A stretch of DNA of 64,000 nucleotides, from the IMG/VR virus record IMGVR_UViG_3300011008_000034, positions 64,001-128,000 of that record; one strand, 5' to 3'. This DNA comes from a virus (taxonomy: Duplodnaviria > Caudoviricetes). Position numbers and translations under genes: made by a program. Shown here one piece after another: positions 1 through 64,000 of the stretch. The notes beneath the pieces are model-generated. The model was not told where the DNA came from, searched no databases, and saw nothing but the letters and a program-made list of their open reading frames with translations. The stretch's first letter is position 1, and each line of letters begins with the position of its first letter.

Positions 1-2
1 AA

Positions 3-860
3 ATTTCTGCAGCACCTCCCAGTGTGCAAGCAGCAGCATATCAGATTGCATTAGATAAAAGAGTAGGAGAATTTAAACTTCCTAAAAATTGTGTAGTAAT
101 TTGTGCGGGCAATCGTACAACTGATAAAGCAGTTGCTTATACAATGCCAAAACCTCTTGCAAATCGTATGACACATATTGAGATTGTTTCAAATATTGAT
201 TCTTGGAGAGTTTGGGCATTCCAAAATGAAGTTGACCCACTTGTCATTTCATTTATTCTGAAAAATCCTGGTAATTTAAATACTTTTTCTACTAATAATG
301 ATGATGTAGCATTTGCAACACCTCGTTCATGGGAAATGGTAAATTCTTATATTAAACTTGCAAAAAATCGTGGGATTATTGATGATATCTCAGATTTAAG
401 AGGAAATGACTATTCTCAGAATAAACAATTATTTACGTTGTTTAAAATGATTGCGGGTTCAGTGGGAATGGGAATTGCAAATGAATTTAGAGCATTCTTA
501 AGTGTACATAAATATTTGCCTGAATTTAAGGATATTGCAAATGAAAAAGTAAAAGAAGTGGATAAAAAAATCCTTGATAGAATTGATGTATTATATGCAC
601 TTTGCTCGATGGTAACTGCAGGCGTAATTCGTTTTGCTAAAGAAATTCCTGATGAAAAATTAGTTGAAAGAACGACTCAGCTTAAAGTTGATAAATTCTT
701 GACTATTATTGGTAAATATATTGAGACAATTCCCAATGCTGAAATGAAAGCAAAAATTGTCCAAGATATTTACGCTAGTGTAAGCAAACCTTTCGGGTCT
801 ATCATCAATAAAAATAAAGGATTCAATTCATCCTTTGCAGCAGTGGCAAAATTCCTTTAA
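3..860 (+). CDS. MoxR-type AAA+ ATPase, 5'-truncated by the window edge
   Basis: The frame is open from the window start: ISAAPPSVQAAAYQ…ICAGNR…PLANRMTH…TPRSWE are MoxR/AAA_5 motifs. A VWA gene follows. Confidence 0.85.
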   Translation: MSAAPPSVQAAAYQIALDKRVGEFKLPKNCVVICAGNRTTDKAVAYTMPKPLANRMTHIEIVSNIDSWRVWAFQNEVDPLVISFILKNPGNLNTFSTNNDDVAFATPRSWEMVNSYIKLAKNRGIIDDISDLRGNDYSQNKQLFTLFKMIAGSVGMGIANEFRAFLSVHKYLPEFKDIANEKVKEVDKKILDRIDVLYALCSMVTAGVIRFAKEIPDEKLVERTTQLKVDKFLTIIGKYIETIPNAEMKAKIVQDIYASVSKPFGSIINKNKGFNSSFAAVAKFL

Positions 861-945
861 TAATTGATGATTAAATGGAGTGCACAACGAAAAATTGTGC
901 ACTCTTTTTATGAAAATAGTCGTGCACTCTTTTTATGAAAAACTG

Positions 946-974
946 TTTACAATTTTATAAGAATTTGTTATAAT
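946..974 (+). promoter_or_regulatory. sigmaA-type phage promoter TTTACA-N17-TATAAT (extended TG)
   Basis: TTTACA at 946-951, TATAAT at 969-974. The motif recurs many times in the window. Confidence 0.7.
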
Positions 975-996
975 AGAATAAAAGGAGGTAAGATAA

Positions 997-2292
997 ATGG
1001 ATTATAAAGAAAAATTAGAAAAATGTCGTACATTAATTGTTATTAATTATGGTTTTTTTGCTTCATTGATGATGCAATTAAAAATCGTAAAAGATGATGA
1101 AAGAATGGAACAAATGGGCATGCCTACAATGGCAACTGATGGAAAGGAATTGATTTTTCATTCAAAGTTTGTTGAAAAAATTACATGCAGTGATTTAAAT
1201 TTTGTTATTATTCATGAAATCATGCATGTAGCAATGGGACACATGTGGCGAAGAAATAATCGTATTCCTGAAATTTGGAATATTGCATGTGATTATGCAA
1301 TTAATTTAGCCATTATGGAAATTTGTGGTGATTATCAAAAACGTTTAAAAAATCTCAGCGATGATGAATTAGTAACTATGCCTAAAGAAGTTTTATATGA
1401 TGAAAAATATAAAGGCATGTTTGCTGAACAAATTTATGAAGATTTAATGAAGAATGTAAAAGTTGTTCAAGCATATTCATCTAGTAATGGTAATGATAAT
1501 TCGCAAAATAATAAAAATGGTAAAGGTCAAGGCCAAGGAAAAGGTCAATCTCAAGAAAAAGGAATTCCTCAAGCACCACAAAATCATAAATTGTGGGATA
1601 AAGAAGATAAAAAATCTCAAGCATATAAACAAGATAAATTATCTCAATGGGATTCTAATACTCAAGAAGCAGCAAAACAAATGAAAAATTGTGGTGTAGG
1701 CAGCGATTATATTGAAAGATATATTACGAGCATTACTAAACCACAAAAAAATTGGAGAAATCTTTTACGAGAATTTATTGATGAAGAAGTAAATGATTAT
1801 AGTTTTGTCCCACCTGACAGGCGTTATGATTATGATGGAATTTTCCTTCCTGATTTTAATGATAAAGCTGAAATTGTGAAAGATGTATTATTCTTTATTG
1901 ATACATCTGGGTCAATGTCTCCTAAAGAAATATCTGTATGTTTCTCTGAAATTCAAGGAGCAATTGACCAATTCAAAAAACATTTGCATGGTACATTACT
2001 TTTCTTTGATTATGATGTAAAAGATAAGTATTATGACTTTGATGATGTTCATGGAGATATTACTAAAATTGTTCCGCTGGGTGGAGGTGGAACAAACTTT
2101 AGTGCACCATTTGAATTTGTAGAAGAAAATAAACACATTTTTGAAGATGTAAAAGGGATTATAATACTTACAGATGGTGAATGTAATTATCCAGATAAAT
2201 ATTGGGAAAAATATAAAACATTATGGATTTTTACACAAGATAATTTTGAGGAACCACCATTTGGAAGATTTACAAAGTTGGATGTAGAGTAA
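997..2292 (+). CDS. DUF2201-type metallopeptidase + VWA domain protein (MoxR partner)
   Basis: PTMATDG, HEIMH (HExxH), WNIACDYAIN, low-complexity linker, FFIDTSGSM MIDAS motif, GGGGTNF, IILTDG. Confidence 0.88.
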   Translation: MDYKEKLEKCRTLIVINYGFFASLMMQLKIVKDDERMEQMGMPTMATDGKELIFHSKFVEKITCSDLNFVIIHEIMHVAMGHMWRRNNRIPEIWNIACDYAINLAIMEICGDYQKRLKNLSDDELVTMPKEVLYDEKYKGMFAEQIYEDLMKNVKVVQAYSSSNGNDNSQNNKNGKGQGQGKGQSQEKGIPQAPQNHKLWDKEDKKSQAYKQDKLSQWDSNTQEAAKQMKNCGVGSDYIERYITSITKPQKNWRNLLREFIDEEVNDYSFVPPDRRYDYDGIFLPDFNDKAEIVKDVLFFIDTSGSMSPKEISVCFSEIQGAIDQFKKHLHGTLLFFDYDVKDKYYDFDDVHGDITKIVPLGGGGTNFSAPFEFVEENKHIFEDVKGIIILTDGECNYPDKYWEKYKTLWIFTQDNFEEPPFGRFTKLDVE

Positions 2293-2295
2293 AAA

Positions 2296-2318
2296 GTAGG
2301 GGAAATTTTCCCCTACTT
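2296..2318. terminator. Intrinsic terminator hairpin
   Basis: agtaggggaa-att-ttcccctact inverted repeat just after the VWA stop. Confidence 0.6.
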
Positions 2319-2346
2319 AAAATCCTATGAAAGGGGAACATTTATA

Positions 2347-2715
2347 ATGAAAAACGAAAATTTTGATGAACTGAAAGAAAAAATCGCCAAGGCGATGAAA
2401 GAATGCACCAATAAGCAAGGTGTGTTAAATGTCACAGAATTTAGAAACAAATATCGTAAAGAATATAGTAAAATCCCCGCTTGTTTTGGTGATATCGAAT
2501 CAGCTATGAAAAATGCAAATATCAAAAAAATGGTTAGTGGAAAAAATAATCCTTCATTAAATACTAAATTGGCATTGGATTATTTGAATCTTCTGAGCGA
2601 ACAGGGTGTAAGTTTGGCGGCTATTGCAAGAAAATATGGCGTAAGTCGTGCAAATGTTAGTCAGTTGTATAAGTATATGAAAAAGGTAGTGGGAACAACA
2701 AGCACACCGGCATAA
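2347..2715 (+). CDS. HTH DNA-binding protein
   Basis: C-terminal SLAAIARKYGVSRANVSQL helix-turn-helix. Confidence 0.65.
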   Translation: MKNENFDELKEKIAKAMKECTNKQGVLNVTEFRNKYRKEYSKIPACFGDIESAMKNANIKKMVSGKNNPSLNTKLALDYLNLLSEQGVSLAAIARKYGVSRANVSQLYKYMKKVVGTTSTPA

Positions 2716-2743
2716 AAGAAAAGTGGTCTTAATGACCGCTTTT

Positions 2744-3931
2744 TTAATTCGTTAATTTAGAATAAGTTTTGTCTACATCTAATTCATTTAATTGTAAAAA
2801 TTCTTCTTTAGAAAATGTCTTATATTTATGCACAACATGTTGTTGGAATACAATTTCACCGGTATCATAATAATCTAATTTATTTTCCAATGCTAATTTC
2901 ACTTGATTTGCAATATAATATCCAAAGTTTGCGGGTACTCCTTGTGCTATTGCTTGAGTAACATGAATTTTACATTCATTATTTGGGTCAGTAAAATCGT
3001 ATGTATCTGGATAATTCATAATCCTAGCTAATTCTTTTAGATTCAATGACCGGTCTTGATGAGGATGTAAATATTCTACTACTGATGCAAATGATGGGAA
3101 ATGTTTATCATCTTCTAATTTATAAGGAGATTTATCCCAATAATTTTCTTTTGCATTAATCTTTTTTATGATTCTTTCCAAATCATGTTTATGCTTACCA
3201 ATCTTTGCATATATATCATCTGCATATTCGTTTTGAATTACATGTAATGCTAATGATGTCATTAATCCTTTTCCTGGGATTGCATATTTATATAATTCTT
3301 TGATATCATCACATGTTCTTGTTTTGAAATCATCTGTTGTATCATCATATAAGTCAGATAGGGTATTATATACGTTTGAAATTGGATAACTATCCTGAAG
3401 GACGTGAGGGAGTTTAGGGAAGTTGGATTTATTCCATCCTACGACCAAAGTCCTCATACGCTTCATGGCTACATTGTGGTTTCCTGCATAATCTCTAATA
3501 ATCGTGAAATTATAATCAGGTAATTTATTTACCATATCTTTTAAAATTGGAAAACCTAATTTAATTAATGTCGGAGCATTTTCAATGACAAAAACTTTTG
3601 GTTTTACTTTATTGAAAATATTAAATAACCGATAAAAATGTACATTATTTTTTCCGTCTACTGAAGCATTACGATTAATTTGCGATAAACTGGAACATGG
3701 ACAGTTACAACACATTAAATCTACATCTTTTAAATTGGTTAAATATTCATCATTTTCCCATTCACTTGGTAATACTACAGGAATATCTGGATAATTTTTA
3801 ATAAAATAAAACGCATTTTCTTGAGGCTGAGTATCTGAAATTTCTAATACTCTATCAAGATTAAAACCTGCTTTCATTACTCCTATTGAAAAACTACCCG
3901 CAAAAATAAAAGCATTTACTGCTTTAAACAT
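2744..3931 (-). CDS. C5 cytosine DNA methyltransferase, divergent motif I
   Basis: FIFAGSF (motif I variant), NCPCSSLS (catalytic PC), IENAP (motif VI), RMRT (motif VIII), LARIMNYPD, QAIAQGVP. Start placed at MFKAV behind a GAGGTG RBS. Confidence 0.85.
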   Translation of the reverse strand: MFKAVNAFIFAGSFSIGVMKAGFNLDRVLEISDTQPQENAFYFIKNYPDIPVVLPSEWENDEYLTNLKDVDLMCCNCPCSSLSQINRNASVDGKNNVHFYRLFNIFNKVKPKVFVIENAPTLIKLGFPILKDMVNKLPDYNFTIIRDYAGNHNVAMKRMRTLVVGWNKSNFPKLPHVLQDSYPISNVYNTLSDLYDDTTDDFKTRTCDDIKELYKYAIPGKGLMTSLALHVIQNEYADDIYAKIGKHKHDLERIIKKINAKENYWDKSPYKLEDDKHFPSFASVVEYLHPHQDRSLNLKELARIMNYPDTYDFTDPNNECKIHVTQAIAQGVPANFGYYIANQVKLALENKLDYYDTGEIVFQQHVVHKYKTFSKEEFLQLNELDVDKTYSKLTN

Positions 3932-3979
3932 ATAATCACCTCTCAATTGATTATAGAATAAAAACAGTAAATGCTTTTC

Positions 3980-4282
3980 TCATACGTATTGTTCTTGAAT
4001 TTGAAATTTTGTAATGAACTCGGATATATGGTCTCTCATCTTATTACCAGAATGAAACTGATAATGAGTACTAAACTTTGGTCCTAATTTTTTCATTGAT
4101 GGACCAAACATAGTTTTAAAGAAATCGTAATTAAGAGAAAATACCTTTGGTGAAAAATGTATAAATACAATTTCATCAGAATCATCAAAATCATCTATAT
4201 GATAATTCCGACGGTATTTTTTTCCTAATGCACATCCAGTAAGATTTTTTTGTCCTTTAGTTGTTGTTATTTCAATTGTCAT
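3980..4282 (-). CDS. STAS-like (DUF4325-like) small protein
   Basis: LTG…G…R…VFSLNYDFFKTMFGPSMKKLG pattern. Own promoter at 4304-4332. Confidence 0.45.
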   Translation of the reverse strand: MTIEITTTKGQKNLTGCALGKKYRRNYHIDDFDDSDEIVFIHFSPKVFSLNYDFFKTMFGPSMKKLGPKFSTHYQFHSGNKMRDHISEFITKFQIQEQYV

Positions 4283-4303
4283 AATCTTCCCCCCTTAAAA
4301 AAA

Positions 4304-4332
4304 ATTATAACAAATTGAAACGACAATGTAAA
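4304..4332 (-). promoter_or_regulatory. Phage promoter TTTACA-N17-TATAAT
   Basis: Minus strand ctatttaca…tgttataat. Confidence 0.65.
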
Positions 4333-4340
4333 TAGTTCAT

Positions 4341-4703
4341 TTACAGTTCCTGATAAATAGTATAAAAAATATTTCTATTAATTGGTCCAAGTAATTGAGC
4401 AGCTAATGTCTGAACACGAAGATTAATGTAAATTGGCTTATTTTTATAATTGATTAATTTTTTTGGTCCTTCAAATCCAATATTTGTATCACTCACATAA
4501 TTTACTAAAGTAATTAATGCTTGTGATTGGTCTTCATTTAATTGTAATTCTTCAGTTGGCTCTGCATTTGCTTTTTGAACAAAATGAATTTGTATTGCAA
4601 TTGGTTTTGTTTTTATAATTACATCTTCATTATTAAATTGAACAATATTTCCTGAAGATATAATTTCCTTTGTTTCTGTTAATAATTGAAAATCTTTTTT
4701 CAT
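4341..4703 (-). CDS. Hypothetical protein
   Basis: 120-aa ORF with an AAGGA RBS. Confidence 0.6.
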   Translation of the reverse strand: MKKDFQLLTETKEIISSGNIVQFNNEDVIIKTKPIAIQIHFVQKANAEPTEELQLNEDQSQALITLVNYVSDTNIGFEGPKKLINYKNKPIYINLRVQTLAAQLLGPINRNIFYTIYQEL

Positions 4704-4802
4704 GATAACTTTCCTTTCGGCGTGCAGTTTTTAAGACTTATAAAATAAATCTAATTTTTCTAGAAAAAAGAGACTAAGCCCTCACATTACACGAGAGATT
4801 TT

Positions 4803-5480
4803 TTAGGTTTTTTCTAACAATTGTTCTTCATCTAAATAGTAGATTTTATTGTTTTTCACATGTAAATAATTTTGTTCAATTAAATTTTCCCATGATAACG
4901 ATGACCCCACGCCTAATTCTTTCCGGTAGTCAGATAAAAAACGAATTGCTCTTACTAAAGGCATTCCATTTGAAAAAGGCATTTCAATAATATCATTTTT
5001 TATGGTTTTTATCCAAACTCGATCTTTGCACATATTATAAATTGTTTTGTTTTGATTTGTTATTGTAACTGTAATAACATTGCTTGCATCTTCATCTATT
5101 TGTTGAAATTCGACGTAATCTAAATCCGTGCCAATCTTCTTTAAATTCTGTAATTGTCTTCCTAAACTGGAAACTATAACTACTTCTTTTTTCTTTTCAG
5201 TAATTGTTTTGATAGCTATAGAAAAATCATTATCTTGTGTTAGCAAATAATAAATATTAATATCTTCTTCGTATAACGATTTTACTATATCCGTAGTCAT
5301 AAACATATCTGCAGAATTCTTTTCAGTCAAGCAATAAATGAATTTAACGTTTTTCATTTTAGAATAAATATTACTCATGCTTACTTTTTTACCATATACG
5401 CGGTATTGTTCTGTCTGGTGTTTTTCATAAAATTTTTTTACTAATTTTTTACTGACATTTTCAGCATCTATAAATACCAT
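4803..5480 (-). CDS. NYN (PIN-like) domain putative RNase
   Basis: VFIDAENV, KNSADMFMTTD and LLTQDNDF acidic motifs. Confidence 0.8.
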   Translation of the reverse strand: MVFIDAENVSKKLVKKFYEKHQTEQYRVYGKKVSMSNIYSKMKNVKFIYCLTEKNSADMFMTTDIVKSLYEEDINIYYLLTQDNDFSIAIKTITEKKKEVVIVSSLGRQLQNLKKIGTDLDYVEFQQIDEDASNVITVTITNQNKTIYNMCKDRVWIKTIKNDIIEMPFSNGMPLVRAIRFLSDYRKELGVGSSLSWENLIEQNYLHVKNNKIYYLDEEQLLEKT

Positions 5481-5548
5481 GTTTTCATCTCCTTTCTTAA
5501 ATTTAAAAAGCGCCTAATTTATTTTAGGCGCTTTTTAATGATATGTTT

Positions 5549-6259
5549 CTATGCGATATTTTTATGTAATAAATCTCTTAATGCTCTTCCTGCTTCAGTA
5601 TTATCTCTCAACCGTTTGATTCTAACATAAATTTTGTTTGTACTTTCATGAAGGTCTCTACTAATATCATTAATATTATAACCTTGTGAAAGATAAATAA
5701 TAATTTTTCTATCCAATTCATCAACTTTCGGGAAAATGTATTGCTGGAGTGATGTAATGAATTCGCTGTCAACGATTTGTTCTTTTGCGTTTTCATCCGC
5801 AATAATATTTTCCAAAGTCATATCACCATCATTTGACATTGCATTCATTGAAACAACACCGTTCGGAGCTTTACGTTTCAGTGAATTATCACGACCACGA
5901 TACATCCGGACATGATTCCGAGCTGAATGCCAGAATAATGTATTAAAACAGCTGGACCCGCCTGGTTCATATTTTTTTGCACAATTAAGAAGAACAGTAG
6001 CTAATTCTTGCACGATATCCTCATCCTTGTAAGTATTTGCTACATATTCGATTTTGCTCTTATAATGATTATATAAGTAATTGAATGCCTCTTTACATCC
6101 AAACTTATAATCTTCTACTGCAACTTCCAATGTTGGTTTTTTAAATAAAGGTTCTTTTGCTGGTTCTGAACATCTTTTGTGAGGAACGTCTTGATAAACT
6201 TTTAATGTAGGATTATTTGACAAAGAAAACTTTTTGGGGTGGTCATCAAAATAAACCAT
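5549..6259 (-). CDS. Sigma-70 family (SigH-like) sigma factor
   Basis: AFNYLYNHY…EDIVQE…FNTLFW (region 2) and C-terminal GYNINDISRDL…IYVRIKRLR (region 4 HTH). Confidence 0.8.
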   Translation of the reverse strand: MVYFDDHPKKFSLSNNPTLKVYQDVPHKRCSEPAKEPLFKKPTLEVAVEDYKFGCKEAFNYLYNHYKSKIEYVANTYKDEDIVQELATVLLNCAKKYEPGGSSCFNTLFWHSARNHVRMYRGRDNSLKRKAPNGVVSMNAMSNDGDMTLENIIADENAKEQIVDSEFITSLQQYIFPKVDELDRKIIIYLSQGYNINDISRDLHESTNKIYVRIKRLRDNTEAGRALRDLLHKNIA

Positions 6260-6595
6260 AATATCACTCCTCTTTATACATTATAAAAAATTTGAACTGG
6301 ATTATTAGTTGTGGCTAATTGTTATTATTTCTAGTTTGGTTTTATTATTTAAAAACCAATTTAGAATTTTGTGAAGAATGTTAAGATAATTTATTTAACT
6401 TATAAGATTATTATACCATGTAAATGCAAAAAAGTACACCTTCAAATGCAAAAAAATAGACATTTTTTTAGAAATTTTTTTTCTTTGAAATGTCTATTCT
6501 TTATAACTTATTTCTCAAAAATTTTAGCAAGGTCATTTGCTGTCAAGTTGTTTTCTTTTATATCTAATTTATCCATCCAACCTGGAATTTTATCA

Positions 6596-7249
6596 TTATT
6601 TTGATTGGTTGTCGGAGTTATCAAAATCAGATTCTCCTTCTTCAGATTCGGAGGAGTCTGTTGTTGGTAATCCGTTATTTGCATCTTCAAATTCATCATT
6701 CCCTTCATTAGAATCATTTATGTCTTCAGCATTGTCTATGCCTTCAGTATTATCTATACCTTCAGTATTGTCTATGCCTTCGACATTTATGTCATCTATA
6801 CTTTCTATATTTGTATCTGTATTTTCTAATGTATCTACAGCTTCAGCATAAGGTTCATCTGGCATTTCATTTTCAGATAATTGCAAAATTTCATCAATAT
6901 TCGGTAATGGTGGAATTATATAATCATTAGGAATAGTTTCTTCTTCTTGTTGTTCTGTTTCAGGTGGAGATTCATATGCTTGGATTAAATCATCCTCTAT
7001 AAATAATTGATTAATTCGATCATAACGATAAGACCGGATTTCACCTGTAGATTTATAACACATAACTAGTAAATCTCCAGCTTTTGATGTACTCCATCCA
7101 TAAGGAAGAATATTATTCCGCATTCCACTTCCTGTATAATCTATATCAATCGTTAATCCGTTCGCCATTGAATCTGTAATTAACGATACAGCTTCATCGT
7201 TTATTGGGATTTGTGTTTTTGCTAATTTAATTTTTGCTAATCTTTTCAA
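6596..7249 (-). CDS. WYL-domain protein with long acidic tail
   Basis: IDYTGSGMRNNILPYG…EIRSYRYDRI resembles a WYL domain. Probable TTG start at 7249 after AGGGTG, giving MKRLAKIK. Confidence 0.65.
   Translation of the reverse strand: MKRLAKIKLAKTQIPINDEAVSLITDSMANGLTIDIDYTGSGMRNNILPYGWSTSKAGDLLVMCYKSTGEIRSYRYDRINQLFIEDDLIQAYESPPETEQQEEETIPNDYIIPPLPNIDEILQLSENEMPDEPYAEAVDTLENTDTNIESIDDINVEGIDNTEGIDNTEGIDNAEDINDSNEGNDEFEDANNGLPTTDSSESEEGESDFDNSDNQSK
6720..6795. repeat. 18-bp coding tandem repeat (NxEGID, about 4 copies)
   Basis: NVEGID-NTEGID-NTEGID-NAEDIN in the acidic tail. Confidence 0.75.
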
Positions 7250-7425
7250 TATAATCACCCTTAAAAAAGAAAGATAACAAATACGACATGTACTATGCAA
7301 TCTAAACAATAATATATAGTCTTAGGTCGAACAAGAATTTATATGTACACTCAAAACTTAATTCTCCTAAAGACGGTCAATTATGTCCATTGTTGCATTT
7401 CTATGTTATAATTGTTTCTTTCTAA

Positions 7426-8358
7426 TTATAGAATAGATTTTGTTTTGAGTATTAATTCTTCTATAAATTTATAAATATTTTTACAATAATACTTGCTTAT
7501 TCCAGCAGCATTTTTATGTCCTCCGCCACCATAACACTTCATTATTTTACAAACATCTATCTCATCACTTCTCGCCTTGATAGAGAGTTTGTTTCCATTT
7601 TTTATAATAAGATATATTACGGTTATTTCTTTGATGTTCTCAAGCAGTTCTATGAGGCGACTAGCTTCAGTGTAATTAGAATTACATCGTTCAATGTCTA
7701 TTTTATCAATTATCAAATATGCAATTCTATCTCGATAGATTAAATTTGGTAATGTTTTTCGGATTAAATTAACATAGCTAAGATTTCTTTTATCTAATTC
7801 TTGAATAATATTCATATCTGCATGATATGCTATTAATTCAGAAGCCATTTTAAAAATATCAAAATTAGGATTAAATACAGTAAAATTATTCGTATCTGTT
7901 TTTATTGATAAAAATAACATTGTAGATATATATGAAGAAAATTCAAAATTATGAATAGCTTTTAATAATTGATAAATTAAAACCCCAGTAGATTGAACAG
8001 GTTCTCTCCAGCAGATATCTCCCATTAATTTTCCATTATCTGTATGATGGTCTATACAAATTATAAAATTAGATAATGAATGACATGAAATATTTTTTAT
8101 CCGGTCAAATCCTGAACAATCTAGCACAAACAATAAGTCAAAAAATTCATTACTTTTTAAATTATGCTGAGACTGAACTAACGAAGCATAGCTTTCGTTA
8201 ATATTTTTATTTACTATAAATTTTGAATCTTTCCCCATTTGTAATAAAGCTTGATTTAATGCTAATGATGACCCAATCGCATCACCATCTGGAGAATCAT
8301 GAGATATAATACCAATCTTATGAGACTGGTTGATTTGCGTAATTATATTTTGAATCAT
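7426..8358 (-). CDS. DHH/DHHA1 phosphoesterase (NrnA-like nanoRNase/pAp phosphatase)
   Basis: HDSPDGDAIGS, LDCS, IDHH, TDTNNF, GGGGHKNAAG. Confidence 0.92.
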   Translation of the reverse strand: MIQNIITQINQSHKIGIISHDSPDGDAIGSSLALNQALLQMGKDSKFIVNKNINESYASLVQSQHNLKSNEFFDLLFVLDCSGFDRIKNISCHSLSNFIICIDHHTDNGKLMGDICWREPVQSTGVLIYQLLKAIHNFEFSSYISTMLFLSIKTDTNNFTVFNPNFDIFKMASELIAYHADMNIIQELDKRNLSYVNLIRKTLPNLIYRDRIAYLIIDKIDIERCNSNYTEASRLIELLENIKEITVIYLIIKNGNKLSIKARSDEIDVCKIMKCYGGGGHKNAAGISKYYCKNIYKFIEELILKTKSIL

Positions 8359-8449
8359 TTCGTCACAAACTTTCTAAAAAAATGTAGTAGGAGCAAAATT
8401 TTACTCCTACTATCAATATAGGTTTTGTGATGATAAGGTATTTCTTTTT

Positions 8450-8791
8450 TCAATTTTTTATCTCAAAGGGAATGGATTGTGTAGCTAAACATTTTTTCAC
8501 AAAAATACGAATAGCTGTTTGCGTATCTAATCCTAAATTGTCCATTAGGGAAGTAAATTTTAAGAATTCCTGAAGATTAGCAAAATTATTAGTAGGAATA
8601 TCATGTTCTACTAAGAAAACTTTATCCTCATAATTCATTTCATTAATGTAATTATCTCGTTCATCTTCATCTTCTACATGTTCACGAATATAATCTTCAA
8701 AATAATCAAAAGCTTCCTCTGCGTCAGCAAACATTTTTACTTTATTAGCAGTAATACTTTCATTAAGATTTACAATAGCATATACTCTCAT
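8450..8791 (-). CDS. Small protein with C-terminal RelB/DinJ-like antitoxin segment
   Basis: LMDNLGLDTQTAIRIFVKKCLATQSIPFEIK matches the RelB/DinJ pattern LGL…AI.IF…IPF. Confidence 0.6.
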   Translation of the reverse strand: MRVYAIVNLNESITANKVKMFADAEEAFDYFEDYIREHVEDEDERDNYINEMNYEDKVFLVEHDIPTNNFANLQEFLKFTSLMDNLGLDTQTAIRIFVKKCLATQSIPFEIKN

Positions 8792-10422
8792 TTTGCATTT
8801 CCTTTCTCAAAATTGTTTAACATTAATTGAATATTCCGTCTTCCTGCAAATTCATTAATAGATAAATTATAGGCAATATTAATTATATTTTCATTGTCAA
8901 ATTCTTGCATAAAATGATTCATTGTGGAATTAAAACAAATTCCATCAAATGTTACTCCATTCTGAAAAAATTTGAATTTCAATGCATTTTTCTTTTTGCC
9001 TAAAATTTTCTTTTCAAGAATTTCTACATTTTTAGAACAGAATATCAATTCTTTATTTCCGTTTCCAAATGGCCTTAGTAAATTTATTTTATCCATTAAA
9101 GTCCAAGATATATCTTCAAAATTTATTAAATAGTCTATGAGATATTCATCTTCAACATATTCATGTGTCTCTAGCCATTTTTTAAAATCTTCATTACACC
9201 GACGTTTAAATTCTTTCAAATCACTATTTTCTATAGATAATGCACAAGCTTCTGCATGTCCACCACCAGAAATTTTTAAATCTTTATTTTGAATAATTAC
9301 ATTAGATAAATTATATCCAGGAATAGACCGTCCTGAACCTCCAGAATGTGTTTTTCCTTTTACCATTGCAAAACAAGGTTTTTTAAATTTATCTGATATT
9401 TGATTAGCTACAATTCCTAATACACCAGCTGGAACATTTTTAAATGTCTGAATAATAACTAAATCTTCGCTTGGTTTTACTTCTTCTAATAATTTAGATT
9501 GAATTTCTTTACGTTTATCATTTAAAGAAATCATTTTTTTGACAATTTTTTCTGCTTCAAACTCATCATCACTAAGAAATAAATCTACTACCATGCTAGC
9601 GTCTTCCATACGTCCAGCTGCATTCATTAATGGTGCAATCGTAAAACCAATATCATTTTCAATAACTTTTTTTAAATTACACAATTTCAATAATGTATTT
9701 AATCCAATATTAGCAGTTTCTGTGAGATGATTTAATCCATGATAAACGAAAATTCGATTTTCATCTTGTAATGGCATAACATCCGCTAATGTCCCTATAG
9801 TAGCTAAAGCAATTAATTGAGGATTTAAATCTGGATATAACAATTTAATATCTGGAATTAATGCTCTAATGACTTTATAAGCTACCATAGCTCCACAAAT
9901 TCCATGGAAAACATTTTCATCTAAATAGGGGTCTACAACTATTTTACATGGAAGAGTTTTTTTATTATGAGGATGATGATCTGTCACAATGACATCAATT
10001 CCATTATCCATAGCATACTTAATTGATTCATGTTCTGCGATTCCTGTATCTACAGAAATAATCAAATCAATATTATCTTTAATACATTCGTCTATTTGAC
10101 GTTTTGAAATGCCATATCCATCTTTTACACGATTAGGAACACTATAACTGACATTAGGCGTTAATTGAGATAATCCTAACATCATAATAGAAACAGAAGT
10201 TATTCCATCAGAATCATAATCCCCTAATATTTTTATCTTTTCATTATCAAGTATAGCTAATTGAATTCTATCAATAGCTTTTTTCATATTTGGAAGAGAA
10301 AAAGGAGAATTAATTCTCCCCTTTTTATATAAAAACTTATTAAAGTCTTCGTCAGACATGGAAAAATATTTTTGAATAGAATGCAAAAAATCACCCTCAT
10401 ATGTATTCAAAATTTTCCACAT
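8788..10422 (-). CDS. recJ: ssDNA exonuclease RecJ
   Basis: GDYDSDG, PNRVKDGYG, VDTG, TDHH, GTLADVMPL, PLMNAAGR, GSGRS, GGHAEA, LRPFG. Start placed at MWKIL. Confidence 0.95.
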   Translation of the reverse strand: MWKILNTYEGDFLHSIQKYFSMSDEDFNKFLYKKGRINSPFSLPNMKKAIDRIQLAILDNEKIKILGDYDSDGITSVSIMMLGLSQLTPNVSYSVPNRVKDGYGISKRQIDECIKDNIDLIISVDTGIAEHESIKYAMDNGIDVIVTDHHPHNKKTLPCKIVVDPYLDENVFHGICGAMVAYKVIRALIPDIKLLYPDLNPQLIALATIGTLADVMPLQDENRIFVYHGLNHLTETANIGLNTLLKLCNLKKVIENDIGFTIAPLMNAAGRMEDASMVVDLFLSDDEFEAEKIVKKMISLNDKRKEIQSKLLEEVKPSEDLVIIQTFKNVPAGVLGIVANQISDKFKKPCFAMVKGKTHSGGSGRSIPGYNLSNVIIQNKDLKISGGGHAEACALSIENSDLKEFKRRCNEDFKKWLETHEYVEDEYLIDYLINFEDISWTLMDKINLLRPFGNGNKELIFCSKNVEILEKKILGKKKNALKFKFFQNGVTFDGICFNSTMNHFMQEFDNENIINIAYNLSINEFAGRRNIQLMLNNFEKGNAK

Positions 10423-10513
10423 GTTTACACCTCTTTTCATAAATCTTCTTCAATATCATCATAAATAATTTTATTAATATCATAATCAATTATTACTTTT
10501 TGTTTTCCATTTA
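10277..10513. repeat. Direct repeat copy A (recJ 5' end + endonuclease 3' end)
   Basis: Aligns closely with 11563-11800. Confidence 0.9.
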
Positions 10514-11498
10514 TACATAAATCATATGCTTTGTGTATATTTTCAAAAAGATTTTCTAATTTTTGTGGTTTTTTGCATTTTGTTTCAACAATTCTAATAA
10601 TTTTCCATCCATTACTATAAAGCAATTCTTCACGTTTAGATTCATTTTTAAAGAATTGTTCTTCTGATTCATTTTTCATTTTATAATATGCAAAATGTCC
10701 ACGTCCATCAACTTCAATACAGATTTTATCTTCAGGAAATGCAATATCCAATCTTTTACGTTTAAATTTATAGTTTAACTCTCCGCCAATTTTCAACCAT
10801 ATATATTCCTGTAATCTCGATGTATTAACACCTGTACCATGACTCCTATCCAAAAGACCTTGATTAATTTTTTTACGTATTTTAGGACTTTGCGAAATAT
10901 TACTTTCAACACCATAATTTTTTTGTAACGTTTCTAATTTCTTTTTCTTTATTATCTCACTTTGACAAACATTTTCAACACCCCAATGTTCCAATGTTGT
11001 TTGCGTTATGCGTTGTCTTATTTCTGGATTTTGTGAAACATTCTCAACTCCCCATCTTTCTAAATTTGTCGCTTTTACTTTATCTCTCACTTCTTGACTA
11101 CAAGTTGGGGCAATCCCTCCATAACGTTCAGTGTTTGTCTTAGCAACTTTTTCATGCCATAATTTTGTTTGAGAAATGTTTTCAACTCCGTATTTTTCAA
11201 ATATTGCTTTTTTTGTTCGCTCTCCAAGATATTTGTTAAAAGCTTTTTTGCATTCATCTGTTTGTCGACAAAAATGTTTTTCTTTTCCTTGAACGCAACC
11301 ATACGTTTTTTGATACATTGTATGACAATGATCACATATAACATCAACTTGTATAGAAGAGTATTTAGGTAAATCAAATACATTTACTTCTATATTTCTG
11401 TTTGATTCAGATAATATATATCCAAGATTTTCATAATAAGATTTATTTTTTTTATTCCATTTTGTTATATATGTTTTATCAATTATCATTAAAATCAT
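10437..11498 (-). CDS. Free-standing putative homing endonuclease (Zn motif, five 23-aa repeats, Vsr/DUF559-like nuclease)
   Basis: CDHC, repeats T(N)LE(R/K)YGVENxSQ, C-terminal LDIAFPEDKICIEVDGRGH…GWKIIRI. Confidence 0.75.
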   Translation of the reverse strand: MILMIIDKTYITKWNKKNKSYYENLGYILSESNRNIEVNVFDLPKYSSIQVDVICDHCHTMYQKTYGCVQGKEKHFCRQTDECKKAFNKYLGERTKKAIFEKYGVENISQTKLWHEKVAKTNTERYGGIAPTCSQEVRDKVKATNLERWGVENVSQNPEIRQRITQTTLEHWGVENVCQSEIIKKKKLETLQKNYGVESNISQSPKIRKKINQGLLDRSHGTGVNTSRLQEYIWLKIGGELNYKFKRKRLDIAFPEDKICIEVDGRGHFAYYKMKNESEEQFFKNESKREELLYSNGWKIIRIVETKCKKPQKLENLFENIHKAYDLCINGKQKVIIDYDINKIIYDDIEEDL

Positions 11499-11549
11499 TC
11501 CTTTTAATTATTTGATTTAAAATAATCAAAAAAGAAAAAATTTATTTTT

Positions 11550-11708
11550 TTAATATTGTATGGCTTTTTTCATGTTTGGAAGAGAAAAAGGAGAATTGAT
11601 TCTCCCCTTTTTATATAAAAACTTATCAAACTCTTCATCAGACATGGAAAAATATTTTTGAATAGAATGCAAAAAATCTCCTTCATATGTATTCAAAATT
11701 TTCCACAT
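11550..11708 (-). pseudogene. Duplicated recJ N-terminal fragment (52 aa)
   Basis: MWKILNTYEGDFLHSIQKYFSMSDEEFDKFLYKKGRINSPFSLPNMKKAIQY*, nearly identical to the RecJ N-terminus. Confidence 0.85.
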
Positions 11709-11800
11709 ATTTTCTCCTCTTTTCATAAATCTTCTTTAATATTATTATAATTAATTTTATTAACATCATAGTTAATCATTACTTTTTGTTTTCCATTTAT
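11563..11800. repeat. Direct repeat copy B
   Basis: See 10277-10513. Further eroded endonuclease 3' fragments continue to about 11860. Confidence 0.9.
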
Positions 11801-11901
11801 TATTATAAATACTATAAAGCAATTCTTTATGTTCATTTTTTATTTTATGATATGCAAAATTATATATAGTAAAAAAATTATTAAAAATTTTTAATCAAAG
11901 A

Positions 11902-11930
11902 TGTACATTTTATTACGAATATGATATAAT
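11902..11930 (+). promoter_or_regulatory. Promoter of the radical SAM operon (TGTACA-N17-TATAAT), preceded by palindrome ATTAAAAATTTTTAAT
   Basis: Read directly from the sequence. Closely resembles the region upstream of tnpB at 30161-30230. Confidence 0.65.
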
Positions 11931-11955
11931 AAAATATTAATAAGGAGGTATAACT

Positions 11956-12339
11956 GTGGTTCATAATGAAAGAAATCAACACAATATAGTAGAAAAAGAA
12001 CTTATTCTATTTCAGTCTATAGTAGACCGAAAATCGGTTGTAGAATCTACAATTAATCAAGCTATAGATAACCATGTGAAATCATATCCTAAACAACGTA
12101 AAATTTCTAGTACTGTTATTATTGTAACAAATTCTGGAGACGAAAAAGTAAATGAAGAAGCATTAAAAAAGGTTCATGATAAAATCATTACAGAACATCT
12201 TCAAGCAGTTAATCAATTAAATCATTTGAAATCATCAGGTAGTTGTAATTATAATGATATTCATTCTGTTCCACCACTATATCAAAATAAAGCAAGAGAA
12301 ATTATCGAAGAAAACAATTGGCTTATGAATAATGAATAA
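11956..12339 (+). CDS. Hypothetical protein
   Basis: AAGGAGGT RBS, GTG start. Confidence 0.6.
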   Translation: MVHNERNQHNIVEKELILFQSIVDRKSVVESTINQAIDNHVKSYPKQRKISSTVIIVTNSGDEKVNEEALKKVHDKIITEHLQAVNQLNHLKSSGSCNYNDIHSVPPLYQNKAREIIEENNWLMNNE

Positions 12340-12357
12340 CTATGGAGGTGAAAAATA

Positions 12358-13137
12358 ATGCTTACAAAAGTAGCTGAAAAACATTTTGCAAATGGTTCAG
12401 TATATGCATTAAAAACAGAAGATGGTTTTTTATTAGAAACGACTGATACATTCCTTCCTTATTATACGAAAGATGCTATTGGAAGAAAACAAAATTTTTT
12501 AGATAATAAAGATTTAGGCAGTAGAAGTGAACGTTGGATGATTGGTGTTTCTACTATGTCAGGTTGTTGTGTAGGATGTAAATTCTGTTCTACTGGTAAT
12601 ATGAAGAAATTTAGAAATTTAACTGCACAAGAAATTGTCGAACAAGTTGAATTTATTTTAAGTCTTCATAAGGAAAATCCTCTTGACAGTAAAGAATTTA
12701 AAATTAACTATACAAGGATGGGTGAACCTTTTCTTAATATAAAAAATGTAAAAGAAGCAATGTCTATCTTAAATAAATACAAACCACATCATTATATTTC
12801 AACTATTGGAATTAAAGATAGTGATTTTTCTTTTATTAAAGGTAATATTACATTACAAATTTCACTTCATTCGTTAGATAATAAACGACGTAATAACTTA
12901 ATTCCTTTTAAAAACAAAATGACTATTGAAGAATTAGGTCAAATTCGTACAAAATCAAACCTAAAAACGACTATTAATATGACATTGGTCGATAATGCTG
13001 ATTTTGATATTGATAAATTAAAAAAACACTTTGACCCCAAATACTTTTTTATTAAATTATCGCCTATTAATGAAAATGTTATTTCTAAAAAGAATCATTT
13101 AGGAAAAGGTATTGTGGAAGGAATAAATATTATTTAA
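12358..13137 (+). CDS. RlmN/Cfr-like radical SAM core lacking the N-terminal domain and the C-terminal AACGQL segment
   Basis: LET, GCCVGCKFCSTG, RNLTAQEIVEQV, RMGEPFLN, ISTIG, QISLHS…RNNLIP, LSPIN. The protein ends before the Cys355-equivalent loop. Confidence 0.88.
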   Translation: MLTKVAEKHFANGSVYALKTEDGFLLETTDTFLPYYTKDAIGRKQNFLDNKDLGSRSERWMIGVSTMSGCCVGCKFCSTGNMKKFRNLTAQEIVEQVEFILSLHKENPLDSKEFKINYTRMGEPFLNIKNVKEAMSILNKYKPHHYISTIGIKDSDFSFIKGNITLQISLHSLDNKRRNNLIPFKNKMTIEELGQIRTKSNLKTTINMTLVDNADFDIDKLKKHFDPKYFFIKLSPINENVISKKNHLGKGIVEGINII

Positions 13138-13150
13138 GGGAGAAACCAAA

Positions 13151-13438
13151 ATGGAAATTTTAACGAAAGCAAATTTATTTGGGGTACAAGTTTCTATTGA
13201 CGAAGAACGAGTTATTATTGATATGATCGAAAATTTAACGGGGAAATCTATCTATAAAAATATTTATGTTAAAAATGATAAGCTTGTTCATGAATATGAT
13301 GGTTCATATCACGGTTCATATTCTCCTGAATACGAAATAATTACGACAGACGTTAAAAAAATTAAAAAATTTCAGTTATTGAAAGAATTATTAAATGTTA
13401 TAGAAACAGAAAAGGTGGACGAAACATTATGTCAATGA
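13151..13438 (+). CDS. Hypothetical protein
   Basis: ORF with RBS; contains YHGSY. Confidence 0.6.
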   Translation: MEILTKANLFGVQVSIDEERVIIDMIENLTGKSIYKNIYVKNDKLVHEYDGSYHGSYSPEYEIITTDVKKIKKFQLLKELLNVIETEKVDETLCQ

Positions 13439-13659
13439 AAGAAAAATTTTGCAAAGAACAACTTCAAGATATACTTGATTTTTACGAATTTTGTAAAACG
13501 AAGAATAAGAAATTTCTTTATGTCAAAACGAATGAAAATAAAACTGGAGTGAACGTCATTAATCATGTAAAAGAAATGGTTAACCTTTATACTAATAAAA
13601 ACGAATTCTTAAAAGATGCCGAAAGAATTTTTAATTTAGTAAAGGATGATGAAAAATGA
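13429..13659 (+). CDS. Hypothetical protein
   Basis: Overlap-coupled ORF in the operon. Confidence 0.55.
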   Translation: MSMKEKFCKEQLQDILDFYEFCKTKNKKFLYVKTNENKTGVNVINHVKEMVNLYTNKNEFLKDAERIFNLVKDDEK

Positions 13660-14036
13660 ACAATATAAAAGAACAAATTGAATTCGTATTAGATTGGTGT
13701 GAATTTCAAGAATCAAAAGGAAAACCAGCAAGACTAGATATTATTTTATCTTCTGAAGATATTGATGAAGAAGTAAAAAATATTTTTAATTGTATTGGTT
13801 ACTTAAATAAACATTTATCAAAAGATGAATTAATAAACATTATTAATAAAGCGGAAAATGCCGAAAGCGAATATCAAAGTCCAATGAAGTGTTGTATTAA
13901 AAGAAAGATGGTTGGAGATGGCTGTATGAGCAGTACTCGTTACGTTGAATATTGTGTAGCAGCAGAAAATTGTACAAATGAAGAATGTTTATATGCTACT
14001 CGAAAAAAGAAAAGAGAACATTCTTCTTTTTGTTAA
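13656..14036 (+). CDS. Hypothetical protein with Cys-rich C-terminus
   Basis: ATGA overlap; KCC…GC…YC…C…C. Confidence 0.55.
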   Translation: MNNIKEQIEFVLDWCEFQESKGKPARLDIILSSEDIDEEVKNIFNCIGYLNKHLSKDELINIINKAENAESEYQSPMKCCIKRKMVGDGCMSSTRYVEYCVAAENCTNEECLYATRKKKREHSSFC

Positions 14037-14047
14037 AGGATTATACA

Positions 14048-14909
14048 ATGAAAATTTTCGATTATGATATTCAAACAAAACAATATTATTGTCAATTAAA
14101 TAATCATCCATTAAAAAAAATTCCTTCTTCTACTATAAATGTTTATGTACGATTACAAAATGTTTGTAATGCAAAATGTAAATTCTGCGAATTTAAAGGC
14201 AATTATATCCCTTTTAATGAAAAAGGATTTAGAGAAGCATTAGAAGAAATTCGTAGTAAAGTAAAAATTAATCGTTTATCATTTACAGGAGGAGAACCTA
14301 GGAGGAGAACCTACTTTAGATTTTGAACTATTTAAAAGATGTTTAAAATTTGTTCAAGATTTTGATAGTGATATTTTTACTGTTGTCAATACGAATGGAT
14401 TATACTTGAATGAATTAGAAGAATTAGGATTAAATAGTATTGCTTTATCAAGACATCATTATAATCAAGATAAAAACGATGAAATATTCGGTATAAAGAC
14501 ATCTAATATTAAAAATATAAAGAATTTACATTTATCATGCAACTTAATAAAAGGTTATATTGATAATGAAGAAGAAATCTTAAAATATCTTGATTGGTGT
14601 GATATGAATGGATTTACAGATATTGGTTTTGTTGCGCTAATGAAAGTAAACGATTATTGTAAAGAACATTTTATTTCACAAGATATATTTAATTTCAATG
14701 GTAAGCGATTCTTAAAAGTCAAAGAATATCATAATAAAGATATTCATAATGAACTTTGTTGTAAGTGTTGTAACTATCTTTATGGTGGTGATAATTTAGT
14801 CAATATTTATAGCAGGCATTACATAAAGTCTGATAATAATAATGCATTGGTTTATGATTTAAATAAACTAAAAGATGGATTCAATGGAAAAATCATTAAG
14901 GAGTGGTAA
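14048..14909 (+). pseudogene. Second radical SAM enzyme, frameshifted by a 13-bp tandem duplication
   Basis: CNAKCKFC and FTGGEP. AGGAGGAGAACCT occurs at 14287-14299 and 14300-14312. Removing one copy gives GGEPTLDFELF…VVNTNGLYLNELEELG, joining ORF 14406-14909. Confidence 0.85.
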
Positions 14910-14911
14910 AG

Positions 14912-15040
14912 ATGGAAGAAATTAAAAAACAGTTAGAAGACAATGGATATGATTATGCGGTAGCAATCGCAACGCAAGCAGAAATTGAAAATGGAGCAGC
15001 TTGTGGTCAGCTTGCAATTATTGTCGAAAACGAAGAATAA
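14912..15040 (+). CDS. 42-aa peptide equivalent to the RlmN C-terminal methyl-carrier segment (AACGQL)
   Basis: AAGGAG RBS at 14898; MEEIKKQLEDNGYDYAVAIATQAEIENGAACGQLAIIVENEE*. Below the ORF track length cut-off. Confidence 0.85.
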   Translation: MEEIKKQLEDNGYDYAVAIATQAEIENGAACGQLAIIVENEE

Positions 15041-15053
15041 GTTTTAAATAAGT

Positions 15054-15094
15054 AAAAAGCTCATTATCCTTAAAATTGGGATAATGAGCTTTTT
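15054..15094. terminator. Bidirectional intrinsic terminator closing the radical SAM operon
   Basis: aaaaagctcattatcc…ggataatgagcttttt. Confidence 0.8.
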
Positions 15095-15095
15095 A

Positions 15096-15875
15096 TTATG
15101 CTATTGTTTTAGTATTATGAACAATGAACTCTTTCAAGTTTCTCGGAAGTTCTTTATAAATATCTTTTTTATATTTCTCCCAACCATTCAAGGTATTTTC
15201 ATATCCAATATGTTCGCATACATAAGAATCAAAATTACAAAAATGACTTTTTCCATCTTTAATAAATTTCATTGTAATTTTTTTATTCGGATTTTCTTCA
15301 GCGAGACTCATTAGTTTTGTAAGAATCTTTTCATCGTCATGAATAAGGTTAACATTAATTGCAATTTCGTCTATACTAGTAGCGAACTGTCCATGAGAAA
15401 TATCATTAAAAGTATGAAGATAATTTGGAGTATAAATGGTCAAGTCATTAAAATGACCATCATCATATCCATCGCATGTCCAAGTTGTGCCGGTTACAAA
15501 AATATTATATTTTTTATGCCATGCAAAAAGTTGAATTTCATGTCGTTTTCTATTATATGCTTCAAATTGAAATTCTTTTTCATAAGTTTCAAATCCAAAT
15601 TTTTCAAGGACTTTTTTCGCTTCTTCAAGATTAATATCTGGATAGAAATCATCTGCTTCCACTCGTTCGCCAAGAGTTACAATGTAATATTTTTCAGCAG
15701 TTTTCTTTACCTTAGCAATTTTAAAGAAGCCTCCAGAAGGAAGTACTTTATCAGAAATGATTACTTTCCCATAAGCATCATATCCAACGAAAGACTTTCT
15801 ATTTCTCTTGCTATCATAAGAATCCGCGAAATAATATACATCGTTTTCTTTTACTTCGTTTTTAAATTTGTACAT
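15096..15875 (-). CDS. Hypothetical protein
   Basis: Start moved to MYKFK because a consensus promoter (15943-15971) lies inside the annotated 5' part and an AAGGAG RBS precedes 15875. Confidence 0.65.
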   Translation of the reverse strand: MYKFKNEVKENDVYYFADSYDSKRNRKSFVGYDAYGKVIISDKVLPSGGFFKIAKVKKTAEKYYIVTLGERVEADDFYPDINLEEAKKVLEKFGFETYEKEFQFEAYNRKRHEIQLFAWHKKYNIFVTGTTWTCDGYDDGHFNDLTIYTPNYLHTFNDISHGQFATSIDEIAINVNLIHDDEKILTKLMSLAEENPNKKITMKFIKDGKSHFCNFDSYVCEHIGYENTLNGWEKYKKDIYKELPRNLKEFIVHNTKTIA

Positions 15876-16014
15876 TTTAATTCTCTCCTTTTCTTTAACT
15901 ACTCTTTTTCTATCCTTACGGATTTTCCTTACCTCTGATTTTATTATACCATATTCGAAGTAGTTTGTAAATAGTTTTTTCATTTTTTCAATATCATATA
16001 ATAAAAAGGAGAGA

Positions 16015-16323
16015 TTAACTCTCCTTTTCCACCGCTATTACTACAGAAAATACATCATCAGGACAATCAACATTTAATGTTATTAACCAAACTTTATCAA
16101 ATTCTGTTTCCAAATCTTCTACCAGTTTTTTTATAGCTAATAAATACCTTGACCATTTTCCTTTATCAGCGGTACATGCATTTTCTCCACCATAGAAAGT
16201 TACTAACATGTGACTGTGATCTGTTTCTTCTTCGTCATATCCATAACAAATCATACCCACTTCATCGATTGTACCATTTAAATACTTTTCACAAATTGGA
16301 CGTACTAATTCTTTAGTTAACAT
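16015..16323 (-). CDS. Hypothetical protein
   Basis: ORF with RBS. Confidence 0.6.
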   Translation of the reverse strand: MLTKELVRPICEKYLNGTIDEVGMICYGYDEEETDHSHMLVTFYGGENACTADKGKWSRYLLAIKKLVEDLETEFDKVWLITLNVDCPDDVFSVVIAVEKES

Positions 16324-16337
16324 ACGAATTCTCTCCT

Positions 16338-16592
16338 TTAATGTTCTTTTATTTTAATTTCTTTCGACGAATTTGAATTTTTTACGGTATATTCCTCTAT
16401 TGGTTCGTTTTCACGTCTTGGACGATATACATATGTATATCGTAAATTTTCGTCACAATTAATACAAACAAATTTTGTGTTTTCAGGAAGATTAATTTCC
16501 GTTAAAACATTATCATCATAAGATACTTGATGATTATCATGCGCACATCCAATGCATAATAATGCAATTGCTATTAATAAAAATTTTTTCAT
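16338..16592 (-). CDS. Putative lipoprotein
   Basis: MKKFLLIAIALLCIG-C signal peptide with lipobox. Confidence 0.65.
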   Translation of the reverse strand: MKKFLLIAIALLCIGCAHDNHQVSYDDNVLTEINLPENTKFVCINCDENLRYTYVYRPRRENEPIEEYTVKNSNSSKEIKIKEH

Positions 16593-16840
16593 GATTTTGC
16601 CATCCTTTCTAAATCAACAGGTTCAATATCTCCGACTTCTTCAATTAATGTTTCTTTTGCAGTATTAAAATTACCATCAATTGAATTAATTTCGTCTTCA
16701 TATTTTGTACATCCATCACTGTAAATGATTGTCCAACCAGATTCTGCACTTTGAATTGTATAAATAAATCCGTGACTATCGATAAAATGTTCTTGACGTT
16801 CTACTTCATCTATTGGTAATAATCCAAATAATCTTTCCAT
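16589..16840 (-). CDS. Hypothetical protein
   Basis: ORF with AAGGAG RBS. Confidence 0.6.
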   Translation of the reverse strand: MERLFGLLPIDEVERQEHFIDSHGFIYTIQSAESGWTIIYSDGCTKYEDEINSIDGNFNTAKETLIEEVGDIEPVDLERMAKS

Positions 16841-16888
16841 TTTTAAAACTCCTTCATTCGATTTTTACCAAATCTCTTACTTTGCTTA

Positions 16889-18094
16889 CTAAAAATCTTC
16901 CTCTTTATCACCGTAAATAATTTTATAAGTATTATAATTAATTATGACTTTATTTATGTCTGTCGTCTTTAAAATAGATTTAGCATAATCAATTCTAATT
17001 TTTATATCAGATAAAATTTTTTCATAATCACGACATGTAGTCTTTGTGTCAATAACACGAATAATCTTCCATCCTAAATTAAAGAAAAATTGTTCTCTAT
17101 CATATTCATATTGCAAAAACTCTTCATGAGTCATATTCTTAAATTTTATACAATATTTTTCATGTCCTCCACCATCATATTCTACATATATCATTTCTTC
17201 AGGAAAAGAAATATCTTGAGCTTTTTTTATAACTTTATAATTCAATTTTCCACCAATTTGAAGCCAAATAAATTCTTGCTGTTGTGAAGTAAAAACTCCT
17301 GTCCCATGACTTTGTTCAATAAACGTTTGATGAGCTTTATTTCGTAATTTTTCATTTTGTAATGGATGTTCTACTCCGTAACGATCTAAATTTGTTAACT
17401 TAATTTTTTCTTTTATGGGTTCTGCAGCAAATACATTTTCAACTCCCCATTTTTTCATATTTGTTTCCGCAATTTTTGCTTGTACCTCTGGATCTTGCAT
17501 CACTTGTTCTACACCACGTTTTTCCAAATTAGTTTGTTTAATCTTTTTTTTGCCATATTCCGATGCCCAAACATTTTTAGCTCCATATAATTCAAGATTA
17601 GTTTTTGCAATTTTTTCTTGTATCTTTGGAACTTGAAATGTAGATGGATAACCATACAAATCCATACACGTTTGAGCCATTTTTGCTTTTACTTCTGGGG
17701 ATTGCGATGCACATTCATATCCATACTTATTTAAGTTTGTTTGCTTTATCTTTGCTTTACCATAATCAGATGCCCAAACATTTTCAGCTCCATATATTCG
17801 CATATTTGTAGCTTTTCTTAAATCATCAGAATATTTCTTATGTGCAGCTTTACAAGCATCAGTACTATGACAAAAATGCATATCATGAACTATAGCTGCT
17901 TGAAACATTTTTTGAAAAATAACATCATCACAATAATCGCATTTTACGTCAATTTTCATACATGAATTAGGATGTATATCAAATACATTTACATCTACAA
18001 AATCTCCATATGCTAAATTTTGAAAACCATGTTGTTTGTAATAGTTTATATTGTGATATGTTATTTTCACTAAATAATTTTTATCTACTATCAT
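16889..18094 (-). CDS. Free-standing putative homing endonuclease with seven 23-aa repeats
   Basis: Paralog of 10437-11498: CDYC, repeats, DISFPEEMIYVEYDGGGH…GWKIIRV. Confidence 0.75.
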   Translation of the reverse strand: MIVDKNYLVKITYHNINYYKQHGFQNLAYGDFVDVNVFDIHPNSCMKIDVKCDYCDDVIFQKMFQAAIVHDMHFCHSTDACKAAHKKYSDDLRKATNMRIYGAENVWASDYGKAKIKQTNLNKYGYECASQSPEVKAKMAQTCMDLYGYPSTFQVPKIQEKIAKTNLELYGAKNVWASEYGKKKIKQTNLEKRGVEQVMQDPEVQAKIAETNMKKWGVENVFAAEPIKEKIKLTNLDRYGVEHPLQNEKLRNKAHQTFIEQSHGTGVFTSQQQEFIWLQIGGKLNYKVIKKAQDISFPEEMIYVEYDGGGHEKYCIKFKNMTHEEFLQYEYDREQFFFNLGWKIIRVIDTKTTCRDYEKILSDIKIRIDYAKSILKTTDINKVIINYNTYKIIYGDKEEDF

Positions 18095-18097
18095 TAA

Positions 18098-19276
18098 TTA
18101 CATCCTTTCAATAATATCACTTTCTGTTACTGTATATTTTTTTATTTTTGACCCAGGTAACTTATACATAATATTCATAAGACTTTGTTCTAATATTGAT
18201 TTTAAACTACGTGCACCAGTCTTTTGTTTAATTGCCAAATGAGCAACTTTTTTAATAGCTTTTTCATCGAATTCCAAATCAATATTATCATATTTCATTA
18301 GTTGCTTATATTGTTTTATAAGAGAATCTTTTGGTTCAGTCAAAATCTTTAATAAATCATTTTCATCTAATGGGTCAAGAGGAACGATAATTTGAAGTCT
18401 TGAAACTAATTCACGAATTAATCCAAAATTCATAATATCTTCTTGTTTTACTTCTTTAAATAATTTATCATTAGCTTCAACTTTTTTTGCATCTCCTCCA
18501 AAACCAATTGTCTTTTTACTCATACGAGAAGCAATAATATCTTCAATTCCAGAAAAAGCGCCCATACACACAAATAATATATTATTAGTAGAGATTTTAC
18601 GACCTTTACCAGATAAAGGATTTCCGCTTAACTCAAACGTAGAACCCTCAATCATTTTTAAAATCGATGACTGCGCGTCTTTTCCTGAAACATCGCGTTG
18701 TCCATCATTACTAGCTTTTAATTTATCGATTTCATCTAATACACAAATTCCACGTTCAGCAACTTCAATGTTCCCATCTGCCTCATCCACAAGACGTTGA
18801 AGAACATCACTTACATTATCCCCAACGTAGCCAACTGCGCTTATCGCACTGGCGTCATGAACAACAATAGGAACATCAATAATACGTGCAATTGTACGAA
18901 TTAAGTGCGTTTTACCTGAACCAGTATTCCCGATAAACAATACATTTCCTTTCTGAATTTCTACATCATCTTTATTATTAATATCTTGTTTAAAAATGCG
19001 TTTATAGTGATTATAAACAGCTACACTTAAGGCTTTTTTAGCATAGTCTTGTCCGATGACATATTCATCAAGTTTCTTTTTAATTTCCTGAGGATTAAAT
19101 GGAATATTATCCATTTTCTTATTTAATTTTCTGCCAGCTAAAATGCTGTTACATAAATCTACACATTTATCACAAATATTAATAGAGCTCGTCATACCGT
19201 AAATAATTTTATCTTCATTGACAGATTCACCACAAAATTTACATTTAATCTTTTTGGCCATATTTTCCAACCTCAC
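18098..19276 (-). CDS. clpX: ClpX ATPase
   Basis: CKFC…CDKC zinc-binding domain, VIGQDYAKKALSVAVYNHYKR, GNTGSGKT, LDEIDK, RDVSG, IGF loop, TGARSL. Confidence 0.95.
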   Translation of the reverse strand: MRLENMAKKIKCKFCGESVNEDKIIYGMTSSINICDKCVDLCNSILAGRKLNKKMDNIPFNPQEIKKKLDEYVIGQDYAKKALSVAVYNHYKRIFKQDINNKDDVEIQKGNVLFIGNTGSGKTHLIRTIARIIDVPIVVHDASAISAVGYVGDNVSDVLQRLVDEADGNIEVAERGICVLDEIDKLKASNDGQRDVSGKDAQSSILKMIEGSTFELSGNPLSGKGRKISTNNILFVCMGAFSGIEDIIASRMSKKTIGFGGDAKKVEANDKLFKEVKQEDIMNFGLIRELVSRLQIIVPLDPLDENDLLKILTEPKDSLIKQYKQLMKYDNIDLEFDEKAIKKVAHLAIKQKTGARSLKSILEQSLMNIMYKLPGSKIKKYTVTESDIIERM

Positions 19277-19377
19277 TTTCTTAGTTATATTGTAGTTGGT
19301 TTTATTAGTTTGATTTTTTAAAAATAGACCAAATACACAGTTTAAAAAGAGACCCTTAGAAGAGTCTCTTTTTTAAT

Positions 19378-19515
19378 CTATTCATCTTTTTTGTTAATGG
19401 TTTTTTTATTAATAGTAATTAATTTAAAATTTCCAATAGCAGCACATAATGAACAAAACATAAAAAATGTTAGATAAGGGTGAACAAAACACCACCAGAC
19501 AATACTGTCAATCAT
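19378..19515 (-). CDS. Small membrane protein (45 aa)
   Basis: ATGA overlap with the gyrA stop; MIDSIVWWCFVHPYLTFFMFCSLCAAIG…. Confidence 0.5.
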   Translation of the reverse strand: MIDSIVWWCFVHPYLTFFMFCSLCAAIGNFKLITINKKTINKKDE

Positions 19516-21818
19516 AATTGATTCACCTCAAATGTATTTGGAACACCTTTTAGAATATCCATTTTTTCTAAACGTTGTTTTGTTTTATATTGTTCTATAG
19601 TAATTAAATCATTTTTCGTATCATAATATTGAGGAGACTGGTTAATATAAATCTTGAATAATTCTGGTTTTTCTTTATTAGTAATATAATTTAATGTTTT
19701 AGCTGTACGTCCTTTGATTAAAATAGATGACATCGGTACTACTTTATAGAAGTAATTATCTGCTTTAGCAAGAATTAAACAAGAATTATTTTTGTCTTCT
19801 GATTCTAAAGATACTTGTACATCGATTATTTCATCATTAATAATGGACGAAATTTGAATGCCTTTAGTATTTACACCGCTCGTTTTGCAATTTGGCTTAA
19901 AACGAGTAATTCCCCCAGATTTAGTAGCTATAGTCACAACTTCATCTTCAGTATCTGAAATTAAAAGATTTTTTACTATAGTATGTTTTTCTGAGAATAA
20001 ATTCTTTCCTGATACCAATTTTGAAAATGCAGTTTTCTTTAAAAATCCATCACTAGTAATAGTCAATAAAATCTTATCAGAAACAGGAAAAATATCTGCA
20101 ATATTATTGATTTGAGTATTAGGAATATCAATTACTTTTGTTTGTACTAACTCTCCAGTTTTTAGAATAATCCAGATATAATCATTAGATTTTGCTTGGA
20201 AATATGTTTTATACAATGTTTTTCCTTCAGCAAGATTTTTAATCTTATCCACTAGTTTTAAGTTTTTATTAGTAAGAACTACATAATAAGATTTATCTTC
20301 TTCTTGAGTAGATGTATAATCAGAAAACGACTTAACAATTTTTGTACGGCGAGCGTCTCCAAATTCTTCTTTTAATTGAGTCAATTCGTTAATCATATAT
20401 TGTTTTAATTCATTTTCATCATTAAGAACCTTAGTATGATAAGATAATAATTGTTCTAATTTTTTAATATCTTCATGAATTTTTCCACGTTCACGTTTTA
20501 CTAATGAGCGTGATTTTCGGTCTAAAATATAATTTGCCTGAACATCTGTTAATTTATATTTTGTTTTTAATAGCTCCAATGCAGACTTATCATCTTCAGC
20601 TTCAATGATTTCCTTAATAACTGTTTTTATCTTATCAATGACTTTTGCTACACCTTGCATAATTTCCAATTTACGTTGTTCTTTTTCTGTAAGATATAAC
20701 ATTCTACGTTTAACTACTTCTTTACGATTTTCAATATAAATATCAAAATAGTCCATTAAAGTAATAATTTTTGGAGCATTTTGATAAACACCATACATGA
20801 CATATTTAATAGATTTTTCTAAATCTGTGTGATTATATAAAGAAGAAATAATACTTTGAAGGTTTGCGGATTTTGAACATTCTATGACTAAACGAATTGA
20901 ATTTTCTTCTGATTCATCTCTGACTGCTTGAATTTTCTGTAATTTCTTTTCTGATATTAATTTTAGAATCTTTTCAATCAATGCTTCAGTTTTTACGGCT
21001 GGAGGAATGTCAATGAAAGCTATTTCTGGATTTCCATTATATGGATTGGTTTCAATCTTATAATTACTTCTGTAAGTGATAGAAGCCTTTCCCGTTTCAT
21101 ATAAGGATTTAATATTCTCCTTCGTAATGGATGCACCAGTCGGGGCGTCAGGACCTTTAATGTATTTTAATAAATCTGATAATGTATAGGGATTAGAAAT
21201 AGCATAAATTAATGCGTCACATACTTCAGTAAGATTATGAGATGGACATTCGGTTTTCATTCCCACTGCTATACCTGATGCACCTTCGATTAAAAAAACA
21301 GGAAGTAATCCTGGCAATATTACTGGTTCAGTAGTGGTTTCATCATAATTAGGAATAAAATCTACACTGCATTCATCTTTAACATCTTCTAATAAATAAG
21401 AAGAAATTTTAGCTAAACGAGCTTCAGTGTAACGATCTGCAGCAGGAGAATCGCCGGAAATTGAGCCGTTACTTCCATGAAAATCTATTAATGGATAACG
21501 AAATTTCCAATTTTGAGACATATTAGCTAAAGTTCCGTAACAAGATGAATGAGGATGATACTTACCCATTACATTACCAGCTATGCGAGCACATTTTTTG
21601 AATGGCTTGTCATAATCATACCCTTCTTCCATGCAAGAATATAAGATTCTGCGTTGAGCAGGCTTCAAACCATCTAATACATTTGGAATAGCTCTATCAC
21701 ATATTACTAACATTGCATATGAAATCATACTATTTTTTATTTCTTGAGAGATGTCACTTTGCGTAATTTCTTCATTGTCTAACATACGTTGAATATATTC
21801 TGTAGAATTTTTCTTCAT
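19512..21818 (-). CDS. gyrA: Type IIA topoisomerase subunit A (GyrA/ParC-like)
   Basis: RAIPNVLDGLKPAQRR, GKYHPH, AADRYTEARL (catalytic Tyr), GIAVGM. Confidence 0.92.
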   Translation of the reverse strand: MKKNSTEYIQRMLDNEEITQSDISQEIKNSMISYAMLVICDRAIPNVLDGLKPAQRRILYSCMEEGYDYDKPFKKCARIAGNVMGKYHPHSSCYGTLANMSQNWKFRYPLIDFHGSNGSISGDSPAADRYTEARLAKISSYLLEDVKDECSVDFIPNYDETTTEPVILPGLLPVFLIEGASGIAVGMKTECPSHNLTEVCDALIYAISNPYTLSDLLKYIKGPDAPTGASITKENIKSLYETGKASITYRSNYKIETNPYNGNPEIAFIDIPPAVKTEALIEKILKLISEKKLQKIQAVRDESEENSIRLVIECSKSANLQSIISSLYNHTDLEKSIKYVMYGVYQNAPKIITLMDYFDIYIENRKEVVKRRMLYLTEKEQRKLEIMQGVAKVIDKIKTVIKEIIEAEDDKSALELLKTKYKLTDVQANYILDRKSRSLVKRERGKIHEDIKKLEQLLSYHTKVLNDENELKQYMINELTQLKEEFGDARRTKIVKSFSDYTSTQEEDKSYYVVLTNKNLKLVDKIKNLAEGKTLYKTYFQAKSNDYIWIILKTGELVQTKVIDIPNTQINNIADIFPVSDKILLTITSDGFLKKTAFSKLVSGKNLFSEKHTIVKNLLISDTEDEVVTIATKSGGITRFKPNCKTSGVNTKGIQISSIINDEIIDVQVSLESEDKNNSCLILAKADNYFYKVVPMSSILIKGRTAKTLNYITNKEKPELFKIYINQSPQYYDTKNDLITIEQYKTKQRLEKMDILKGVPNTFEVNQL

Positions 21819-21850
21819 TTTTACACACTCCTTTCTAATGGAATATATAA

Positions 21851-21880
21851 AAAAAGGAGAGATTTAAATCTCTCCTTTTT
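21851..21880. terminator. Intrinsic terminator
   Basis: aaaaaggagagattt-aaatctctccttttt. Confidence 0.75.
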
Positions 21881-21968
21881 CAGTAAATGCATATTTATTT
21901 TATCCTCTCTGCGACCAGAAGACCCTCGCCTCTATAGGCGGGAGATGAATGGTCACGCCACAATATTT

Positions 21969-23495
21969 CTAAACATATACTAAAGATTTTCGTTGCACGA
22001 CAATACAATCCCGTGCGGGAAAATTCCTTTGTTCTTGCCCATAAGCCCTGTAATACTGATTATTAGTCAGGCTGCCTGTCATGGTATACCTTTGTTTTTG
22101 GAAAAGGAATGTCGCACCAGCCAGAATTCGTTCTGTATTATTGTATCTACGAAAAGATTTCACAACTTGGACTTTCGACAATTCCATGCGAGCCTGTCGG
22201 CGTCCAACTTTTTCACAAAGTTGCTTATACCAATCGCTTAGTGCAGGAACCTTCTCGTCTTGTTCGAAACGGGGTTTTCGATTTTTGGCTACGACCTCGA
22301 ATATAGGTTTTTCTGTTTCTTTTTTGCCTTTTTTAACCTTTTTTGTACCGACACACATCTTGTAAGTTCGTTCGCACTGAGCTTTGATGTTAGCCCTGTC
22401 ATGGTTTCTGAACTGCATAATCTCAAAGGGTTGGCTGCCGTCATACCGTAAAGGGAGGCTTCCTCTTAAAGCTGCTATGCAGGCAGCGTCAGCATTATGT
22501 TCCTTGACAATATTATGCTCCTCACGGAAATGTGCGGTTTCAAAGCCACGGCAGATATGCAGATTGTTTCCGAACATTGTCAAAAGTTCGTCATAGATAA
22601 ACGGCATGGCAATATTGACGATGGACGCTCCCGCATATTTTTTCTTCTTTCCAATACTGTCGAGCAATGCTCGATTTGTATGGACTTTATTATGACATTC
22701 GTTGCACAGTCCCACGATGTTTTCGGGCGTGTCGCTGCCGCCCTCGTGCCGTGGAACGATATGGTGGTGGTGCTCGATATTACCACCACACAACACGCAG
22801 CGACCGTCCTGCAAATAGTCGATATAAGCATTGATATTGGAAAAGCCCTTCATTCGCCCGTTCTGGAAGTCCATGCCCCGAACAGAGTCATCTTCCAGCA
22901 ACATGAACGCAAACTTGTTGTACTCCAAAGTCCAGTGTGTCACGGACAAAATCCTGCAAATCTGTTTCACCATATTGATATGCGTTTGGACGCACTGTCT
23001 TGCGGTCGGGGTTATCCAGTTTGCGGGACGTTTTCGGTGGCAAAATTTTGCCTCCGTGTTGGTGATGTCCTTCACTTGGAGGACACCGTTCTCGTATTTC
23101 GGGAGCTTCCGTCCTTCAGGAAAGTCTGTTATTGTGCCGTTTTTCTTTGCACGACGCTTCCTGCGAAGACGCTCGCCACGGCGAGAAGCCTGCCGATGGG
23201 CCTTGCGGTTTTTCATCAGCTTTGGAATCCCTTTGTTTCTGGTGGCAACGTGGGCCTCATAAACAACCTCTCCTTTCTGATTGACCACAGCCTCGCCGAT
23301 GTTGGTTCTACCGGGGTCAGTGCCACCGTAAAGGGGCTGGGTATAATTATCGGACTCGTACAAAAGCTGTATGACGAACGGCTTCGTTGAAACAGCTTTT
23401 GCCTGCCCAAAGTTAAGCAGCCTCCGTACATGACCGAACCTTTTGGTTGGCATGAGCGGGTTGCCGTTCTTGTTCAAAACATAAACTACATACAT
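21969..23495 (-). CDS. iscB: IscB RNA-guided endonuclease
   Basis: PLMP, GTDPG (RuvC-I), Arg-rich bridge helix, LEYNKF (RuvC-II), HNH (CVLC…HHIVPR…N…CHNKVH), HNADAACIA (RuvC-III). Confidence 0.95.
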   Translation of the reverse strand: MYVVYVLNKNGNPLMPTKRFGHVRRLLNFGQAKAVSTKPFVIQLLYESDNYTQPLYGGTDPGRTNIGEAVVNQKGEVVYEAHVATRNKGIPKLMKNRKAHRQASRRGERLRRKRRAKKNGTITDFPEGRKLPKYENGVLQVKDITNTEAKFCHRKRPANWITPTARQCVQTHINMVKQICRILSVTHWTLEYNKFAFMLLEDDSVRGMDFQNGRMKGFSNINAYIDYLQDGRCVLCGGNIEHHHHIVPRHEGGSDTPENIVGLCNECHNKVHTNRALLDSIGKKKKYAGASIVNIAMPFIYDELLTMFGNNLHICRGFETAHFREEHNIVKEHNADAACIAALRGSLPLRYDGSQPFEIMQFRNHDRANIKAQCERTYKMCVGTKKVKKGKKETEKPIFEVVAKNRKPRFEQDEKVPALSDWYKQLCEKVGRRQARMELSKVQVVKSFRRYNNTERILAGATFLFQKQRYTMTGSLTNNQYYRAYGQEQRNFPARDCIVVQRKSLVYV

Positions 23496-23509
23496 TCCAA
23501 AAATCTCCT

Positions 23510-23740
23510 TTAGAGATAAATCGTCGCAGTTGCGACGTAAGATTGCCATAGACTCGGTGCAGCCTTAGAGTTTCGGGAGGCTTGGCATTACCCCCGGTTC
23601 TGGAGTTGCATCGCCCAACGGATATTTCTGTCGGAATCCCGTGCTTTCGTTATCACGGGTGTCTCTGCTCAACAACGCCCACTCGGGACTTGTTTCCAAG
23701 CCCCCGCTTCAGATGCGAAGCATTAAGCGGGGTTGTTGAC
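23510..23740 (-). ncRNA. omegaRNA (HEARO-like) scaffold of IscB
   Basis: About 230 nt, GC-rich, multi-hairpin region directly upstream of iscB, starting GTCAACAACCCC…GGGGCTTG. The 3' boundary is approximate. Confidence 0.85.
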
Positions 23741-24207
23741 TTATACCCTTTTTTATAACATTTTTTTATCCTATCATACCAGTTAACATAAATACTTATT
23801 TGTGGAAGTATTTTCTTTTTCATTTCATCATCATTTTTTTGTAATTGATATTCTATATATACAACCGGCATAAATTTATCTAATCCAAATTCAAATGAAT
23901 TTTTTACCTCTATTTTTATTGTATTTTTTTTATGACCATAAGTTTGATTCATAAGAATTATCATGTCATGATTTTTATAATAATCTTTATAATCACTATT
24001 GGTTTCATAAAAAGCACACTTTACGGTATTGTCCCAAATTCCCCAAATTCCAGACATAATTAATCCTAAATCTTCTCCATCTTTATTTAACTGAAAAACA
24101 GCTGGATTTTTATATTTACGAGATAATTTATATAAAACTAAATTTAATTTATCTTGCAATGTTCCACTAAAATGTTTATTTATAAAATTTAATTCCCAAT
24201 TTAACAT
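23741..24207 (-). CDS. Hypothetical protein whose last codon and stop were displaced by the IscB element
   Basis: The ORF now reads into the omegaRNA to 23653; the native end is …CYKKGYK*. Promoter at 24236-24264. Confidence 0.65.
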
Positions 24208-24269
24208 ATTATAAACACCTTCCTTTCTTGTATATATTATAACACATAAAAAGGAAGGTGTAAATAGTT

Positions 24270-24746
24270 TTATTGGGAAAAATCTATATTTTTTTCTTTC
24301 ATTATTTTAATAACTTCATTATAGGCTTGTGAATATGATTCTGCTTCTAAAGGAATAATTGTGCAATTATCAATAATCGAATCATGCATACTTTTTATAG
24401 AATCACGTATACTTTGCCATGTCTCTCCATCATATTTTTTAGATTGTTTTTCTTTTATTGTTCCATCAATATTGTATTTATATTCATTTAAATATACAAT
24501 GTTATTTCCATTTTTATTTAATTGATAAATTTCACTTAAATAAATATATGGTTCATCTACTGCTGCTTCAGAAAATTGATATCCAAAATGTCCTTCAATT
24601 CCTATGTTTTCATCTCTCGTTATCGTAGCTTTGTACCCATTAGATATGTATTCATCATATCCTTGCATAATTCCTTTTGAAATAGATGAATCTGGTTCGT
24701 TAACATTTAACGTCCTTGCAATTCGTTCAGCTATAACATTTCTCAT
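24270..24746 (-). CDS. Hypothetical protein
   Basis: ATGA-coupled ORF. Confidence 0.6.
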   Translation of the reverse strand: MRNVIAERIARTLNVNEPDSSISKGIMQGYDEYISNGYKATITRDENIGIEGHFGYQFSEAAVDEPYIYLSEIYQLNKNGNNIVYLNEYKYNIDGTIKEKQSKKYDGETWQSIRDSIKSMHDSIIDNCTIIPLEAESYSQAYNEVIKIMKEKNIDFSQ

Positions 24747-25363
24747 AAATAATCATTCAACTCCATAACAGTCATAGCAATATAAGATGAAATAGCATCA
24801 TCTATATCACTTTGATTAGCACCTAATTCTTTTGCTAATCTTTCTGCTTCTTTTTCAACTTTATCTAATAATCCATTTTTAGTTAAATAATCTTCCACCA
24901 TTCCAATACGAAAATAACTATCTGATTCTGCATATTGTTTGATAAAATCTTTGTGTTTAGTTATTTCTTCAAACGGAATTTCAAATTTATCTAGAATATC
25001 ATCTACCAAACTGATATATGCCTTCTTTAATCTTTTTGCTACCATATGACGATTTGAATAAGGAAGAGAATCTTGGATTTTTTCTTCTAATCTCATAGAA
25101 AATTCCGTAGATAATGCTTGAATAATATCATATTCATCAGCTTCTAATTGATTTTCTTCTATATAATCATATACTTCCATACATAAATCAGAACCTAAAA
25201 AATAACGTATAGAATAGTTATTTCTCAGTTGTCCTGTCATCTCTATATAATCATCATAGTCAAAACCTTTTCCCTGGAAAGCATTCTCTACTAAATCATT
25301 TAATTTATTTTCAAAATGATTTATTATTTCTTTTATTATATCTTGTGCACTAGATTTTTTCAT
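24743..25363 (-). CDS. Acidic hypothetical protein with internal KRLKKA motif
   Basis: ORF with AAGGTG RBS. Confidence 0.6.
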   Translation of the reverse strand: MKKSSAQDIIKEIINHFENKLNDLVENAFQGKGFDYDDYIEMTGQLRNNYSIRYFLGSDLCMEVYDYIEENQLEADEYDIIQALSTEFSMRLEEKIQDSLPYSNRHMVAKRLKKAYISLVDDILDKFEIPFEEITKHKDFIKQYAESDSYFRIGMVEDYLTKNGLLDKVEKEAERLAKELGANQSDIDDAISSYIAMTVMELNDYL

Positions 25364-25372
25364 TGTATCACC

Positions 25373-25918
25373 TTATAATTTAATTATGTTTAAACATGAA
25401 TTAACGTAACTATCGTTCACTTTTGGACTATTCCATAAAGTAATATTATCCACTAATACGGGTATTTTTGACATTTTAATTGGTTCAAATTCAGGAGTAT
25501 TAAATGCCATTGTAATATGAGGAACATAACTTTTAAAATCTCTTTCTGGATGCTGATAATTTATTTGTTTATAGATATCATCAAATATATATCTAATTTG
25601 AAATAATTTAAATGCTCCTGAAACATCTAACCATGCCGCTCCCCGATCAAAACGATTTAATGTAGATGCAAATACATAAAAAGCAGGAAAATCTTTTGCA
25701 TAATTATCTTGGAATATCTGCATTGCTTGTTGTACTTTTTTGACATTATCATCGGTTTCTTTTCCAATATAATCAATTGTTATATGAAATGATGCGTCAT
25801 CTACATAATCACCCGGAATAATTTGTTTTGCATTTGTCTGAGAATTTTTTAGCATGGCTATTGTCATAGGGTCAGTTATATTCATAGCTAACCATAATTC
25901 ATTTCTTGCTTCACTCAT
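25373..25918 (-). CDS. 2H phosphoesterase (LigT/ThpR/Acb1-like fold)
   Basis: Two HxT motifs: FHITIDY and PHITMAF. Confidence 0.85.
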   Translation of the reverse strand: MSEARNELWLAMNITDPMTIAMLKNSQTNAKQIIPGDYVDDASFHITIDYIGKETDDNVKKVQQAMQIFQDNYAKDFPAFYVFASTLNRFDRGAAWLDVSGAFKLFQIRYIFDDIYKQINYQHPERDFKSYVPHITMAFNTPEFEPIKMSKIPVLVDNITLWNSPKVNDSYVNSCLNIIKL

Positions 25919-26298
25919 TAGTATTCACCATTCTTAATTCTATCATAAATATTGTACATAAAATAATGTTTTGTAAATAAATTCTCATAATCTTTATAAA
26001 TAACATATAGATTTACACCTTGATTTATCTTTTTTTGAATATCGTAAATCATATCATAAGTTAGTTTTGAATTCGGATTATTTTCCACTGTACGCCTAAC
26101 ATAGAAATCTTTGTTTTCCCGAGTAAAAACCTCAGACATGACATTTTTCCAAGTAACACCCTGCCAAATCTTATTAAAGCCAGATAAAGACACAATATCA
26201 GAGTATTTTTTATAAACTTGTTGTTTGTTTTCATGATTTGCATAACTTTTTCTTATTTCTTCAACTTGATATTTTTTAATCTTTGACATAACTATCAC
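25918..26298 (-). CDS. Orphan homing-endonuclease-type DNA-binding repeat protein
   Basis: SKI…VEEIRKSY…FNKIWQGVTWKNV and NPNSKLT repeats, no nuclease domain. Confidence 0.5.
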   Translation of the reverse strand: MIVMSKIKKYQVEEIRKSYANHENKQQVYKKYSDIVSLSGFNKIWQGVTWKNVMSEVFTRENKDFYVRRTVENNPNSKLTYDMIYDIQKKINQGVNLYVIYKDYENLFTKHYFMYNIYDRIKNGEY

Positions 26299-26429
26299 CT
26301 TCCATTTTTTATTTTAAACTAAAAAGAGGAACTTAAATTCCTCTTTTTAAACGTTACCAAATTCCATCTTTTATTTTTTTAAATTCAATAAGAGAGAAAA
26401 CAAAATGTCTTCTCTCTAAAAAATACTTT

Positions 26430-26831
26430 TTACAAACTAGATAAATCTGCTAAATATGAATTTTCTTCAATAAATTGTTTACGAAGTTGTGCATCTTTTC
26501 CCATAAGAATTTCAAAAATTTCCGCAGCTTCTTTTGCATCTTCAATTGTAATTTGCTTTAAAGTGCGTGTTTTAGGGTCGACAAGAGTTTCTTTTACCTC
26601 TTGTGGTCCCATTTCTCCAACTCCTTTGAAGCGGTTTACACTATATTTTTCATTTGGATGTTCTTTACGGTATTGTTTTAATGCTGCATCATCTTTTAAA
26701 TATAACGACGATGTATCTGATTTTATAATTCTATACAATGGAGCCACAACAATATAAACATGTCCTTCTAAAATTAATTGAGGCATATAATAATAAAACA
26801 ATGTAAGAATTAATGACGCAATATGGTTTCC
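26430..26831 (-). CDS. gyrB: GyrB exon 2
   Basis: GNHIASL…APLY…RFKGVGEM…RKQFI; completes the TOPRIM motif DADID/GNHI. Confidence 0.9.
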   Translation of the reverse strand, partial: GNHIASLILTLFYYYMPQLILEGHVYIVVAPLYRIIKSDTSSLYLKDDAALKQYRKEHPNEKYSVNRFKGVGEMGPQEVKETLVDPKTRTLKQITIEDAKEAAEIFEILMGKDAQLRKQFIEENSYLADLSSL

Positions 26832-27198
26832 CGAATACATTCACATTAGTTCGTTACTTCTAATGCAGTTCTCTCATGAACTTCTTACGCTTTCACGTAA
26901 AGTCTAGACTATATCTTCACCATATATCTAAATAGATACTTAGGGCCACTCATTTCCATGCACTTACATGTACTCCTTTTTAGGATAGTCGTTGAGGGTG
27001 AATTATCTTCCCTGCTGATTGCCGATTATATTAGACTTAGGATTTAACCATATCTTATCTAATCAATTTTTTCTACTTTCGTAACCAAATTTATTTGGTT
27101 TGATTAGCTTTACGGGTTTCCAGCATATAAGAGTGGATTCTTATGCAAGTTTCCCTACATAAGGACTTAATTAAATTTTATAAAATTTAATTTTATTA
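26832..27198 (-). ncRNA. Group I intron (367 nt, no internal ORF) in gyrB
   Basis: Exon 1 ends in U (GAT) and the intron ends in G. P/Q/R/S elements TGCTGGAAA, AATCAGCAGG, CAACGACTA, AAGATATAGTCT. Splicing restores the frame. Confidence 0.92.
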
Positions 27199-28734
27199 AT
27201 CAATATCCGCGTCAGTTGCTATTATAATTTTATTGTATCTTAATTTACTAATATCAAAATTCTTTCCAATTCCAGTTCCTAAAGAAGCAATAATTCCTTT
27301 TACAGATTCTGCAGAAAGAATTTTTGAAAGTTCAGCTTTATTTACATTAAGTATCTTTCCACGTAATGGTAAACAAGCTTGAAATACTTTATTACGAGTA
27401 AGTTTTATTGAATTACCAGCGCTATCGCCTTCGCAGACATAAGTTTCTGAAAATCCATCATGAATCTGACAATCTGCTAATTTTGCAGGTAACGCCATAT
27501 TAGATAATTTCTTTGTTTTTCTAGCATTTAATCTAGCCGTACGCGCAGCTAATTCAGCAATTTTTGTATTGTTTGCTCTATTTATTATAGATTCAATAAT
27601 CTTCTTATAATCTTTATTTTTGATTATTTTCTTAAATTCATCTTTAAAAATACTAATTACTGCATCTCCAGCTTCTTTATTCCCTAATTTTGATTTTGTT
27701 TGTCCTTCTAATTGAGCATGATGAATTTTTATTGATATAACTGCATATAATCCATCCATATAATATTGTTGTTCAATAGGTTCTTTAATTATTTTTTTAT
27801 CTAACCCATATTCATTTAAACAATCTTTATATACGTTTTTAAATGCATTTAAATGTGTACCACCATCATATGTACGTGCTGTATTGGCAAATGTTTTTAT
27901 AACGGTATTTCTTTCTGATTCATCATCAGTAATAAATGCCATATCACATTTTATAATACCATTTTCTTCATCATTATATGACCCAGAAATAAAAAATGGT
28001 TCATCATATAATGTAGTTTTATTCCCCAAAAATTCTTTTACGTATCCTGCAATACCGTCTTCAAAACAATATGTAGTATTAATATTAGTTAATTCATTAA
28101 TATAATTAATTACGAGTCCTTTATTTAAAAAGGCACTTTCTTTTAATCGTTTTGTAATTCTTTCTCCAGGGTCTAATCCATATTTAAATACTTTTTTATC
28201 TGGTTTGTATTTAATTTTTGTTCCTGTTTGAGATGATTTTCCAATTGTTTCTAAATCAATACACGGTTCTCCTCTTTGAAAACGTTGATGATAAATGACT
28301 CCATCGCGACTAACTTCTACATCAAAATATTCCGAAAGAAAATTGGTTACTGCCGCGCCCATTCCATGCATGCCTACGACCGAAGAGTATTTTGAATCAC
28401 TGGTTTCAAATTTTCCGCCTGAATTTAATGATGTTAAAATACCAGTTAATGTATTTAATGGATTACCATTTTTATCTTTAAATTCATCATTATACCCTAC
28501 AGGAATTCCTCTTCCAAAATCTTCTACTTCAACACTATAATCTTTAAAAATGTGTACATTAACAACATTTCCAAAACCCATGTTGTGTTCATCAATTGAA
28601 TTATCTACAATTTCTATAATTAATTGAGATAATCCAAATGCCCGTATATCTGAAATATACATCGCAGGTCTTAATCGTACTGCTTCTCGTTGAGATAGCA
28701 AATGTACATTACTAGAATTATAATCATTTGACAT
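27199..28734 (-). CDS. gyrB: GyrB exon 1 (type IIA topoisomerase subunit B)
   Basis: VRLRPAMYI, EIVDNSIDE, GRGIP, GMHGMG, EGQTK, CEGDSA, PLRGKILN, ATDADID. Confidence 0.93.
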
Positions 28735-28836
28735 ATTCTTACCTCCTTTTAAAATCTTTATAAATAATTTTGTTCATATGCATTTTTTCTTTTTTAATAG
28801 ATACGTAAAACAAAATAAGGCAATACGCCTTATTTT

Positions 28837-29238
28837 TCATCTATTCATATGACTATCATATGCAAATTCAGCGGCATCTCGAACATTTTCTTCAACAATT
28901 TCTTCTAACTTTGTTCTAATTTCATCATTATCTTCAAATAAAGTATCATATTGTAAATCGTGAATAAGTGTTTCAACATCGCTTTGATTTTCGTACCATT
29001 TATTATTAATTTTAATAAATTCACGAATGGAATTGTCATTATTAACAACAATTTTTACATGTAAACCATCCAATTCTGTATCATTTTCGGAATAATAGTT
29101 CCATACGAATAAGGAAATTACACCCTCTGCAACAAATCCATCATTTGTATCAGTAATAGAAAAATTGCCATAATCACTATTCTCAAACAATTCTTTTACA
29201 TCTTCTAAGGCACTTGCTTTCTTAATTAATCTTTTCAT
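28837..29238 (-). CDS. Acidic hypothetical protein with MKRLIKKA leader
   Basis: AAGGAGG RBS. Confidence 0.65.
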   Translation of the reverse strand: MKRLIKKASALEDVKELFENSDYGNFSITDTNDGFVAEGVISLFVWNYYSENDTELDGLHVKIVVNNDNSIREFIKINNKWYENQSDVETLIHDLQYDTLFEDNDEIRTKLEEIVEENVRDAAEFAYDSHMNR

Positions 29239-29256
29239 TTAAAACTTTCCTCCTTA

Positions 29257-29481
29257 TTATGCATTATATTTCAACCATTTTCCATCTAATTCCATATATT
29301 CTATTGTTCCTAATTTTTTTGTTACAAGAAATTTTACAGATTTTTTGCTCATCCCTTGTTTTTCTTGAACGTCAGCTATTCCTTCAGCTAAAAATCCATC
29401 TAAAGGTTCTCCTTCTAAATCAATAATATGGAAACCTTTTTCTTGAAGTACTTGTTTTAATTCGTTATATTTTGATTTCAT
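29257..29481 (-). CDS. Hypothetical protein
   Basis: ORF with RBS. Confidence 0.55.
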   Translation of the reverse strand: MKSKYNELKQVLQEKGFHIIDLEGEPLDGFLAEGIADVQEKQGMSKKSVKFLVTKKLGTIEYMELDGKWLKYNA

Positions 29482-29604
29482 ATATACTTTCCTTTCTTAT
29501 TTATATTTTTTGTATTTTTTTATACATAATTAAAATAAAAAAACAAAACAAAAAAAGACTACAAATTGTAGTCTTTTTTAAAAAAATGATAATTCAATAA
29601 TAAA

Positions 29605-29677
29605 TGGGGGCTCGGGGAGGAGTTGCACCTCCATCTCCGTACTGCAGTTACGGGCTCTGCTATTAAGCTACCTACCC
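29605..29677 (-). tRNA. Degenerate tRNA (anticodon GCA/Cys or shifted TGC), CCA encoded
   Basis: D arm GCTT/GAGC and T arm GGAGG/CCTCC. Two acceptor-stem mismatches and an abnormal anticodon loop. Confidence 0.5.
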
Positions 29678-29682
29678 AAAAG

Positions 29683-29893
29683 ATGGTTACTCATCCACCG
29701 TAAGGACTTCACTGCCGTTACCCATTTTTCATCAATATAACAAACTCTTATCTGCACAAGTAGTTCATTGACGACGGTTATCCGCTCAAATCGGATGGTA
29801 TTCGCTGCCACGGATTGCGAGTCCGTGTCTCCCCGGTGTTTGAGTCACCGTAATGGATGGGAGGTACGCATACGCAGAATTACTACGACTTCA
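29683..29893 (-). ncRNA. Unidentified structured ncRNA
   Basis: GC-rich, no ORF. Three hairpins with complementary loops, directly after a consensus promoter (29901-29929). Confidence 0.55.
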
Positions 29894-29956
29894 TATTTTT
29901 ATTATACCACATTATAATTGAAAAGTAAATAGTCTTTTCAATTTTTTTTACAATAA

Positions 29957-30028
29957 AGGCCCTATACAAATTCGAACTACTAAAAATACATTTGGAGAGT
30001 GTTATTCTGTTCGCTAAACTATAGGGCC
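29957..30028 (-). tRNA. Degenerate tRNA-Trp(CCA)-like
   Basis: Perfect GGCCCTA/TAGGGCC acceptor stem, CT-CCA-AA loop, TTCGAAT T-loop. Anticodon and T stems pair poorly. Confidence 0.5.
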
Positions 30029-30236
30029 ATGATGATGCAGGTAAGACTTAAACTCATAATCTATTATATAGTAAAGAAAACTGTTAAAAATATTAAAATT
30101 ATTTAAAAATTTAATATTTTTAATTGTTTTTCATAAAAATGCATATATTTTATTAAATTTATTAAAAAATTTTAATTAAATATATACTTTTTATTATGAA
30201 TTTGATATAATTAAATATTGGAAAGGAGGCGAAAAA

Positions 30237-31547
30237 ATGAAAAAGAGCACTGAAATAAAAAATTTTAGAGTAAAACAATTCATTGTAGAAGAAAGTCATC
30301 CATATTTTCCATTTCTTTTAATACAATTACATTATTCTAAGAACCTTTATAATGCTACTTTGTATGAATTAAGGCAAAGATTTTTTAAAAAAGAAGCATT
30401 TCCTAAGAATTTAGATAAAGTAATGAAAGTAAAAGAATCTAACCGTAGTGATAAACTTGGTTATGATTATTATAATATGGCTACATGCCAGTCAGCACAG
30501 CAAACCATAACGAAAGCTCATAGAAGCATGATTTATTTCCAAAGGTCTTTAAGAAAATATGAAAAAGACCCTAGAAATTATACGGGTAAGCCTAAGATTC
30601 CTAAGTATAAAAGAGATAAATATTATATTGTAACTCTCACAAACCAAAATTGTAAGGTCAAAGGCAATATAGTACATTTTCCAAGAACATATGGAAACTT
30701 TACTTTAGACATAAGTGATTGTTTTACTAACAATGAATATGACTTCAAATCCTTAAGTGAAGTAAGGTATTACTTAAAGAAAAATGTTATAGTTATGGAA
30801 GTAATTTATCAAGTAAAAGCTAAATATCATTATTCTTTAAGGAAAGATAGATTATGTGGTATAGACTTAGGTGTAGCTATTTTTGCCGCTTGTTCTTTTA
30901 ATTTCAATAAGAATCCTATTATTATTGATAGTTCTTATGTAAAGTCTGTGAATCAATTATATAATAAAAAGATAGCTAAATATCAAAGTTTAGCTAAAAA
31001 ATGTAATGATTTATATACCACAAAAAGATTAAATGCTTTATGGTCAAAAAGACATAGAAAAATAAAAGATTATATGCATAAAGCGAGTACATTATTAGTT
31101 AAAACATGTGTAGAAAATAGAGTATCTAAAATAATTATAGGAGAGAATAAGAATTGGAAACAAAAAAATAAGAAAAAACAGAACTTTACTTATATATCTT
31201 TTTCTATGTTTAAATCAATGGTAGAGTACAAGGCTAAATTATATGGAATTAAAGTTATATTTGTTCCTGAAATGTATACATCTGGTACTTCTTTCTTAGA
31301 CAAGGAAACTCCTCAGAAAAAGTTTTATAATAAAAAACGTAGGGTAACCAGAGGAATTTTTTATAGTAACGAAAAAATAGGTATACATAGTGATGTAAAT
31401 GCCGGATATCAGATGATAAAGAAATATGAACTGAAAGAAAATCAGAAAAGAAAAAGGCAAACAAAAAAGAGCTTAATCTCTTGCTTTAATAAAACCTTTA
31501 ATTGGAAAAAAATAGCAAGTAATATCGAACGAGTATATGTTATGTAA
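30237..31547 (+). CDS. tnpB: TnpB-family RNA-guided nuclease
   Basis: SKNLYN, GIDLG, YMHKAS, IIIGENKNWKQ, EMYTSGTSFLD, RGIF, SDVNAG. Confidence 0.9.
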   Translation: MKKSTEIKNFRVKQFIVEESHPYFPFLLIQLHYSKNLYNATLYELRQRFFKKEAFPKNLDKVMKVKESNRSDKLGYDYYNMATCQSAQQTITKAHRSMIYFQRSLRKYEKDPRNYTGKPKIPKYKRDKYYIVTLTNQNCKVKGNIVHFPRTYGNFTLDISDCFTNNEYDFKSLSEVRYYLKKNVIVMEVIYQVKAKYHYSLRKDRLCGIDLGVAIFAACSFNFNKNPIIIDSSYVKSVNQLYNKKIAKYQSLAKKCNDLYTTKRLNALWSKRHRKIKDYMHKASTLLVKTCVENRVSKIIIGENKNWKQKNKKKQNFTYISFSMFKSMVEYKAKLYGIKVIFVPEMYTSGTSFLDKETPQKKFYNKKRRVTRGIFYSNEKIGIHSDVNAGYQMIKKYELKENQKRKRQTKKSLISCFNKTFNWKKIASNIERVYVM

Positions 31548-31711
31548 AAGTAATGTTATACTACAAGTAGAATAAAATGATTAAGTTTCATTATGTTTGG
31601 AAGCTTTGATGTAGAGCTAGTGAATAAAATATATCTTAGACATGGACGTTTAAGATATACAGAAATAAAATTTATTAAAATTTTTAATAATAAATTAAAA
31701 ATTTAATGATT

Positions 31712-32259
31712 TTATATACATAAATCTTCTCCAGCTTGCCAGATTAAATTATCCATTCCAGGAGACGATGAATAATGAGCTAACCAAATTGGTTGATTTA
31801 ATGATTCGTAATCAATATAACTTTCAAAAAATCCTAAATTAGCATAAATGCCGGTGTTATACCCATAATCATTAAAAACATCGCACCATGCTTTAGCTAT
31901 TCCATTTATATTAGAAAATGAATAATCAAAATCATATTTCTGCCATTTTGAATTATCTTCTATATCTGCCCAGATACGCCTACACCTAAACTATTTATCA
32001 TATTAATAGCATTATTAGCTTCTACTTTTGCATCTTCTGCATCCATAGAATAACAAAACCAATAAGCTGAAATGTCTCTAATTCCAATATCATAAGCTTT
32101 TTGATATGCATATAAAAATGATTCATCTCGTTCTGGTGATACACCATAACCAAGACGTAGAATAATGAAATCCTTCCAATTAGAATTCTTTAATGTTTCC
32201 CAAAAATCATCTAAATAAATAGCTTGATTGTTATTTTCTGATAAATCTATTCCTTGCAT
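31712..32259 (-). pseudogene. GH25 lysozyme/endolysin, frameshifted near 31980
   Basis: GIDLSENN, ILRLGYG, AYWFCY. The shifted frame continues IWADIED…TGIYAN…IWLAHY…IWQ. Confidence 0.8.
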
Positions 32260-32269
32260 ATTTTCCTCC

Positions 32270-33394
32270 TTATACATGTACTACAATAAAAGAATTTGGT
32301 AATGCTATACAAAAATTGTTTTGGCTTTTTAATTTGATATGATAAAAAGCTTCTTTTTTATTATATATCATAATATTGGACATAATAATCTTATGATTAT
32401 AATGCTGAGATTGTGTAATAAAATCTTGTAAATCAGTAAAATACTGACTTAATTTAGAAAAACTAGGAGCTTTAGAATGCAAATATTTACGTTTTTCTTC
32501 ATATGTTGTTTCTGATATTTGATTATTGTCATCTAAAATAGCTTTTCCAATTTTTAACATTTTATTTCGTTTTGCTGATTTTCTATCTTCAGGAGAACGA
32601 GTAAGACTTTCATATTCATGTTGAGATAGAAATTGTTCGGCTTCATAAGATAAATTAAAAAATTCATCATAAGATACAAAGTATTTTTTAATTAAATAAT
32701 CAGATAAAGGATATCGAAGAAATTGTTTTGCATAATGGGATTCTATTAAATCTTTTGTCAGATTAGTATATTTTTTGATTAAACATGCTCCAGATTTTGC
32801 AATTAAATCTCGTTTCTGTTTATTTTGCATATTCATGTCTTTATCTTTATTAAATCGTAATTCTTTGGTTTTATCATGATATGCTTTATGCTTATTTTTA
32901 TCTAACCACATTAAATTCGTGGGATTGTTGTCTCTATAATTTTCATTAATATGATGTATTTCAAATCCAGAAAAATCTGTTTTTGGTTCATAATAAAATT
33001 TCACCATATGATGTGTATACATATATGTATTTATCACAAAATCATAATACATCTCACGATCATAATTAAATTCATGATTTTTTGAATATTGAAATGACAT
33101 AGGAATAATGGAAGTATATGATAAAATATCTTCAGCATATAAAGAATAAAATTCTGGAGTAATGAAAATCTGATTCTTATCACATTCTAAAGAATCTCCA
33201 GTATCTAATTTCATCTTACATGCTTCTGTTAAATATTGTTTATTGATAGAAATAATTTCATCTGGTACTATTTCCATATCTGGAGTTATAGAATAACAAA
33301 AACATCTAACATGATTTTTTATCAAATGATTTAATTCTTCTAAAGTAGGCATAGTACCATTTAGTAATTTGATATGAGTACTATAATGAAGCAT
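32270..33394 (-). CDS. Free-standing intein-like protein (Hint + HNH) with splicing residues lost
   Basis: Block A-like MLHYSTHIKLLNG, HNH EIHHINENYRDNNPTNL…HKAYH, blocks F/G YNHKII…FYHIK…NNF…IVVHV. Own AAGGAGG RBS. Confidence 0.75.
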   Translation of the reverse strand: MLHYSTHIKLLNGTMPTLEELNHLIKNHVRCFCYSITPDMEIVPDEIISINKQYLTEACKMKLDTGDSLECDKNQIFITPEFYSLYAEDILSYTSIIPMSFQYSKNHEFNYDREMYYDFVINTYMYTHHMVKFYYEPKTDFSGFEIHHINENYRDNNPTNLMWLDKNKHKAYHDKTKELRFNKDKDMNMQNKQKRDLIAKSGACLIKKYTNLTKDLIESHYAKQFLRYPLSDYLIKKYFVSYDEFFNLSYEAEQFLSQHEYESLTRSPEDRKSAKRNKMLKIGKAILDDNNQISETTYEEKRKYLHSKAPSFSKLSQYFTDLQDFITQSQHYNHKIIMSNIMIYNKKEAFYHIKLKSQNNFCIALPNSFIVVHV

Positions 33395-33474
33395 TGATAT
33401 TTTCCTCCTTTAAAAATAGATAAAAAATGTACAGATAACGATAACCGGTTTAAAATAGAAATGGAGGTGAAAAA

Positions 33475-33606
33475 ATGAAAAGTAAAAAATTGATTAAAAA
33501 TGCTTCAAGAGTAGAAATTGAACGGCCAATATCTAATAAGCCATTACCTACATTTAATCCCAGAAGATTAGATAAAATTAACTATATTTATCTAATAATG
33601 AAATAA
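33475..33606 (+). CDS. Short ORF with KKLIKNA leader, possibly truncated by the tnpB insertion
   Basis: GGAGGTG RBS; MKSKKLIKNASRVEIERP…. Confidence 0.4.
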   Translation: MKSKKLIKNASRVEIERPISNKPLPTFNPRRLDKINYIYLIMK

Positions 33607-33678
33607 TAACAAAAAATATAATTCCATTCATTTTACATTTGTTATTTAATATGATATAATATTAATGAAGGTGATAAT

Positions 33679-35013
33679 TTGAAAAAGAATAATCATAAGA
33701 AAAAACACATAATTCAACATCCTATAGGTATTTCTTTTATTAGTAAGGATTTAAATAAAGAAAAATATGAGCAGATCAAGATTTTTACAAAAAGAATAGT
33801 AGAATGTAAAAATTATATGTCTGCTTATTATTATTGTATGTATCATTTTAAACGTACTATATCTAAAAATGATTTTTGTAAGGAAATGAAAAATAATAAA
33901 ATCGATCAAGCTTTTGATATTCCTAGCGGAATTTTTCAACAAGCTTGTTATGATGTTTGGTCTAAATATTTCAAGAAAAAACCTCCTAAAAAAATAGTGA
34001 CATTTAAAAAATTATCTTTTATAGGTGTAAATACCACTTCTATTCCTATGTTTATGAAATCTGATAACATTCATACTAATGGTATTATTAATTTTAATAT
34101 TCCTAAACAAGGGATTATAGCTATTCCTTTTAAATATTCTAAAAAATATCATGGGGATTTAACAAAAATTCATTATTCTATGAAAGGTAAAGGAGGATAT
34201 CAATATCAAAAATTATATCGATTAACTATAAATGAAGGTACTGAAACCATAAAAATTTCTATTACCGAAGAAAACAAAGATTATTATGAATTAGAATATG
34301 ATAAGCAAAAAATTTTAGGTGTAGATGTTAATATATCTAGAAATTTATTTGCTTGTAGTGATGGTTATTTTATAGAACACGATAAAAAATTGGTGCAAAA
34401 ATTAATTAATCATGATTTAAGAAATAGACAAACCATAAAGACAAAAAAGAAAAGGGGATTATCAGAAGAACATAGTAAGAAACAGAAAATTATAGATGAA
34501 CGAGATAAAAATAGAGCTAAATGGCATATTATTACTAAATTATTACAGCTTTTTAAATATGCAAAAAGAATGGGATATAACCATTTGGTATTTGAAGATT
34601 TATCTCCATTTTATGGAAAAAAGTATATAAAAAGCAAGTATAATGATGTTAATCAAAATGAATTAATGCATATCTTACATTTTTTTGATATAAAAAATGC
34701 AGCTATAGCATTAGGAAAAAAGTATGGTTTTTTAGTAAGCACAGTACCTGCAGCATATACATCAAAAGGTTGCCCGATTTGTAGTCATATTCATAATGAT
34801 AATAGAAAAACACAATCTCATTTTAAATGTATGTGTTGTGGACATACTTATGATGCAGATACTAATGCTGCTTTAAATATCAAACAAAGAGTTTCCTTAG
34901 AGGTTCTAAGGAATCAAATGGCTACCAAAAGAGAAAAGCAATGTTATGATGCTAAAGATTTAACATTGAAAGAAGTTAAACAAATCATAACAGATTATCA
35001 TTTAACGGCTTAA
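33679..35013 (+). CDS. tnpB: TnpB-family nuclease with Zn ribbon
   Basis: GVDVN, FEDL, YTSKGCPIC, CMCCG, DADTNAALNI. Consensus phage promoter at 33632-33660. Confidence 0.88.
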   Translation: MKKNNHKKKHIIQHPIGISFISKDLNKEKYEQIKIFTKRIVECKNYMSAYYYCMYHFKRTISKNDFCKEMKNNKIDQAFDIPSGIFQQACYDVWSKYFKKKPPKKIVTFKKLSFIGVNTTSIPMFMKSDNIHTNGIINFNIPKQGIIAIPFKYSKKYHGDLTKIHYSMKGKGGYQYQKLYRLTINEGTETIKISITEENKDYYELEYDKQKILGVDVNISRNLFACSDGYFIEHDKKLVQKLINHDLRNRQTIKTKKKRGLSEEHSKKQKIIDERDKNRAKWHIITKLLQLFKYAKRMGYNHLVFEDLSPFYGKKYIKSKYNDVNQNELMHILHFFDIKNAAIALGKKYGFLVSTVPAAYTSKGCPICSHIHNDNRKTQSHFKCMCCGHTYDADTNAALNIKQRVSLEVLRNQMATKREKQCYDAKDLTLKEVKQIITDYHLTA

Positions 35014-35130
35014 AAAATCTTTTCAAGGAAGAAGAGTAGGTTCTGAAAATGTTACCTTTCAATTATATTGATAAAATAAAATAAAAATTGAATATAATGA
35101 ATCATATAATTTAATTTTTATACATTATAA

Positions 35131-35535
35131 ATGTTGTCAGAATATCAAAAGCCATTTATCGTAACCGCTACATTAGAAGCAATTTCCGATATGCACTATA
35201 CTTTTATTGATGTTAAACCATTTATAGAAAAAATAGATTCTTATAGAATTGGAAACCTATGTGACCATATTAATTTACAAATCAAAGACGTTTTGCAATA
35301 CATTGATATTAGTGAATTACAAATTGGAATGAATGTGTTTTTATTTTGTAATACTAAAATATATTACTCTAAATATAATGAAAAACGTTTTGGACTAGAA
35401 CTTAGTGATACAATCAAATGTCCAATTTTATTCACAAAAGAACAAGTATTAAATATACCGGAAAATTCATATATGCATTTTACAAATGATGTATTGACTA
35501 AACTAAAAATAAGAATCCAACCACCTAGTTTTTGA
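35131..35535 (+). CDS. Hypothetical protein
   Basis: 134-aa ORF, weak RBS. Confidence 0.45.
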   Translation: MLSEYQKPFIVTATLEAISDMHYTFIDVKPFIEKIDSYRIGNLCDHINLQIKDVLQYIDISELQIGMNVFLFCNTKIYYSKYNEKRFGLELSDTIKCPILFTKEQVLNIPENSYMHFTNDVLTKLKIRIQPPSF

Positions 35536-35543
35536 TTAAACTA

Positions 35544-35572
35544 TTTACATTATATTGAAATTGTGATATAAT
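35544..35572 (+). promoter_or_regulatory. Phage promoter TTTACA-N17-TATAAT
   Basis: ctatttaca…tgatataat. Confidence 0.7.
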
Positions 35573-35584
35573 TAAATTAAGGAG

Positions 35585-36655
35585 GTGGATGGATTGAAGA
35601 AAAAAGAATTGTACGAACGAATCAATGAAATGGCAATGGATTATATAGAGCATTGTGAAGGATTCAACGAAGAACTTAGCATTAAAGCAATGGAAAAAGT
35701 TTTATCAGATAAACAAATTCATATTAATTGTTGTACTGGATATCTTGGAATGTCGAGCTGGTTATATGCAAAAAATAAGAACATTTTATTCGGGCCTGTA
35801 TTTCATCAATGCTTACATTGGAATAAGACAAAAGTATTTTTCTCTTTTAATGAGCAATTAGAACAAGAAATTCAAAATAGTAATTGGGACTGTACGGCAA
35901 ATGTTCCTGCTATTTTATTAAATCAATGTCCATTTACTTCATTTTTTATTCAAACAAATACTAATTTTGTTAATTATAATTATGAAAATCAAATTGACGG
36001 AAAACCGGATATTGAAGGAAAAGGATTAGGATTTTTTGTCACAATTTCACCAGGAAGAAAACAAGATAAGGAAACGTATAAGTTTTCCTTTAATGGCGAT
36101 AAAGTTATGGATATAACCTTTTGTGCTAATTCAATTGATGATGTTGATTATATGAATACATTAACAGTATCACTTGAAATTCCTAGCAATAATCAAGCGG
36201 TACAAATAAAAGATGCGATTATTTTCTCTCAAGACTATGACAAAGTTTATAAAGATGACGAAAAGAAAATTTTATTATGCAAAAAAAATGATATGGAAAT
36301 GTTAATCAAAGCATTACAGTATATTTTACATTTATGCTCTAAAAATAGTGAAATTATACCTAGAATGCCTGTCAAAAAATCTTTTATGACAAAACGACAA
36401 AAAGCCAATGCAAAAGTGAAATGTTACGAAATTAATCTAAAACCATCTGAACGTAATTTTCCTATTCATCATAATTCTCAGCATAGTGGAAATCATACTG
36501 GAGAAACAAGAAAAAGTCATGTTAGACGAGCTCATTGGGCTTTTCGCTGGTGTGGAAGCAAAGCTGAACGTCACCTGGAAATACGTTGGATAAAAGAATG
36601 CATTATTCATCCAGAAATGCAAAATGCAGGAACAATTTTAAATGTTAGGAGATGA
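35585..36655 (+). CDS. AcrVA2-like protein
   Basis: LLNQCPFTSFFIQ, LQYILHLCSKN, and C-terminal RKSHVRRAHWAFRWCG…IRWI (HxRRxHW). Confidence 0.6.
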   Translation: MDGLKKKELYERINEMAMDYIEHCEGFNEELSIKAMEKVLSDKQIHINCCTGYLGMSSWLYAKNKNILFGPVFHQCLHWNKTKVFFSFNEQLEQEIQNSNWDCTANVPAILLNQCPFTSFFIQTNTNFVNYNYENQIDGKPDIEGKGLGFFVTISPGRKQDKETYKFSFNGDKVMDITFCANSIDDVDYMNTLTVSLEIPSNNQAVQIKDAIIFSQDYDKVYKDDEKKILLCKKNDMEMLIKALQYILHLCSKNSEIIPRMPVKKSFMTKRQKANAKVKCYEINLKPSERNFPIHHNSQHSGNHTGETRKSHVRRAHWAFRWCGSKAERHLEIRWIKECIIHPEMQNAGTILNVRR

Positions 36656-36840
36656 TTCATATCGGAGATTATTTTATTAATAATTTTTCCAATTTATTAG
36701 AAGCATTGAGCAAAAATTTAGAACATGATATGCTTATAAGTATATTTATAGCAGTTATATTTGTTATTATTATGATTATTAATATTTTCATTGGAGAAAA
36801 AAGGAGGAGAAAATATGAATCTAAACGACTTAAAAAATGA
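36652..36840 (+). CDS. Small membrane protein
   Basis: One hydrophobic helix and a basic tail. Confidence 0.55.
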   Translation: MIHIGDYFINNFSNLLEALSKNLEHDMLISIFIAVIFVIIMIINIFIGEKRRRKYESKRLKK

Positions 36841-37777
36841 TAAAAACTATCATGATTTATTTGATAAAAATTTAAATATTAGTTATTTAACATTAGGCGG
36901 TTCAAAAGCATACGGGACAAATACTCCTCAATCAGATACAGATATTCGTGGATTTTTCTTAGAAACCAAACAAGATTTATTAGGATTAAATGAATTAAAA
37001 GAAGAATATGTTTTTCCTAATACAGATACTGTTGTTTATAGTTTTGGAAAATTTGTAAAATTATTAATTGCTTGTAATCCTAATATGATTGAATTAATTG
37101 GGACAAGAGATAGCGATATTATTTATGAATCCGATTTGAGTCAAGAAGTTAGAAATAATGCTTTTCGGTTTTTAAGTAAAAAATGTTTTTATAGTTTTGC
37201 TGGATACGCTACAGCACAGCTTAGACGTTTGGAAAATGCATTAGCTAGAGATTCTTATACTGAAATTGAAAAAGAACGTCATATTATGAAAAGTATTGAA
37301 GGACAATTTTTAGCTGAAAGAATGCCTGAAGGAATTCATCATGATTCTTTCCAATTTTCATTACATGATGATGAAATTCATGTATCTGTAGAATTAAATG
37401 ATGTTCCATTAAAAACATTATTAAATACTCAATCTGCAATTTCTAATACAATCAAAAATTTTGGAAAATTAAATCACCGTAATCACAAAAAAGACGAATT
37501 ACATTTGAATAAACATGCTATGCATTTAATTCGGTTATACTTAATGGCAATAGAAATTCTTGAAAAGCAAGAAATCCATACTTATCGTGATAAAGACCAT
37601 GACCTGTTGATGTCCATTCGTAATGGCGAAGTTCCTTATCCTGATATTTTTAAGTTACAACAAGAATTGGAAACAAAATTACATAAAGCTTATCAAAACA
37701 CCAAACTTCCAGAGCATCCTGATATGAATTGGATTAACAATTTTGTATATGAAATGAGGAATAAATATGCAGAATAA
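36815..37777 (+). CDS. Pol-beta superfamily nucleotidyltransferase (RlaP/YcgL-like)
   Basis: GGSKAYGTNTPQSDTDIRG, NPNMIE, SFAGYA, KHAMHLIRL, LMSIRNG. Confidence 0.85.
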   Translation: MNLNDLKNDKNYHDLFDKNLNISYLTLGGSKAYGTNTPQSDTDIRGFFLETKQDLLGLNELKEEYVFPNTDTVVYSFGKFVKLLIACNPNMIELIGTRDSDIIYESDLSQEVRNNAFRFLSKKCFYSFAGYATAQLRRLENALARDSYTEIEKERHIMKSIEGQFLAERMPEGIHHDSFQFSLHDDEIHVSVELNDVPLKTLLNTQSAISNTIKNFGKLNHRNHKKDELHLNKHAMHLIRLYLMAIEILEKQEIHTYRDKDHDLLMSIRNGEVPYPDIFKLQQELETKLHKAYQNTKLPEHPDMNWINNFVYEMRNKYAE

Positions 37778-37844
37778 TGTTATGTATACAATTTTTGGTT
37801 GTTTAAGTGCTATTATTGGTTTTCTCTTATTGGAGTGGTTGTAG

Positions 37845-38021
37845 GTGAAACGAATTAAAGTATTTTTTCATGGTCATGATGAAATGTTTGTAAGTGATGA
37901 AAAAGGGAAAGATTATGTTAGACATCCATACAAAATGCGCCAAGATTTAATAAAAAAGTATGGTGTAAAAGATGGAGATTTAATCATAAGCAATTTTGAG
38001 GAAATCAAAAAGGAGAAATGA
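37845..38021 (+). CDS. Hypothetical protein (58 aa)
   Basis: GGAG RBS, GTG start; MKRIKVFFHGHDEMF…. Confidence 0.45.
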   Translation: MKRIKVFFHGHDEMFVSDEKGKDYVRHPYKMRQDLIKKYGVKDGDLIISNFEEIKKEK

Positions 38022-38024
38022 AAA

Positions 38025-38441
38025 ATGGATTTTAGAAACATTGCAAAGTTTTTAGAAGAACGTCGTGATGACAAACAATCGTTTACTTTATATTACGCAA
38101 GGATTTCAAAAGATAAAGAATTGTTATGCAGTCAATTTAAAATGCAGATTAAAAGTGACTATGGATGGCCAACCTTAGAATTTGTTGATAAAAAAGGCGC
38201 TAAAGATAAAGGATATGCATCTATTCGTATTTCCACGGGGAATAATAATAAAATCAACGATACTTTAGACTGTATTCCTAGAGCAATTGGAAGGACAAAA
38301 CAAGAAGCTTTGCAATGTTTAAAAAATTCATTACGATACAAAATTGAATTACGAAAAAAAGATATTGAAAAAGCAAATTTAATCATTAAAAATTCTGAAG
38401 ATGAATTAAAATTGATAGATGAACAATTAGAAACGGAATGA
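38025..38441 (+). CDS. Hypothetical protein
   Basis: AAGGAG RBS; C-terminal coiled coil. Confidence 0.6.
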   Translation: MDFRNIAKFLEERRDDKQSFTLYYARISKDKELLCSQFKMQIKSDYGWPTLEFVDKKGAKDKGYASIRISTGNNNKINDTLDCIPRAIGRTKQEALQCLKNSLRYKIELRKKDIEKANLIIKNSEDELKLIDEQLETE

Positions 38442-38445
38442 TAAT

Positions 38446-38604
38446 GTGACATTAGATGAAGCGATAAAACATGCAGAAGAAGTAGCTAATTCAAAATGTG
38501 ATTCGTGTGGAGCAGAACATCGACAATTAGCCAATTGGTTAAAAGAATTAAAAGACTTAAGAGAAAGATTAATCAAACAAATAGACAAAAAAGAGTGGAA
38601 TTAA
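38446..38604 (+). CDS. Small phage protein (MTLDEAIKHAEE…EHRQLANWLKEL)
   Basis: GTG start; pattern recalled from small phage proteins; missed by the ORF track. Confidence 0.55.
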   Translation: MTLDEAIKHAEEVANSKCDSCGAEHRQLANWLKELKDLRERLIKQIDKKEWN

Positions 38605-38613
38605 TCCACTCTT

Positions 38614-40041
38614 TTATTTATAACGAATGCGATACCATGTTCTGCGTTTCTTTAATTGTAATCTTTTACATTTTCCACACAATATGAAATGCGGTAAATT
38701 ATTGAAATTTTCATTTAAATAAAAAAATTTATTTGCGCAAATTTCAATATTTTTATGACAAAAATCACATTCAAATTTTATTTTATTTATGAATTGACCA
38801 TTGTAAATTATTTTATATAATGAATTACTTGCATAAAAGTTATGAATAAATTTTATTTCATAATCATTAGTTGTTACTTTTTTCCAATGATTATTTACAT
38901 ATATTTCTCGTATATTCAGTGCTTCTTTTTTTTCTTTACTAAATTTATTTCTCTCATAAATATAAAAATTTGTTGATAAGTTATGTTTTACCAATAATGT
39001 ATTAATGTTTTCACGTTTTATATTAAGATTTTTCTCAATATATCCAATTGTTTTTCCATCTTCTAAATATTGAAGAATAATGTCAAAATATTTTTTTTCA
39101 ATATTTTCTAAATATTGTTGTTTTTCAATATCATTTTTACACTTTTTACAAATTGATTCTTTGTTATTTTTTATTCGTTTTTCAAAAAAATTTTGCCACG
39201 ATGTTTCACTTATATCATTACAATATTTACATGTATATTTTATTCGTTTTATATCTTCATTTTTATAAATAAGCTTTTTTACAATAACACCATTATGAGA
39301 TTTTGAAAAATAATAAGTATCATAAATCTCATATTCATCATGATTTACTTTTTCCCATTTATTGTGAAAATAAACTTCTGTAATATTGAAATATTGTTTT
39401 TGTTGTAATGACATTTTTGAATCAAAAATAATTCGATAATTTTCATGTCTAATTCCCTTTTTATATAAAACATCAAAAATTATACGATTCTGATAATAAT
39501 TGTTTCTAGATAATTGTCTTAAATTATATTTTTGATTTATTAAATCTGAAATTATTTCATCACTTTTCTTTTCAAATTTATCTTCAAAATATTGATAATA
39601 TTTTGTTTCCATTTCCATAGATGAAATATTTAATAAATTTGTCTTCTTACAAAAGTCACTAAATAAATTAAACCATTTGCCATCAATGAAATCGTCTTCA
39701 ATAAGATAAAATACATTTAATTTATTTTTTTGATAAATTTTTTCTCTTTGTATATCACCTAAAAACCATTTTCTTTGTAATTCATTTTTTTTTAATGTAA
39801 CTTTATGTCTTAATCTACAAATAAATAATTTGTGGTAATATGCTCCCAAATATTCAATAACTATTTTCATAGAAGGAATATAAATATCAAAAAAATATAT
39901 TTTTTCATCATATAAAAATGGATATTCGTCTTCTATTTGTAAATGTAATGCTTTTTGAAAAAATTCTTCAAGAATTATTTGAGGTTGCGTTTTTTTAGTT
40001 CTTAATGATTTTCTTATTCCATTAATTTTATTTTCTTCCAT
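38614..40041 (-). CDS. Putative free-standing endonuclease (N-terminal DUF559/Vsr-like domain, two Zn/HTH repeat modules)
   Basis: EYPF…FDIYIPSMKIVIEYLGAYYH; repeated NI.E.Y…W.KV…YEI…IK..C..C. Flanked by near-identical hairpins. Confidence 0.6.
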   Translation of the reverse strand: MEENKINGIRKSLRTKKTQPQIILEEFFQKALHLQIEDEYPFLYDEKIYFFDIYIPSMKIVIEYLGAYYHKLFICRLRHKVTLKKNELQRKWFLGDIQREKIYQKNKLNVFYLIEDDFIDGKWFNLFSDFCKKTNLLNISSMEMETKYYQYFEDKFEKKSDEIISDLINQKYNLRQLSRNNYYQNRIIFDVLYKKGIRHENYRIIFDSKMSLQQKQYFNITEVYFHNKWEKVNHDEYEIYDTYYFSKSHNGVIVKKLIYKNEDIKRIKYTCKYCNDISETSWQNFFEKRIKNNKESICKKCKNDIEKQQYLENIEKKYFDIILQYLEDGKTIGYIEKNLNIKRENINTLLVKHNLSTNFYIYERNKFSKEKKEALNIREIYVNNHWKKVTTNDYEIKFIHNFYASNSLYKIIYNGQFINKIKFECDFCHKNIEICANKFFYLNENFNNLPHFILCGKCKRLQLKKRRTWYRIRYK

Positions 40042-40099
40042 TAAATTCCCTCCTTTTTATTTTTTATATTAAAAAGAGTGGAATTTTCCACTCTTTTTT

Positions 40100-40492
40100 T
40101 TAATAATCACTTTCATCCCATCTTGCAGGATATCCTCTAATCCCAAAATGTATAAATCCAGAACTCTTATATGTCCCAATTGCTAATTCATTTGGGTCAA
40201 TAATACCATTATGATATACATACCATTCAAGTTGTTCAAACGAAAGGAATGACGGAACCAAAATGTCCGCAGCTTCTCCACGAACATGGTCAGAATTAGG
40301 TACTCCTCCGACATCTGCATTATGTTCTGGACATCTATAAGCACAAGATATTTCCAATGGACCACCCATCATTTCACGCATATTATCCAATGCAGCAACC
40401 AATCTATCATCTACTCCATTTTCATCTGGGAAACCACCACAGCAATGACAACTCAACTCCCATTCACTAAAAAATTTACCTGATCGGGACAT
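40100..40492 (-). CDS. Peptidase M15A Zn endolysin
   Basis: FFSEWELSCHCC, ISCAYRCPEHNADVGG…SDHVRGEAADI, FIHFG. Confidence 0.88.
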   Translation of the reverse strand: MSRSGKFFSEWELSCHCCGGFPDENGVDDRLVAALDNMREMMGGPLEISCAYRCPEHNADVGGVPNSDHVRGEAADILVPSFLSFEQLEWYVYHNGIIDPNELAIGTYKSSGFIHFGIRGYPARWDESDY

Positions 40493-40633
40493 GAATTATT
40501 CACCTCTTTTATTTTACTTATTTTTATGTTTTTCGCAACTTTTAATTTTTAAAGTTTACAATTTTTAAAGTTTACAAAAACACCTCTTTAAAATAAAATA
40601 AATTTACCAATCAAATTGGAGGTGTAATTTTTT

Positions 40634-40981
40634 ATGGGAAAGAAAATAGCAGCGAATACTTGGCCATTTTATGACAGAATGAAAAACGAATGGAAAGTCA
40701 GAGTAGATGGACGAGTAGAACGGGGAGATTTAATGTATGTCTTATGTGAATTTTGTAAATCTGGATTATATTATCCATTTAAGATAAGAGAGAAAAAAAT
40801 TGATAATTACGATGACCATGAACACAGCTTTGATGGAGTGCTTCTAAATGTCATGAGATTCCCCGAGGTGTTTAGTATTGAAGATTATAAGGAATACTAT
40901 TCACAACAAGAAATTGACCTCATAGAAAAGGTTCGAGAACGTTCATTACAAATGAAAAACACTAAAAAAGACGAGAATTAA
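40634..40981 (+). CDS. Hypothetical protein
   Basis: GGAGGTG RBS. Confidence 0.6.
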   Translation: MGKKIAANTWPFYDRMKNEWKVRVDGRVERGDLMYVLCEFCKSGLYYPFKIREKKIDNYDDHEHSFDGVLLNVMRFPEVFSIEDYKEYYSQQEIDLIEKVRERSLQMKNTKKDEN

Positions 40982-40992
40982 TTCTCGTCTTT

Positions 40993-41448
40993 TTAAATAC
41001 CTATGTAAAAATCTTCCAATTTTTTATAAGATTGGCATAATTTTTTTACATTTACATCTTTTAAATAATTTTTTGAATATTTTATTTTTTGGTCAAATGA
41101 ATTCCATTTTCGTTCAAAAAATGTAGTAAAAAATGCTCTTTTATGATTATGATTGTCTCCATGAATAGTGTAAATAATTATATTGTCACCTTTTAATTCA
41201 ATAGCAAAATTTTTATCGCATATTAAGAAATTGTCATTACATTCAGGACATAGACATGGAGAATCCCAATGTGGAAATCCAAATGAAACAAAATCCATGT
41301 GATAGTAGTATTTTGTTTTATTATTTTTAGGAGATACCGATAATGGACATCCACACTTTTCGCATTTATCATTTACTACATAACGTTCGTTTATAAATTT
41401 TAAAAAACGATATTTTTCTTTTATCATTACGTCTTTAAAAGATTTCAT
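40993..41448 (-). CDS. Zn-ribbon paralog family, member 4
   Basis: CEKCGCP…HMDFV…CPEC…FYIGI. Confidence 0.65.
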   Translation of the reverse strand: MKSFKDVMIKEKYRFLKFINERYVVNDKCEKCGCPLSVSPKNNKTKYYYHMDFVSFGFPHWDSPCLCPECNDNFLICDKNFAIELKGDNIIIYTIHGDNHNHKRAFFTTFFERKWNSFDQKIKYSKNYLKDVNVKKLCQSYKKLEDFYIGI

Positions 41449-41451
41449 ATA

Positions 41452-41879
41452 TCAAACTCCTATACAAAATGTATTGATTTTGCAAAATTTATCATATACA
41501 TTTAAAAATTCTTTTTGAATTTTTGGTTCAATAGATTCAACTTTTTTAAAAAAATCATTTTCAAAAAATGAAGCATAAAAAAACGAATGAATTGAATGAT
41601 TTGGAACATAATCTATTTTTACATGGTCATAACTTAAAAGAACAATTCCTATTTTATTAGATTGAAAAACAATTCTATTTGTGCATTCTGGACAATACAA
41701 TTTATTCTCAGTAAAATCAAAAACAGTAAATTCCATGTAATACTTTTTTTAGATGTTTTTATCGATATAGGACATCCACATTTTGCACATGAACGATTAA
41801 TTTCATATGATTTTCGTTTTTGTAAGAATTTTAAAAATCCATATTTTTTAGATATTGCTTTTTCTTTATAACTGTTCAT
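41452..41879 (-). pseudogene. Zn-ribbon paralog 3, frameshifted at an A7 run near 41744
   Basis: MNSYKEKAISKKY…CAKCGCP, then a shifted frame YYMEFTVFDFTENKLYCPEC…FCIGV. Confidence 0.7.
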
Positions 41880-41880
41880 T

Positions 41881-42312
41881 TTAAACTCCTGTACAAAAAG
41901 TATTAATTTTACAAAATTGTTTATACATTTTAGAAAGTTCTTCATAATCTTCATTTTTTATACGTTCTATAACTTCATGAAAATTGTTTTTAAAAAATGA
42001 AGGATAAAAAGAAGCTTGAACTGAACGTTTTGGAGCATAATCAATTTTAACATGATCGTGACTTAAAAGAATCATTGCAATTTTATTTGTATAGAAAACA
42101 ATATTTTCCGTACACTCTGGACAATATAATTTATTCTCAGTAAAATCAAAAACAACAAATTCCATGTAATGTCTTTTTGTAGGCGTTAAAACTGAAATTG
42201 GACATCCACATTTTGCACATTTTTGTTGAACTTGTTGATATGATTTCTGTTTGTGTAAAAATTTTAAAAATTTGTATTTTTCAGATATCGCTTTTTCTTT
42301 ATAAGTTTGCAT
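41881..42312 (-). CDS. Zn-ribbon paralog family, member 2
   Basis: CAKCGCP…HYMEFV…CPEC…FCTGV. Confidence 0.7.
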   Translation of the reverse strand: MQTYKEKAISEKYKFLKFLHKQKSYQQVQQKCAKCGCPISVLTPTKRHYMEFVVFDFTENKLYCPECTENIVFYTNKIAMILLSHDHVKIDYAPKRSVQASFYPSFFKNNFHEVIERIKNEDYEELSKMYKQFCKINTFCTGV

Positions 42313-42319
42313 ATTTCAC

Positions 42320-42740
42320 TTAGCTCCCTGTATAAAATGCATTTATTTTATGAAAATTATTTGATATACTTAAAAATTCATCATATTTGTTTAAATTAAA
42401 AGATTTAATTGTTTCACGAAAATCATTTTTTAAAAATGAAACATTACAAAAAAATGCGCATTTTTCTTTATTTGCATAACTAATTCTAACATTATCATTA
42501 TCTAAAATAGTAATCGCTATTTTATCATTATAGAAAACAGTGTTACTACATTCTGGACAAAACATATCACCATCACGATTATATGTAACAAATTCCATAT
42601 GATGAGTACCACTTTTTACAATTATAATCAAAGGACATTTACATTTTATACAAGAAGAAAGAACAATGAAATTTTTTTGTTGTTTTACAAAATTCAAAAA
42701 TTCTTCCTTCTTGCATAATGCATTTTCTAAATATGTCATA
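42320..42740 (-). CDS. Zn-ribbon paralog family, member 1
   Basis: CIKCKCP…HHMEFV…CPEC…FYTGS. The start is approximate (MTYLE). Confidence 0.6.
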
Positions 42741-43505
42741 TCATGCCTCTTGTACTGCACTTGCGATAATTTCATTCACTACATTTTCATTTAAAACATC
42801 ATAGATAGTCAAATTCTTAAAGCATGCCATTCCACAACGAGTTGCAATCGAATTCTGAACGCGTTTTGCAATGGTGAGATTATTTGTAGCATAGATTCGA
42901 TTAAGATGAATCTCAGGAACATTAATATACACAATATAAGTATTTCCGTCTTTATGCACATTTAAGAAAATGTCACAATTATCAATGAATCGTTTCTGAG
43001 AATGAATAATCGGAATATTCTTTAAAGAAAATTCATCATATTTTTTGACTGGATTCAAACCAAGTTCAAGTTGTCTCTGTTTTTTATTATCATAATGAGA
43101 AATTTCAATTTCTTTTTCAATTGCTTCTAATTCATTCATTGTTACTTTGGTAAAAGAAACACGATATTTATCAAATAAATCTCTATTTGCAAGTGGATAA
43201 CGATCTTCCATTTCCTGAAGTTTTGAAGAAAGTGCATAAGCAGTTGCATCTTGTTTTTTATTCAAAAGTTCATCTTGAATTCGCGCTTTTTCAGTTACTT
43301 CAATTTTTTCCTGAAGGCGTTTTTCTTCTTCGTACTGTCTAAATTTTTCATTTCTCCTTAGAATAGGTTTTAAGATAAGCTGATTAATTCCAAATCCTGT
43401 AAAGCAATAAACGATTTTCGCTGCTATCGTAATTAATCTAATTACCAATAATATTAATCCTATAATAAATAAAATCATACCAATTGCAAATAACATATTC
43501 AACAC
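42741..43505 (-). CDS. Membrane-anchored coiled-coil protein
   Basis: N-terminal hydrophobic helices; promoter at 43528-43556. Confidence 0.6.
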   Translation of the reverse strand: MLNMLFAIGMILFIIGLILLVIRLITIAAKIVYCFTGFGINQLILKPILRRNEKFRQYEEEKRLQEKIEVTEKARIQDELLNKKQDATAYALSSKLQEMEDRYPLANRDLFDKYRVSFTKVTMNELEAIEKEIEISHYDNKKQRQLELGLNPVKKYDEFSLKNIPIIHSQKRFIDNCDIFLNVHKDGNTYIVYINVPEIHLNRIYATNNLTIAKRVQNSIATRCGMACFKNLTIYDVLNENVVNEIIASAVQEA

Positions 43506-43679
43506 TTCCTTTCCTTTATTTGATTTTATTATACCATAGAATAACAGAAATGTAAATAGTTTTTAATAAAAAAGAGGCAAAAATGCCTTCATTTATAAAT
43601 TTTGTACTTGGAAAATGCTAAACATAATTTTTAATTCTACTATTTACATCTTATCATTTAATAACATTTTTTCTTCTCT

Positions 43680-44090
43680 TTATAAATAAGGATTGTGTTT
43701 CATCAAATTAAAATAAATAGGACTTTGAACTCTAATAAAATCATCTTCTAACATTTTAATAACAATCTCGTATGTATTTTTAAATTGTTTTGATTTTTTT
43801 AAAATAATCGTATTATTTTTTGATTTTTTATGAATAAAAATAATTGATAAATCATAATTATCAATATTTGATAAATCTTTGTGACATTCCCAAAAAATAG
43901 TTTTCTCTTCATTCATGGGAACGCCCCAAACAACTTGTTGAAGATATGGTAAAATTTCCATAACTTTTTTATTTATGGAAGGGAGAAAAAATGCACCAAA
44001 TGATTTTTTAGTTTTACTTAATTGCATTATCTTTTTTCCAATCTTTTCTGCTTGAATTCCCATTTTTTCTTTTTCTTCAAATGTTAACAT
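43680..44090 (-). CDS. Hypothetical protein
   Basis: GAGGAGG RBS. Confidence 0.6.
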   Translation of the reverse strand: MLTFEEKEKMGIQAEKIGKKIMQLSKTKKSFGAFFLPSINKKVMEILPYLQQVVWGVPMNEEKTIFWECHKDLSNIDNYDLSIIFIHKKSKNNTIILKKSKQFKNTYEIVIKMLEDDFIRVQSPIYFNLMKHNPYL

Positions 44091-44105
44091 TTTTTCTCCT
44101 CCTCT

Positions 44106-44567
44106 TTATTCGTTACTTTTCTTTATTGTAGCATCTAATGTTTCATCAATCATTTTTATTCTTGTATTATTATCAAAATCATATTCGCTTTTTAATGATG
44201 AATTTATTCCAAATGGATATCCATCAGCTCCAGGCTTTACATTAATATTACTAATAATGTTATTATTTTCATCAACTTCGCAATCTAAAAAAACATTTCT
44301 ATATTGAGTATTTTTTGTTTGTTTTCCTGGCGTTTGAAAAGAATGTAATTCTACATAATAATAATGAATTCCATCATTTTTTTTACAATATCCATACATT
44401 CCTTGTACACCTTGAAAATCTCCAGTTATAGGAAATCTTTGCCACTTAGTTTTGTCTAACAACTCTTCATCATATTGTTTTATTAATTCATCAGACTTTG
44501 ATTTGGAAATTAAGTCATTTCCTGGTGCATTTGATTTTCTAATTAAACGTTTTTTCACTATCATCAT
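44106..44567 (-). CDS. Hypothetical protein with KKRLIRKS leader
   Basis: RBS present; promoter at 44585-44613. Confidence 0.6.
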   Translation of the reverse strand: MMIVKKRLIRKSNAPGNDLISKSKSDELIKQYDEELLDKTKWQRFPITGDFQGVQGMYGYCKKNDGIHYYYVELHSFQTPGKQTKNTQYRNVFLDCEVDENNNIISNINVKPGADGYPFGINSSLKSEYDFDNNTRIKMIDETLDATIKKSNE

Positions 44568-44620
44568 TCCTTTTTCTTAAATTTATTATAACACATAACA
44601 TTGTATTTGTAAATAGTTTT

Positions 44621-44863
44621 TCACTTTTTTTCCTGCAAATCATGTATCATTTGATAAAGTTCACTAATTGTTTTTGCTCTATCATCACATATTTGACGAT
44701 AATATTCCACGTCTCTTTCTAAACTACGAATTTCATTCCATTTTGTGCGTAATTCTCGTTTTACTTGTTCTAATTCCATTTTACAATGATTACGTTCTAT
44801 TTCGCTGTTTATCATCATGATAAAAATGACAAAAAACAACACAATGAATATCAGTACAATCAT
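44621..44863 (-). CDS. Small membrane-anchored coiled-coil protein
   Basis: N-terminal TM helix and heptad repeat. Confidence 0.55.
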   Translation of the reverse strand: MIVLIFIVLFFVIFIMMINSEIERNHCKMELEQVKRELRTKWNEIRSLERDVEYYRQICDDRAKTISELYQMIHDLQEKK

Positions 44864-44866
44864 TTT

Positions 44867-45469
44867 TTACTCCTTTATAAAAGACTTTTTTCTATTAATT
44901 AACATTTTCTCTATATCACAAACAACATTTTGTAAATCAACAACTGGTGTCGAATAAAACAAATTATCAAGAGTTTCATAAACAGATTGAATATACTGAA
45001 ATTCTTTATCAAATAAATTTGGATAATTATCTCTTACATATATCAAATATTTTCTGCATGCACTAGACGTTTTAATATTAATCTCATCTAAAGACATAAT
45101 CGGAACTTCTTTTTTTGTATTTAATTTTTCTAAAATGGATTGTTCCCAGGAGGGAGGGACATATTTTATATTATATTTATCTTGAAAAAACTGAATGGTT
45201 TCATCATTAGATTTGTGATGTTCTATTCTTTTAATAAAATAAAATATATCTCCAGATGTATGACATCCAAAACAATACCAAGTATCATGGTCTTGTTTTC
45301 CAGTTTTTGTTTTATGACCAGTAGGATATACAGTAAAAGACGGTGTCCTTTCACTATGGAAAGGACATCTTGCTCTATATACATCTCCAGTTTTATGAAG
45401 TTTTACATAAGAATCAATTATTTCAACGCCGTTGCAATGCAATTGTATATATCTTTGAACATCATCCAT
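44867..45469 (-). CDS. Stand-alone DnaG-type CHC2 zinc-finger protein
   Basis: CPFHSERTPSFTV…WYCFGC…GDIF; no TOPRIM domain. Confidence 0.85.
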   Translation of the reverse strand: MDDVQRYIQLHCNGVEIIDSYVKLHKTGDVYRARCPFHSERTPSFTVYPTGHKTKTGKQDHDTWYCFGCHTSGDIFYFIKRIEHHKSNDETIQFFQDKYNIKYVPPSWEQSILEKLNTKKEVPIMSLDEINIKTSSACRKYLIYVRDNYPNLFDKEFQYIQSVYETLDNLFYSTPVVDLQNVVCDIEKMLINRKKSFIKE

Positions 45470-45483
45470 ACATTTCCCTTCTT

Positions 45484-46845
45484 TTACGAATCAGAATCTT
45501 CTTGTTTTTTCCATGCATCAAATTCTTGTTCTACTATATTCATCATATGAAATGCTTTTATAAAATGTAAATCACATGGTTCGCCATCACGTGTTTTAAA
45601 TGATTCAATAATACCATCATGATCAGATGTTGAACGAATTGCAAAACCAAAATCTAAATGGTCTGAAATCTGGTCTGACTCAGCTACGTGTTCAGTACCA
45701 GCACGTCCATTTTTCATTTGTGTTTCTGACTTACCTGCTCGAGTCATCTGTGCAGCTGAAATCACGATTTTCATTTTTCTTCGAGCAAACTGTTTTAATT
45801 CTAATGCAATATTACCTAAATTATCTCTTTTAACATCGGTTACAATATTAGGCTGCATAATCTGTGCATAGTCTATAATTACTGAATCAAATACTATTCC
45901 TAATTTTTGTTCTATTTCTTCAGTTTTTGTTTCAATCATTGCAGGCGTGCATTTTCCAGGAATATCAACAATATAAAATTCTCCCAACTGGTTTCCTTTT
46001 CTATCTTTTTTTGTTTTTATTTGGTCTAAGTAATCATTATATTTTTTCTCTTCAGCGTCTGTAAGTGTTCCCATTTTTAATCCTTTTATTGGGACACCAG
46101 CTGCACGAGAATCGAAACGTCTCATATAATCTTCTTTGGACATTTCCAATGAGAATAAAATAACATTTTTTCCTCTTCTCCAAAAATGATATCCAAAATT
46201 TAACATTAAAACAGATTTGCCGTCGCCTTTGCGTCCAATAACATAAATTAAATTTCCATACATAAATCCGCCAATGGATTTATCCAATTGTTTAAATCCA
46301 CTGGAAATAATATTTAATTTTTCCGGATGAAGTTTTCTGTCTTGATACATCATCCTACGTTCTTCTACATCATCTTGAATGCTTCCTTGTCTAATTGAAG
46401 AGTTCCCTATGGAATTTAACTTTGATAACCCCTGGGCCATGTCTGAAATTGTTTCTGTAATGGAATCTGCTTCTTTATTAATAACTTTATCTGCTCCAGC
46501 AGACAATATCTGTTTTGTAGATGCAACTTTATAATTATTTAAAACCCTGTTAGCCATTACTCGATAATTTGAGTAAGGGTCTGAAATATTTTGATTAAAA
46601 TCTTTTTCAGATAAAGTCAATCTATCCATCATAGGGAAATTAACTACATTCGCATTAACTCGCCCATTCACTTCATTAAATGCAGCTTTTAATCTTATAA
46701 ATAATGATTTTGTTTTAGGAGACGTAAAATAATCTTCTTGAAGCATTGACATAGCTTCTGGTAAAACACTTTGATTTTGCCAAATAAAGGATAATAAATC
46801 TAATTCTGTAGATTCATGATTTTCTTTTTTTACTTCATCCATCAA
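45484..46845 (-). CDS. dnaB: Replicative DnaB-like helicase
   Basis: SSGFKQLD…GG, GRKGDGKS, FSLEM, IIDYAQIM, AAQMTR. Confidence 0.9.
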   Translation of the reverse strand: MMDEVKKENHESTELDLLSFIWQNQSVLPEAMSMLQEDYFTSPKTKSLFIRLKAAFNEVNGRVNANVVNFPMMDRLTLSEKDFNQNISDPYSNYRVMANRVLNNYKVASTKQILSAGADKVINKEADSITETISDMAQGLSKLNSIGNSSIRQGSIQDDVEERRMMYQDRKLHPEKLNIISSGFKQLDKSIGGFMYGNLIYVIGRKGDGKSVLMLNFGYHFWRRGKNVILFSLEMSKEDYMRRFDSRAAGVPIKGLKMGTLTDAEEKKYNDYLDQIKTKKDRKGNQLGEFYIVDIPGKCTPAMIETKTEEIEQKLGIVFDSVIIDYAQIMQPNIVTDVKRDNLGNIALELKQFARRKMKIVISAAQMTRAGKSETQMKNGRAGTEHVAESDQISDHLDFGFAIRSTSDHDGIIESFKTRDGEPCDLHFIKAFHMMNIVEQEFDAWKKQEDSDS

Positions 46846-46946
46846 TATGCCTCCTTTTTTATTCTTTTTTTACTTCATCCATCAATATGCCTCCTTTTTT
46901 AATTAATCTTAAAATTCAGGTTGTTTACCTTAAAATTCAGGTTGTT
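46822..46946. repeat. Two tandem duplications: 39 bp (dnaB RBS and start) and 18 bp (loader gene 3' end)
   Basis: 46822-46860 = 46862-46900; 46908-46925 = 46929-46946. Confidence 0.9.
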
Positions 46947-47676
46947 CTATTATTCTATGATTTTCTCCTGAAATTTCCACAATATCATTTGTATATTCAA
47001 TAAATTCTTTTACTTCTTTTGAATATTCAATTCCAATATCACAAATGTTATATTTAGAACAAAGGATGACTGGTTTTTTGTCATTATCCCGTTGTCTAAT
47101 AATATTATCTAATGTCCTTTGAGAAAATTTATTGTCATTTCTTCCAAATTCTTCTCCAATATTATCAATAATTAGTAAATCTGGTTTTTGAATAAAATAA
47201 TTAGCTTTTTGTTTATCATGAATAATCAAAGACATAATATTATCCAACTGAGAATATGCTACTATGTATTTTATTTTTTGTTCAAATGAATATGGATTCA
47301 TTTTAGTAGCAACAAATTTTGCAATAATACAAGCTACCATAGATTTTCCGCGACCATGACTCCCACAGAGAAACAAACCTCTTCCTTTTAAATAATTATC
47401 ATCAAAATTCTTAATATAATTTTCAATCAAAGGATAATACTCTTCAGATTTAATTAAATCCATGCACCATTTAGAATCAAGGAATTTTCTTGGAAATCCC
47501 CAATCTAATAAAGAAATATTCCGTTCCATTTTTAAAATACATCTGCAAGGCGTTGAAGTTTGATATCCTTCATCGTCTTCATCTAGAAAATATCCTAAGC
47601 CATTACACTTGGGACATTTTTCTACTAATTCTTTCTTTTGTCTCTTTTCTTCTAATGAATAATCAGTTAAAAACAT
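46930..47676 (-). CDS. DnaC/DnaI-like helicase loader ATPase
   Basis: CPKC…CRC Zn motif, GSHGRGKS, LLIIDNIG, IIRQR, GENHR. Confidence 0.85.
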   Translation of the reverse strand: MFLTDYSLEEKRQKKELVEKCPKCNGLGYFLDEDDEGYQTSTPCRCILKMERNISLLDWGFPRKFLDSKWCMDLIKSEEYYPLIENYIKNFDDNYLKGRGLFLCGSHGRGKSMVACIIAKFVATKMNPYSFEQKIKYIVAYSQLDNIMSLIIHDKQKANYFIQKPDLLIIDNIGEEFGRNDNKFSQRTLDNIIRQRDNDKKPVILCSKYNICDIGIEYSKEVKEFIEYTNDIVEISGENHRIIEQPEF

Positions 47677-47688
47677 TTTTATGCCTCC

Positions 47689-48915
47689 TTAAAAATGATG
47701 ATTAAACTTCCACATAACATAACTTTCAATCATAGCATACGTTTTTTCTTCAAATAATGTACCTTCATATTGTTTCTTTAATGCATCAAATTTAGAATTC
47801 CGTTCAAAATCATGGTAATTAGCGAAATCAATTAATTCTTTATCAGGATTTAATTTAATCTTATACATAAATTCCGAATAATTATAAGATTCATCAAAAG
47901 CACCATTTAAGATAATATCTTTTATGTCAGAATAAAAAGAATCTACTACTTCTTGTGGATAATCACTAACTTTATTCTTAAACTGAATAATATTAGATAA
48001 AATAGTAGGAATATCATAATGAGGTTTGTTTTTAATAATATCATGAATATAATCTGGAAAAAAGTAGATAGAAGTAACATTCTTTTTTATCATATTATCA
48101 ATAACCATAACTGCATCATTATATGATAAATTATTATCTTTCATTGTGGTTTTAATTCTATCTACCTGAGCGACGAAACGTTTTTTATCAATTTTTAATC
48201 CAAGATTATTGTAAAACATTTTTACTAAATATGGAACTGAAGGCTGATTTAATTCCATAGCATATTGATAAAAACGTTGTGATTCTTCAATTAAATATTT
48301 AGCATCTGAGATTTTTGAATGCCCGGTTTCAGCTGTATATCTAAGCAAAAATTTAACTTGTTCTGGAGTCAATTGATATGTAAAATACAAAGATTTTATA
48401 CAAGCTGTAGCAATAATAAAATTAAATTCATATACGTCCCAGAATGAATAAAAATATTTTGCTAAATTCATAGGTTTATATTCTGAATCTAATTTTTGAA
48501 TAAATTCTTTTTCTTGTTTATTTTTAAATTGTCGCATTTCTATCATTTTTTGATATTCTAATGCTTTTTGTTTTTGTTTTTCTAAAGCTTCTGCAGCTTT
48601 TTGTTTACGTCTTTCTTCTTTTTCAGCTTCCAATTTAGCTTGTTTTTCTTGTTTTAAACGTTCTTTTTCTTGACGTTCTTTTTCTTTTTCTTGTTCAATT
48701 TGTTCTTTTAATTTCCCTTCAGCATCATATTTAGAAATAAAATTATCAAATAACTGAAAATTAGAATCATATACTTCCTGATATTCTTTTGATTTTTTCT
48801 TTAAGATTTTTATTGCTGAATATAAAAACTGATGTTTTTCATCAGATTTTTTTAAATGATTTGCTAATTTTAATGGAGTTTCAAATTCTTCTCCACAAAG
48901 TGGACATTTATCCAT
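47689..48915 (-). CDS. C2H2 zinc-finger/coiled-coil protein, putative replication initiator
   Basis: CPLC…H…H at the N-terminus; lies upstream of the loader and helicase. Confidence 0.5.
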   Translation of the reverse strand: MDKCPLCGEEFETPLKLANHLKKSDEKHQFLYSAIKILKKKSKEYQEVYDSNFQLFDNFISKYDAEGKLKEQIEQEKEKERQEKERLKQEKQAKLEAEKEERRKQKAAEALEKQKQKALEYQKMIEMRQFKNKQEKEFIQKLDSEYKPMNLAKYFYSFWDVYEFNFIIATACIKSLYFTYQLTPEQVKFLLRYTAETGHSKISDAKYLIEESQRFYQYAMELNQPSVPYLVKMFYNNLGLKIDKKRFVAQVDRIKTTMKDNNLSYNDAVMVIDNMIKKNVTSIYFFPDYIHDIIKNKPHYDIPTILSNIIQFKNKVSDYPQEVVDSFYSDIKDIILNGAFDESYNYSEFMYKIKLNPDKELIDFANYHDFERNSKFDALKKQYEGTLFEEKTYAMIESYVMWKFNHHF

Positions 48916-48927
48916 ATTAATCCTCCT

Positions 48928-49185
48928 TTATCCTACAGGCCAGCATATTACTTTTCCATCATTTCTTTTTATAAAAACTTGATCGCCATCATATTCTGTA
49001 ATTTCACCAGTATCTATGATTTTTCGTTCTCCATCAAAAAATACAACAAAACCTTTATTAATTTCTAAAATCTTAGATTGATATCCACTTAATATCGCTA
49101 ATTCTAATCCTAATTCTTTTATATAATTTAACGGATTCTTTTGAACATCACTTGTTATTTCTTCTAAATTATGAAATTTTTGCAT
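48928..49185 (-). CDS. Hypothetical protein
   Basis: GAGGAG RBS. Confidence 0.55.
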   Translation of the reverse strand: MQKFHNLEEITSDVQKNPLNYIKELGLELAILSGYQSKILEINKGFVVFFDGERKIIDTGEITEYDGDQVFIKRNDGKVICWPVG

Positions 49186-49585
49186 GAATAATCTCCTCGC
49201 TTGGTATTGAGATTTTATTACTAAATAATAATGTTAAACATTCTGACATTGATTTATCAGAATAACCAAGTAATTTTCCTGTAATGTATTCAGAAATAAA
49301 TTGAGATTGCGGAGAATTGAAATCATGTTCAACAAAATCAATTAAAATTCTTTGATAATCATATCGATATACATAACAATGATATTATTTTAATTTAGAT
49401 TTAACATACATTACAATTTTTAAGTTGTATTGATTTGCAAAGGATTTAATCTGTCGAAAATCTTTACGAATATCCAATGATTTTTCATAATGATTCTCTA
49501 ATAAGGCGCAATTTCTTACGCCTTTATAGAGAAGATACATTTCGTTACAACACACATCAAATTCACTCGGAGACACATTCTTCAT
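49169..49585 (-). pseudogene. Paralog of 49756-50274 with an in-frame TAA at 49385-49387
   Basis: KGVRNCAL…KLK*YHCYVYRYDYQRILIDFV…ITGKLLGYSD, collinear with the intact neighbour. Confidence 0.75.
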
Positions 49586-49591
49586 CCTCCT

Positions 49592-49777
49592 TTAAATTCC
49601 CATTTTTTCTGTCATTATCTTTGCAAGACATTCAAAAAAATTATTTGTATCTGATTCATTTAAATCATCTTCATCTTCGTTTTTAACTAAAAACTTATTT
49701 TGATTACGCAAATAATCAAATGATTTTGGCGCAACTTCATCAATATTTTCTTTTTTTAATTGTTCTGGCGTGCACAT
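49592..49777 (-). CDS. Hypothetical protein
   Basis: GGAGG RBS. Confidence 0.45.
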   Translation of the reverse strand: MCTPEQLKKENIDEVAPKSFDYLRNQNKFLVKNEDEDDLNESDTNNFFECLAKIMTEKMGI

Positions 49778-50274
49778 TCTTCATCCTCCATTTCTATATC
49801 TACATATTCCTTATCTAATTCTTCGCGAATATCTTCAAAATCATCACTATAAACAATTTCATGTTTTTGCGGATTAAAATCATCAAGAAAATATGGTTTT
49901 GATAAAAATTCATTCATGGAAAAATCCGCATAACCAAGTAATTTTCCCTGGATATAAGCAGATAACGTATTTAAGTGAAAATTATCTCTCCAATCAGAAG
50001 TAACAAAATCAATAAGAAAACGCTGGAACGGATATTTATAAACATAACAATCTGCTGATTTTAATTTCTTATAAACAATTAATAATGTATATAAGCCACG
50101 ATGTTTTGCATTTGTTTTGATTTCTTTATAACGTTCTACAACCACATCATCCATATGCGAATTCGTTTGAAAATCCTCATAATCAGCAACTTCAATTAAT
50201 GCACAACTTCTAACTCCTTTCTCAATAAGATATGATTCTTCACATACTCGAGCATAATCATATATAACTGACAT
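49756..50274 (-). CDS. Hypothetical protein (weak DUF2023-like KGVR…GxLLGY pattern)
   Basis: KGVRSCAL and QGKLLGYAD. Confidence 0.55.
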   Translation of the reverse strand: MSVIYDYARVCEESYLIEKGVRSCALIEVADYEDFQTNSHMDDVVVERYKEIKTNAKHRGLYTLLIVYKKLKSADCYVYKYPFQRFLIDFVTSDWRDNFHLNTLSAYIQGKLLGYADFSMNEFLSKPYFLDDFNPQKHEIVYSDDFEDIREELDKEYVDIEMEDEECARQNN

Positions 50275-51218
50275 TAAATATCATCCTTTCCAAATAAAAT
50301 ATTACCTTTATCATCAGTAAACAATTCAAATCCTTTTCCATAAATACGATTATTATCATAGTCTATACGAACCCATTTATGTTTTGTATTTAACAAATGT
50401 TGTTTTGCAAAGTTAATAATTTTTATAACATTATCATCTGTAAAGGGTTCTTTTTTTACATTTGTATGATCGATAAAAATTAATTTCCATCCTTGTGATT
50501 TTAAAAAATAAGCACGTCTAATATCTTTTTTCTTTTTTTCTTTTAATGTTTCATATCCACATAAATAAGCAAAATAATGTCCTGTACCATTGTATTCCAA
50601 TCCTATCATTTCACTTGTAAATGCAATGTCAATAGCTGTTCTATCAACCGGAAAATTTAATTTTGAATCAATTAAAATATCATGTAAATGATACTGATAC
50701 TTAGATGTATTAATCGTTCCATTTTTACTTCTTGTTTTTATAGCTTTTATTTGAATTTGTTTTTGTATTTCTGGATTATCGAATGGATTTCTAAATCCTG
50801 TCTTTTTTTCATATGTATCACCACGAGCTTTTTGTACATTAGGGTCAGCTGATACACTTTTATACCCAGTCCTTTCAAAATGAGTTTGATTCTTTCTATC
50901 AGCTAATTCCTGATTTCCTTTTGGATTTTCTATTTTTCCATAATGCGATTTAAATGTTTTTATCCTTCTACATAAAGGACATAATTCAGCACCATGATCT
51001 CGTATTTTCCATCTTTCAGTTTCAAATTTTTTATTACAATTTTCACAAACACATTTTACTAATAAATTACTTGAAGGCTTTAAATCTTCATATGTAACTG
51101 TAAATTTTTGTCCCCAATTTGCTCCTAAATATTCATAACCTTTTTTTACATAATATTTATAAGTCATTGGGTGCCAAGAAATTTCAAATGTTTGATTAGG
51201 AATAATCAATAACATCAC
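50274..51218 (-). CDS. Free-standing putative homing endonuclease with three 23-aa repeats
   Basis: CENC…CPLC, repeats, DIAFTSEMIGLEYNGTGH…GWKLIFI. Confidence 0.72.
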   Translation of the reverse strand: MMLLIIPNQTFEISWHPMTYKYYVKKGYEYLGANWGQKFTVTYEDLKPSSNLLVKCVCENCNKKFETERWKIRDHGAELCPLCRRIKTFKSHYGKIENPKGNQELADRKNQTHFERTGYKSVSADPNVQKARGDTYEKKTGFRNPFDNPEIQKQIQIKAIKTRSKNGTINTSKYQYHLHDILIDSKLNFPVDRTAIDIAFTSEMIGLEYNGTGHYFAYLCGYETLKEKKKKDIRRAYFLKSQGWKLIFIDHTNVKKEPFTDDNVIKIINFAKQHLLNTKHKWVRIDYDNNRIYGKGFELFTDDKGNILFGKDDI

Positions 51219-51219
51219 C

Positions 51220-54200
51220 TCATACTGTTACCTCAAAATCTTTTATCACAAATTCTTCTTCTTCCTCATATAATTTTCTTCTGCATCTTGCGTGACGATG
51301 AAAAATAGGAGTCTCATCGTCAAAATCAAAAACAAAACACTTGTTTTTCCCAGGATATAAACGCATTACACGTCCAATTCTTTGATATGCTTTACATGAC
51401 GATTTGCCTCCACCTGCTAAAATCAATGTATCAAGTTTTGGTAAATCCAATCCCTCGTCTGCTATTGTGGACGAAATAATCAATGTACAATACCCGCGTT
51501 TTACTCCTTCAAAAACAACTTGTCGTCTATATATGCTATCGTCTCCAGATAAAAATTCAATATTAGCTACTGTTTCTTCTACTTCAGTTCCATTATCATT
51601 ATAGATAAATTTTGTCTCTTTTTTCCCTAAAATATTACATAATTTCTCATACAAAAATTCGCCATGACGAACATATTTAATTAAAAGCAAAATTGTACGA
51701 TTACGTTTATACATCTGATAAGCAATTTTACAAATAATCTTATTCCGATTCATGTTATCTACAATTGCTTGTTCATATAATTTAGCATAATTTTTCCCTG
51801 AAAATCTTCCTGAAATAGGAACAAAATAAATATATGGACGAATTAAATATCCTAATTGGATTAATTTTGAAGCAGTAATAGCTTTACTGGGGTCACGTTT
51901 TGTCAATAATGCATCAATTAACATTGAGTCTCCAGAATCTCGCCAAGGCGTCGCGCTTACACCAATACGATAGTATGCATTAGTACATTCTGTAGCTACT
52001 TTTAAAAATGTATCTGCAGGAACATGATGACAATTACTCACCACTGCATCATTGGTCACAAAATTATGGTTATCTGCTACAGTAATATCATATACATATT
52101 CAGTATCATCATCATGAACATATTGAAAATCATATACTTTTCCAACAATTGGTTCAATTATAGTATAATAATCTTTTGCTCTAGTAGCTTTATATAAATC
52201 GTGATATGTTTGATAAATAGTATCTCCTGATTTATAAGAAATTTTAGTAGTAATAATATCTTCACCATATAAAATCCAATCAGCTCTAATATATTCTTGA
52301 CGATTATCTACCCAAATTTTATGATTATTTGTACACGTAATAATAGTCTTTTCATGATTAGCTGTTTTTACAAAAATCTTGCACATTTTCCTATCACCAA
52401 TAGGGATTTTAGAATAATTAGTAATAGGTTTAGATTCAAAAAATTTACGAGTAGTATTATATGTAATAACATCAAAATGGTCGCCTTTTTCCATTCTTTC
52501 TACAATATTCCCAATTGTAGTATAAGTTCCATTTGCCAATAATACTGTAGCATAATATGGGCAACATTCATCAAATAAAATCATATTAGCTTGTTTAGCT
52601 ATATCAATATCTGCAGATTGGATTGACATAACAGTAATATCTTTTGGTTCATAAATTCCATCACCAATGAATCCAATTTCTCTGCCTAGGAATTTTTGAA
52701 ATTCTTGTTTTAATTGTACACAAAGAGAAATTTTATCAGCAAATACACAAACTGGAGATACTTTAAACTTAGCTATTAAAGCGGCCATAATTAAAGTATT
52801 ATGCGTTACAATAAAATCATTGCAAATAAATGTATGGTCTTCACTATCCACAGCAATACATTTCATTTCTGAAAATTTTCCCGTTTTCTCAACATTAACA
52901 ATTTTTAATAAATCATAATAATGTCCTTTTGTTTGAGGTGCTTTTGCAAAACGTTCATTATGTTTTTTAGAAGAAAACAACTTATTATCTTTTCCACATA
53001 CACGAACAGAACAATCATCGGTCGTTACATTTCTATCTTTATAAAAACGCTTGCCAATTTTTAAACTTGCACGATATCCTAAACTAAGAATTAAATAATA
53101 AACATCTTTTGCAAGTTGTACACTAGTAGTACCAAAACTTACATGACCTTTTTCATCAACGTGACCATCTGTATCAATCAACCCGCGTAATAATTCGAGA
53201 CGGTCTTCTTCTGAAGCAGTCAAATATTCTTGTGGAATAAATTTTTCACCTGATTTTGTGCCTTTGAACGTATTCCAAATATAATTAGTTAATGGATTGT
53301 TACGACCACCAACAAAATGTTTTTGAATATGAGTAGTATCTTTACGACGTTTAAAGAATCCAAATTCTTTTACAGATTCATTAAGTTTATCAAGAATATC
53401 ATCTTCAGGATTTGTGAATGTAATTACTCTACCAGTAAATCCCCCATCACCAAGCAACACTCCTAATGCATAAGGTGGAATTGGTAATTCTTTTTTAGGA
53501 AATTGTATTGGCTTACAAACTGGAATAGATAAAGTATATCCATGACCAGGAACTTTTACACGATATTTTGATACCATTTCTTCAATAGTAGCTACTCGCC
53601 ATTGTGCACTATGTTCTCTTATTCCATTTGACATAAATTTCCATAAATGGTCTTTACAACATTTTACAGTAGAACCATCACGAAAAGTTATTAACCATTC
53701 TTCTTTTTTTCCTTGAGGATATTCGCCAATTACTTTTGTTGGTTTTCCAAAACCATCAAACACAGTATCTCCTACATGAATATCTGAAAGAGGGACAAAT
53801 CCATTTGGCGTTAAAATTGGAGTATCTAATGGCATAGCCTTGCCCGCTCCAGTGGCTGCTTGAATTACCTCACGAGGATTGCATATATCTATAACTTCTT
53901 TTTGATAATCTCTTATCTTTAATGGATTTCCATTAATCTCTTTTACTAAAGAATAATCTGCATCAGAAATTGGTTTTATTCTTGTATCGATTAATTTATA
54001 AGCAATATGACATTCTTTACAATAATCAATAACATCTTGTAAAAGACCGGCATATGTCTTTTTTGTTTTACGATTAAATAAATGACGATATCTTACTTCC
54101 ATGCTTCCAAATTCTTCTACTGGAAAAGATAATTTTGCCCATAAATTATACATTTGATCTTTGGTCATATTATTAACTTTTAAATAAACATTATCTAAAA

Positions 54201-54288
54201 TTAATTCTACTGGAGCATCTTCACCTAAATCATCTAATGATAATGACTTTGTTTTAATTTTAGGGGGTGTAATATTTTGTAGCTTCAT
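51220..54288 (-). CDS. SF2 (UvsW-like) helicase precursor with two inteins, about 497 aa after splicing
   Basis: IRDYQ, ATGAGK|T, DE|CHH, SATP, EGLDLP, QRIGRVMR. Confidence 0.9.
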   Translation of the reverse strand: MKLQNITPPKIKTKSLSLDDLGEDAPVELILDNVYLKVNNMTKDQMYNLWAKLSFPVEEFGSMEVRYRHLFNRKTKKTYAGLLQDVIDYCKECHIAYKLIDTRIKPISDADYSLVKEINGNPLKIRDYQKEVIDICNPREVIQAATGAGKAMPLDTPILTPNGFVPLSDIHVGDTVFDGFGKPTKVIGEYPQGKKEEWLITFRDGSTVKCCKDHLWKFMSNGIREHSAQWRVATIEEMVSKYRVKVPGHGYTLSIPVCKPIQFPKKELPIPPYALGVLLGDGGFTGRVITFTNPEDDILDKLNESVKEFGFFKRRKDTTHIQKHFVGGRNNPLTNYIWNTFKGTKSGEKFIPQEYLTASEEDRLELLRGLIDTDGHVDEKGHVSFGTTSVQLAKDVYYLILSLGYRASLKIGKRFYKDRNVTTDDCSVRVCGKDNKLFSSKKHNERFAKAPQTKGHYYDLLKIVNVEKTGKFSEMKCIAVDSEDHTFICNDFIVTHNTLIMAALIAKFKVSPVCVFADKISLCVQLKQEFQKFLGREIGFIGDGIYEPKDITVMSIQSADIDIAKQANMILFDECCPYYATVLLANGTYTTIGNIVERMEKGDHFDVITYNTTRKFFESKPITNYSKIPIGDRKMCKIFVKTANHEKTIITCTNNHKIWVDNRQEYIRADWILYGEDIITTKISYKSGDTIYQTYHDLYKATRAKDYYTIIEPIVGKVYDFQYVHDDDTEYVYDITVADNHNFVTNDAVVSNCHHVPADTFLKVATECTNAYYRIGVSATPWRDSGDSMLIDALLTKRDPSKAITASKLIQLGYLIRPYIYFVPISGRFSGKNYAKLYEQAIVDNMNRNKIICKIAYQMYKRNRTILLLIKYVRHGEFLYEKLCNILGKKETKFIYNDNGTEVEETVANIEFLSGDDSIYRRQVVFEGVKRGYCTLIISSTIADEGLDLPKLDTLILAGGGKSSCKAYQRIGRVMRLYPGKNKCFVFDFDDETPIFHRHARCRRKLYEEEEEFVIKDFEVTV
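52033..52566 (-). mobile_element. Mini-intein (178 aa) in Walker B
   Basis: CCPYYATVLLANG…CTNNHKIW…VYDITVADNHNF…VVSN|C; no endonuclease. Confidence 0.88.
52798..53838 (-). mobile_element. Class 3-type LAGLIDADG intein (347 aa) in Walker A
   Basis: Ala1 start AMPLDTP; WCT triad (DHLW, MKCIAV, VTHN|T); LGVLLGDG and LRGLIDTDG motifs. Confidence 0.9.
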
Positions 54289-54560
54289 TTATCTCCCTCC
54301 AATGGAATTATTCCAGTAAAATAATCTTGTTCTGTATCTATCCAACCAATTTGTTTCAATGTAGATTTATCTATAGAATTACAAAGAGTGGGGATATTAG
54401 GTAATCCCCAGTCTGTTGTACGATAAGAACATAAACAAGAAATAACTTTTATAGGTCCATCGCTTTTAAATGCATATGTTGTTTCTGGATATTCAAAATA
54501 AAATCCTTCTACTTCTCTTTTCGTTTCTTTGTCTATGGCTTTATAATATGGAATTCTCAT
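54285..54560 (-). CDS. YopX-like small protein
   Basis: YKAIDKE…VEGFY…IDKSTLKQ pattern. Confidence 0.5.
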   Translation of the reverse strand: MRIPYYKAIDKETKREVEGFYFEYPETTYAFKSDGPIKVISCLCSYRTTDWGLPNIPTLCNSIDKSTLKQIGWIDTEQDYFTGIIPLEGDK

Positions 54561-54832
54561 TATTCCTCCATAGCTTTTTTAGCTTCATCAAATAATTTAT
54601 TAAAATGGTCTTGTAAACGTTCTAATTCAAATTCATCTTGAATAGTTAAACGAAAACCATTTTTAGTAGGGCCAGAATAAGATTCAGTATTTTTAAATTG
54701 ACGAACATTTAAATAATAACATTGTTTTTGAACATCATGCTGAAAAGTAAATTGAAAATACATAGATGGATTCTGTTCCATTTGAAAATCTACTAATTTA
54801 TTATCATTAAAACCAAACTGTTGAATCTTCAT
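54560..54832 (-). CDS. PC4-like ssDNA-binding protein
   Basis: YLNVRQF…GPTKNGFRL matches the PC4 pattern DIR…PTKKGI. Confidence 0.6.
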   Translation of the reverse strand: MKIQQFGFNDNKLVDFQMEQNPSMYFQFTFQHDVQKQCYYLNVRQFKNTESYSGPTKNGFRLTIQDEFELERLQDHFNKLFDEAKKAMEE

Positions 54833-55096
54833 TATGCATTCTCCTTTTCTAAATCTTCAATGCGAATTATTTTACCTCTATATGTAGAAATATCATCAGC
54901 TTTCACAATATCTAATAATAAATCTTCTAAAACTTTTTCAGGATTATTTACTCTTACTCGATAAACATCTTTTCCTACAATCATAGACAATTCATTTAAT
55001 GTACCTGTACTACTAGTACAAAAAGCATCAATTGAATGTACTGGTAATGAACATAATGACTTTAAGTCCATATCTTTAAAAGTTAAAAAAATCATA
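54832..55096 (-). CDS. Hypothetical protein
   Basis: Probable start at MIFLT after AAGGTG; the coordinate is approximate. Confidence 0.5.
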
Positions 55097-55108
55097 TTTG
55101 CACCTTCT

Positions 55109-55528
55109 TTAGAATAAATGTTCTTCAGCATATCCATCGTCTGTAGTATAAAAAATAGTACGAATCCCAAAATCTTTTATAGCTTGCATGCATGATGGAC
55201 ATGGTCTTGCCATACCAAATTCTTTTGTTTTTCTTATTCGATAAACATATAAACACATTTTTCTAGGGTCTAAAGTTTTATCTTTTATATGCAATAATGC
55301 AGCTATTTCTGCATGACATTTCGCATCATAATCATCTGGTGAGTCTATTCGATATTTGTTGTATTCTTTTTGCATAGGATGTGTTTTATCTGAATTAACG
55401 CCGGTAGCAATGACCATTCCTTTATATGTAATCACACAACCTATATGAAATTTAAAATATTTTGATTGCTGAGCTACTTGTTTTGCCATTTCAAATGCTA
55501 ATTCCGCGCGTTTATTCAAAAAAATCAC
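55109..55528 (-). CDS. Zn-dependent cytidine/dCMP deaminase-fold protein
   Basis: HIGCVI…N, HAE, ARPCPSC, GIRTIFYT. Confidence 0.85.
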   Translation of the reverse strand: MIFLNKRAELAFEMAKQVAQQSKYFKFHIGCVITYKGMVIATGVNSDKTHPMQKEYNKYRIDSPDDYDAKCHAEIAALLHIKDKTLDPRKMCLYVYRIRKTKEFGMARPCPSCMQAIKDFGIRTIFYTTDDGYAEEHLF

Positions 55529-55717
55529 CTACCCTTGCAAAATAATTGAATCATTTTTTATAATAACACAACTTACTGGTTTTGCTTTTAATTCTAAATT
55601 TTCCATTGTACGATAATCTGCAATCAATACAACATCATCATCGTCAGCATTTTTTAACATATTTTTTAATATTTTTACTGTCAAATCACAGCGATTAGAT
55701 GGATTCATTTTAATCAT
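55529..55717 (-). CDS. Hypothetical protein
   Basis: Short ORF in an operon. Confidence 0.5.
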   Translation of the reverse strand: MIKMNPSNRCDLTVKILKNMLKNADDDDVVLIADYRTMENLELKAKPVSCVIIKNDSIILQG

Positions 55718-55718
55718 C

Positions 55719-55922
55719 TTATTCCTCCTTTACAAAATGATAAAAACATGTATGAGAGCCATAATCCCATATAATAGGATTCTCTCCATAGCTACGAATA
55801 TAAGGTGGAGTAAAATGATTTTGTTTCCACCACGCTAATACAGAATCTTGGGCTTCTTTTAAAGAATTGAATTTCCCATGACATTTAATTTGTCCTAAAC
55901 CATGCCACTGAACTTCGTACAT
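55719..55922 (-). CDS. Hypothetical protein
   Basis: AAGGTG RBS; WDYGSHTCFY motif. Confidence 0.6.
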   Translation of the reverse strand: MYEVQWHGLGQIKCHGKFNSLKEAQDSVLAWWKQNHFTPPYIRSYGENPIIWDYGSHTCFYHFVKEE

Positions 55923-55999
55923 TATCTCACCTTCTTAATTTTATTTTAAAAGAAAAAAGCAAAAATGCATTTACATCTAACTGTAAATGCACTATGCTA

Positions 56000-56182
56000 T
56001 TAATCTTCATCAGCGTATTCTAATGATGATGCTTTGATATTCGTATAACTAACTTTTCCATTATCAATAAAATAAGTATTATCAGAAAATGTTTGAGTAA
56101 TTGTATATATGCTATCATCGAAAGGATTTTTAGTAAATCTTACTTTATCAAATAAGTAAAAACGTTTTGCTAATCTTTTCAT
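56000..56182 (-). CDS. Small SH3-like protein with MKRLAKR leader
   Basis: ATGA-coupled to the tail gene. Confidence 0.5.
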   Translation of the reverse strand: MKRLAKRFYLFDKVRFTKNPFDDSIYTITQTFSDNTYFIDNGKVSYTNIKASSLEYADED

Positions 56183-59100
56183 TTTTCAATCAATCTCCCT
56201 TTTACATAGAACAAATCTCCATATACAGGATTTAGATGATTAATTACCGTGGTATTATAATTAATATTACTTACTACTAACAGCATAACTTCTCCACGTT
56301 CATTAATGACTAGACAATATCCACAAACATATTTTTTAATAGGATTTACACAATCATTAAAATATAAATTAAAATCTATATTAGCAAAAGTAATTTTTCC
56401 GTCTTGGAAATAACTTGAATCTTTGGATATTTTATATGTATTAACCAAATTACAATATCCTTCATTAATTCCCTTTAACATAAAATCATTCATGAATACT
56501 AATTTTTTATTAACATTTTCATTATTTAATGCATAAGACATATCATTAAAAATATCTTTTAAAATAATATCTTGATTATCTATTTGATATCCATTATACA
56601 TTCCACCAGGAAGTTCATTTACTAAATTTAAAATAATATTTTCATTATTTGGTTTTCCAGTAGATAATGTTGTAATAAAATATGTCCAAGGGGTTACACG
56701 TGTAACTTCTTTTGTTTTAGTAGTCATAACACCTTGATAAGGAATATGATTATACCAAATTGATAATAGCTCATCACTTGACATTTGATACGATATCATA
56801 ATAGGAATTTGAATCGACACACCATTTCTTGGTTTTGATGATTCATCAAATATAATAGTAATAAATGGTGTTCCAAAAGAATCTTCAGTTATATGAACAG
56901 GAATAGTATTCCAAATTCGTTTATTTGTAGCTTGTCCATATTCATCATAAAAAATTTCACCATCATGATATCCTAAAATCTCAGTATCATACTGTCCTGT
57001 AATATTTCCATTTTCATCTAAAATATTATTATTAAACGTATAAACAGACTTTAAAATTCCTCCGCGGATTTCTCCATCATGAATAATATCCATACATGGT
57101 AAAGTATAAACGTTATCTACACCATTAGCTGTAAATTCTAATAATTTACATTTATGCATATTTGTAAAAATGGTTTTAGAATTTAAGTCATAATCAAAAC
57201 TATATCCCGAACAACCTAATTCCAACGTCAATGTATCGCCAATATTTAAGGGATATTCTAATTTAATTGTATAATTTAAATCTTCTTCGCCAATTATTGT
57301 TGATGGTGTTTTAGTAATTGAAGTAATTCTATTTGTATGAGTTCCTACTATAGAAATAATTTTATAGCCATACATTTCCATAGGAATATCATATTGATTC
57401 GTACCATTACCAGAAATATTATAATAAATCAAACGGGCATAACATTGTGATTTAGTACGAGTACTATTAGCAAAATCATATGCTTCATCTTCATTGCCAA
57501 ATACTTTTCTTGGTTTTAGATATGGTACTTTCCTTGGATATTCTGAATCTTTTTTATGGAAAGATACTTCTTCAATAATATCTAATGGATAATCATAATT
57601 AGAATCAGGCATATCTAAATCATACTTTACTATGCCTGCAGCTAATATTTCTGTAGGCATATCCAATCCACCACAACCTGCTGGGAAGCAAACTTTACAA
57701 TGTATGACTACTTTTTCTAATGACTGGTCATAAGGTTTAAACTGAACAATATTAGTTCCTAATCCTTCACATTTACCATAAATAGAATCCGTGAGATTGT
57801 TTCCTGACATATCATAAATAGCATTTATTTCGGATATATACCGGTCTGAATTTAATGAAATTGTAAATGTTTTTAAACTAACATCTTTATCATATTCTCG
57901 ATAAAAAACTGTATCTTCTTGTTCAAATTCATTATCACTCAAGTTATTGATTATTGAATCAAAGCTTGGAGCTAATAATGTATCTGATTCAAGAAAATCA
58001 TGAGGAAGCATTGGCCAGAAATTATTGACCATATAACTATATCCAGTTCCGGAACCCATTACAACTTCAAAACAACGATTATACATCAAAACTTCTTCAA
58101 TAACAAATCCAGGATTAGTAGTATTTCTTAAATCTCCAATCTTAAATCTATATGGAGTCAAATAAGACACAGAACAATTACTTTGAGCAATTAGACTTCC
58201 ATTTAAATAAACATAAATCTGTCCAATTACCGGGGAAGGATTTTCATTATAAGACAACCTGACATGATAATATCTTCCTGAAATCATTAATGTTTCAGAT
58301 AAATTAGCTATCGCTTTATTTTCAATATAATTATCATTAGATACTTCATAATTATACTGAGCGAAGATTAATAAATTCTTTTCTTTACGTAATTGTATAA
58401 TGGGAGAATTACTTTCATTTACAATGGATAATATGATTTGAGATGTTTCATCGCATCCATTCCAATTCGGTTTAATAAAGAAATCTATAGTCCCTCTATC
58501 TTTTTCTACTAAATCATTAATGGTATAAGATAATTCTGTATTATTATCAATAACAGCACCAAGATGATTTAATGAAGATTCATAATAAATTGATTTTTCA
58601 TAAATTCTTGGAGCCAATGGATCGTTTGTGGGATATTCTTGAATAATACTTCCGTTAAATGGGATATGAAAAATTGTTGAAGATACATTTGTGTAATCAA
58701 ATGGTTTATTTCCAATCTGAACACGACGCATTTTTTTGGTCTGACTTGTTTCTAGGTTATTATTAAAAATATCTCGTATGGTATCATCTGCTATAGCGTT
58801 ATATCTTATACTGGAAAATGTAATAGTTTTTCTTAAATCAATAATATCAGATTTTGATATAGAATCATATGCCTTCATATCCGGTCTCATATTATTTTTT
58901 AAGTCTCCTTTTAAAGAGGAATCATTAGAGACCAGCATAGCATTATATGATGGAGCACCATTATAATTATTGAAACTATATTTAGTAGTATTCCGTCTTC
59001 TTACTCTAAACATAGGAATAGCAAAGACATATCTTCCTTTTAAAGTAGATGACTGGATATCATAATTAGGACGGCCAGCTACATAAAGATTTTTATCTCC

Positions 59101-59808
59101 ATAAAATGGTTCATCTATAAACAAATCATTTTCAGCAGAACAATAACAAAGATTGACGTTAGGAGATGTAGTAAACTGTCCATTACATTTTGGGAATACT
59201 GCAGAATAATGAAGCATATCACTATATCCAAACCCTTCTGGATATGTATCAAAATCACATTCTTGTTTAGTTTGAATATTCCAGTACGTTACTACCCTTC
59301 TAGAAGTCTCCTCATTCACTCTAGAGTCCATCGCCAGCGTTCCTAAGGAATTACCATTGGCATACCCGTATGCCTTAATCTCGCTATCGCCAGTGACAAA
59401 TTCCTGCCAGACTTCTAAATATACTAATTCATCTAACGTGGATTTTGTCTGAGATACCCCTAAATCTATAAGAATATAATTTGGAATATTATTATATGAA
59501 AAATTCCCTTGACAGTTTAATGTTATTCCATTTACTATGCATTTAAAAGGAGCTATGGCTAATCTATTCTTTAAAATCAATCCATTAGAAGAAGGATTCA
59601 AAATCATACTATCACCAGTAAATTCTGATGATACTAATTCAGTAAATCCACTATATACACTTTTTCTGATTATATCTTTTCTTGCCTCTTCTTGGATTTC
59701 CTGCATTTCATTTTGCTCTACGTCAAGTAAAGGACGATCAAAACCGAATTTTATTTCAGAAAATCCAGAACGAGGGTCATAATTTGAGTGTTTTTCAAAA
59801 TAATTCAA
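56179..59808 (-). CDS. Large virion structural protein (baseplate/tail) with LamG-like domain
   Basis: N-terminal F…RPLLDVEQNEMQ, ELVYLEVW, and LamG-like GTIDFFIKP…YYHVRL…YVYLNG…IEEVLMY. Confidence 0.7.
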   Translation of the reverse strand: MNYFEKHSNYDPRSGFSEIKFGFDRPLLDVEQNEMQEIQEEARKDIIRKSVYSGFTELVSSEFTGDSMILNPSSNGLILKNRLAIAPFKCIVNGITLNCQGNFSYNNIPNYILIDLGVSQTKSTLDELVYLEVWQEFVTGDSEIKAYGYANGNSLGTLAMDSRVNEETSRRVVTYWNIQTKQECDFDTYPEGFGYSDMLHYSAVFPKCNGQFTTSPNVNLCYCSAENDLFIDEPFYGDKNLYVAGRPNYDIQSSTLKGRYVFAIPMFRVRRRNTTKYSFNNYNGAPSYNAMLVSNDSSLKGDLKNNMRPDMKAYDSISKSDIIDLRKTITFSSIRYNAIADDTIRDIFNNNLETSQTKKMRRVQIGNKPFDYTNVSSTIFHIPFNGSIIQEYPTNDPLAPRIYEKSIYYESSLNHLGAVIDNNTELSYTINDLVEKDRGTIDFFIKPNWNGCDETSQIILSIVNESNSPIIQLRKEKNLLIFAQYNYEVSNDNYIENKAIANLSETLMISGRYYHVRLSYNENPSPVIGQIYVYLNGSLIAQSNCSVSYLTPYRFKIGDLRNTTNPGFVIEEVLMYNRCFEVVMGSGTGYSYMVNNFWPMLPHDFLESDTLLAPSFDSIINNLSDNEFEQEDTVFYREYDKDVSLKTFTISLNSDRYISEINAIYDMSGNNLTDSIYGKCEGLGTNIVQFKPYDQSLEKVVIHCKVCFPAGCGGLDMPTEILAAGIVKYDLDMPDSNYDYPLDIIEEVSFHKKDSEYPRKVPYLKPRKVFGNEDEAYDFANSTRTKSQCYARLIYYNISGNGTNQYDIPMEMYGYKIISIVGTHTNRITSITKTPSTIIGEEDLNYTIKLEYPLNIGDTLTLELGCSGYSFDYDLNSKTIFTNMHKCKLLEFTANGVDNVYTLPCMDIIHDGEIRGGILKSVYTFNNNILDENGNITGQYDTEILGYHDGEIFYDEYGQATNKRIWNTIPVHITEDSFGTPFITIIFDESSKPRNGVSIQIPIMISYQMSSDELLSIWYNHIPYQGVMTTKTKEVTRVTPWTYFITTLSTGKPNNENIILNLVNELPGGMYNGYQIDNQDIILKDIFNDMSYALNNENVNKKLVFMNDFMLKGINEGYCNLVNTYKISKDSSYFQDGKITFANIDFNLYFNDCVNPIKKYVCGYCLVINERGEVMLLVVSNINYNTTVINHLNPVYGDLFYVKGRLIEK

Positions 59809-59879
59809 ACATATTCACCTGCCTCTTTTAAATAAAATAGTAAATATCATAATGAGGTAAAACACCACTATAAATGAAA

Positions 59880-59913
59880 TGTGGAGAAGACAACTGGTGA
59901 ATGTCTTCTCCAC
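59880..59913. terminator. Strong hairpin (terminator or regulatory site)
   Basis: gtggagaagaca…tgtcttctccac, 12-bp stem. Confidence 0.55.
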
Positions 59914-59976
59914 GAAGGTTAATTTGTGTATAATAGAATTAATATTAATATACCTCTTTGAAGACATTTTATTTCT

Positions 59977-62900
59977 TTAGTTTTTAAATTTTCCTAATTC
60001 ACTTGTTATTAATCCTTTTGCAGCTGCTCTTTCATATGATAAAAATTGACTAAAACTTACATCAAATTTATTTGCATCATAATATTTACTGCATACGTCA
60101 TATAATCCACTTTTAGTTTTATACAATTTTGTAATTAACCTTACATCTACATTATCATTTTCAAATCCGGAAATAAATTTACTAATTAATTTCCGAGCTT
60201 CAGGCGTATACAAATATGTTAAACGATATGTTTCAAAATCTCTATATCCACAATCGTTAATACAATAATCAGTCCTAGTATTAAAGAAACGTTTATTCAA
60301 TAAAGCCATTTTTGTTTCTAATAAATTGAATTTTATTGCTTCATAATAGCTTTTTAATTCTGTTTTTGAAAAATACGATTTTTTCTTAATGAATGTACCA
60401 TTAGCGCTTGTATAATGATCAAGCATATGTCTATTAAATTCCGAATAAATATTATTGAAAATAACATCAAATTTCACCGATAATTCAACAATTTTTTTTC
60501 TTAATTCTTCAATTCCTGTTTCTGTTTTTCTTAATTCATTGAATATATTATTTGATAATTCTTCATCAACTATATAAACCATAACACTAGACAACATTTT
60601 CATAAATGCCTTTTTCGGATTACTTATTTTTTGATGAGTAAAATAATCACTAATATCGCAAGCCAATAATGTTTCTTTATCAGCTACAATCCCATCAGTC
60701 TTTGTAACTTTAATTATAGCATGACTATTGTATATATCCTTATAGAACATCTTTAATTGTTTATCGGTATATCTTGTAGTAAAAATATTTTCAACATAAT
60801 CATATCTGCATAATTTTGAAATATTCTCAACTTTTTTCATAATCTCATCTGTATTAAACGTTGATTTTAAATTAATGCATGTATATCCCTTTACAAATTT
60901 ATTATAATTCATTTGAGGAATACCAAATTCCTTACTATCAATGTAATAAAGATTAAATAAATTTAAATATTGATAAATCATCATATATTGATATCCCAAT
61001 TTTTCTTGACAACCAAATATAATTTCATTTACTGTATCAATCAAATTTGCATTTATGACAAAATATCCATTTCGGACAATATTTTGATAATTACTATGGA
61101 AATTCAAAAATATTGTAATGGCTAATACGCGAATTGCTTGAGCACAATATTCAAATACATTTTTATTTTTCCGATTTTTTTCCTCAAATTTTTCTACCAA
61201 TTTATATAGAGATAAAATATAATTATCAACTTCTTTATTTCTAAGACCATAATAGAAAATCTTATCGCATTTATCATTACGAAAAGCTTTATTAAAGAAT
61301 GCAACACATTTTGATTCAGAAATTCCACGTTCGTTAAACGTCTCAAAAACATTTCCTACGGTTTTATTTTCGCCCTTTATTCTAAGTGGATCACTAGAAA
61401 AATTGTGTCTACCATTAGGAAATTTTTTCTCCGTTTCACTCACTTTTTCAAATGGAATAAATCCTTTAAAATGAGCTAGATTAATACATTTTCCTTTTAA
61501 TGGATTATCTCCATGACGTTCATAATCTGATAATTCGGCTAATTCATTTAATGATTTTTTTAAAGAAAATCCACGATCTTTAGCATAAAACAATTTTAAG
61601 ATATAATCCTTCCCACCTTCATAATCATTTTTTACAATATAATCACATAACTTATTTTGTGATTCAACGTAAGGAGCATTTTTATGATGATGGAATTCTT
61701 TTCTAAATGACTTAAATGCTTGATAATCTTCAGGTTTATCAGAATAGAAACACCATGAATTTTTTAAAGAATACGTATCTTCATGTTTTGTCAAAATGGT
61801 CTGAAGTTTCTCCATAAGTTCTCCAGGAGAATGAAGACATGCTAAATTTTTAGGATCTTTTAAATCCTTTATATATCTCAAAACAGATACAGGAAAATCT
61901 TTATTGTCATGTTTCATATGAACGCTATACGGAAATCTAAAAATACGCACAGGTGTAAAAGTGGCATTCATATCTATAGGAATTTCATATCCCAATGCAA
62001 TGCCTAAAAAGTAAAATAACTCTTCTAAATGTTCATAAGACAAATAACCACAATCTTCTTTTAAAATATTATGATGATATTCATAATCTGCTTTGTTTAA
62101 ATAATACGTTTTATCCAATGACAAAACAATCTGAAAACCATTACATGATTCAATCTTAGCTGTTAAATTCAAACCATATTTCATCATAACATGTTCAATT
62201 TCAAGATTCATCTGTTTTTTCAATTCATCTTTCTTTTCTTTGGAGGAAAAGTGAATCTTTTGTTCTACATTCTCAAATAAATCAATATCGAACATCAATG
62301 TACGAATAAATTTCATTGAATTCTTATCACGATAAATTTTTAAATCTGTTAAAATAAATTTTGAAAAATCTTCACTCTTATGTTTTTTTCTTAACTGATG
62401 AAAATACTTCTTTTTCTCATCATCAGTCATTGTGTTTATATGATTAATTAAATCAAGTTTCGCGTTAGTGTCATTAACATAAAATTTATATGTATTATTT
62501 TTATGAACATCGTGAACTGCTTGAGCTGTATAAATATTACAAATCTGAAAAGCTCCCTCAATATCGCCATTTTGCATTCTTTCATAAGATTGTTTTGCCT
62601 TGTCAAGATATTGGTCTATATTATAATAGTACACATCTTTAAAAGACTGATATGCAAGAACATATTTTTCACCCTTGAATTTACGATATTCTTTCATCGA
62701 AACTTTTTTCTTTTCATGATCGTTTATTTTAATATAGAATTCAGCATTAATAATCCCTTGAGAAAGACAAAGACCATTTTTGAATGTATCTCCATATACA
62801 GCATATGCATAATCCTCTAATTGCTTTTTAACTTTCCCGTTTTCAATATCATCAAGAGAATTCTGAATACTTTTTTGCGAATTTCTAAGACCATTATCAC

Positions 62901-63702
62901 AAAATTCAATAAAACTATCTCCCTTGAAAAGTGTTTTCCGCTCTTTATTTACTAACTCTTCATTAGGATAAAAATCACCATTAAACGATTCAATGATTAC
63001 AGAATTATTTTTTTTGTGTTTCGCACGTGGCTCATCTTTAGCAGTAAGAATATAATGTTCCTCAGTAAATGACTTGTTATTACGTTCATTAGTATAATAT
63101 ACTTCATTACAATATTGACGAATAGATGGTATTTTTTCAACAACTTTTTTAAATTCTTTCTGAAATTTTTGCGTAGCTTCAATTTTATTACATTGACTTA
63201 ATTTAATTTTTTCTCGAGACACATCTTTTGAATTATCTTGATTTTCTTTAACATCTTGTAATGAAATGTTATTTGATTGAATAACTTCAGGTTGAACAAC
63301 TTCTACTTCTACTTGTTTAGGTTGAATATTCTGAATATTCTTCTTTTTATTTAACTGAGGATTTAATTCTTCGTGAACAAATACCAATTTATATTTAGAA
63401 TCAAAATATTCCGTGCTTTTCATATTATTGTATGTTTCAATAACACCTTGTTCTTCTTCAGGTTTTACGAACCATTTCTCTCTTGTATCTAAAGATTTTC
63501 CTTGATGTGATTTATAAATTGCATCGAAATCTTCATTAATATCTTGACATAATATCTTTGCGGCCTTATCATCTAACTCAAGACCATATTGATTATCTGG
63601 ATTAATGTATATATCATAAATCATTTCACCAGTATAATGATTTTTCAACTTATATTTTGTCTGCTGAATCTGAGCATAGGTTTTATCAATTCTATTATAC
63701 AT
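59977..63702 (-). CDS. Large protein with central AEP/RepB-like primase domain
   Basis: RTLMFDIDL (DxD), IESCNGFQIV (SxxGxH/Q), RIFRFPYSVHMK. Confidence 0.55.
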   Translation of the reverse strand: MYNRIDKTYAQIQQTKYKLKNHYTGEMIYDIYINPDNQYGLELDDKAAKILCQDINEDFDAIYKSHQGKSLDTREKWFVKPEEEQGVIETYNNMKSTEYFDSKYKLVFVHEELNPQLNKKKNIQNIQPKQVEVEVVQPEVIQSNNISLQDVKENQDNSKDVSREKIKLSQCNKIEATQKFQKEFKKVVEKIPSIRQYCNEVYYTNERNNKSFTEEHYILTAKDEPRAKHKKNNSVIIESFNGDFYPNEELVNKERKTLFKGDSFIEFCDNGLRNSQKSIQNSLDDIENGKVKKQLEDYAYAVYGDTFKNGLCLSQGIINAEFYIKINDHEKKKVSMKEYRKFKGEKYVLAYQSFKDVYYYNIDQYLDKAKQSYERMQNGDIEGAFQICNIYTAQAVHDVHKNNTYKFYVNDTNAKLDLINHINTMTDDEKKKYFHQLRKKHKSEDFSKFILTDLKIYRDKNSMKFIRTLMFDIDLFENVEQKIHFSSKEKKDELKKQMNLEIEHVMMKYGLNLTAKIESCNGFQIVLSLDKTYYLNKADYEYHHNILKEDCGYLSYEHLEELFYFLGIALGYEIPIDMNATFTPVRIFRFPYSVHMKHDNKDFPVSVLRYIKDLKDPKNLACLHSPGELMEKLQTILTKHEDTYSLKNSWCFYSDKPEDYQAFKSFRKEFHHHKNAPYVESQNKLCDYIVKNDYEGGKDYILKLFYAKDRGFSLKKSLNELAELSDYERHGDNPLKGKCINLAHFKGFIPFEKVSETEKKFPNGRHNFSSDPLRIKGENKTVGNVFETFNERGISESKCVAFFNKAFRNDKCDKIFYYGLRNKEVDNYILSLYKLVEKFEEKNRKNKNVFEYCAQAIRVLAITIFLNFHSNYQNIVRNGYFVINANLIDTVNEIIFGCQEKLGYQYMMIYQYLNLFNLYYIDSKEFGIPQMNYNKFVKGYTCINLKSTFNTDEIMKKVENISKLCRYDYVENIFTTRYTDKQLKMFYKDIYNSHAIIKVTKTDGIVADKETLLACDISDYFTHQKISNPKKAFMKMLSSVMVYIVDEELSNNIFNELRKTETGIEELRKKIVELSVKFDVIFNNIYSEFNRHMLDHYTSANGTFIKKKSYFSKTELKSYYEAIKFNLLETKMALLNKRFFNTRTDYCINDCGYRDFETYRLTYLYTPEARKLISKFISGFENDNVDVRLITKLYKTKSGLYDVCSKYYDANKFDVSFSQFLSYERAAAKGLITSELGKFKN

Positions 63703-64000
63703 AAAATCGACCTTCCTTTCTTATTTAATTTTAAAAAAATTACGAACTAGCACAACTTTAATTTATTATAAAAATCAACGCTAAAAATTTTTTTCATAAA
63801 ATAAAGTTTTTTCTCTATAAAAAAATAATATGCTATGAATAAAAAATAACAAAAGTGACTGTTTTATTCACAGTCACTAAATAAAGGAACTAACATTTTT
63901 TCAATCATCTTAACACTTTTTTTCATCATTGAATCAGTTATAGGATTATATAAAATAATTTGACTTTGGGTCTTAAATTTCCCTTCACGTTTACATTTAT

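Follow-up and report, generated by a model that had tools for sequence, protein, structure and literature searches.

The window analysed here is a 64,000-nt stretch (positions 64,001 to 128,000 of IMG/VR record IMGVR_UViG_3300011008_000034), and the genes of interest form a unit on its + strand in which each gene is preceded by a Shine-Dalgarno-like site and ends in TAA. The unit opens with a gene for a 127-aa protein of no family (11956-12339, with the SD-like GGAGG upstream), conserved in close relatives only: apart from the identical contigs L097 and L098, its sole homologue is that of L007 (80% identity). It is followed by an RlmN/Cfr-like radical SAM core of 259 aa (12358-13137), assigned by family and structure matches and by alignment, then by three small ORFs and a second radical SAM gene (rSAM2), and finally by the gene for a 42-aa peptide (14912-15040) that corresponds to the helix, strand and Cys loop of an RlmN-like enzyme, as judged from profile alignment, relatives and co-folding. 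The listing of ORFs begins the peptide ORF at GTG 14903; the ATG is the start in relatives. The peptide gene is the final gene ahead of a terminator hairpin (15051-15097), which has a 20-bp stem between A and T runs (dG -26.6, z -8.8) and is usable from both strands. A preliminary description of this DNA had placed the core and the peptide gene here, each with its own ribosome-binding site, start and stop and the peptide gene last before the terminator, and our analysis agrees on all these points.

At 177 kb, the record is fragmentary (completeness rated at 36%), and its best isolate match is Kehishuvirus; despite that match, we do not take a crAss-like origin as established for so incomplete a fragment. 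The 177 kb contain no tRNA genes and no RNA ligase, so that the record lends no support to a connection with phage tRNAs or with RNA repair.

The core was originally described as an RlmN/Cfr-like barrel that stops before the C-terminal segment, and the searches lead to the same assignment. TIGR00048 (RlmN) is its best family (E 9e-24), and the RlmN structures 6fz6, 4pl1, 5hr6 and 3rf9, together with Cfr 9p0p, are on top among the solved structures (E ~1e-10). The TIGR00048 score, 84 bits against a curated cut-off of 290, is far below the cut-off although still the best, and the Cfr models also remain below theirs (57-60 bits against 468-550), while Pfam Radical_SAM scores above its own (36.4 bits, cut-off 29.5). 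The match to the RlmN model spans position 102 to ~265 of 355, with the C-terminal segment outside, and on the RlmN chains it begins at residues 97-117. With just 57 residues before the barrel, the core lacks the N-terminal RNA-binding domain; at its other end it stops short of the C-terminal helix-strand-Cys loop, and CGQ is absent from it. Alignment to the RlmN chains identifies the cluster motif CxxxCxxC as C70/C74/C77 and puts Gly63 at the position of RlmN Cys118 (12544-12588, + strand, for the codons from Gly63 to C70-x3-C74-x2-C77). The only other cysteine is Cys71, which is specific to the lineage. All the shared RlmN-like motifs are kept (EI..Q, MGEP..N, ST.G, SLH, R..L.P), and the pI of 9.3 does not discriminate between substrates.

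In the peptide, Cys31 (codon 15002-15004) lies within AACGQLA. Neither the peptide nor the small ORFs matched any model in Pfam or NCBIfam, the peptide profile found no RlmN chain among the PDB sequences up to E 10, and comparison of the peptide with one canonical relative gave an alignment confined to an 8-residue motif. Its homology became clear only when profiles of C-terminal segments were used: residues 1-36 of a profile built from 45 peptides align to the last 43 residues of single-chain relatives, with 34-35 residues matched (hhalign probability 97-98%, E 9e-12 and 6e-14). As this alignment runs over helix, strand and loop, the homology covers the whole segment, beyond a 7-mer. The profile comparisons show that the 42-aa peptide and the closing helix, strand and Cys loop of the single-chain relatives are homologous, bearing out the earlier suggestion that the peptide matches the end of RlmN. 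Separate peptide genes were called in 364 clusters, with 13 positions invariant in the family; AACGQ does not vary among the peptides, and the loop of the canonical relatives has the same sequence.

The split is not peculiar to this record. The 120 closest cores are 258-275 aa long, with CGQ in 0/120 and a fused peptide in 0/120, and 119 of them have Gly at the Cys118 position. The window locus shares the features by which the split family was defined: the cores of the family are 258-295 aa long, have a residue other than Cys (mostly Gly) where RlmN has Cys118 and contain no CGQ, and A-[AS]-C-G-[QN] is carried by a second protein of 37-98 aa. Isolates with this arrangement include Kehishuvirus, Moorella MTATph1, Vibrio D479, Pectobacterium Arno18, Arno162 and Wc4 (Wc4 by tblastn only) and Yersinia P778, with 0-2 intervening genes, and FelixO1-like phages are among the lineages in which it recurs. 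In the IMG/VR loci the peptide is downstream of the core on the same strand in 78 of 79 informative cases; half of these split loci have the two genes adjacent and half ~1.1-2.8 kb apart, adjacency being the layout of wider distribution. For the deep-branching representatives, the contexts come mostly from short contigs. Both genes are under purifying selection (dN/dS 0.02-0.15; against a 96% relative, core and peptide have values of 0.046 and 0.020). Taken together, these comparisons show that core and peptide genes are kept together under purifying selection in many phage lineages, with the CGQ motif conserved and the spacer variable. The preliminary description had named fused close relatives together with neutral evolution as grounds for rejecting its proposal, and the outcome on both goes against rejection. 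The split design is common to hundreds to thousands of phage sequences, and our literature search turned up no account of RlmN or Cfr in split form.

Some phages rearrange the two parts. Natural permuted fusions occur in the order peptide-core (P0244) and peptide-core-radical SAM (P0266; 46 members on many contigs), and their gene structure shows that the module can be expected to work when tethered. In Vibrio phage D479 two peptide modules stand in tandem within one ORF. The split-class core P0242 has an intein inside the cluster motif, a position that would count for the importance of the core to the phage.

Between core and peptide, the window contains three small ORFs and rSAM2. The first ORF (13151-13438, 95 aa) is lineage-specific and of no family, according to the family search and the comparison of related loci; the second (13429-13659, 76 aa) has an N-terminal region weakly like the co-located small ORFs of relatives (L011); the third (13656-14036) encodes a 126-aa protein with a Cys-rich tail and a C-terminal Cys, a putative rSAM2 partner from its place as the neighbour of rSAM2 homologues. 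Cys-ending small proteins lie directly upstream of rSAM2 homologues in the window and in L007, L011, L024, L073, L100 and L101; in L103 a further gene separates the two. The corresponding L010 protein is also Cys-rich in its tail, but its last residue is not Cys. L007, L010 and L011 carry an extra gene before the peptide that is absent from this record. The second radical SAM gene reported in the preliminary description (14048-14909, 282 aa if intact) is present, weakly like MoaA, viperin and YydG (of the solved structures, that of the peptide epimerase YydG matches best), but its reading frame is not intact: a 13-bp tandem duplication (AGGAGGAGAACCT twice, 14287-14312, + strand) frameshifts it. 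The public contig L097 is identical to the record over 3201 bp, save for a 13-bp gap at the duplication; the truncated product is seen on the contig of the record alone, and the duplication is private to the record.

Judged from gene content in the relatives, the spacer of 1.8 kb is a nested module specific to this lineage, consisting of a putative second radical SAM enzyme and a small Cys-ending protein. Its genes are not essential to the core-peptide pair, with which they probably cooperate. The second radical SAM genes found with such pairs are of three types (the window type, the L015 type and the P0266 domain), alike only at the generic radical SAM level, and comparing them gave no common functional clue. 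The preliminary description had included neither the lineage-specific insertion of the spacer nor the break in rSAM2, nor the substitution of Gly63 for Cys118. Mobile genes are common in the region (DUF7487 nuclease-like genes, HNH, TnpB).

Co-folding of core and peptide gave ipSAE values of 0.80, 0.80 and 0.82, against 0.08 for the best of 3 controls. Of 80 solved complexes 58 reach the mark so passed, as do 2 of 110 mismatched pairs, and the pass may stem from the likeness to solved single-chain RlmN. The runs share at least 56% of contacts, with a partner pLDDT of at least 69. In the model, the peptide strand of residues 13-17 pairs with core strand 230-234, and the Cys loop is predicted to rest on core residues 76-79 (the cluster loop) and 119-121 (the GEP motif). 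This model supports binding of the peptide to the core via strand pairing and, with the separate peptide genes, is in line with the earlier proposal that the Cys loop is supplied in trans.

With somewhat better than even confidence, we interpret the locus as a two-subunit enzyme of the RlmN/Cfr type whose Cys loop resides on the 42-aa peptide. By analogy with the RlmN/Cfr mechanism, Cys31 would be methylated by SAM; a second SAM would yield the 5'-deoxyadenosyl radical, which would take a hydrogen from the S-methyl group; and the resulting methylene radical would add to the substrate at one of its sp2 carbons, and that substrate would most likely be the adenine of a nucleotide or of RNA. Since the resolving Cys118 is replaced by Gly63 and no conserved substitute is seen, the last step must differ from that of RlmN; a search among the split-class cores, all of which lack Cys118, for a class-specific conserved residue able to replace Cys118 found none. 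In RlmN, the C118A mutant yields no product but stays trapped as a covalent adduct of enzyme and RNA (PMC5130265), so that for catalytic turnover an enzyme without the resolving Cys needs another resolving step. In a related Saccharibacteria subclade the helix and strand remain in cis, the Cys loop is missing and the neighbourhood contains no peptide, suggesting that the barrel can work without the Cys-loop cysteine, which counts against the two-subunit RlmN-type reading.

The stalled adduct of the C118A mutant also counts for the peptide being a consumed co-substrate, an explanation that we regard as unlikely but that deserves weighing. The Cys31-CH2-substrate bond would then persist, and the peptide would tag RNA, a DNA base or a nucleotide, or another enzyme would process the adduct, a task that the three unrelated second radical SAM types nested or fused with the pair could perform. 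Gly in place of Cys118 in nearly all the closest cores is consistent with this, a separate gene permits an excess of peptide, and the double peptide module of D479 fits a consumed co-substrate better than a subunit. On the other hand, the recurrent fusions P0266 and P0244 would be single-turnover enzymes, and the predicted interface is extensive, as for a structural subunit. Moreover, a whole fused clade (25 representatives) also lacks Cys118, which makes another way of resolving the intermediate probable. The existence of natural permuted fusions in a single chain leads us to favour a bound catalytic subunit over a consumed peptide. We give still less credence to a more specific proposal, in which the pair would be a peptide-tagging machine and Cys31, joined through a methylene to an adenine carbon of RNA or a nucleotide, would be the product or an intermediate for the nested second radical SAM enzyme. 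To our knowledge, enzymatic peptide-nucleobase conjugation of such a kind has not been described.

The scores far under the RlmN and Cfr family cut-offs, the Saccharibacteria subclade without the Cys loop and the absent resolving Cys could all be accommodated if the cysteine had another role, as a hydrogen-atom donor, a cluster ligand or a thiyl radical site, with no methyl transfer at all. We consider this improbable, since AACGQ is invariant in the peptides and the same as in the canonical relatives, and every motif shared with RlmN-like enzymes is retained. Even less probable is a RiPP-like role, in which the peptide would be a precursor and the final substrate of the enzyme, made into a bioactive peptide by modification of its Cys. 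It is a small separate ORF beside a radical SAM enzyme, and the nested rSAM2, whose best match is the epimerase YydG, is paired with a Cys-tailed small protein; however, along its length the peptide is homologous to a stretch that belongs to the enzyme's structural fold, conservation extends over the entire peptide without any division into leader and core, and no conserved protease or exporter lies nearby. Finally, the frequent mobile genes and the frameshifted rSAM2 might suggest decay or artefact, with a gene broken by the 1.8-kb cassette or halves rejoined by recoding or splicing, but this is already contradicted and hardly credible, as the core stop is constant in position even between distant phages, translation of the peptide begins at a start of its own, both parts are under strong purifying selection with no fused gene among the closest relatives, the frame relation of adjacent genes varies (the same in Moorella, different in Kehishuvirus and L012), the junction has no intein motifs, and the 2-20 nt gap of the adjacent layout is too short for an intron.

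For methylation via a methyl-cysteine and a protein-substrate cross-link, RlmN and Cfr serve as the textbook case, and Cfr is a clinically important resistance enzyme. In the two-subunit arrangement that we prefer, the methyl-carrying loop is parted from the barrel and the resolving cysteine removed, which raises the question of how the cross-link resolves without Cys118, and offers a ready two-component system in which individual steps could be studied or trapped. By analogy, it may also point to an unknown modification, of RNA or a nucleotide, made by very different phages during infection.

RlmN is the C2-methyl synthase of 23S rRNA A2503 and tRNA A37 (TIGR00048; PDB 3RF9/3RFA, 4PL1, 5HR6/5HR7, 6FZ6). 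It provides both the best family and the best solved-structure match for the core, and has in common with the phage pair the CxxxCxxC motif, the barrel motifs and the AACGQL loop preceded by helix and strand. The differences are that the methyl-carrying Cys355 loop belongs to the same polypeptide in RlmN and to a separate 42-aa protein here, that RlmN Cys118 corresponds to Gly63, and that the phage core lacks the N-terminal RNA-binding domain. Cfr, the 23S rRNA A2503 C8-methyltransferase (TIGR04432, NF000424; PDB 9P0P), differs from the phage pair in the same three respects (separate Cys loop, Gly for the resolving Cys, no N-terminal domain), its methyl-carrying Cys338 being in cis whereas the phage Cys31 is on a separate ORF. 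Cfr has the class A radical SAM methylase fold with a methyl-cysteine loop near the C-terminus (PMC3702613), and fold and loop are common to Cfr and the phage pair. With these Cfr models the core reaches 58-60 bits, the cut-offs being 530-550. A single-chain RlmN-like clade without Cys118 (e.g. P0317), itself undescribed, likewise has no resolving Cys (Ile, Met, Val, Thr or Asn instead) and keeps the CGQ loop, and the peptide can be aligned to its C-terminal segment with a probability of 98%; some members of the clade (P0315, P0324, P0353) have isochorismatase-domain fusions. Unlike the phage pair, these proteins carry the Cys loop in cis, and they branch in the tree as a clade of their own (SH-aLRT 95).

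The radical SAM core and its putative partner lie in a small plus-strand gene unit set among minus-strand replication genes, with a RecJ-like gene at 8788-10440. The unit starts with ORF127 (11956-12339), followed by the 259-aa core (12358-13137), three small ORFs (13151-13438, 13429-13659 and 13656-14036), a second radical SAM gene, rSAM2 (14048-14909), and, as the last gene, the 42-aa peptide ORF (14912-15040); every gene carries a Shine-Dalgarno-like site and ends in TAA, and a 20-bp terminator hairpin (15051-15097; dG -26.6 kcal/mol, z -8.8) is located 3' of the peptide ORF. The IMG/VR virus contig carrying the unit is 177,647 bp long, has 28% G+C and was 36% complete by CheckV, so it represents a fragment of a large phage; neither tRNA genes nor an RNA ligase gene were found in these 177,647 bp. 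Since DUF7487 genes are present at 10437-11498 and 16889-18094, two mobile-looking genes enclose the radical SAM unit. The first of them, nuclease-like, is flanked by a 241-nt direct repeat (10274-10514 and 11560-11800, 92% identical), a copy of the 5' end of the RecJ-like gene and of the 3' end of the DUF7487 gene. An RRXRR/HNH endonuclease gene on the minus strand (21969-23549), probably a recently acquired mobile gene, lies within an island of 44% G+C, and a TnpB-like gene on the plus strand (30237-31547), with OrfB_IS605 and a Cas12f-like TNB domain, sits within the phage replication region.

Radical_SAM was the sole Pfam match of the core, and the top NCBIfam model was RlmN (TIGR00048, E 9e-24), followed by the Cfr models; the TIGR00048 match scored 84 bits, against a family cut-off of 290. 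The only solved structures matching the core were RlmN (6fz6, 4pl1, 5hr6, 3rf9) and Cfr (9p0p), with E about 1e-10. The match begins at about RlmN residue 100, indicating that the core carries no N-terminal RNA-binding domain, and stops short of the C-terminal segment. Gly63 aligns at the position of RlmN's resolving cysteine, Cys118, and the four cysteines of the core are the cluster ligands C70, C74 and C77 plus the lineage-specific Cys71. RlmN combines the RNA-binding domain, Cys118 and the C-terminal Cys loop in one chain, whereas the core has none of these three. In the peptide a helix is followed by a strand and a loop, and Cys31 lies within AACGQLA. A peptide profile run against PDB sequences hit no chain of RlmN (E up to 10), and with one canonical relative only an 8-residue motif could be aligned. 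Residues 1-36 of a 45-peptide profile align with the final 43 residues of single-chain relatives (canonical class: probability 97.4%, E 9e-12; class lacking Cys118: 98.2%, E 6e-14), from which we infer that the peptide is the C-terminal segment missing from the core enzyme. Peptides encoded on their own, 37-71 aa long, fall into 364 clusters, and 13 of their positions are invariant. The peptide ORF of Vibrio phage D479 (L003 3803-4084) contains two complete tandem helix-strand-AACGQ modules.

The split RlmN/Cfr-like system claimed in the preliminary description proved to be real and conserved. Using tblastn, we located a core gene and a distinct peptide gene in each of Kehishuvirus 'tikkala', Moorella phage MTATph1, Vibrio phage D479, Pectobacterium phages Arno18, Arno162 and Wc4 (for Wc4, the evidence being tblastn matches alone) and Yersinia phage P778. 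The spacer varies, with 0, 1 or 2 genes between the two, and the core end point is constant in all of these phages. A survey of 80 IMG/VR loci at 70-74% identity, 79 with sufficient flank, located the peptide downstream on the same strand in 78; the distance was within about 20 nt in 38 of them and about 1.1-2.8 kb in the others. Fused close relatives or neutral decay would have argued against the split, and both are contradicted: among the best 120 of 2180 core homologues (258-275 aa) none has the CGQ motif of the Cys loop and Gly occupies the Cys118 position in 119, and the dN/dS values of core and peptide against a 96% relative were 0.046 and 0.020, respectively. That recoding joins the two proteins is unlikely, since the reading-frame relation between adjacent core and peptide genes varies among phages.

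The 1.8-kb spacer is outside the minimal system. Close relatives retain the order core, small ORFs, rSAM2 and peptide, and three of them (L007, L010, L011) have a variable additional gene 5' of the peptide, which the window lacks. rSAM2 belongs to a family of its own (414 proteins matching at E up to 1e-5, one per 90%-identity cluster), and at most of the loci inspected the gene directly upstream of it encodes a small protein whose C-terminal residue is Cys. A 263-kb phage contig, L101, also has the unit of core, Cys-tailed protein, rSAM2 and peptide (its Cys-tailed and rSAM2 genes at 4662-5888), and in another contig (L100 4722-5864) the rSAM2 and Cys-tailed pair has no RlmN-like core within 5 kb; the pair (window 13656-14909) may be an independent scaffold-peptide or RiPP-like module. 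The gap holds a different radical SAM gene and a 148-aa methyltransferase-like gene in 38 IMG/VR loci, and the core-peptide bracket of L103, 5.6 kb long, additionally encloses one more radical SAM gene along with genes for a methyltransferase, NT5C and Tpt1. The three types of second radical SAM gene are related at the superfamily level only. In the record, a 13-bp tandem duplication (14287-14312) shifts the reading frame of rSAM2; it is a variant of very recent origin or else an artefact of assembly. An ENA contig (L097) is identical to 11900-15100 apart from a 13-bp gap, and there rSAM2 is intact (282 aa) and the peptide gene starts 2 nt later; a JGI contig terminates 57 nt short of the site. 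The truncated product was found on the window's contig only, and dN/dS of the part downstream of the duplication was 0.023 against the 96% relative.

A tree built quickly from 94 full-length representatives (SH-aLRT support values) divided the RlmN-like proteins into a canonical group with Cys118 and C-terminal CGQ (35 rows, support 98), a single-chain clade without Cys118 (support 95), and a group without C-terminal CGQ (31 rows, support 86), which includes the window core. Every motif common to the three groups is retained in split-class cores, and their comparison revealed no split-class-specific conserved residue that stood out as a replacement base. In two rows of the third group, P0244 (315 aa) and P0266 (695 aa; L117/L118 6001-8088), the peptide module is fused N-terminally to the core; these are natural permuted fusions. 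P0266, which has an additional radical SAM domain, is represented by 46 sequences on many contigs. Another split-class core, P0242 (601 aa, on a 114-kb contig), has a LAGLIDADG intein at the third cysteine of CxxxCxxC. Within the third group there is a 12-row subclade. In the two members examined (L104 7992-8813, on a Candidatus Saccharibacteria MAG contig, and L094 2132-2971, flanked by pyruvate kinase and GreA genes), helix and strand are retained in cis, the Cys118 position is occupied by Gly and the Cys loop is missing; no CGQ peptide was present within 8 kb of either gene.

Weak hints point to a nucleotide or RNA target, without separating the two. Fusions to NUDIX or HD/dGTPase domains (P0307, P0339) occur in canonical-group proteins that retain Cys118, and isochorismatase-domain fusions in three members of the Cys118-less single-chain clade (P0315, P0324, P0353), hinting at nucleotide substrates in the wider single-chain group. 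Genes for RtcB, RNA ligases, Tpt1, NT5C, NAMPT, SIR2, FolD and a thymidylate synthase are among the neighbours in other phages, and the nested radical SAM enzymes show weak similarity to MoaA and viperin, whose substrates are nucleoside triphosphates.

We co-folded the core with SAM, a 4Fe-4S cluster and the peptide. The ipSAE values were 0.80, 0.80 and 0.82, against 0.08 for the highest-scoring of 3 controls (58 of 80 solved complexes pass the mark used, as do 2 of 110 mismatched pairs), with at least 56% of contacts shared between runs and partner pLDDT of at least 69. Expected error is lowest for the contacts between residues 13-17 of the peptide and residues 230-234 of the core, and peptide residues 23-41 contact core residues 76-79, next to the third cluster cysteine, and 119-121. 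The models support binding of the peptide by the core, with the Cys-loop region predicted to lie beside the cluster loop, as the trans-acting role first proposed would have it, although likeness to solved single-chain RlmN may lie behind this result.

A full-text search of open-access papers and bioRxiv yielded no account of a split RlmN or Cfr, nor of a phage RlmN-like enzyme without Cys118. In RlmN and Cfr the loop cysteine is methylated by SAM, a 5'-deoxyadenosyl radical takes a methyl hydrogen, the methylene radical adds to adenine, and the covalent intermediate is resolved by a second cysteine; RlmN C118A gives no product and served to trap the enzyme-tRNA adduct (PMC3702613, PMC5130265). 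The phage peptide could therefore be consumed, left linked to its target, a live possibility that the tandem modules of phage D479 fit better. However, the recurrence of tethered natural fusions and an entire single-chain clade likewise without Cys118 lead us to favour the peptide as a bound catalytic subunit, in which case the intermediate would be resolved by a step other than that of Cys118. RlmN and Cfr carry both cysteines in one chain, whereas in the phage system the first would come from the separate peptide and the second is missing.

Follow-up and report, generated by a model that had tools for sequence, protein, structure and literature searches.

The class A radical SAM methylases are defined by two conserved cysteines, namely Cys118 and Cys355 in RlmN and Cys105 and Cys338 in Cfr. 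To our knowledge, RlmN and Cfr are the only members of this class that have been characterised. RlmN is the C2-methyltransferase of A2503 in 23S rRNA and of A37 in tRNA, and Cfr is the C8-methyltransferase of A2503. Structures of RlmN are PDB 3RFA, 4PL1, 5HR7 and 6FZ6 and a structure of Cfr is 9P0P; the C118A mutant is represented by 4PL1 and 5HR6/5HR7.

When Cys118 of RlmN is replaced by alanine (C118A), no m2A is made and a Cys355-CH2-adenine adduct is trapped (PMC5130265; the stall is also described in PMC9692996). This bears out the statement in an earlier note on the DNA studied here that Cys118 mutants stall as a covalent Cys355-CH2 adduct, and the premise of that note is therefore sound. 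In a 2022 review, Cys118 is regarded as the general base that triggers radical fragmentation, and a disulfide is no longer held to be obligatory (PMC9692996). Deprotonation at C2 leads to the fragmentation, and the Cys355 thiyl radical is then reduced by an unidentified source (PMC9692996). If Cys118 is seen as a general base, another base could replace it. In the full-text literature we found nothing on a split RlmN relative or on one that has no Cys118.

Here we describe such a relative from a 178-kb phage (genome of 177,647 bp). The window, i.e. the whole stretch of DNA that was analysed, comprises 64,000 nucleotides of this genome, and the gene at the centre of the analysis, hereafter the core gene, has the following features:

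12358-13137, plus strand: core gene, encoding an RlmN/Cfr-like radical SAM protein of 259 aa (PF04055 at 7e-9, TIGR00048, PDB and fold searches)
12544-12546, plus strand: codon of Gly63, the equivalent of RlmN Cys118, at the end of strand beta-1 (alignment to RlmN chains; strand E59-63 of the model)
12565-12588, plus strand: cluster motif C70-C71-x2-C74-x2-C77, in which Cys71 is extra (sequence)

The core gene is real and its product is a true relative of RlmN and Cfr, both by sequence and by fold. RlmN was the best match in either respect. The TIGR00048 model of RlmN matched at an E value of 9e-24 over model positions 102-265 of 355, with 84 bits versus a cut-off of 290, and the RlmN chains in the PDB were matched at 8e-11 with HMMER. 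The Cfr models (TIGR04432) gave about 1e-16 and 58 bits versus a cut-off of 550. PF04055 was found above its cut-off and phrog_24834 matched at 2.9e-18; the PADLOC defence library gave no match for the core. The AlphaFold2 model of the core had a pLDDT of 89.6 and a pTM of 0.88, and its 11 best fold matches in the PDB were all RlmN and Cfr, with TMq values of 0.58-0.68 (0.58 for Cfr); the next fold was five orders of magnitude weaker.

The likeness to RlmN extends to the CxxxCxxC motif (Cys70, Cys74 and Cys77), the xMGEP motif (RMGEP), the STxG motif (STIG), the SLH motif (ISLH), R178 and the N-terminal beta-extension, and also to a strand followed by AACGQL. In the phage, however, this last element is a separate product of 42 aa, and the core itself stops at residue 259 without a C-terminal cysteine tail. 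The phage protein differs further by the Gly in place of Cys118, by a short and acidic C-terminus after the cysteine, and by lacking the N-terminal helical domain. Only about 30 residues stand ahead of the beta-extension, and in the model the N-terminus consists entirely of beta-strands (E3-33, a three-stranded beta-extension), which leaves no room for such a domain. With Cfr the pair shares the class A architecture and differs in the same ways, and there is no hint of an antibiotic-resistance role for the phage pair. By the curated family rules the core falls outside RlmN and Cfr, as it is below the cut-offs and without the N-terminal domain. Its net charge is +10.

In the translation of 12358-13134 on the plus strand, residues 58-81 (12529-12600) read ERWMIGVSTMSGCCVGCKFCSTGN. 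The HMMER alignment has no gaps in this stretch and places Gly63 opposite the Cys of 6FZ6 and opposite the C118A alanine of E. coli RlmN in 4PL1, while Cys70, Cys74 and Cys77 align with the cluster ligands of RlmN. The whole core has four cysteines, these three and Cys71. It had been noted from the sequence that the Cys118 equivalent is Gly and that an extra Cys lies inside the cluster motif, and both observations held in the alignment. Position 118 is without a thiol in E. coli RlmN C118A as well, and this mutant is the laboratory counterpart of the natural Gly63 state. However, in the mutant the cysteine was removed by design from an enzyme that is adapted to it, whereas the loss in the phage family is deep-branching.

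The remaining parts of the operon are:

11956-12339, plus strand: 127-aa ORF directly upstream of the core gene, possibly the first gene of the operon (ORF; 124-aa counterpart in L262, see below)
13151-14036, plus strand: three small ORFs of 95, 76 and 126 aa between the core gene and the second radical SAM gene, the third with a Cys-rich C-terminus (ORF list)
14048-14909, plus strand: second radical SAM gene (rSAM2), interrupted at the GGEP motif, where 13 bp are exactly duplicated in tandem (14287-14299 / 14300-14312)
14898-14903, plus strand: Shine-Dalgarno sequence AAGGAG of the peptide gene, 8 nt ahead of its ATG (sequence)
14912-15040, plus strand: acidic peptide of 42 aa, with the C-terminal strand and the Cys355 loop of RlmN (GYDYAVAIAT...ENGAACGQL; ORF, conserved near the core in other phages)
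15051-15097, plus strand: hairpin terminator that closes the operon and also faces a convergent minus-strand gene (-26.6 kcal/mol, z = -8.5)

The peptide is encoded 1.8 kb downstream of the core gene, by the last gene of the same operon. Its ORF ends in ENGAACGQLAIIVENEE, and the stretch GYDYAVAIATQAEIENGAACGQLAIIVENEE corresponds to the last strand and the Cys355 loop of RlmN, with Cys31 (codon 15002-15004) in the motif AACGQL. The peptide is strongly acidic, with a net charge of -8. A free peptide had been proposed, and the ORF with its own ribosome binding site, followed by a strong hairpin terminator, confirms this proposal. In a PDB search with the 45-aa reading of the ORF from a GTG start (14903-15037) only chance matches were obtained, because the query is too short.

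The closest relative of the locus, L262, has a core that is 96% identical and the same operon, with an intact rSAM2 of 282 aa in which the 13-mer is present as a single copy. The break of rSAM2 is therefore strain-specific, and in the phage studied here core and peptide must act alone, since rSAM2 is broken. An intact rSAM2 of 288 aa is also present in L012. The three small ORFs have counterparts of 94, 74 and 125 aa in L262, and family searches with them gave no matches.

The fit of the two proteins was examined by complex prediction with an alignment of the core, an alignment of the peptide, a 4Fe-4S cluster and SAM as input. The complex scored 0.81 as compared to 0.00 for the best of three controls, with contacts that agreed to at least 81% between runs and a partner pLDDT of at least 71. 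Among solved complexes 58 of 80 reach this mark, and among mismatched pairs 2 of 110, counts that are only roughly valid here because own alignments and two ligands were used. Residues 13-17 of the peptide pair in the model with residues 230-234 in the last strand of the core (230-236). Altogether peptide residues 11-39 are in touch with the core, among others at core residues 69, 77-79 and 119-121, which belong to the cluster loop and the MGEP motif. The peptide is thus predicted to be the missing barrel strand of the core. RlmN has already been solved with its tail in cis, so this result is a sign of likeness and no independent proof, and it may reflect the predictor's knowledge of that structure.

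The pair is widespread in phages. At E<=1e-5 the core has homologs in 2330 clusters formed at 90% identity, almost all of them about 260 aa in length, and the identity of the core to members of the family is 65-96%. Both core and peptide were present in 79 of the 80 IMG/VR loci that were fetched with the window protein; in the IMG/VR loci the peptide gene either adjoins the core gene or lies about 1.1 kb downstream, with a small class-I methyltransferase and a further radical SAM gene in between. When the scan with the window protein was combined with two scans with divergent members, 85 distinct Gly-type viral cores were obtained, and the peptide, identified as a nearby small ORF on the same strand with G(Y/F)xYAVA(I/V)AT...AACGQL, was found in the fetched flanks of 79 of them (about 93%). 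Seven carriers are cultured phages: Kehishuvirus 'tikkala', Moorella phage MTATph1, Yersinia phage P778, Vibrio phage D479 and the Pectobacterium phages Wc4, Arno18 and Arno162. In Vibrio phage D479 the peptide module is duplicated in tandem within one ORF. Among 22 long homologs, 21 carry inteins directly after the CxxxCxxC motif and one has a fusion to a GIY-YIG endonuclease. With 2330 clusters and such frequent inteins the core gene looks important to its phages, and the inteins and the wide distribution argue that its function matters to them. Thousands of phage proteins, including those of the abundant crAss-like phages of the gut, have kept the methyl-carrier loop, usually as a separate peptide, and never have the second cysteine.

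Of 106 distinct loci with the pair, 37 also have a second radical SAM gene, which belongs to one of three types, and 26 have the methyltransferase; most loci (69 of 106) are two-gene systems that lack rSAM2. The rSAM2 type of the window stands beside the pair in 14 distinct loci. The rSAM2 types weakly resemble YydG, MoaA and viperin-type enzymes (YydG epimerase at 1.8e-8), and PADLOC gave weak viperin-like matches only, for two of the types. That the second radical SAM genes descend from one ancestor was rejected, as the window/L012, L003 and L087 types share generic radical SAM similarity only. In an all-against-all BLAST of 13 divergent loci, core and peptide were the sole shared ORFs, so the gene context gives no clue to the substrate.

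In a maximum-likelihood tree of 92 representatives the Cys118 state (cysteine present or absent) changes once. The proteins with Cys118 form a single clade (SH-aLRT 100, 33 rows), which comprises true RlmN and Cfr and short phage forms with a GGGCGQL tail in cis. The latter, found for example in Stenotrophomonas phage BUCTxx99, Vibrio phage PS17B-2, Salmonella phage Arash and Aeromonas phage Ahp1, are the nearest relatives that bear Cys118, and like the split family they are phage-borne and have no N-terminal domain. They differ in being single chains of about 310 aa with both Cys118 and the cis tail, and some have a NUDIX or HD domain fused to them or are neighbours of NAD-salvage genes.

The other side of the tree holds the split phage family and two further clades. 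Clade B (25 rows; P0227, P0198 and Bacteroides phage Versailles among them) has Ile, Met, Thr, Val or Asn at position 118 and has kept the tail cysteine, and so presents the same mechanistic problem as the phage pair. In contrast to the pair, its tail is in cis (...GSNCGQ...), and an isochorismatase-family hydrolase and a thioredoxin-reductase-like flavoprotein are often present as fusion partners or in the same operon, which gives these operons a metabolic look. Clade C is bacterial, has Gly at position 118, and has kept the strand and lost the tail cysteine. A peptide in trans was sought at the clade C loci L084 and L089 and was not found; the small ORF that follows L089 is free of cysteine. 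Most members of the split family have Gly at position 118, a few divergent ones have Asn, His, Asp, Thr or Ala, and none has Cys. Cys kept by homologs had been named in the earlier note as one of the findings that would speak against it.

The tail is not confined to one position. As a separate gene it lies downstream of the core gene, or upstream in L114. It is fused to the N-terminus of the core in P0128 and P0149 (the latter also with a second radical SAM domain), to the C-terminus of the core in P0183 and P0210, which have Thr at position 118, and to the C-terminus of an rSAM2 of the window type in L135. In view of these fusions, the tail is a protein module and need not be a free tag.

Based on these comparisons, the loss of Cys118 is a deep event that is older and wider than the split and is not tied to it. 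The check proposed in the earlier note, whether Gly at this position co-varies with the split architecture, accordingly gave a divided answer: the peptide is encoded in trans at 79 of 85 Gly-type loci, but the Cys118 state changed only once and clades without Cys118 exist that have the tail in cis. A single transition amounts to one independent pair, which leaves a co-variation test without statistical power. The phage family, from which the cysteine has been missing since a deep branch, is under clear purifying selection.

No other cysteine has taken the place of Cys118 throughout the family. In 145 aligned cores only the three cluster ligands are invariant, and a search for a conserved second cysteine in core and peptide across the family found none. 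Additional cysteines are spread over more than a dozen positions in 106 distinct viral loci; in the 145 cores, and in the numbering of the window, they are at positions 17 (n=62), 66 (n=29) and 71 (n=17). All 17 members with Cys71 belong to the subclade of the window, and in the other members residue 71 is mostly Pro and occasionally Leu, Asn or Ser. The pairs L129, L134 and L193 have three core cysteines and one peptide cysteine and no other, so a second cysteine is no requirement of the family. Exactly one Cys among positions 17, 66, 67, 71 and 72 is present in 114 of the 145 members, against a background Cys frequency of 0.65%, and in each of the four cis-fused members the cluster loop contains an additional cysteine, whose position differs between them. 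The pattern of one extra cysteine may reflect lineage-specific helper thiols, or mere shared ancestry. The suggestion that the extra Cys does the resolving therefore fails as a general mechanism, since Cys71 is limited to one subclade and three pairs have no second Cys at all; as a family-wide resolving residue Cys71 was rejected, and it stays a possibility for its subclade. A replacement base was also sought among the columns that are conserved in the clades without Cys118 and differ from RlmN. These changes are Arg120 (Gly in RlmN), Met67, Phe208 and Phe225, and no Asp, Glu or His was among them.

We favour the reading that core and peptide are a two-subunit class A radical SAM enzyme that turns over by another route than Cys118, to which we assign a probability of about 0.5. 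It is favoured because Cys118 was lost once, clades with the tail in cis exist, the tail occurs in fusions, and Cys118 is now viewed as a general base. The peptide would supply the last beta-strand of the barrel and a flexible loop with its cysteine beside the [4Fe-4S]/SAM site, as homology and the model suggest. By analogy with RlmN, one SAM would S-methylate the peptide cysteine, a second SAM would be cleaved, and the resulting S-CH2 radical would add to a purine-like substrate at an sp2 carbon. Another general base would then deprotonate the adduct and so release it; candidates are water, a group of the substrate or, in some lineages, a differently placed cysteine (here Cys71). After re-reduction of the thiyl radical the complex would turn over. 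In many phages the second radical SAM enzyme may work with the same peptide. For a clade from which Cys118 disappeared long ago and which has kept the tail, often in cis, the use of another base or of a substrate whose adduct fragments more easily is most plausibly the explanation. The main weakness of turnover without Cys118 is that Gly is no base and that a conserved acidic or His substitute was not found.

The figure given above includes a special case, limited to the subclade of the window, in which Cys71 (RlmN position 126) would act as base or resolving residue and other lineages would use other cysteines. We regard this special case as rather improbable. Cys71 is kept in the close relatives P0005, P0008, P0016 and P0017, and both the single extra cysteine in most members and the extra cluster-loop cysteine of the cis-fused forms are consistent with a helper role. 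However, the position is variable, L129, L134 and L193 do without, the pattern tracks subclades and so represents few independent events, and the confident contacts between core and peptide in the model do not include residue 71. A different outcome, which the earlier note had drawn from the missing Cys118 and the free peptide, is that the reaction halts at the thioether, so that a sacrificial peptide stays attached via S-CH2 to a nucleotide or nucleic acid, which it would tag, block or hypermodify; with the tail split off, the core could be used again. Such an adduct is precisely what RlmN C118A stalls as, Cys118 is missing throughout the family and three pairs have no second cysteine. The acidic peptide and the basic core are in line with this outcome, and the separate peptide gene at about 93% of the Gly-type loci, with a strong ribosome binding site in the window, and the tandem module of Vibrio phage D479 would suit a consumable peptide. 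On the other hand, in the P0128, P0149, P0183, P0210 and L135 fusions the adduct would carry a whole enzyme, clade B also has no Cys118 and yet has its tail in cis in metabolic-looking operons, the peptide is predicted to be an integral strand of the barrel, and in divergent phages there is no conserved neighbour able to trim or read the adduct. A literature search for a peptide-target adduct of this kind found no report. The comparative data, with one deep loss, cis-tail clades and fusions, thus give the proposal of a permanent cross-link no backing, and the single-transition tree, the cis-tail clades, the fusions, the tandem peptide and the pairs without a second Cys together weaken it. We consider it unlikely that the reaction ends there, and equally doubtful that each reaction leaves a 42-aa acidic peptide on a purine via a Cys-S-CH2 bridge, as a peptide-nucleobase conjugate.

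The enzyme might also not be a methylase. The peptide cysteine could be a hydrogen-atom donor or thiyl-radical site in another radical reaction, as in spore photoproduct lyase and the radical SAM epimerases. The split family fails two of the features that define class A, clade C, which has lost the tail cysteine, indicates that the fold is used for chemistry without a methyl-cysteine, and the weak resemblance of rSAM2 to YydG, MoaA and viperin-type enzymes points in the same direction. Still, we hold such a reaction to be quite improbable, as the (G/A)AACGQL motif is nearly letter-for-letter that of RlmN, which points to the same loop geometry and a methyl-carrier role, and as there is no conserved tyrosine or second-cysteine relay. 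We give very little credence to a RiPP-like system, in which the peptide would be a precursor modified by the core and rSAM2 and the modified peptide the end product with its own function. The proximity of a small peptide gene to one or two radical SAM genes, the weak matches of rSAM2 to peptide-modifying families, the YydG epimerase in particular, and the Cys-rich small ORF ahead of rSAM2 would agree with it. However, the peptide is homologous to the C-terminal strand and loop of RlmN and is predicted to complete the barrel, it is fused to enzymes at either end in some members, and most loci are two-gene systems without rSAM2. RiPP features were sought in the core and its neighbours, and no leader/core layout, RRE, SPASM/twitch domain, protease or exporter was found.

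If the two-subunit enzyme does turn over by another route, this would bear on the debated role of Cys118 and on the reduction of the thiyl radical; if the reaction instead ended at the adduct, the pair would be a natural enzyme with a peptide-nucleobase conjugate as its product. The cultured carriers 'tikkala', Wc4, P778, MTATph1 and D479 make the question directly testable.

As to the substrate, A2503 of 23S rRNA is probably not the target, because the N-terminal domain is missing, and the absence of this RNA-binding domain together with the nucleotide-linked relatives suggests a substrate other than rRNA. The acidic tail and a genome without tRNA genes also speak against rRNA or tRNA; ARAGORN found no tRNA genes in the window or in the whole genome. 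In its simple form, the idea that the pair modifies phage tRNAs was for this reason a poor fit and was set aside. A nucleotide and a nucleic acid are about equally likely as substrate. Towards a nucleotide point the short relatives, which are fused to NUDIX or HD/dGTPase-like domains or adjoin genes for NAPRTase, NMNAT or NamPT plus Prs, and the weak matches of both common rSAM2 types to viperin and MoaA models. Towards RNA point the homology to RlmN, the positive charge of the core, and one short relative that is located inside a phage tRNA cluster.

The second radical SAM gene of the window, rSAM2, lies between the RlmN/Cfr-like core gene and the separate 42-aa peptide ORF with the AACGQL motif, and is preceded by a small cysteine-containing ORF.

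13656-14036: 126-aa ORF immediately 5' of rSAM2, with a Cys-rich C-terminal half
14048-14909, plus strand: rSAM2, disrupted by an exact 13-bp tandem duplication (14287-14312) at the GGEP motif

In the closest relative (L262, 5688-6536) rSAM2 is intact and the 13-mer is present in a single copy. In another comparison locus (L135, 4103-5113) a single ORF of 337 aa consists of a window-type rSAM2 and the AACGQL peptide fused in frame. This fusion ties rSAM2 to the peptide in function. The first 25 residues of the 126-aa ORF showed a weak likeness to the 76-aa ORF before it (E 0.001). At the equivalent place L012 has a 116-aa Cys/Gly-rich ORF, and no sequence similarity was found between this ORF and the 126-aa ORF of the window.

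The peptide module (…EAGFDAGLAIATDAEV.AGAACGQMAIL…) occurs twice in tandem inside a single ORF of Vibrio phage D479 (L097, 4303-4584); of the 75 distinct peptide ORFs, no other has this arrangement. In the homologs of the core, inteins were located immediately C-terminal to the CxxxCxxC motif in 21 of the 22 long proteins (P0126, P0276-P0295), most of these inteins having LAGLIDADG domains. The intein-bearing homolog P0277 shares 95% identity with the window core protein, and another homolog, P0275, carries a GIY-YIG endonuclease at its N terminus.

A bacterial RlmN-like clade (L084, 2132-2971; L089, 3039-3878) also has Gly at the position of RlmN Cys118 and keeps the last strand. The tail cysteine is absent from these proteins, and no trans peptide was found near their genes. 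Clade B proteins have no Cys118 and carry the SNCGQ tail in cis; in L093 (488-3010) and L094 their genes share an operon with those of a hydrolase of the isochorismatase family and an FAD protein resembling thioredoxin reductase. The hydrolase is fused to the clade B protein in P0198, P0207 and P0236.

Short RlmN-like proteins with both cysteines adjoin NAD-salvage genes in L085 (2043-5374) and in Vibrio phage PS17B-2 (L099, 215-3906), the neighbors being NAPRTase, NMNAT and NUDIX, or NamPT and Prs. In L085 the short protein carries a fused NUDIX domain; in P0222 the fusion partner is an HD/dGTPase-like domain. In Stenotrophomonas phage BUCTxx99 (L095, 3393-4352) the short two-cysteine gene is located within the phage tRNA gene cluster, and its annotation as a "prohibitin family protein" is apparently wrong.

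The phage genome is 177,647 bp with 28% GC, and ARAGORN detected no tRNA genes in the whole of it. Outside the window, at genome C1 35612, lies a motif resembling that of the anaerobic ribonucleotide reductase activase NrdG. A minus-strand stretch of the window (8788-11836) contains the following features.

8788-10440, minus strand: RecJ-like gene
10437-11498, minus strand: endonuclease-like ORF preceding the RecJ-like gene
11550-11726, minus strand: 58-aa near-copy of the RecJ-like N terminus, beyond the endonuclease-like ORF

A paralog of this endonuclease-like ORF is located at 16889-18094.
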